A stretch of DNA of 24,382 bases from Spirochaetota bacterium (GCA_050298055.1 JBNKTL010000059.1:1-24382); one strand, 5' to 3'; shown: positions 1 through 24,382, numbered from the stretch's first letter. The notes: generated by a model from the letters alone, not told the origin. Numbers and translations are program-made.

Positions 1-52
1 TTCTTTAGCTAAACACTGAACCATTCAGGACTTTCGACTTTTTCAGGATACC

Positions 53-185
53 CTACTTAACAATATAAATAAAAATACATTTATTTGCTAAAATATCAAC
101 AATATCTGCCGCCTTCGGCGGCGGGGACATATCAGTTATGTTTTTCATTAAATATGATCATTCTTAAACATAGCTGAGTAGTAAA
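53..185 (+). mobile_element. MITE-like ~140 bp repeat, copy 1 (left end and left hairpin arm eroded)
   Basis: Central GCCGCC-TTC-GGCGGC (108-122) followed by GGGGACATATCAGTTAT; right end CATAGCTGAGTAG (169-181) matches the right ends of the copies at 9884-10024 and 19357-19497. Confidence 0.8.
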
Positions 186-285
186 AATTGATTTTATTTT
201 CAATAAAGAAGAAAATTTAATTTTTTAAGGGACTCACAATTTGTTCTTGAATTATTTATGAAGATAAAAGAAAATTATTCCATAT

Positions 286-307
286 CTACTCAGCTATGTA
301 TAAATGA
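286..307 (-). repeat. Solo terminal fragment of the same MITE-like element
   Basis: CTACTCAGCTATGTATAAATGA is the reverse complement of the element right end (compare TCATTTTATACATAGCTGAGTA at 19471-19492). Confidence 0.7.
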
Positions 308-332
308 AAATTTTTAAAAACAGGTAAATTGT

Positions 333-740
333 ATGGGAAAAATATTGTTAACCATAACTGTAGTTTTTGCGCTCACGGGCATTCAATCATGTAAAACAGC
401 AGGACAGGGTGAAAAACCGGTAATTGGAAGAAAAGTAGAGAGCAGACCCGTTAAGGAGGTAAAAACCGGATGGGAAGACCCTGACACCTATGTGGTAATG
501 GTAGTAGATGAATCCGAAGAGAAAGCTGTCAATAAAGCTAAAATAAAGGTACTGAAAGATATTATCAATGTCAGGTTTAAGTTATACGGTAAATACTCAC
601 AGATTGCAGTTATTAAGGATGAGTTTGACAAACCGCTGAAAAACGGGGAAGTTATCAGCAAACGAAATCTCAACGGGGGAGTAGAAATTTATTACCAGGT
701 AAGGTATAAGAACCTGAAAAAGATGTTTGAGAAGAAATAG
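333..740 (+). CDS. Hypothetical lipoprotein
   Basis: 135 aa ORF; basic N-terminus, hydrophobic stretch, lipobox-like GIQS-C at residue 20; CAGGT RBS-like motif upstream. Confidence 0.75.
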   Translation: MGKILLTITVVFALTGIQSCKTAGQGEKPVIGRKVESRPVKEVKTGWEDPDTYVVMVVDESEEKAVNKAKIKVLKDIINVRFKLYGKYSQIAVIKDEFDKPLKNGEVISKRNLNGGVEIYYQVRYKNLKKMFEKK

Positions 741-763
741 TAGATCAGTATTACAATACCGCT

Positions 764-1375
764 CTACTGTTTTATCAATACTTTATTCCCAACCACACTG
801 AGTCTCTCTTCACAGAAAAGCTTTACGGATTCAGGAAGTATCCTGTGCTCCTCCTTCAGTATCCTTGAGGAAAGCTGCGCCAGGGTCTCATTCTGCCGTA
901 CTTCCACGGCAGCCTGCATGATAATGGGGCCGGTATCTGTTCCTTCATCAATGAAATGCGCCGTACAGCCTGTGATCTTTACTCCGTAGTTAAAAGCCTG
1001 TTTCTGTCCGTCAGTTCCGGGAAAGGAGGGAAGGAGCGCGGGATGGATATTAATAATTCTGTTCCTGTAGCAGTTAACAAGATAGGGAGAAAGAACTCTC
1101 ATATATCCCGCAGCAACAACAAGGTCCGTTCCCGAATCTTTTAAAAGCCTTTCCATCTCCTTTTCATGCTCCTTTCGTGAAGAATATTTTTTCGGATCAA
1201 CATGAAAAGCCTTCATTCCAAAATCTTCCGCTATTCCAAGGGCCTTTGCTTCACCGTTATCGGAGATGACGATACCCAGCCTGGCATTGATTCCACCCTC
1301 AATGATCCTCTCCGCCACAGCCGTGAAATTAGAACCTCTTCCCGAAACAAGAAAGGAAACTATCCTCTTTTTCAT
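764..1375 (-). CDS. purN: Phosphoribosylglycinamide formyltransferase
   Basis: Motifs SGRGSN, AGYMRVL, NIHPALLPSFPG, TGCTAHF, DEGTDTGPII; 203 aa. Confidence 0.97.
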   Translation of the reverse strand: MKKRIVSFLVSGRGSNFTAVAERIIEGGINARLGIVISDNGEAKALGIAEDFGMKAFHVDPKKYSSRKEHEKEMERLLKDSGTDLVVAAGYMRVLSPYLVNCYRNRIINIHPALLPSFPGTDGQKQAFNYGVKITGCTAHFIDEGTDTGPIIMQAAVEVRQNETLAQLSSRILKEEHRILPESVKLFCEERLSVVGNKVLIKQ

Positions 1376-1394
1376 CCCTTCAACTCCTCCCCGT

Positions 1395-2390
1395 TCAAAT
1401 TCTCATCCTGTTTATTTCATCATCACGGGCCGGCTCCCTTGCCTCAATGATTTTTTCCTCTCCCCCTCTCCTGAAGAGGCAAATACCGATCCCGGTCTCC
1501 GGTTTGCCATATCTCGAAAGGACAGAGGCAGAAAGGATAATATCTTCATTGCTGAACTTTCCCTTTCCAAAAACACACGGCCCCTTGAAGCGGGGAATAA
1601 AAAAATAATCTGAAAAATCCCGGTACTTTTCCAGAATATTATTTTCCGTTTCATTCTTGGAGACAATGATCTTTGCGTCCCGGCTTATCCTGATATGCCT
1701 GCCCACAGTGAGAAGATAGTAATCGAGAGGGGTCAGTTCGGTGTGATGGCCCAGGAGGTCCTTCACCCTCTCTGAAATAAAAGAGTCTGTAAAGAGGCAT
1801 CCCCCTGCAGGCCAGGAAAATTCATCCAGGCCGAACTCCCGGGCAAGTTCAAGCTGGCGTTTCCGTGATCGTCCGCTGATATCATAGAGTTTCTCCCTGT
1901 GGACCAGGCCCTCCTCTTCGGGAAGTGTGGGTTTAAGGATCTTCGCGCTGAGGGGCCTGAGAAGCCTTCCCCGGAGACCGGAAACCCTGAGGATATGGTT
2001 CATCATGTGTTTCTGCTGAGACATGGGCCTCTGACCCACAACCTCTCCCGTGGCCACAAAGTCCGCACTTCTCTCCCGCATGAGGTCTGCCGCCTTGCCG
2101 ATAAAGTGTATCTTGCAGTCAATGCAGGGGTTCATTTTCTTCCCGTAACCATGGGGAGGGTTTTTGACAATTTCAAGGAACTCATCACCGCAGCGGTAAT
2201 ATTCCAGGTCCAGCCCGATTTGTCTGGCAAGACGGGCGGGATGTGACTGGCCGGGGTCGGAGTCCGGGGGAGTAAAGGGGAGGATACAGTGAAGACCTGT
2301 CATCCGGAGCCCCTGGTCCAGCAGTATCTTCGCGGCAAGGAGGCTGTCAAGCCCCCCGGAGTAGAGGAGTATCCCCTTTCCCCTCCTCAT
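1395..2390 (-). CDS. ThiI/MnmA-like PP-loop ATP pyrophosphatase (putative tRNA thiouridine synthase / sulfur-insertion enzyme)
   Basis: SGGLDS PP-loop, NPCIDCK, TGEVVGQRPMSQ, LLRPLSAK, PAGGCLFT; ATG overlaps the moeA stop (TGATG). Confidence 0.8.
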   Translation of the reverse strand: MRRGKGILLYSGGLDSLLAAKILLDQGLRMTGLHCILPFTPPDSDPGQSHPARLARQIGLDLEYYRCGDEFLEIVKNPPHGYGKKMNPCIDCKIHFIGKAADLMRERSADFVATGEVVGQRPMSQQKHMMNHILRVSGLRGRLLRPLSAKILKPTLPEEEGLVHREKLYDISGRSRKRQLELAREFGLDEFSWPAGGCLFTDSFISERVKDLLGHHTELTPLDYYLLTVGRHIRISRDAKIIVSKNETENNILEKYRDFSDYFFIPRFKGPCVFGKGKFSNEDIILSASVLSRYGKPETGIGICLFRRGGEEKIIEAREPARDDEINRMRI

Positions 2391-3610
2391 CAAATCTCCT
2401 CATGTCTCAGGAGCTCAATGGTTACACTCTCACCCTTTTTCACCTGCTCTACGTCTGACGGGAGAATTATCAGGCAGTTGGCTTCACTCATGGACCGGAG
2501 GATCCCGGAACCCTGCGGACCGGTAGTGGAAACATGAAAATTTCCATTGCTCAGAGTAAAGTACCCCCTGATGAAATTCCTCCTTCCCGCCTTCTTCCTG
2601 ATATCGTCATCTGCCACTGCACTGATATGCGGTTTCTCCAGTCCCGACGCTCCCATCATTTTGAGAATCGCCGGCCGTACAAATTCATTGAAGGAAATCA
2701 GTGTTGAAACCGGATTACCCGGAAGGCCAAAAAAGAGCTTTCTCCCCAGGGTGCCGAATACCATGGGCTTGCCCGGTTTCATCCTGACCGTCTCTATCTT
2801 GATATCCACACCGAGTTCCTTCATGACATCTTTCACATAGTCATATTTCCCCATGGATACACCGCCGGTGGTTATAACAATATCGTTTTGAAATCCCTTC
2901 CGGAAGAGACTTTTTGTCTCCTCTTTATCATCCTTTGCAATTCCAAGATAGTCGGGGACCCCCCGGTATCTCTTTATCTCCTGCTGCAGAGTGTAGGCAT
3001 TGCTATTCCTGATCTGTCCCGGTTTTATCTCCTCGCCGATATCGACGATCTCATCACCGGTTGATATTATTGCAACTTTTGGCCTCCTGAAAAGATCAAC
3101 TTCACGACAATTAAGGGAAGCAAGAAGCCCGGTATCCGCCGATCTCAGAATATCGCCCCTTTTTAATACTCTCTGTCCGCGGGAGATATCTTCACCTGCG
3201 AACCTGACATTTGCATTCTCCTTGAGATCCCGGTAGACCAGGACAGTCCTATTCTCTTCGGATGTGTCCTCAACAGGGATCACCGCATCGGCTTCCTGTG
3301 GCATCGGCGCCCCTGTCATGATCCTCACAGCCTGGCCGCTGCCTACATTCAGTTTTTCATTATTTATACCCGCCTGGATCTCTCCGGTAATCTCAAGCCT
3401 GACGGGATTCTCTCCTGACGCATCTTTCAAATCACCGGACCTTACGGCATAACCGTCCATTGCAGAGTTGTTAAAAGGGGGGATATTTATGTCTGAGAGA
3501 ATATCAGTGAAGATAATTCTGCCTGCCGAATCAAGGATATCCGCTTTCTCTCCTTCAAGCTGATAAACGGAATCCAGAATGATATTCAGAGCTTCATTAA
3601 ATTGGATCAT
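2390..3610 (-). CDS. moeA: Molybdopterin molybdo/tungsto-transferase MoeA
   Basis: PPFNNSAMDGYA, RIMTGAPMP, STGDE, TTGGVSMG, MKPGKP, GLPGNPVS, QGSG..SM..AN motifs; 406 aa. Confidence 0.96.
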   Translation of the reverse strand: MIQFNEALNIILDSVYQLEGEKADILDSAGRIIFTDILSDINIPPFNNSAMDGYAVRSGDLKDASGENPVRLEITGEIQAGINNEKLNVGSGQAVRIMTGAPMPQEADAVIPVEDTSEENRTVLVYRDLKENANVRFAGEDISRGQRVLKRGDILRSADTGLLASLNCREVDLFRRPKVAIISTGDEIVDIGEEIKPGQIRNSNAYTLQQEIKRYRGVPDYLGIAKDDKEETKSLFRKGFQNDIVITTGGVSMGKYDYVKDVMKELGVDIKIETVRMKPGKPMVFGTLGRKLFFGLPGNPVSTLISFNEFVRPAILKMMGASGLEKPHISAVADDDIRKKAGRRNFIRGYFTLSNGNFHVSTTGPQGSGILRSMSEANCLIILPSDVEQVKKGESVTIELLRHEEI

Positions 3611-3612
3611 GA

Positions 3613-5214
3613 CTAAATCTCATCAACCACTTCCGCAAGGATCTCCCTGATGTCACTGATGTCCTCTTTAAGCCTCTGTGCGTCAAGCGCCCTGTTTTCA
3701 TTCTTGGCAACATTGTACTTCTCAACCAGCTCGTTAAAGATCAGGGTAAATTCCTCGATCTCCTTGTCAATATCGGTAATAGGTCCCGTGGACTCGTATC
3801 TCACATGCTGATACTCCTCTTTAACAAGGTCGATAATTTCACCCCACTTGGGGACGGAGGAATTAAATCCGAGCTCTGTATTAATGGCCTGGGAGAGGCT
3901 CATTGAGGCTTCAACTTCACCGTGGACCACAAAGACCCTGAGATCGGGATTTTTTATATTCCCAACCCAGTTGAGAAGCCCCTCCCTGTCAGCATGGGCG
4001 GAAAAACCTCCCAGTGTATGGATCTTTGCGTTAACGGCCACATCCTCGCCGTATAACCGCACCTGCTTCGCCCCCTCGATAATCCTCCTTCCCAGCGTCC
4101 CCTCAGCCTGGTATCCCACAAAGATAACACTGGAATTCTTCTTATAAAGATTATTCTGCAGATGATACTTGATCCTTCCCGCGGTACACATGCCGCTGGC
4201 AGAGATGATTATTGAACCGGCGGCTTCATCGTTGAGTTTCTGTGATTCCTTCGTGGACCGGGTAAAGCGGAGGTTTTCAAAGTCAAGAGGGCTGTCACCG
4301 GACAGGAGAATTTTCCTGGTCTCTTCATCGAAGAGGTTTTCGTTTTTTCGGAAGATCTCCGTGGCTGATATTGCCAGGGGTGAATCTATATAGACCGGCA
4401 TTTCGGGGATCTCGCCGTTTCTTACCATTTTACCCAGGGAATAGATGATCTCCTGGGTCCTCTCTATTGCAAATGCGGGGATAATAATATTTCCCCTGCT
4501 GTTATGTGACTCCTGGATAATCTCCTTGAACTCTTTATATGTGTCTTCCTTACTCCTGTGGAGCCTGTCTCCATAGGTCGATTCAATAAGGAGAAAATCA
4601 GCATCGTCAATAATTTCAGGGTCCCTGATCAGGGCCTGGTTGGTGGGCCCCAGGTCTCCCGAAAAGACAATTTTGCTGACTTTTTCCCCGTGGTCAACCC
4701 ACATCTCCACGAAGGATGAACCGAGAATATGGCCCGCGTCCCTGAAACATATTTCAATGCGGGGGTGTATCTGTATCTTCTTTCCATAGTGAACCGGCTT
4801 GAAATGCTTTATGGATTCTTCGGCATCCTCAATTGTGTATACGGGTTTAATTTCATCTCTGCCCAGCTTGCTGTTTTTCCTGTTGATCCATTTAGCGTCC
4901 ATTTCCTGTATATGGGCACTGTCGGGAAGCATTATCTCGCAGAGGTCCTTCGTTGCCTTTGTTGAATAGATATCGCCCCTGAAGCCGTTCTTTACCAGCT
5001 TGGGGATAAGCCCGCTGTGATCAATGTGGGCATGTGTGAGGATGACTGTGTCAATCTCAGAGGGATTGTAGACAAGGTTCATGGTGTTCCTGTCCTTAAG
5101 CTCACGTTTTCCCTGGAACATTCCGCAGTCCACCATGATGGTGAAATCGTGGTCTTTAATAATAAAGCATGATCCCGTAACAGACTGCGCTCCGCCGACA
5201 AATTCAAGTTTCAT
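3613..5214 (-). CDS. Metallo-beta-lactamase / beta-CASP family ribonuclease-like protein with C-terminal helical extension
   Basis: VTGSC, DCGMFQG, THAHIDHSG, AGHILGS, FSGDLG, ESTYG, SASGM, FSAHAD, VHGE motifs. Confidence 0.92.
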   Translation of the reverse strand: MKLEFVGGAQSVTGSCFIIKDHDFTIMVDCGMFQGKRELKDRNTMNLVYNPSEIDTVILTHAHIDHSGLIPKLVKNGFRGDIYSTKATKDLCEIMLPDSAHIQEMDAKWINRKNSKLGRDEIKPVYTIEDAEESIKHFKPVHYGKKIQIHPRIEICFRDAGHILGSSFVEMWVDHGEKVSKIVFSGDLGPTNQALIRDPEIIDDADFLLIESTYGDRLHRSKEDTYKEFKEIIQESHNSRGNIIIPAFAIERTQEIIYSLGKMVRNGEIPEMPVYIDSPLAISATEIFRKNENLFDEETRKILLSGDSPLDFENLRFTRSTKESQKLNDEAAGSIIISASGMCTAGRIKYHLQNNLYKKNSSVIFVGYQAEGTLGRRIIEGAKQVRLYGEDVAVNAKIHTLGGFSAHADREGLLNWVGNIKNPDLRVFVVHGEVEASMSLSQAINTELGFNSSVPKWGEIIDLVKEEYQHVRYESTGPITDIDKEIEEFTLIFNELVEKYNVAKNENRALDAQRLKEDISDIREILAEVVDEI

Positions 5215-5245
5215 TTACATCTCCCTTTACCTGATTTCAAAGCTG

Positions 5246-5659
5246 TTATTGACTATTTCTCCTTTCTGATTTTCTTCTATCGGATTTTATATTATTTACA
5301 TCTCTTCTATCACAAAATTCTTCCTCATGCCCAAGTTTATCGGGAAACCTTTCATCAAAATAACCTTTTCGGAGAAAGAATCCCCTGTTAAAAAGCCTTC
5401 TCTCTCCCGATCTCCTCTCGGCGGTTCTTTTCTCCCTCCGTTCCCTGTTAAGGGAATTTTCATTTTCTGTTTGATATTCCGAAATACCGTCAGAGATTAC
5501 CATTCTGCCTGCAAGTGAATTGCCCTCTGATTTCTCAAGACGCGAATGGGCTGCTTTAAGCAGCAATATAAACAGAGTTTTTATTAAAAAATATAATAAT
5601 AAAACGACTGCAAAAATTGCGAGAAATATTAATAAATATTTATCCGGTGTTAGTTCCAT
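5246..5659 (-). CDS. Hypothetical single-pass membrane protein with repeated (E/D)RR motifs
   Basis: N-terminal hydrophobic helix; cytoplasmic ERR/ERRSGERR/DRR/DRRKSERR repeats; co-oriented 31 bp upstream of the MBL gene. Confidence 0.65.
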   Translation of the reverse strand: MELTPDKYLLIFLAIFAVVLLLYFLIKTLFILLLKAAHSRLEKSEGNSLAGRMVISDGISEYQTENENSLNRERREKRTAERRSGERRLFNRGFFLRKGYFDERFPDKLGHEEEFCDRRDVNNIKSDRRKSERRNSQ

Positions 5660-5727
5660 TGTAATAACGAATAGTGAATTTTTAAATCAGCTTTGCAATT
5701 AAAAATATCTGCCCCGCGTTTTCAAAT

Positions 5728-5763
5728 AAAAAAATTGCTCTCAAGCTGCACTTGAGGAGCAAT
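5728..5763 (-). terminator. Intrinsic terminator-like hairpin (minus strand)
   Basis: ATTGCTC-TCAAG / CTGCA loop / CTTGA-G-GAGCAAT stem (one bulge), with an A-run at 5728-5734 giving a U-tract on the minus strand. Confidence 0.55.
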
Positions 5764-5851
5764 AATTTGTTTGTAAAAAAAATTTATTTTTATTGATATA
5801 TTTGCAACTACTATTTACATTATTTTTTTCCAAAAAATTGATGTATAAAGC

Positions 5852-5976
5852 GTAATGACTCAAGCTTTGTATAATAATAAAATGAATTATGTGTCTTCAT
5901 TGACCATCGCGACAATAACACATAATTAATATTTTCATTGTATAGAAAATTTTTAACCATACAGTTGAGTCATGAG
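5852..5976 (-). mobile_element. MITE-like repeat, degenerate copy (central GC hairpin decayed)
   Basis: Left GTAATGACTCAAGCTTTGTATAA resembles the reverse complement of the right end of the 9884-10024 copy; right CCATACAGTTGAGT resembles the reverse complement of the left end of the 19357-19497 copy; inner inverted repeat AATTATGTGT (5885-5894) / ACACATAATT (5918-5927). Confidence 0.6.
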
Positions 5977-5983
5977 GTAAACA

Positions 5984-7150
5984 ATGAGCAATGATAAATT
6001 AAAATTAAATATCGACTATTTACGTCCCTACAGCAGTATTGTTTACCCTCTTTACTCAAAAGAGGGGGAAAAGATCCTGGAAAAACGTATTATCCTTACA
6101 GAGAGAAGGATAGATGCCATAAAGAAAAAGTATGGAAATATCGTATACTATACTGTTACTGATGAGAGAATTATATCGAAAAAGCACCTTGATAATGCCT
6201 TTGACAAATCCAGGGCGATCATGTATGAAATATCAAAAACAGAAAAACTGACTCGAACAGCCTACAATGAAGCGGAAAAGGTTGTGGAAGATATAGTCTC
6301 AGATCTTGATAATGCTGAGATCCAGGCAATACACCTTCTTAAAGAACTGAAATCCCATGAAGAATATCTGCATCAGCATTCGGTAAATGTGGGTATTCTC
6401 TCTGCAATATTTGCCAAGGTAACGGGAAAATTCACAAAAGAAGATATTAAAATTCTTACACTGGGAGCATACCTCCTTGATATAGGCACAATAAAAATTG
6501 AAAAGCACCTGCTGAAGAAACAGGGGAAATTCAACAATATTGAAAAACTAAAGATCAGCAGGCACCCGCAGCTTGGTTATGAAATTTTAAAAAATATATC
6601 CGGTATAAACACCCTGATATTGCAGATTATACTCTTTCACCATGAGAGATATAACAACAAAGGATATTATCAACTGCCATACGATATACTTCCCCTTGCA
6701 CCAAAACTTGTAGGCATATGTGATATATACGATTCCCTGACAACAACAAGACCCTACAGAGATGCGTTAAATCCAACGGATGCGTTAAAATTTCTGGTAA
6801 ACTCAATCAATTATTCCTTTAACTATGAGCTGATCAGTGATTTTGTTAACCTGGTAGGACCCATGCTGAGCAATGCCCAGTCTTTTTACACCAGAAATGA
6901 CTTTTGTGCACTGAACACAAAGGAACTTGGTATCATAATGGATTTTGGCAGTTCCGATATTTTAAAACCTAAAGTTCTTGTTTTCTGCCGTTTTCGAAAA
7001 AAAAATAACAGGCTGGCAGTGCAATTTTATGACAGTCCTATTGAAACCGACCTGAACAAGGACCGGGAACGTCTTATGGTAAAGATCATAAACAACAAAA
7101 AACACATTGAAACACTAAAATCCAGGTTAAGAGAAAAAAAGTTTTTGTAA
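5984..7150 (+). CDS. HD-GYP domain protein with degenerate active-site motifs
   Basis: HSVNV, AYLLDIG (LD in place of HD), RHPQLGYEIL, HHERYNNKGYY (GYP to GYY), CDIYDSLTTTRPYR. Confidence 0.9.
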   Translation: MSNDKLKLNIDYLRPYSSIVYPLYSKEGEKILEKRIILTERRIDAIKKKYGNIVYYTVTDERIISKKHLDNAFDKSRAIMYEISKTEKLTRTAYNEAEKVVEDIVSDLDNAEIQAIHLLKELKSHEEYLHQHSVNVGILSAIFAKVTGKFTKEDIKILTLGAYLLDIGTIKIEKHLLKKQGKFNNIEKLKISRHPQLGYEILKNISGINTLILQIILFHHERYNNKGYYQLPYDILPLAPKLVGICDIYDSLTTTRPYRDALNPTDALKFLVNSINYSFNYELISDFVNLVGPMLSNAQSFYTRNDFCALNTKELGIIMDFGSSDILKPKVLVFCRFRKKNNRLAVQFYDSPIETDLNKDRERLMVKIINNKKHIETLKSRLREKKFL

Positions 7151-7156
7151 ACCGGC

Positions 7157-7393
7157 TCAGTAGATTGAATTACTGGGACATTCCTCGATACAACTTCTGC
7201 ACTGGATACAATCTTCGGTATTGATCTCCGCGGCCAGGCCCTTTTGCCAGCTTATGGCGTTATATTTACATGCCTGCAGGCATAATCCGCATTTTCTGCA
7301 GAGTTCGCTGTCCACCTGGAAAAGCAGCATTTCGGAACAGACTCCTGCAGGACATATGCATCTTTCTGAGTCTTCACATCCCGAACTCTCCAA
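7157..7393 (-). CDS. 2x[4Fe-4S] ferredoxin-like domain protein (start uncertain)
   Basis: CRKCGLCLQAC and CIQCRSCIEECP motifs preceded by CICPAGVC; only a TTG start with no clear RBS. Confidence 0.7.
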   Translation of the reverse strand: MESSGCEDSERCICPAGVCSEMLLFQVDSELCRKCGLCLQACKYNAISWQKGLAAEINTEDCIQCRSCIEECPSNSIY

Positions 7394-7488
7394 AAAAAAC
7401 TTCTAACGGGATTTTTCCGGACTACCGACTATATGAATAAGGAAAAATATGCAAAAAATCCAACAACAAGCCCTATTATCCTGATATT

Positions 7489-7527
7489 TTGCAATATTTT
7501 GATATAATCTCTTATAATCGCTATAAT
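7489..7527 (+). promoter_or_regulatory. Possible sigma70 promoter with three tandem TATAAT boxes
   Basis: TTGCAA (7489-7494), 18 nt spacer, TATAAT (7513-7518); further TATAAT at 7503-7508 and 7522-7527. Confidence 0.35.
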
Positions 7528-7543
7528 TCGCCAATATCTGCCT

Positions 7544-7571
7544 TCAATTTCATCTTCACTCCTACCGAATA
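7544..7571 (+). promoter_or_regulatory. Sigma28 (FliA) promoter of the first flagellin
   Basis: TCAA-N16-ACCGAATA versus consensus TAAA-N15/16-GCCGATAA, 78 nt before the flaB ATG. Confidence 0.7.
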
Positions 7572-7599
7572 AATGACTATCAGGGTGAAAACCCACAGA

Positions 7600-7646
7600 G
7601 ACGGGCAAGGAGGCCAGTCCGGAAAAAGGAGATTCACGGAGGAATC
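7600..7646 (+). promoter_or_regulatory. CsrA-type GGA stem-loops in the flaB leader
   Basis: GGC-AAGGAG-GCC (7604-7615), unpaired AAGGAG (7626-7631) and GATTC-ACGGAG-GAATC (7631-7646) overlapping the Shine-Dalgarno. Confidence 0.65.
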
Positions 7647-7649
7647 CCG

Positions 7650-8495
7650 ATGATTATTAATCACAACATGTCTGCAATTAACGCCAACAGGGTGCTGAAA
7701 TTTCAGCACTGGAATGTAGACAAAAGCATGGAAAAGCTTGCCTCGGGTATGAGGATCAACAAAGCCGGGGACGACGCCTCGGGACTTGCTGTTTCAGAGA
7801 AGATGAGGACCCAGATACAGGGACTGAGGCAGGCTGAAAGAAACACCGAGGACGGAATGTCCCTCATCCAGACCACCGAAGGTTACCTCCAGGAATTGTC
7901 CGCCATTATTCAGAGAATCAGGGTACTTGCCGTACAGTCATCAAACGGCATATACACCCCTGAGGACAGGCAGCTGATACAGATAGAGGTATCGGAACTG
8001 GTTGATGAAGTGGACAGGATAGCCTCACAGGCTGAGTTCAATACAATGGCCCTCCTCCAGGGAGACTTCTCCCGTGTACAGCCGGCCGCTTCCATGTGGT
8101 TTCACATGGGTCCCAACATGCACCAGAGAGAAAGGATCTATATCCAGACCATGACGGCACGGGCATTGAAGCTCAAGGACGTTGTGGGCAGACCGGTAAC
8201 GCTCTCAACGCCGTTCCATGCCAACATGAATATCGGGGTCATGGACGACGCCCTTCAGATCATCTCAAAACAGAGGGCGGACCTCGGTGCATATTACAAC
8301 AGGCTTGAACATGCAGCCAAGGGTCTCATGAACGCGTATGAAAATATCCAGGCATCCGAAAGCAGGATAAGGGATGCCGATATGGCCGAAGTAACAGTGG
8401 ATTATACCAGGAACCAGATACTGGTCCAGAGCGGAACACTGATGCTTGTCCAGGCAAATATGAAGTCGCAGACAGTTCTGCAGCTTCTCCAGTAG
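7650..8495 (+). CDS. flaB: Periplasmic flagellar filament core protein FlaB (flagellin), copy 1
   Basis: [58 protein letters not shown]; 281 aa, spirochaete-type length. Confidence 0.97.
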
Positions 8496-8526
8496 GTATT
8501 ATTTTGTGATTTTTCTTCCTTGAAAC

Positions 8527-8560
8527 GCGGCCGGTTGATATGTTTCAATCAGCCGGCCGC
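8527..8560 (+). promoter_or_regulatory. GC-rich stem-loop after flaB1 without a U-tract
   Basis: GCGGCCGGTTGAT / ATGTTTCA / ATCAGCCGGCCGC, 13 bp with one G-U pair. Confidence 0.6.
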
Positions 8561-8683
8561 CGAATGCTCTTTGAAAACGAAACAATTACTGCAAGCATTA
8601 AGCCCTGTTCACAGGTCCGTGTGGTTGCAGTAATTCTGACGATGGTATTCCCTGGCTTGAGTTACCGTAACCTGGTATTAAAC

Positions 8684-8719
8684 GCCTGATAAGGAGATCG
8701 GGCTAAACAAACAAAGGAG
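8684..8719 (+). promoter_or_regulatory. CsrA-type GGA hairpin and Shine-Dalgarno of flaB2
   Basis: GCCTGAT-AAGGAG-ATCGGGC (8684-8703), then AAGGAG (8714-8719) 8 nt before the ATG at 8728. Confidence 0.65.
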
Positions 8720-8727
8720 TGTTTAAC

Positions 8728-9579
8728 ATGATTATTAATCATAATATGAGCGCCATCAATGCAAACAACGTGTTAAGGTTCAAGCATTGGGACGTAAACA
8801 AGTCAATGGAAAAACTTGCCTCAGGCATGAGGATCAACAAGTCCGGGGACGATGCTTCCGGTCTTGCAGTATCTGAAAAGATGAGGACCCAGATACAGGG
8901 ACTGAGACAGGCTGAAAGAAATACCGAAGATGGTATGTCTTTCGTTCAGACAGCTGAAGGTTATCTCCAGCAGACAGCTTCGATTCTGCAAAGGATCAGG
9001 GTTCTGGCAGTCCAGTCTTCAAACGGTATCTATACTCAGCAGGACAGGCAGCTGATACAGGTTGAAGTATCCGCTCTTATAGACGAAGTGGACAGGGTCG
9101 CTTCACAGGCCGAATTCAACAAGTTCAATCTTCTTCTCGGAGATTTCTCACGAACAAATCCCAAGGCAAGTATGTGGTTTCACATGGGACCCAACATGCA
9201 CCAGAGAGAGAGAGTCTATATCGGAACCATGACATCTGCCGGTCTTAACCTCAGGGAGAGGACAGGAAAATTCCTTGCAAACCTCAGTACAGCTGACGGA
9301 GCAAACAGGACAATAGGTGTTATTGACGATGCTCTTCACAAGATCGCAAAGCAGAGAGCTGACCTGGGTGCTTACTACAACAGGTTTGAATATGCAGCCA
9401 AGGGTCTTATGACAGCATACGAAAACATTCAGGCATCTGAAAGCCGAATCAGAGATGCTGACATGGCTGAAACCATGGTAGATATGACCAAGGACCAGGT
9501 CCTTGTTCAGTCAGGAACAGCAATGCTGGCACAGGCAAACCTGAAAACAAGAACCGTATTACAGCTTCTTGGTGGTTAA
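8728..9579 (+). CDS. flaB: Periplasmic flagellar filament core protein FlaB (flagellin), copy 2
   Basis: Paralog of 7650-8495 with the same flagellin N- and C-terminal motifs (GTAMLAQAN); ATG at 8728 chosen from alignment and RBS. Confidence 0.97.
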
Positions 9580-9617
9580 AAAAATTATCTGAAAATTATA
9601 AAGGGAATACCAGATAT

Positions 9618-9648
9618 AAAAGGGGGACTATCCAGTCCCCCTTTTTTT
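9618..9648 (+). terminator. Intrinsic terminator of the flagellin locus
   Basis: AAAAGGGGGACT-ATCC-AGTCCCCCTTTTTTT. Confidence 0.9.
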
Positions 9649-9679
9649 ATAGGCATCTTTATATATTAAATTTTCAACC

Positions 9680-9782
9680 TGAATAAAACATAATTGATAT
9701 CTCCCCGCCGCCGAAGGCGGCGGGGAGATATTATAAATATTTTCATTGTTGTGTATATTTAACAAAACAACGAAGCAGTAAA
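9680..9782 (-). mobile_element. MITE-like repeat, copy 2 (reverse orientation, ends eroded; limits approximate)
   Basis: Perfect 16-bp stem ATATCTCCCCGCCGCC-GAA-GGCGGCGGGGAGATAT (9697-9731); AAAACATAATTGATAT upstream matches the reverse complement of the copy 1 right arm. Confidence 0.75.
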
Positions 9783-9883
9783 AAAATAAAAAAAATCATT
9801 GATTTCAAAGTGACATAGTTCTATACTTTTTTTAATTGACAGATAGACTAACAAAATTTTTATGGGTGTGCGTTATAAACTAT

Positions 9884-10024
9884 ACAACTACCGGTTTCAA
9901 TGGCTAATAAATATGTTTATTGATAAAATATAAACAATGTGTCCCCGCCGCCGAAGGCGGCGGGGACACATAAGTTATATCTTTTTGTTAACATATCAAT
10001 TCTTATACAGAGCCGAGTAGTTAC
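9884..10024 (+). mobile_element. MITE-like repeat, copy 3 (141 bp)
   Basis: Perfect 16-bp stem ATGTGTCCCCGCCGCC-GAA-GGCGGCGGGGACACAT (9937-9971); ends ACAACTACCGG... and ...GCCGAGTAGTTAC. Confidence 0.85.
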
Positions 10025-10053
10025 AAAATTATAATTAAAAGTGCAGGTTAAAA

Positions 10054-10482
10054 ATGTTTGTTAGAAAAAGCAGTATCTCAAATCTCATAAAAAAAGAAAA
10101 ACAGAAAGTCAAAAATTTCTGTGACAAGTACTATGGGAAAAAGATGGAAAGCCTTAAAAAAGAGCTCAACGAAAAGCATGACAGAATTCTCAAAAGAACT
10201 ATCAGCGAATCAAAAGAGATCATTGAAAGCAAAGAGCGGGAGATAAAAAGGCTTCAGCAGGAGCTCGACCGCAACTACTATAAATACATGGAACTGAGAC
10301 AGCGCGAAAAACATATTGACCAGCTCTCAGATGAAATTGATGAAGTTGTTAACGACATGGTTGTAAAGGTCCAGGAATCGATCCAGCCCTTTTACCGCAC
10401 ACGGGCAAAAGTTATAACCACAAAAAAAAGGTCCGATAAGAAGCACACTAAAGTTGAGTCTATTTTCAGGGCAGCCAAGTAA
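10054..10482 (+). CDS. Hypothetical coiled-coil protein
   Basis: 142 aa, K/E/R-rich helical pattern; CAGGT RBS-like motif upstream. Confidence 0.7.
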   Translation: MFVRKSSISNLIKKEKQKVKNFCDKYYGKKMESLKKELNEKHDRILKRTISESKEIIESKEREIKRLQQELDRNYYKYMELRQREKHIDQLSDEIDEVVNDMVVKVQESIQPFYRTRAKVITTKKRSDKKHTKVESIFRAAK

Positions 10483-10515
10483 TTTTTTACCCCTTTCTCA
10501 TTTCATTAAAGGAAA

Positions 10516-10809
10516 TTAAACGAGAGCATCGAAAAGCATGCCCGGTTGCGGGTTTACATGCCTTTTGAGGATAGTGCCGCTGGAATTATATTCTCTCTGA
10601 AAGCTGCCGTACTGTCTCAGGACCTTGTCCCGGTCCTCGTCTACAGGCTTTGAATAGATTGCATTGGAACCGGTTTTTCGTATGACACCCCTGATCTTCT
10701 GGACTTTCCCTTCTCCGTATTGGGGCCAGATATAGATCTTATCTGTCCGGACACGGTTGTTCTGCATCCTGGGCAGGTTTATTTCTGATATGCCGGAAGA
10801 TATTTTCAT
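10516..10809 (-). CDS. Hypothetical small protein, probably sigma28-regulated, C-terminal PGxLFDxxV motif
   Basis: 97 aa ORF directly downstream of a consensus sigma28 promoter. Confidence 0.75.
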   Translation of the reverse strand: MKISSGISEINLPRMQNNRVRTDKIYIWPQYGEGKVQKIRGVIRKTGSNAIYSKPVDEDRDKVLRQYGSFQREYNSSGTILKRHVNPQPGMLFDALV

Positions 10810-10816
10810 GTATTAT

Positions 10817-10844
10817 TTATCGGCAGAGAGAGGATTAAAATTTA
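10817..10844 (-). promoter_or_regulatory. Consensus sigma28 (FliA) promoter
   Basis: Minus strand TAAA-TTTTAATCCTCTCTCT(16)-GCCGATAA, ending 7 nt before the ATG at 10809. Confidence 0.85.
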
Positions 10845-10869
10845 GTATTTAATATTCCCACAAAACAAG

Positions 10870-10940
10870 CCCTAAGCCCCCTGAGGGGGCACAAGAGGAT
10901 TTTGGGCATAAAATCTTACGCCCCTCAGGGGGATGGGGGG
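10870..10940. repeat. REP-doublet (REPIN-like) inverted repeat
   Basis: CCCTAAGCCCCCTGAGGGGGC (10870-10890) and GCCCCTCAGGGGGATGGGGGG (10920-10940) are mutually inverted and each internally palindromic; spacer has AGGATTTT / AAAATCTT. Confidence 0.65.
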
Positions 10941-11074
10941 CTCAGGGAGGGCTCAGAGGGAAAATCCGGGAATTATGTGAAATAATAAAAGAACAAACCG
11001 TAAATTAATTACTTGATCAGGATCAGGCGAAAAAAAATAATACTGACAGACAATAAACCATCCCGGAGGACAAT

Positions 11075-13003
11075 ATGGGCCATTCCGTAACATACAAAAT
11101 TCTTAAAGAACACCTTGTAGAGGGTGAGTTAAAACAGGGAAATGAAATAGGGATACGCATTGACCAGACACTTACACAGGATGCCACGGGAACAATGGCC
11201 TACCTTCAGTTTGAAGCCATGGACATACCAAAGGTCAAGACCGAGATTTCAGTCTCATATGTGGATCACAATACCCTGCAGATGGGTTTTGAGAATGCCG
11301 ATGACCACCGGTACCTCCAGACCATGAACTCTAATTACGGAATATACTATTCAAAGGCGGGAAACGGCATTTGTCACCAGGTCCACCTTGAGAGATTCGG
11401 GAAACCGGGATCAACTCTTCTGGGGTCTGACAGTCACACGCCCACCGGGGGAGGAATTGGTATGATAGCCATAGGCGCCGGGGGCCTTGATGTTGCAGTG
11501 GCAATGGGAGGCGGTCCCTTTTACCTTACTGCGCCTAAAGTGATTAATATCCGGCTCACCGGAAAGCTTCGTCCCTGGGTCTCCGCCAAGGACCTGATTC
11601 TGAAAGTCCTGGAGCTTCTCACAACAAAAGGCAACGTGGGATGCGTGGCGGAATACACGGGCCCCGGGGTCTCCACACTCACTGTCCCGGAAAGAGCAAC
11701 CGTAACAAATATGGGCGCGGAACTGGGGGTGACCACATCGGTCTTTCCCAGCGATGAACTCACACGGAAGTTCCTTGAGGCCCAGGAGAGGGGAGATTCA
11801 TGGAGGGAACTCCTTCCCGACCCGGATGCCGAATATCACAGGACCATAGAAATAGACCTCTCGGAACTGGAACCGCTGGTGGCCTGCCCCCATTCACCTG
11901 ACAACATAAAGAGGATCTCCGGGCTTGAAGGAATGAAGGTGGACCAGGTCGCCGTGGGGAGCTGTACAAACTCATCATACAAGGACCTGATGACCGTGGC
12001 GGAGATCGTTAAGGGGAAAAAAGCCGATCCGGGAACCAGCTTTATCATCGCCCCGGGATCAAAACAGGTTTTCGAGATGATAGCCCGGAACGGCGCACTG
12101 GCAGACCTGATATCAAGCGGCGCGCGGATAATGGAATCCGCATGCGGTTTCTGTATCGGTTCCGGCCAGGCGCCCACAACAGAAGGGGTCTCCCTCCGGA
12201 CAAACAACAGGAATTTCGAAGGGCGTTCCGGAACAGCCTCCGGGAAGATATATCTTGCAAGCCCCGAAACAGCGGCCCTCTCCGCTCTTGAAGGAAAGCT
12301 TGTGAATCCCCTGGAAAGAGACCCAAAGGAATACCCGGAAATCAAGATCCCCGGCAAATTCCTGGTTGACGATTCCCTGATCGTCCCTCCTTCGGAAAAG
12401 AAACATGAAGTCTTCAGGGGCCCCAATATCGGCGATCCTCCCTATACGGAACCGCTCATGGATGAAATAGAAGGGATCATCGGCCTCAAGGTGGGGGACA
12501 AAATCACCACAGACCACATTATGCCCGCGGGGCAGAGACTCAAGTACAGGTCCAACATCCCCCGGTACGCTGAATTTGTCTTTGAAAACGTGGACCCTGA
12601 ATTCGCTTCAAAGTCCCTGGAGAATAAGAAAAAAGGGATATTTACCGCCATAATCGGCGGGGAAAGCTACGGGCAGGGCTCCAGCCGGGAACACGCGGCC
12701 ATCTGTCCCATGTACCTGGGGGTCAGAGCCGTTATTGCCCGGTCCTTTGAGAGGATCCATTCGGGCAATCTTGTTAATTTCGGGATACTGCCCCTCCGGT
12801 TTATCAATGAAGATGATTATGAGAACCTCAATTCCGGCGATCCCTTCAGTTTAAAAGGGCTCCGTGAATCGGTGAGTAAAGGGACCGATATCACACTCAT
12901 CGCGGCAGGGAAGGAGTACAGGCTGGAGCTGCCGGCATCGGAAAGGCAGAGGGAGATCCTCCTTGAAGGGGGACTTCTCAATTACACAAAAAAGAGGGTC
13001 TAG
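11075..13003 (+). CDS. acnA: Aconitate hydratase (short ~640 aa single-chain type)
   Basis: TQDATGT, DHN, GICHQVHLE, GSDSHT, GSCTNSS, ACGFCIG, NRNFEGR, TTDHI, GQGSSREHAA; GGAGG RBS. Substrate could be a related aconitase-family substrate. Confidence 0.9.
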   Translation: MGHSVTYKILKEHLVEGELKQGNEIGIRIDQTLTQDATGTMAYLQFEAMDIPKVKTEISVSYVDHNTLQMGFENADDHRYLQTMNSNYGIYYSKAGNGICHQVHLERFGKPGSTLLGSDSHTPTGGGIGMIAIGAGGLDVAVAMGGGPFYLTAPKVINIRLTGKLRPWVSAKDLILKVLELLTTKGNVGCVAEYTGPGVSTLTVPERATVTNMGAELGVTTSVFPSDELTRKFLEAQERGDSWRELLPDPDAEYHRTIEIDLSELEPLVACPHSPDNIKRISGLEGMKVDQVAVGSCTNSSYKDLMTVAEIVKGKKADPGTSFIIAPGSKQVFEMIARNGALADLISSGARIMESACGFCIGSGQAPTTEGVSLRTNNRNFEGRSGTASGKIYLASPETAALSALEGKLVNPLERDPKEYPEIKIPGKFLVDDSLIVPPSEKKHEVFRGPNIGDPPYTEPLMDEIEGIIGLKVGDKITTDHIMPAGQRLKYRSNIPRYAEFVFENVDPEFASKSLENKKKGIFTAIIGGESYGQGSSREHAAICPMYLGVRAVIARSFERIHSGNLVNFGILPLRFINEDDYENLNSGDPFSLKGLRESVSKGTDITLIAAGKEYRLELPASERQREILLEGGLLNYTKKRV

Positions 13004-13095
13004 CCGGCTGACACTTGTCAGTGTCCCGTATATTCCAGGCAGGTGCCATACTTTAATCATTGACACCTGAAGAGAAAAATGAAATCCTTTATTAC

Positions 13096-13608
13096 ATGAC
13101 AAATCACCTGGTTGAAATTCTCACAGCCCTGAACAGATCAGGGGTAAAATTTATCGTTTGCGGCGGTGTGGCGGCAGTCCTTCACGGGGTTGAACGCATG
13201 ACCATGGATATAGACCTTTCTGTGGATCTTGACAGGGAAAATCTTTCCAGGATGTTTGAGGTTTTAAAAACAATAGATTTGAAACCGCGAATTCCCGTAT
13301 CACCGGAAATCCTCCTTGATGAAGATGCCAGAAAAATGATGATTCAGGAAAAAAATGCCCTTGTTTTCACATTTGTTGATCTAAACAATCCTTACAGGCA
13401 GGTTGATATTTTTTTAACCGAAGAGATGTCCTATGATAAGTTGAAAAATGAAACTGAAAGGATATGTATCGGGGGAGATGATATCCTCATTATCTCACCT
13501 GAAAAACTGATCGCAATGAAAAAATCCGTAATACCTTTAAGAGATAAGGACAGAACTGATATTGCCATTCTTGAAGAAATATTAAAAAACAGAAAATCTA
13601 ACGGATAA
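13096..13608 (+). CDS. Pol-beta-superfamily nucleotidyltransferase (minimal NTase / toxin-like)
   Basis: GGVAAVLHGVERMTMDID, VDIF and LIAMKK..RDKDRTD motifs; start could be TTG 13060. Confidence 0.8.
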   Translation: MTNHLVEILTALNRSGVKFIVCGGVAAVLHGVERMTMDIDLSVDLDRENLSRMFEVLKTIDLKPRIPVSPEILLDEDARKMMIQEKNALVFTFVDLNNPYRQVDIFLTEEMSYDKLKNETERICIGGDDILIISPEKLIAMKKSVIPLRDKDRTDIAILEEILKNRKSNG

Positions 13609-13612
13609 CTTC

Positions 13613-13789
13613 GTGGAAGATAATATCTTTAACATCATAAAAAAACTGTCTCAGGCAGATTTTGACGGGCATACCGAATTCCACACATTGACACCGGAAC
13701 AGAAACTGATGTGGCTCTCCCAGGCTGTTCAGTTCGCATATACATATGGCGGGATCTCTTCGAAAAAAGGAGAGTTTACCTCAAAGTAA
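13613..13789 (+). CDS. Small 58-aa hypothetical protein (not in ORF track), putative NTase partner
   Basis: GTG 4 nt after the NTase stop; reads MEDNIFNIIKKLSQADFDGHTEFHTLTPEQKLMWLSQAVQFAYTYGGISSKKGEFTSK and fills the gap to the convergent gene. Confidence 0.65.
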   Translation: MEDNIFNIIKKLSQADFDGHTEFHTLTPEQKLMWLSQAVQFAYTYGGISSKKGEFTSK

Positions 13790-13791
13790 TT

Positions 13792-14496
13792 TTACAACTC
13801 CCTCAGAAAATTGAGGATCCAGCGGGCAACATCAAGGCTGTTCGCGGGTCCGTCAATGGTTTCCATGGCCCGGTTTACCTTCTCCTCCCCGATACGGAGC
13901 GTCCGTGAGAGAATCAGTTCCCGGGCATAAGGGACCTCGAACTCCGGATGGGGCTGTATTCCCAGGAACCTCTCCCCGGTGAGGAACATTGCGTTGGGAC
14001 AGTAATCGCTCAGGCCCAGAAGCTCGGAACCGGGAGGAAGTTTTGTAACCTGGTCCCTGTGGGTTACCAGGAGGTTCACCTCATTAAGTGCGGGCTCCAT
14101 CCAGGGCATCCTCTGCGTTATCTCGATCTTCTTGAGCCCGATTCCCCATCCACATTCAGCTTCTTCCACCGTCCCCCCCAGGGCGTGGGCGATCATCTGG
14201 TGCCCGAAGCAGATTCCCGCGAACTTCTTTCCCGCTTCATAGAGATCTCTGATAAAGTTCGTATACTCCTTTATCCAGGGAATATCGTCATAGACCGACT
14301 GCCGGGAACCTGTGGATAAATATCCGTCATATTCCCCGTTCAGAGGGGGATAACGGCCCTCCCTTATATCGAAAACACCGATCTCCACACCGGGATCTAT
14401 TTTTCCGAAAAGCTTCACAAACATCCCGGGATAGTCCCCGGCAATGGGGATAAACTCCGGGCTGACGCTGTCACACTGGAGAAGGGCTATTCTCAT
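13792..14496 (-). CDS. Class I glutamine amidotransferase-like hydrolase (putative gamma-glutamyl-amide hydrolase)
   Basis: GICFGHQ nucleophile elbow and QPHPEF (Cys-His-Glu triad); ATGA overlap with the GS-like gene. Confidence 0.88.
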   Translation of the reverse strand: MRIALLQCDSVSPEFIPIAGDYPGMFVKLFGKIDPGVEIGVFDIREGRYPPLNGEYDGYLSTGSRQSVYDDIPWIKEYTNFIRDLYEAGKKFAGICFGHQMIAHALGGTVEEAECGWGIGLKKIEITQRMPWMEPALNEVNLLVTHRDQVTKLPPGSELLGLSDYCPNAMFLTGERFLGIQPHPEFEVPYARELILSRTLRIGEEKVNRAMETIDGPANSLDVARWILNFLREL

Positions 14497-15875
14497 ATCT
14501 GTTCGAAATATCTCCTCTTCTCCCAGTCGGTCACGGCCTTGTCATACTGTTCAAGCTCTGTTCTGTAGAAGTGGAGATAGTGCTCCACAACATCCTTCCC
14601 CAGTGCCTCAACGGCAAAGCTGCTCTTCTCCAGTTCCGCGATGGCATGTCTCAGGGTTATGGGAACACGGTCCACCTTGTCCGCCGAATAGACATCTCCG
14701 GAAAAAATTTCAGGGGGTTCAATTTTGTTCCTGATCCCGTCCAGTCCCGACGCCAGGGCCGCAGCATAGGCGGTATAGGGATTTACATCGGCCCCCGGCA
14801 TACGGGATTCGATCCTCAGGGAGCTCCCTTTTCCCACGACCCTGAAGCAGGCTGTCCTGTTATCATAGCTCCAGGCGATACCTGTGGGCGCCCAGGAACC
14901 GAGCTGGTATCTCTTGTATGAATTTACCGTAGGAGCATAAAAGAGCGTCATCTCCGCCGCGTGTTTCATCCAGCCCCCCAGGAACCACCGAAAGGTGTCA
15001 GAGCCCTTCACCGGCCCTATCTCCTTATCCCCGCTGAAGACGTTCTTTTCCTTATTGTCCCAGAGGCTCAGGTGCATGTGGCAGCTGGACCCCGCAAGCT
15101 TTTCGTCAACCTTGGCCATAAATGTCACGGCCAGGTCAAGCTGGTCGGCCAGGTCCTTGAAGCACTGCTTGTATATCATGTGCCTGTCGGCCATCTCCAG
15201 CACGTCGGAATACTGGAGGTTGAGTTCATGCTGCCCGGGGCCCCATTCACCCTTGCTGAACTCAACGGGGACGCCGCTCAGGGTAAGGAACTTCCGCGCC
15301 GCGGCGTTCAGGGGCTCCTCTCTCCCTCCCTGGAGAATATGATAATCTTCAATATAGTTGCTGAACCTTTCCAGGTTGGAGTAGCTTTTTTCCCGGGCGC
15401 TCTTATAGTTCTCATCAAAGATATAGTACTCAAGCTCCGAGGAGCCCATAACATGAAGACCCATCTCCGCGGCGGCATCCAGCTGCTTTTTCAGCATGTT
15501 CCGGGGAGCAATTTCCGTGGGCCTGTGCTCTTCTTCATAGATGTCGCAGATAACAATGGCCGTTTTCTCAAGCCATGCCGCCCTTCTCAGGGTATTCATA
15601 TCCACCACGCAGTGAAAATCCCCGTACCCTGTCTCCCAGTTGGCGTATTTATACCCGGGGATGGGCTCCATCTCCATATCAACGGTAAAGAGATAGTTGC
15701 AGGCGTGCATACCGGTTTTAACGGTATGCTCCAGGAAATACTCCCCCGTAATTCTCTTTCCCATGAGCCTTCCGTAGAGGTCGGGAAATGCCGCTATGAC
15801 GGTCTCAATTTCACCGTTTTCTATGAGGAGGGTGAGCTGGTCAAGATCAAGCATATGTTTGTTATTGCTGCTCAT
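14493..15875 (-). CDS. glnA4: Glutamine synthetase-like gamma-glutamyl-amine ligase, GlnA4 type
   Basis: FPDLYGRLMGKR, CNYLFTVDMEM..GY...WETGYGDF, ELEYY, EWGPGQHE, GSSCHMHLSL, NSYKR, DNRT, RIESRMPGADVNPY. Confidence 0.85.
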   Translation of the reverse strand: MSSNNKHMLDLDQLTLLIENGEIETVIAAFPDLYGRLMGKRITGEYFLEHTVKTGMHACNYLFTVDMEMEPIPGYKYANWETGYGDFHCVVDMNTLRRAAWLEKTAIVICDIYEEEHRPTEIAPRNMLKKQLDAAAEMGLHVMGSSELEYYIFDENYKSAREKSYSNLERFSNYIEDYHILQGGREEPLNAAARKFLTLSGVPVEFSKGEWGPGQHELNLQYSDVLEMADRHMIYKQCFKDLADQLDLAVTFMAKVDEKLAGSSCHMHLSLWDNKEKNVFSGDKEIGPVKGSDTFRWFLGGWMKHAAEMTLFYAPTVNSYKRYQLGSWAPTGIAWSYDNRTACFRVVGKGSSLRIESRMPGADVNPYTAYAAALASGLDGIRNKIEPPEIFSGDVYSADKVDRVPITLRHAIAELEKSSFAVEALGKDVVEHYLHFYRTELEQYDKAVTDWEKRRYFEQI

Positions 15876-15899
15876 ATTTGGTCTCCTTCTTTACGGCCG

Positions 15900-17051
15900 T
15901 TAAAGGGCGGCCCTGTAGATTTCCTTAAGATCGTTCTCGGTAAGCGGTATCATATTCTGCGAATGGCACGGATCGGAAAAGGCGTAAGCGCCCAGTCTCT
16001 CTATATCCTCCCCGGATATTCCCCGGGAGGAAAGCCCCGGATCGATGCCCAGGGATTGAATAAATTCAAGCAGGCATCCGGAGAGCTTCTCTCCCCTGTA
16101 ATTTCGCTCCCGGAAAAGTCCGCGGACCCCATCAATTCTTCCCCGCTGATCATTATTTAAGCTGCTCTTCTCAAGGAATTCAAGAGAGGGGGGGATCATC
16201 AGTGCATTGGCAAGCCCGTGATGCATTCCGAAAAGGCTCGAGAGGGGATGCGCCAGGGAGTGGACCATCCCCAGCCCCTTTTGAAATGCCGTTGAACCCA
16301 TGGATGAGGCCAGGAGCATCTTCTCCCTGGCTTCAATGCTGTTTCCGGTTTTGCAGGCAACGGGGAGCCAGTCAAGGACCAGCTTCATTCCCTCCAGGGC
16401 TATCCCGTCGGCCATGGGGTGAAATCCCGCGGCGAAGTACGCCTCCATGCAGTGGGAGAAGGCATCGATTCCTGTTGCCGCGGTAAGGCCCGGGGGAAGT
16501 CCCGTTGTCATCTCCGGTTCAAGGACCGCGATCTTCGGCATAAGGTCGGGATGAAAGAAGATTGTTTTTTTCCCGGTCCCGGTGAGTACGATCACGCCTG
16601 AACGTCCCACCTCGCTCCCGGTCCCCGCTGTGGTGGGGATGGCGTAGAGGGGGGGCATGGGCCCGGTGATAAGCCTGTCTCCCCCCAGGGAGTCATCGTA
16701 CTGTTCCAGGGGCGGTTTATTTACAGTCAGTATCTTTATCACCTTCGCCGTATCCATGGGGCTCCCTCCCCCCAGGGCGATGAGGGAATCACACTTCTCT
16801 TTTTTATAGACCTCCACTCCGGCCCAAACATCCTGTTCGTCGGGATTCGGTTTCACCCTGTCAAAAACCACGTAAGCTGTTCCCCGGCGCTCAAGCCTGT
16901 CCGTAAGCATTTTCAAAAGACCCGAGCCGGCAATCCCGCTGTCAGTTACAACCAGTATCCTGGTGTGATCGTATTCTTTCAACCTGTTTATAAACTCATC
17001 CAGGGACCCCTGGCCGTAGAGTATTGTTGTGGGATAATTAAACTGCTGCAT
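15900..17051 (-). CDS. Iron-containing alcohol dehydrogenase
   Basis: GGGSPMD, PTTAGTGSE, DAFSHCMEAY, HSLAH, HHGLAN metal-binding motifs. Confidence 0.93.
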   Translation of the reverse strand: MQQFNYPTTILYGQGSLDEFINRLKEYDHTRILVVTDSGIAGSGLLKMLTDRLERRGTAYVVFDRVKPNPDEQDVWAGVEVYKKEKCDSLIALGGGSPMDTAKVIKILTVNKPPLEQYDDSLGGDRLITGPMPPLYAIPTTAGTGSEVGRSGVIVLTGTGKKTIFFHPDLMPKIAVLEPEMTTGLPPGLTAATGIDAFSHCMEAYFAAGFHPMADGIALEGMKLVLDWLPVACKTGNSIEAREKMLLASSMGSTAFQKGLGMVHSLAHPLSSLFGMHHGLANALMIPPSLEFLEKSSLNNDQRGRIDGVRGLFRERNYRGEKLSGCLLEFIQSLGIDPGLSSRGISGEDIERLGAYAFSDPCHSQNMIPLTENDLKEIYRAAL

Positions 17052-17072
17052 TTTTATTCTCTCTCATATTTA

Positions 17073-18947
17073 TCATTCAACTGCCCATTCAAGGCCAAGT
17101 TCGCGGATTTTGCCCCTGCGGATCTTTCCCGTGTCAGGGTCCCACCCCATCATGGAGTAGTATTCCCTCTTTATACGGGCAAGCGTCTCCGGGTCAACAT
17201 GTTTTCCCTGAGAGGGCCCGCCGGGAAGGGGATGAAAGAGCCGTTCCGGGAGAAGATCATCCCGGGAAGTCAATCCCCGCTTTTCATTCACTAATTTCAT
17301 CATGTTTATCCGCCTCTCGCCGGCCTTCATCAGCTCCCAGAAGGTCATCTCCCAGCCTGTTGCGCAGTTCACCAGGTCAACAAGTTCATTGTACGTGAAG
17401 AGGTTCCCCGGACCCCAGCAGAACATGCAGAGGGAAAGCGCGTCCAGGAGGCTGAAATAAATCTGGGACTGCAGGGCCATTCTCACCTTGGAGGTCCCGG
17501 TCGAATCAGCGGTATCAACATCATAGATACCCAGGCCCCTGGCGGCCTCGGACCCGCTTGTGATCAGCCAGTCGTGTTCCGAGGACATATGGTCGGGACC
17601 GATGGGGCATACGGCGTAGATGAGGGCCTGGCTCGGCTTCACCTGGGGCATGTGGACGGGGAGTCCCTCTCCCTTCACATGGACGGCATAGGGTTCCGTT
17701 GCGCTTCCGAAGAAGTCGATCATGGGGGAAAAACCCTCTGCCATGAGATCACCGGGCCCTTCCCTCTTTGCGATAAGCTCTATAAGCTTAAAAAGAGATT
17801 CCGGGTCCCCAAAGGAGAAGCTGTTCCCTCCCACCCTGTCCGGAGTAATGAGGCCCTTCTCCATGGACTCGAAGATATATCCCGCCACACTTCCCGTTGT
17901 TATGGTATCCAGTCCGTAGTTGTTGCAGAGCTCGTTGGCCTTTGCCACTGCCGCAGCATCGATTATATTGAGGTTCGACCCGAGCATCCCCAGGGTCTCA
18001 AATTCAGGGCCTCCCAGCCTGTCACTTACCGCATGGGGTGCATCAGACTTCACCATCTTCCTGCATCCCACAACGCACCCGAAGCATGTGGACCTGCCCG
18101 CGCCCAGAATCTTCTCGAAGTATTGGCCGTCAAGCTTCTCATGTTCCTCATGGTATCCCCGGGAATAATTCAGTGTGGCAAGGTTTCCCGCATTGGCCTG
18201 GAAGCTCAGAACCCCGGGGGTCCCGAACTTACTCAGTGTTTCGGGAAAACCGGAACCGGGGAGCCTTTCGGCGGCGGCCCTGTTCAGCTTCTTCAACCCT
18301 TCGGGGTCGCTGAATTCAGGCCCGCTTCCCCCCTTCACCACAACCGCCCGGAGGTTTTTGCTTCCCATGACCGCGCCCATGCCCGCCCTGCCGAAGGCGT
18401 CACAAGTGTCAGCAATGACATTGGCAAACCTCACCAGCTTTTCCCCCGCGGGACCGCACTGGACAACGGATGTGTCCTTTTCCCCGTGCTTTTCCCTGAG
18501 GATATCATAGACTTCCAGGACTGTCTTCCCGGAAAGGCCCCCTGCGTCCAGGATCTTTGCCTTACTTTTTTCTATGAACAGGTATGACGGATATTCCGCC
18601 CGTCCCTTCACCACAACAGCATCCAGGCCGGCCCTCTTGATCATGGGGCCTGTGCTTCCCCCGGCCTGGCTGTCACCGATAGTTCCGGTAAGAGGGGAGA
18701 GGGCGGTGAGACAGCACCTGCTGGCGCCGGAGACCTTTGTTCCCGTTGTAATACCGGGAGAGAGGGTCAGGATATTATCCGGGGAGAGGGGGTCAACAGC
18801 CGATACCCCTTCCGAGAGTATGAACCATGTCCCCATACTGCTTCCCCCGGGATACATCCGGTAGAAAGTTTCGTCCATGGAGAGAGTTTCGGTCTCCCCT
18901 GTTGTAAGGTTGACCTGCAATATCTTTCCGGTAATTCCTTTCGTCAT
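17073..18947 (-). CDS. aor: Aldehyde:ferredoxin oxidoreductase (tungsten/molybdenum AOR family)
   Basis: SPLTG...DSQAGG, GPAGEKLVRFA, GRAGMGAVMGSKNLRA, CFGCVVGC, GPEFET, GLDTIT, LSLCMF; 624 aa. Confidence 0.93.
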   Translation of the reverse strand: MTKGITGKILQVNLTTGETETLSMDETFYRMYPGGSSMGTWFILSEGVSAVDPLSPDNILTLSPGITTGTKVSGASRCCLTALSPLTGTIGDSQAGGSTGPMIKRAGLDAVVVKGRAEYPSYLFIEKSKAKILDAGGLSGKTVLEVYDILREKHGEKDTSVVQCGPAGEKLVRFANVIADTCDAFGRAGMGAVMGSKNLRAVVVKGGSGPEFSDPEGLKKLNRAAAERLPGSGFPETLSKFGTPGVLSFQANAGNLATLNYSRGYHEEHEKLDGQYFEKILGAGRSTCFGCVVGCRKMVKSDAPHAVSDRLGGPEFETLGMLGSNLNIIDAAAVAKANELCNNYGLDTITTGSVAGYIFESMEKGLITPDRVGGNSFSFGDPESLFKLIELIAKREGPGDLMAEGFSPMIDFFGSATEPYAVHVKGEGLPVHMPQVKPSQALIYAVCPIGPDHMSSEHDWLITSGSEAARGLGIYDVDTADSTGTSKVRMALQSQIYFSLLDALSLCMFCWGPGNLFTYNELVDLVNCATGWEMTFWELMKAGERRINMMKLVNEKRGLTSRDDLLPERLFHPLPGGPSQGKHVDPETLARIKREYYSMMGWDPDTGKIRRGKIRELGLEWAVE

Positions 18948-19047
18948 TTATTTCTCTTTTAATGTAAATGAAGAATATTTTCAGGAATATTTGATGTTTT
19001 GAAATGTCAAGGCTTTTAAAGGAGGGAATGTGCAACATGTAAACATG

Positions 19048-19081
19048 ATAAAAGGTCTCACGCGAAGATGAGACCTTTTAT
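19048..19081. terminator. Bidirectional intrinsic terminator
   Basis: ATAAAAGGTCTCA-CGCGAAGA-TGAGACCTTTTAT, perfect 13-bp stem just downstream of the 19104-19328 gene. Confidence 0.8.
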
Positions 19082-19103
19082 GAAAAAAAATTAATTTTTT
19101 TTA

Positions 19104-19328
19104 TTAACGTCCTGCAACCTTGCTCCCGCTGAGGGGCTGTCCGAACACAGGTGCAAGAACACAGATATTTAAAATCCCGGTAAGCACGGGAAGGGCGCCA
19201 ATGGCAGCGGTGATCAGACCGTTTGTTCCCCCGATACCCAGTAAACCCCATGCGATCACTCCGCCTCCAACAAGAATACGAAGAATACGCCCGGCCGGCG
19301 ATGCAATAAAGCTGAATAGTGAATTCAT
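19104..19328 (-). CDS. Small inner-membrane protein, YgaP/DUF2892-like
   Basis: Two hydrophobic helices; GRILRILVG...G..P..TG..N.C pattern; GAGGT RBS. Confidence 0.8.
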   Translation of the reverse strand: MNSLFSFIASPAGRILRILVGGGVIAWGLLGIGGTNGLITAAIGALPVLTGILNICVLAPVFGQPLSGSKVAGR

Positions 19329-19356
19329 TTTTTACCTCTCTTAAGAATAAATGTAC

Positions 19357-19497
19357 GTAACTACTTAGCTGTATGGCCAAAATATAGATGTTTAATAAAA
19401 TAACAGCCATGAGTCCCCGCCGCCGTCGGCGGCGGGGACTCATCAGTTATCTTTTATTCATTAACATATCTCATTTTATACATAGCTGAGTAATAAC
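19357..19497 (+). mobile_element. MITE-like repeat, copy 4 (141 bp, best preserved)
   Basis: Terminal inverted repeats GTAACTACTTAGCT / AGCTGAGTAATAAC; perfect 16-bp stem ATGAGTCCCCGCCGCC-GTC-GGCGGCGGGGACTCAT (19409-19443). Confidence 0.88.
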
Positions 19498-19634
19498 AAA
19501 TGTGGTTATAATTTATTCCAAAAGATCAGAATTGTCTGTGACTTTGGTCACCGAAGAACCGTTATTTTCCGAATTTTTCAGTAAGAGAGATAATTAAGTA
19601 TGCATGAGATTTCCGAAAGTTTTTTCCTTGTTAC

Positions 19635-20972
19635 TTAAGGACCGCCGGACTTCCACAGCCCCAACCGGTCCGGGTAAAAACCCGCTGAGACCTCGGTACT
19701 GGATACTCCGTATCCGACCAGTGTAAGACTTCCATCCTCCTCAATAAACACCTCCGGGTCCAGGACCCTGAAATCGTTCCAGGCAACCGGGGATGAGGGG
19801 GACAATACCGGGTTTCCCGCATAACGGGTCCAGGTAATTCCGTCTTCAGAGGTGGCAACACCGATAGATATCTCCTTCGTATCATCAAGGGGATGAATTA
19901 AGGCCGAGTACCACATAACATATCTCCCGCCCATAAACCGTACATGTGAATCCAGTATCGATTCGTCCCACTGACCGGCAACTCCTTCAAATACCGGGTT
20001 GCCGGAAAAAACGGTCCAGGTCTCCCCGTCTTCAGAGGTGAGCATACCGATCCTCATCTTACCACTGACATGGGAAAAGGAGGCCCCTGTATAATAAAGA
20101 CGCCAGATGCCATCGGGCCCCATAAGGGCGGAGGGGGAGGTCATGAAGTCACTGTCCCACGCGCCTGTTCCGGGACGGTAGAGGGGATTATCGCTTCGCT
20201 CCCACTGGGTCCCCTCAGCATCAAGGGAGGATGCCTGGCCCAGAGCGGGATCGGTAAAATAGTCGACGCTGTAACCCAGGTACCACATTTTCCACTTCTG
20301 GCTGGTTTTATCGAAACACAGGGATACGGTTTCACGAATATAGTCCCAGGGAAGGGGATCGGGGACGGCTTCAGCCGGTTTTTTGGGATAGATCACCGGC
20401 TCCGCATCCAGAACAAAATCAGTTCCGCTTTCAACTGCCCGGCCGATAACAGGCCAGAGTCCCCAGTCTCCCCCGGCGGAAAACCAGATCACCAGGGAAC
20501 TGTCATCCAGGCGTCCCACAGAAGGATCGGTATGGCCCAGGCATCCCCAGTCGGGGCAGGTCTGCAGATCAACCACGGGATTTCTTGAATCTTCCGTCCA
20601 GATAAGACCGCGGTCCGGAACAGGGATGATATTAATAATCTTTGAGGCGAATACGGTGCCTGACCCGTCATCGGCAGCGGCAACAACGGTCACTTTATCA
20701 GCACAGCGTACATCATCAAAACGTAAGGGTAATGTAATTGTGGTGACATTCCCTGAAGCCGGGGATATATCAAAAAGGGAACTGCAGTCATAATTATCCA
20801 CGGTAGCGGATACAACCTTCCAGAAAACACTTTCCTCTGAACCGGCGGTGAAGGTTACACTCTGACCGGCGTAGAGGTTTGTATCTGCCGGTTTGCTGTT
20901 TTCATCGCTGTTGCATCCAATAATAGCCAAAAAAAACAAAACGAGCATTGTTAATCTGAGAAAATTCTGCAT
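19635..20972 (-). CDS. Lipoprotein with five-bladed beta-propeller glycosidase-like domain (GH32/GH43/GH130-like fold)
   Basis: Lipobox LAIIG-C; repeated blades WD....P.......W.LYYTG....IG..TSEDG.TW....NPV. Confidence 0.8.
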   Translation of the reverse strand: MQNFLRLTMLVLFFLAIIGCNSDENSKPADTNLYAGQSVTFTAGSEESVFWKVVSATVDNYDCSSLFDISPASGNVTTITLPLRFDDVRCADKVTVVAAADDGSGTVFASKIINIIPVPDRGLIWTEDSRNPVVDLQTCPDWGCLGHTDPSVGRLDDSSLVIWFSAGGDWGLWPVIGRAVESGTDFVLDAEPVIYPKKPAEAVPDPLPWDYIRETVSLCFDKTSQKWKMWYLGYSVDYFTDPALGQASSLDAEGTQWERSDNPLYRPGTGAWDSDFMTSPSALMGPDGIWRLYYTGASFSHVSGKMRIGMLTSEDGETWTVFSGNPVFEGVAGQWDESILDSHVRFMGGRYVMWYSALIHPLDDTKEISIGVATSEDGITWTRYAGNPVLSPSSPVAWNDFRVLDPEVFIEEDGSLTLVGYGVSSTEVSAGFYPDRLGLWKSGGP

Positions 20973-21231
20973 GGGAGAACTCCAAATAAATATACCCTAT
21001 GAACCCGGAAGAGAACATCATTAAAATTTGTTTTAAAGAATCCCTTATATGAGAGTAATACCCGGGTACAGGTAAATTTATGTAAAAAAAAGTACTGATT
21101 CAGCAATTTTTTGTAAATAGGTGCTCCAAATAAATTTCAATAAATGACTTCTCAGCACAGGAAAGCGTCATCAGGGCAGGGAGGCTTACAAATACACTGG
21201 TTTTTCGCTTCAACCACCGGCCAACCGAGAA

Positions 21232-21948
21232 TTATAATTTAACCCTTTTCCCTTTCACAGTTGAATTATGAGAATCAATCCTGGCATTCTTTTCCCTGAT
21301 AAACAGGTTTTCTTTTCCCACGGCAGTGGAGCTCGTAAGTTTTATGAGCGCGTTGCCACCGGCATTGAATACCGTTGTATCGCTCCGGATACTTGAATTT
21401 ACAATGGATATTTTCGCATTATCGTTTGCCCGTATGGCTGTTTTACCGGTTTTGATCTCACTGTTGACTATTGTAATATCCGCATAATCTTTTGCTTTAA
21501 CAGCCGGTGAATCAGAATTGATCTGAACATTATTCAGGACAACACGACAGTTATCGCTTGCGTCAACCGAGGAGATTTCTCTGTTCACAATTGAGACACG
21601 CTCAACACCGGAACAAACGATTTCATCGGAAGAGAATATCCCCCGGAAGGGCAGACTCTTTGAAATGACCGTATAAACAATAAAGGGCAATAAAAGCAAG
21701 GGAAGGAACGCCAGCTTCTTCCCCGGGAAGGAGCTGCTGGTTTTGAGAAAATGACTGTTTTCAAATATTTCGATCTTCCAGTGAATATGAGAGGAATCAG
21801 TGAAACCTGATTCCGATACATCATGTTCCGGTTTTATGCGCAGTAATGTGCCGCAGTATGGGCAGGTGTAAGCGGAACTCTCAATATTCTCACCGGGAAT
21901 ACTGATATTCGCCCCGCAGTTAGGGCAGTTGTTTTTTACTTCATTCAT
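21232..21948 (-). CDS. Membrane protein with N-terminal zinc ribbon and C-terminal parallel beta-helix-like repeats
   Basis: CPNCG / CPYCG pair, one TM segment, repeats of A..A.DNA.I.IVNS.I. Confidence 0.75.
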   Translation of the reverse strand: MNEVKNNCPNCGANISIPGENIESSAYTCPYCGTLLRIKPEHDVSESGFTDSSHIHWKIEIFENSHFLKTSSSFPGKKLAFLPLLLLPFIVYTVISKSLPFRGIFSSDEIVCSGVERVSIVNREISSVDASDNCRVVLNNVQINSDSPAVKAKDYADITIVNSEIKTGKTAIRANDNAKISIVNSSIRSDTTVFNAGGNALIKLTSSTAVGKENLFIREKNARIDSHNSTVKGKRVKL

Positions 21949-22114
21949 TTAAATATAACCACAATTAAGATTAAGGGAGTCCCTCAAATTATTCTGATGA
22001 TGTTTCTTAATAAATATGTATTAAGTAAGAAAATTCAATTATCCTGTTATTTCAAGATAAAAAATTTTTTTTGAGGTACCTCTCTGTTCATTTATCCGGA
22101 AAAAAAATGATATG

Positions 22115-22253
22115 GTAACTACTGGGACAGGAATAAAAATAATAATATTCATTAATATGCATAACTGATATCTACCTGCCGTGAAGGGTGGCGGAGAGAT
22201 ATTATCGATATTTTGATAAATACACCTCTTTTTGTCATAGAACCGTGATGTTT
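22115..22253 (-). mobile_element. MITE-like repeat, degenerate copy with flanking direct repeat
   Basis: Begins GTAACTACT; CATAACTGATATCT...CTGCCG...GGTGGCGG..AGATAT decayed hairpin; flanked by GAAAAAAAATGATATG (22099-22114) and GAAAAAAAATCATATG (22254-22269). Confidence 0.75.
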
Positions 22254-22402
22254 GAAAAAAAATCATATGAATGTTTAAAAAAACTGCCTGAAATGTGTTT
22301 TTTGAGGTAGAAGATTCAGTTGGGATTATTGGAAAGAGAATGAAAACGGGATGAAGAATAAAATAAATAAAAGTCTATGATCTTACTACCGTGGAGGTGA
22401 AT

Positions 22403-23495
22403 ATGACAGGTCCTTGTTTTTTTCGATTATGTGTATTGATGACGATAATTATGAATTTACCCGGTTGCGGCAGTTCTCCCGATGGCAGCGAGGAATGCAC
22501 CAGCCTGGATTGTCTGACATCAAAATATAACCTTCTCATCGCCGATATTGACGGGAACAATATCTCGGTTCTGCTATCCAGCAGCTGGCAGGATATGACT
22601 CACCCCCGTGTTTCTGCTGACAGGAACTGGGTTGCGTACACCACTTACAATACTGCAGATGCGGACGGATGTGCCTTCTACCACACCCGTACAAATACAG
22701 AGATTCGTGTAGTCAGCATGGACGGTACCAAGGACAAGCCGGTCATTCCCCCGGTGGTGACTGAGATCAACTCCAACAGCTACTGGTATGGAAGCGCCAA
22801 TGAGTTCACCTTTCTCTCAGGTGCCGGCGGGGCGACAAAACTGTATCGCGCTCAACTGGATACATTAATGAACCTGGTTTCCGGCCCTGCGGAGATCCCG
22901 GTCCCCCCTGCAATTATTCCCCCCTTAGACCCGGCTGCTCAGGCAGCAACGTGGAAAAATCGTTTATGCCGGACTGTATAACAGCGGGGGTATTGTAAAA
23001 AGCATATTTATTATGAACATTGCAGACAGCTCATCTTTTGATGCCCTGAGCCTGGGGCGGGACAGTACGGGGAAGATTCTCTATGGCAATGATGTTTTCG
23101 AAAATGATCCGAAGATATCTCCGGATGGTGACAAGGTGGCATTTATGCGGATTGCGCCAAAATCCGGTGCCGATGGATTTGGCTGGCACATCTTCATCGT
23201 CACTATTGCAGATCCATTAAATGAAACAGATATCTCAATGGCAGACCTGGGATCAAATACGAACGTTCATGATACGCTTCCGGAATGGATCAATAATGAT
23301 ACACTTGTGATTTCACAGATGGACCAGGATACAGATACCCGGGAGATCTATACTATGAACGATGACGGTTCCAACCGGACAAAAGTAAACCTGCCGGACG
23401 GTTACCGTTATGCGGATGTTTTTACGTTTACCCGCAGTAACGGAGAAACAAAATTACTCATTTCGGCAGAAAAAATATCCGCCGACTGTCACTAG
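22403..23495 (+). pseudogene. TolB/WD40-like beta-propeller lipoprotein split by a frameshift near 22952
   Basis: GGAGG RBS, lipobox LPG-C, HPRVSADRNWVAY and DPKISPDGDKVAF blades; frame 1 ...PAAQAAT joins frame 2 GKIVYAGLY...IMNIAD if one base near 22952 is removed. Confidence 0.72.
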
Positions 23496-23625
23496 ATGAG
23501 TCCGAAAGGAGTCGCAGCTCATAAAAGGAAAGATATCCCGGTAAACGAACTCTTTACAGAATCCGGATTCAATTCATTCACCTCAGTTTTATACACCGGA
23601 ACCGTACAGCATTCAGGAGAAAACC

Positions 23626-24132
23626 CTAAAACAACAACCGGATACGCAACCCTAACTCAGTTATATAACCCACCACCCTGCCGGAGATATTCCCGGATTG
23701 ATCTATGATATAGATAGTGGGAAATGCCTCAATTTTATAATTTTTGCGGACCTCTTCACTGCCCAGCAAAACGGGAACTGTAAGTTTATGGTCCTCCGCG
23801 AAGGCCCTGACTTCTTCTCTGCGGGAATAGGAGAGGGCTACTGCATAAATATCAACATCCTCCCGGTCAAGTGCCTCCCTGAGACTGACAATGTTATGGG
23901 AGGAGAGATTGCACACCGTGCACCAGGGGGCAAAGAAATAGAGAACGGTTTTTTTCTTCCCCGAAGAATCCAGGGTGATGGTATCGTCATCAAGCGACTG
24001 CAGGGAAAAGCCGGGGGCTTTTTCCGATACTTCCAGGAGGTTACGGTTCTGCCAGAGGGTCACCGCGGCGAACGCTGCTATGATCATCAGCAGGTTAAGA
24101 AATATGGATTTCAGTCTCTTTTTGTTTAACAT
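23626..24132 (-). CDS. Membrane-anchored TlpA/ResA-like thiol-disulfide oxidoreductase (redoxin)
   Basis: N-terminal TM helix, APGFSL, FFAPWCTVC, FPTIYIID..G; ATG at 24132 with AGGAG RBS. Confidence 0.9.
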   Translation of the reverse strand: MLNKKRLKSIFLNLLMIIAAFAAVTLWQNRNLLEVSEKAPGFSLQSLDDDTITLDSSGKKKTVLYFFAPWCTVCNLSSHNIVSLREALDREDVDIYAVALSYSRREEVRAFAEDHKLTVPVLLGSEEVRKNYKIEAFPTIYIIDQSGNISGRVVGYITELGLRIRLLF

Positions 24133-24235
24133 GAAAGCTCCTTCTGTTAAGCCAAAATATATCAGCTCCATGATTTTTAAAGAAAAAAATTAAAAGGAAC
24201 CTTTTGGCAAATAATTTTTTTCAATGAAGCCCTCA

Positions 24236-24382
24236 ATCGAGTAGGAGGTGAGTGATTATTTCACTCACCGTCCTCTCACACCACCGTATGTACCGTTCGG
24301 TATATGGCGGTTCATTAAGCACAATGTACTTTCCTGTACTGTTTTAACAGACTCTTATATCCCTTTTCTTCAAGAAATTTAT
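24236..24382 (-). mobile_element. Group II intron (class IIC), 3' end: domains V and VI; truncated by the window edge
   Basis: Minus strand GAACCGCCATATACCGAACGGTACATACGGTGGTGTGAGAGG (short DV with CGC triad), then ACGGTGAGTGAAATAATCACTCACCTCCTACTCGAT (DVI, bulged A, AY end). Confidence 0.93.
24315..24382 (-). CDS. ltrA: C-terminal fragment of the intron-encoded reverse transcriptase/maturase
   Basis: Reads ...KFLEEKGYKSLLKQYRKVHCA-stop, ending 1 nt before domain V; no endonuclease domain, as typical for class C. Confidence 0.75.
   Translation of the reverse strand, partial: KFLEEKGYKSLLKQYRKVHCA

Follow-up and report, generated by a model that had tools for sequence, protein, structure and literature searches.

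We propose, with a probability of about 0.6, that a four-gene operon from a Spirochaetota bacterium encodes a route from gamma-glutamyl-ethanolamide to gamma-glutamyl-glycine that employs an AOR/WOR-family oxidoreductase (AOR) with ferredoxin as its electron acceptor. The proposal draws on gene identities, catalytic residues, clade placement and genomic co-occurrence, which point to a likely substrate, direction, metal, acceptor and co-transcription. The operon would carry out an oxygen-independent and B12-independent gamma-glutamylation of ethanolamine or a close amino alcohol. A ligase would mask the amine at the expense of ATP, forming gamma-glutamyl-ethanolamide, which an iron-containing alcohol dehydrogenase (Fe-ADH) would oxidize with NAD+ to gamma-glutamyl-aminoacetaldehyde. 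The AOR, probably carrying tungstopterin and a 4Fe-4S cluster, would oxidize this aldehyde to gamma-glutamyl-glycine while reducing ferredoxin, and an amidotransferase would free glycine and recycle glutamate. The AOR would stand in for the NAD(P) aldehyde dehydrogenase (ALDH) of aerobes and pull the uphill alcohol dehydrogenase step.

Organization of the operon

All four genes lie on the minus strand of the window, the 24,382-nucleotide stretch that we analysed (GCA_050298055.1 JBNKTL010000059.1:1-24382). They encode the 624-aa AOR, present as a large subunit only (AFOR_N and AFOR_C; 17073..18947), a 383-aa Fe-ADH (PF00465; 15900..17051), a putative GlnA4-type ligase of 460 aa that resembles glutamine synthetase (GS) (Pfam Gln-synt_C; 14493..15875) and a 234-aa class I amidotransferase (Pfam GATase; 13792..14496). 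The ORF coordinates agree with an earlier note on this DNA, which described four co-oriented genes: the AOR and Fe-ADH genes are separated by 21 nt, the Fe-ADH and ligase genes by 24 nt, and the ligase and amidotransferase genes overlap by 4 nt (ATGA, 14493-14496). This spacing alone suggests that the four genes are co-transcribed.

The terminator that the note had placed upstream is a real minus-strand hairpin (19048..19081) between the operon and an upstream YgaP-like gene. Its 14-bp stem leads into a short U-run, and the 71-nt stretch folds with -20.5 kcal/mol (z = -7.2; none of 200 shuffled sequences was equally stable); the hairpin was not among the calls of a simple terminator scan of the window. 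The AT-rich stretch at 18948..19047 on the minus strand is a probable promoter region; read by eye, it contains a TTGACA (19010-19005), which was not among the calls of a promoter scan of the window, and no good -10 box. No terminator was found downstream of the four-gene operon.

The ligase and its probable substrate

By alignment and fold search, the ligase keeps the metal, ATP and glutamate residues of the GS fold, and E147, E149, E210, E217, H266, R322, R340, R345, E356 and R358 are invariant in an 11-sequence alignment. In the same alignment, W328 occupies the E327 flap position (GSWAP, compared to GYEAP in GlnA), where a Streptomyces protein with a glnA4-type gene layout has GSFAP; GlnA4 has F331 in its flap (PMC6529630). 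By E-value, the NCBIfam model that ranks first is GlnA, yet the score is 256 bits against a cut-off of 429, and the ligase is also below the cut-offs of GlnT and PuuA. In our trees, which were all quick trees, the ligase is not part of the IpuC, PuuA, GmaS or aniline-ligase branches, and its grouping with true GS was rejected by an AU test (p-AU = 0.0004). The flap substitution, the score below the curated cut-off and the AU test led us to discard its assignment as an ammonia-dependent glutamine synthetase I, the result that the earlier note had named as contrary to its proposal. Two further GS genes in the genome both lie in the GSI branch, and an orthologue of the ligase occurs in 3 of 61 related genomes.

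The note had also called the N-terminus of the ligase GlnA4-like. The ligase belongs to a clade (97% support) with ligases of glnA4-type and ethanolamine-type layouts; these partners are proxies picked by gene layout (Streptomyces for the glnA4 layout and Paracoccus for the Phaeobacter layout), as the tree was built without a characterised GlnA4 sequence (SCO1613). The clade also holds ligases whose neighbours are ethanolamine permeases scoring above the TIGR00908 cut-off, including members of the ligase's own subclade (100% support). Identity to the reference ligases is 41-48%, compared to 31-36% for IpuC-like and aniline ligases. The closest solved structures to the predicted structure (pLDDT 74.6), read by their PDB titles, are a Brucella 'GS' and C. 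salexigens Csal_0679, both far ahead of true GS in the fold search. We take Csal_0679 to be linked to ethanolamine; a paper making this connection was not found in the literature searched. These comparisons suggest a GlnA4-type gamma-glutamyl-amine ligase with ethanolamine as its probable substrate.

Predicted functions of the partner enzymes

Three of the four best plasmid matches of the Fe-ADH adjoin a GS-like gene, and the enzyme shares 38% identity with the Fe-ADH from the ethanolamine-layout cluster of Paracoccus; we propose that it is a gamma-glutamylethanolamide dehydrogenase. The amidotransferase has a Cys96-His183-Glu185 triad, its best PDB match is gamma-glutamyl peptidase 1, and its best NCBIfam model, PRK05665, is below cut-off. 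By homology, it would act as a gamma-glutamyl-glycine hydrolase. A ligase, an alcohol dehydrogenase and a predicted gamma-glutamyl hydrolase are thus found in one cluster, as in the canonical pathway. The amidotransferase is 41% identical to that of another operon, L263, which combines a GS-like gene with ALDH and Fe-ADH genes. We downgraded L263 as a direct orthologous operon because its ligase is only 31% identical to ours; this reuse of the same ALDH, Fe-ADH and amidotransferase with a distant ligase indicates that the partners do not fix the amine.

The best PDB match of the AOR is P. furiosus AOR (1aor, E = 2e-93), and the protein has the AFOR_N and AFOR_C domains, the four 4Fe-4S cysteines and the catalytic Glu and His of the family. 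Across its clade, C288, C291, C295, C507, E317, D347 and T243 are kept in 41 of 41 members and H453 and H432 in 40; the motifs QVKP, DHxSxEHDW and LCMFCWGPG are also invariant. The second-shell residues map onto T243, E313 and H448 of PfAOR, and the position of PfAOR Y427 is a His. Identity to the nearest paralogues outside the clade is about 35% or less. Judged by these alignments and a FastTree phylogeny (the only method used for the AOR, ALDH and ADH trees), the AOR belongs to a separate, uncharacterised clade in which the cofactor residues are intact. No gene for a small Fe-S or flavin subunit was found in the window or in the neighbour clusters that recur at 43 AOR loci, and the enzyme appears to be of the class I WOR type, with a large subunit only and ferredoxin as its acceptor. 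TupA- and TupB-like transporter genes are present in the genome, both under cut-off, and a WtpA above cut-off adjoins the AOR at locus L011; tungsten is the probable metal. We propose that the enzyme is a gamma-glutamyl-aminoacetaldehyde:ferredoxin oxidoreductase.

Distribution of the AOR and the NAD-dependent ALDH

The earlier note had proposed that the AOR replaces an ALDH that the operon lacks. The PF00171 ALDH of the canonical pathway is indeed missing from the operon, and a genome-wide search found no orthologue in the window genome (98% complete), whose ALDHs are a PutA-sized fusion, a piperideine-6-carboxylate dehydrogenase and one weak third match. Because of this absence, the operon is predicted to encode a variant of the known ethanolamine glutamylation pathway, with the AOR in the NAD enzyme's step. 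A matching NAD-ALDH was absent from all 18 genomes that have both the AOR and the ligase. Within the phylum (301 genomes, 7 with the ligase, most support coming from one genus), six ligase genomes have the AOR and no ALDH. The seventh, G007, has no AOR and carries an ALDH directly upstream of the same MFS and Fe-ADH genes, which groups with ligase-adjacent ALDHs (99% support, FastTree). We downgraded G007 as a clean one-gene swap: it is a single event, the ALDH arrived with a cassette of GntR and four ALDHs, and this cassette sits elsewhere in G027, which carries both AOR and ALDH.

At locus L039, the pathway type of ALDH adjoins the AOR. A GapN-like 541-aa ALDH next to the AOR was rejected as the pathway enzyme; it is distant from the ligase-linked ALDHs and is missing from that place in L002, L017, G027 and G367. 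Among 80 metagenomic ligase loci, 37 have an ALDH and none has an AOR. The proposed replacement is consistent with the lack of AOR and ALDH co-occurrence in ligase-bearing genomes, and is weakened by the single swap and by these metagenomic loci.

Conservation of AOR neighbourhoods

Our survey of the AOR clade covered 43 loci from at least 7 phyla. The AOR lies beside an Fe-ADH in 25 loci, beside a class I amidotransferase of a ~290-aa type in 22 and near the ligase in 14 (10 within the locus and 4 just past the flank), and both of its deepest branches adjoin a ligase (FastTree). The neighbourhood anticipated by the note is thus kept in other phyla, with an SDR as the partner at L037, as in Streptomyces. 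The tie to the ligase did not hold up: since 25 of the 43 genomes are without such a ligase, the AOR clade is not bound to it. Among 26 genomes searched, 21 were GS-positive, and their matches had the size and score of a GSI or GSIII. The ~290-aa amidotransferase is present in 38 of the 43 genomes, compared to 2 of 58 sampled relatives without this AOR.

In 9 related genomes, the AOR has a complete gcv operon at its flank. In a sister genus within the spirochaetes, it is placed between glycine-cleavage genes and the Fe-ADH, except in one genome that has no AOR and carries the NAD-ALDH at this position. GDPD, GlpT-like MFS and HAD phosphatase genes are also among its neighbours, as are 2-hydroxyacid dehydrogenases in some loci and, in 6-9 Planctomycetota loci, phnW, phnX, pbfA and an MMSDH-type ALDH. 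These Planctomycetota phn loci are close kin. No ethanolamine permease (eat) or TRAP gene was found in the 43 loci, and a PotD-like ABC system is present in L034. The window operon itself holds no transporter gene, where the canonical pathway has an ethanolamine transporter.

Alternative explanations

It is unlikely that the substrate is another small amine or amino alcohol (3-aminopropanol, 1-amino-2-propanol, alaninol or serinol) and that the AOR oxidizes its glutamylated aldehyde. The lack of ethanolamine transporters at the AOR loci, the PotD-like system, the distant ligase of L263 and the modest identity to the reference ligases agree with such a substrate; however, ligases of the same fully supported subclade adjoin ethanolamine permeases, the gcv operon suggests a C2 product, glycine, the GDPD, MFS and phosphatase neighbours point to phospholipid head groups, and the ligase avoids the branches of ligases for other amines (IpuC, PuuA, GmaS and aniline ligases). 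Rather improbable is a general alcohol and aldehyde pair, merely clustered with the ligase, for which the glutamylated aldehyde would be no substrate; the AOR and Fe-ADH would then handle acetaldehyde from aminoethylphosphonate or glycolaldehyde from ethylene glycol. The ligase-less genomes, the phn genes and the 2-hydroxyacid dehydrogenases favour this, as does the description of most characterised class I WORs as broad-range aldehyde scavengers in a 2026 classification (PMC13328260). However, the AOR is co-inherited with an amide-cleaving amidotransferase, the phn loci are closely related, the nearest annotated relatives of the Fe-ADH sit in GS-like clusters, and the genome, with at least 7 further AORs, is without an ALDH to oxidize the pathway's aldehyde.

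We consider it very improbable that the pathway runs reductively, from a glutamylated glycine that the AOR (with ferredoxin) and the ADH would reduce before ethanolamine is set free: G007 has an NAD(P) ALDH in the same place, and the reaction of such an enzyme is effectively irreversible. Uptake transporters accompany the module and the ligase's relatives are catabolic (PMC6529630), against the low-potential electron machinery of the host and the described reversibility of AOR-family enzymes (PMC12096430). There is hardly any probability left for a chance assembly around an ordinary ammonia-dependent GS. Homologues are named 'glutamine synthetase' in databases and GlnA is the top model, but the sub-threshold score, the flap Trp, the AU test, the two other GSI-branch genes and the sparse occurrence of orthologues largely refute it.

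A wider reading is possible, though doubtful: the AOR clade may belong to a route, so far undescribed, by which anaerobes of several phyla use phospholipid head groups. Phosphoethanolamine would be imported by the GlpT-like antiporter and dephosphorylated by the conserved HAD phosphatase, and the ethanolamine would be glutamylated and oxidized to glycine while ferredoxin is reduced. In ligase-less genomes, the co-inherited ~290-aa amidotransferase would be an ATP-free gamma-glutamyl transferase, passing the glutamyl group from gamma-glutamyl-glycine or glutamine directly to newly arriving ethanolamine. This would parallel the use of CoA-transferases in place of acyl-CoA synthetases by anaerobes. 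The window genome, in which no close orthologues of the relatives' HAD phosphatase, MFS and ~290-aa amidotransferase were found, would keep an ATP-costing version with ligase and hydrolase.

Host metabolism and the fate of glycine

Heme-copper oxidase and EutB were not found in the window genome, which has two RnfD and at least 8 AOR-family genes. It contains SHMT and Fhs; GcvP and GcvT were not found, leaving no glycine cleavage system, and a GrdB search gave no match here or in any control genome. The note had claimed an energy-yielding amine catabolism with low-potential electrons. Because the glycine cleavage system is missing, we doubt such a net gain here; the operon may equally well supply glycine or nitrogen or serve detoxification, and the glycine is probably used in biosynthesis. 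For the sister genus, we propose that glycine feeds the adjacent glycine cleavage system. Overall, the note's reading stands on the ligase, the AOR neighbourhood and the ALDH distribution, and is weaker on the ligase tie, on the energy yield, and on tungsten and ethanolamine, both of which are predicted.

Comparison with known systems

In the Streptomyces coelicolor GlnA4 pathway (SCO1611-SCO1615), only the ligase step has been shown biochemically (PMC6529630). The proposed operon shares with it a GlnA4-type ligase without the ammonium-site flap glutamate, an alcohol dehydrogenase, an aldehyde oxidation, a class I amidotransferase and predicted products (glycine and glutamate). The aerobic S. 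coelicolor pathway employs an SDR and an NAD(P) ALDH with a cluster permease and regulator, whereas here there are an Fe-ADH and an AOR, and neither permease nor regulator. The Chromohalobacter/Phaeobacter ethanolamine cluster contains RpiR, an N-formylglutamate amidohydrolase, TRAP, ligase, ALDH and Fe-ADH genes (PMC10132767, PMC9397018). Its ligase clade and iron-dependent ADH recur here, and the ALDH in the G007 slot is of its type; here, an AOR takes the place of the ALDH and a class I amidotransferase that of the PF05013 amidohydrolase, and there is no TRAP transporter.

As in the Puu/Pau polyamine and Ipu isopropylamine pathways, the substrate would be glutamylated, oxidized twice and deglutamylated, but the ligase lies outside those branches and no flavin amine oxidase or P450 is present. 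The Eut (ethanolamine ammonia-lyase) pathway shares the proposed substrate and the use by anaerobes. It is B12-dependent, yields acetaldehyde and ammonia, and is often housed in a microcompartment; its EutB was not found in the window genome. Like the class I tungsten oxidoreductases PfAOR, GAPOR and BmWOR (PMC13328260, PMC12096430), the AOR is a single large subunit without a small or flavin subunit gene alongside, and shares their 4Fe-4S cysteines and second-shell Thr, Glu and His; it differs in the His at Tyr427 and in its low identity outside the clade. As a WOR that takes over a pathway step from an NAD dehydrogenase, GAPOR is the precedent.

Implications

An AOR in a glutamylation pathway was absent from the matches listed in the open literature, including 20 listed out of 421; nor were class I WORs in amine metabolism described in the literature searched. 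The 2026 classification assigns a defined physiological role to only 5 of its 92 tungsten-oxidoreductase clades (PMC13328260), and one more clade would gain a specific predicted substrate. If the proposal is true, glutamylation-based ethanolamine use, known from aerobes in the literature consulted, extends to anaerobes without B12 or microcompartments, and screens for eutBC would score such genomes as ethanolamine-negative. The reducing power of the aldehyde would then be captured on ferredoxin, rather than on NAD.

Operon architecture and host genome

The operon proposed in the earlier note was recovered as four co-oriented open reading frames (ORFs) on the minus strand, encoding an AOR (17073-18947), an Fe-ADH (15900-17051), a GS-like ligase (14493-15875) and a class I amidotransferase (13792-14496), with gaps of 21 nt and 24 nt and an ATGA overlap. 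The hairpin that it placed at 19048-19081 is also present and is far more stable than shuffled sequences (z = -7.2). A family search assigned the proteins AFOR_N and AFOR_C, Fe-ADH, Gln-synt_C and GATase domains, respectively; none of the four reached a curated NCBIfam cut-off. Over all bases, the operon's GC content is 55% compared to 44% for the genome.

The host (G000) is a spirochaete-phylum bacterium with a 98% complete genome, in which neither a heme-copper oxidase nor EutB was found. Its phylum is read from the same-order relative G045, whose coordinates coincide with those of L001, a Spirochaetota row in the trees. It carries two RnfD genes, TupA/TupB-like genes scoring below cut-off and at least eight AOR-family genes; besides the operon AOR, at least seven lie on contigs C6, C12, C23, C25, C34, C48 and C75. 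Elsewhere, the window encodes a MoeA-like molybdopterin metal insertase (2390-3610), two tandem flagellins (7650-9579), an aconitase (11075-13003) and a nucleotidyltransferase-like protein (13060-13608), whose gene converges on the operon. Between a GH32-like lipoprotein gene (19635-20972) and a YgaP-like gene lies a GC-rich inverted repeat (19409-19443) whose 16-bp arms pair perfectly around a loop of 3 nt, and two adjoining plus-strand ORFs at 22391-23495, with weak TolB-like or peptidase propeller matches, may be one frameshifted lipoprotein gene.

The ligase, Fe-ADH and amidotransferase

We placed the ligase in a quick IQ-TREE phylogeny of 29 rows, where the reference ligases are proxies taken by cluster and GlnA4 SCO1613 itself is absent. 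It falls in a 97%-supported clade with references from a Streptomyces cluster with a glnA4-like layout, a Paracoccus cluster with the layout of the Phaeobacter ethanolamine operon and a Thermomicrobium cluster carrying an ethanolamine permease; the clade excludes IpuC-like, PuuA-layout, aniline and GlnT ligases. A forced grouping with true glutamine synthetases, the outcome that would have refuted the earlier note, was rejected (p-AU 0.0004). Among solved structures, the ligase is closest to 11zs, a Brucella protein titled glutamine synthetase (E = 3e-136), and to 5dm3, C. salexigens Csal_0679 (E = 5e-106), compared to about 1e-51 for true synthetase structures. Csal_0679 is probably the ethanolamine glutamylase.

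Residues for metal, ATP and glutamate are retained, and the flap glutamate of GlnA is Trp328; GlnA4 has Phe at the equivalent position (PMC6529630). Neighbours of four metagenomic ligase relatives pass the TIGR00908 ethanolamine permease cut-off, and the three of these ligases included in a 52-row tree share the operon ligase's 100%-supported subclade, as does one further eat-linked row from outside the permease scan. Orthologues occur in just 3 of 61 related genomes, and G000 has two other GS genes.

Three of the Fe-ADH's best four plasmid matches adjoin a GS-like gene. The amidotransferase has an intact catalytic triad, its closest solved structure is gamma-glutamyl peptidase 1, and it shares 41% identity with the fourth gene in another operon (L263: GS-like, ALDH, Fe-ADH, GATase). 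Because the L263 ligase is just 31% identical to ours, the comparison supports the pathway's architecture, not its substrate.

The AOR clade and its neighbourhoods

The operon AOR belongs to a clade (41 rows, 49-64% identity, 100% local support) set apart from all other sampled AORs, whose identity to it is at most about 35% except for one outlier at 41%. All 41 rows share four cysteines, E317, D347 and T243, and 40 of them keep H453 and H432. The conserved residues correspond to PfAOR T243, E313 and H448, while PfAOR Tyr427 becomes His, a substitution reported for other AOR-family members (PMC12096430). An SxEHDW motif after the catalytic His is invariant in the clade and, speculatively, might bind the glutamyl group. 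Since no small-subunit gene recurs among the neighbours of AOR loci, the operon AOR is class I under the scheme of PMC13328260.

A single scan across species genomes in GTDB found 43 AOR loci, several of them short contigs, labelled in the tree as Spirochaetota, Planctomycetota, Hydrogenedentota, Myxococcota, Poribacteria, Bdellovibrionota and Nitrospirota. The AOR is conserved beside partner genes in other genomes: the operon-type Fe-ADH is present in 25/43 loci and the ligase in 10/43, or 14/43 when four loci are included whose ligase lies 8-10 kb away, beyond a gcv operon. A ~290-aa class I GATase accompanies the AOR in 22/43 and a HAD phosphatase in 15/43; the order of the genes is not constant, and the ligases come from more than one subclade. 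The ALDHs in these loci are MMSDH-type (9/43), GapN-like (2/43) or of the NAD(P)-dependent pathway type known from ethanolamine gamma-glutamylation clusters (1/43). Genome-wide, the ligase is present in 18 of the 43 genomes, all of which lack a pathway-type ALDH. Both deepest AOR branches adjoin a ligase, which suggests an ancestral association that Planctomycetota and Hydrogenedentota later lost, tentatively so because the tree is from FastTree with a midpoint root. In two loci (L011:3796-6977 and L020:1-1705), a tungstate ABC transporter encoded on the opposite strand lies just upstream of the AOR, with a WtpA score over cut-off in L011.

An ALDH in place of the AOR in one related spirochaete

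In related spirochaetes, a divergent ligase is followed by a gcvR-like ACT gene, gcvT, H, PA, PB, lplA, lipA and lpd, and then by an optional GapN-like gene, the AOR, a GlpT-like MFS gene and the Fe-ADH. This order is present in L002, L003, L004, L017, G293, G337 and G360, except that L002 lacks the MFS gene and the G337 ligase is on a separate contig; genomes G027 and G367 have it without the ligase. Genome G007 has the same gcv locus and no clade AOR anywhere in its 99%-complete sequence. Immediately upstream of its MFS gene is an ALDH, 52% identical to that of the Paracoccus cluster and in a 99%-supported clade with ALDHs adjoining ligases.

Of 301 genomes of the phylum, 7 have the ligase, 9 the AOR clade and 3 a pathway-type ALDH; nearly all positives are from one genus, and two of them coincide with the L002 and L017 genomes. 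The proposed replacement of the ALDH by the AOR agrees with this occupancy, as six of the seven ligase genomes have the AOR without the ALDH and the seventh, G007, has the ALDH without the AOR. A caveat is that the G007 ALDH is part of a cassette of GntR and four ALDHs, which G027, a genome that also has an AOR, carries at another place; in G007, however, this ALDH is oriented to run with the MFS gene and Fe-ADH. The cassette (L288:5397-12657 and L159:2289-10130), whose four ALDHs differ from one another, is free-standing in G027; in G007 it is embedded in the gcv locus and has one ALDH broken into two ORFs. In G293, a cytochrome-oxidase-subunit-I-like gene (weak TIGR02891 match; L278:3673-5295) separates the ligase from the gcv operon.

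AOR genomes without the ligase

Counting against a firm tie between the AOR clade and the ligase, a genome-wide search found no ligase in 25/43 AOR genomes. A PF00120 search of 26 ligase-less genomes (these 25 and G027; completeness mostly not given) returned matches in 21, all GSI or GSIII in size and score, and none in five. The ~290-aa GATase is retained in 38/43 AOR genomes compared to 4/60 relatives: two that carry this AOR, G007, and a genome that is 65% complete. A HAD phosphatase adjoins this GATase in 17 of 18 fetched loci, and the pair (loci L001:9949-11585 and L243-L260) tracks the AOR clade even when unlinked. Neither protein has a close solved relative or a curated family match. 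In six loci (L245:6982-7368 and five related spirochaete loci), the pair is followed by a ~130-aa gene without a Pfam match.

Other substrates may apply in these lineages. In Planctomycetota (L022-L031, L014 and L260), the module is joined to phnW, pbfA, phnX and a CoA-acylating MMSDH-type ALDH; phnX, phnW and pbfA-like genes each occur in six loci, which allows an acetaldehyde reading. In Hydrogenedentota (L255-L258), the HAD and GATase genes are separated by an AXE1 acetyl esterase gene, a hint that the substrate there is acetylated and not glutamylated.

Proposed route and relation to known pathways

We propose, with a probability of about 0.75, that the operon AOR oxidizes the aldehyde derived from some glutamylated amino alcohol. 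In the whole route, ethanolamine would be converted with ATP to gamma-Glu-ethanolamide, oxidized with NAD+ to gamma-Glu-aminoacetaldehyde, oxidized again with ferredoxin as acceptor to gamma-Glu-glycine and then split into glycine and glutamate; we lean toward this sequence, with less confidence than in the AOR step itself. G000 has SHMT and Fhs, and its genome search found no GcvP, GcvT, close ~290-aa GATase or HAD phosphatase orthologue; two GcvH-like genes are present despite the missing GcvP and GcvT. A net energy gain in G000 is doubtful, because the ligase step consumes one ATP while one reduced ferredoxin yields, by estimate, roughly half an ATP via Rnf.

GAPOR is a precedent for a WOR in place of an NAD dehydrogenase (PMC13328260). 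Outside closed journals, we found no report of an AOR in a glutamylation pathway, and 'glutam', 'ethanolamine' and 'glycine' are absent from the main text and three supplements of that 2026 WOR classification, its largest table aside. PMC9826267, PMC5299690, PMC5812351 and bioRxiv 2021.12.09.472016 have little bearing.

The working logic is that of GlnA4 and the Chromohalobacter/Phaeobacter pathway, as described in PMC6529630, PMC10132767 and PMC9397018. However, the window operon has no ALDH, and it is therefore a variant of the known pathway. Of 580 confirmed ligase loci from metagenomes, 80 were examined; an ALDH is found in 37 of these, an SDR in 44 and an AOR in none. Where each flank spans at least 2.5 kb (28 loci), the ALDH is found in 21 and the AOR again in none. 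Consequently, the AOR form is a minority variant among ligase loci.
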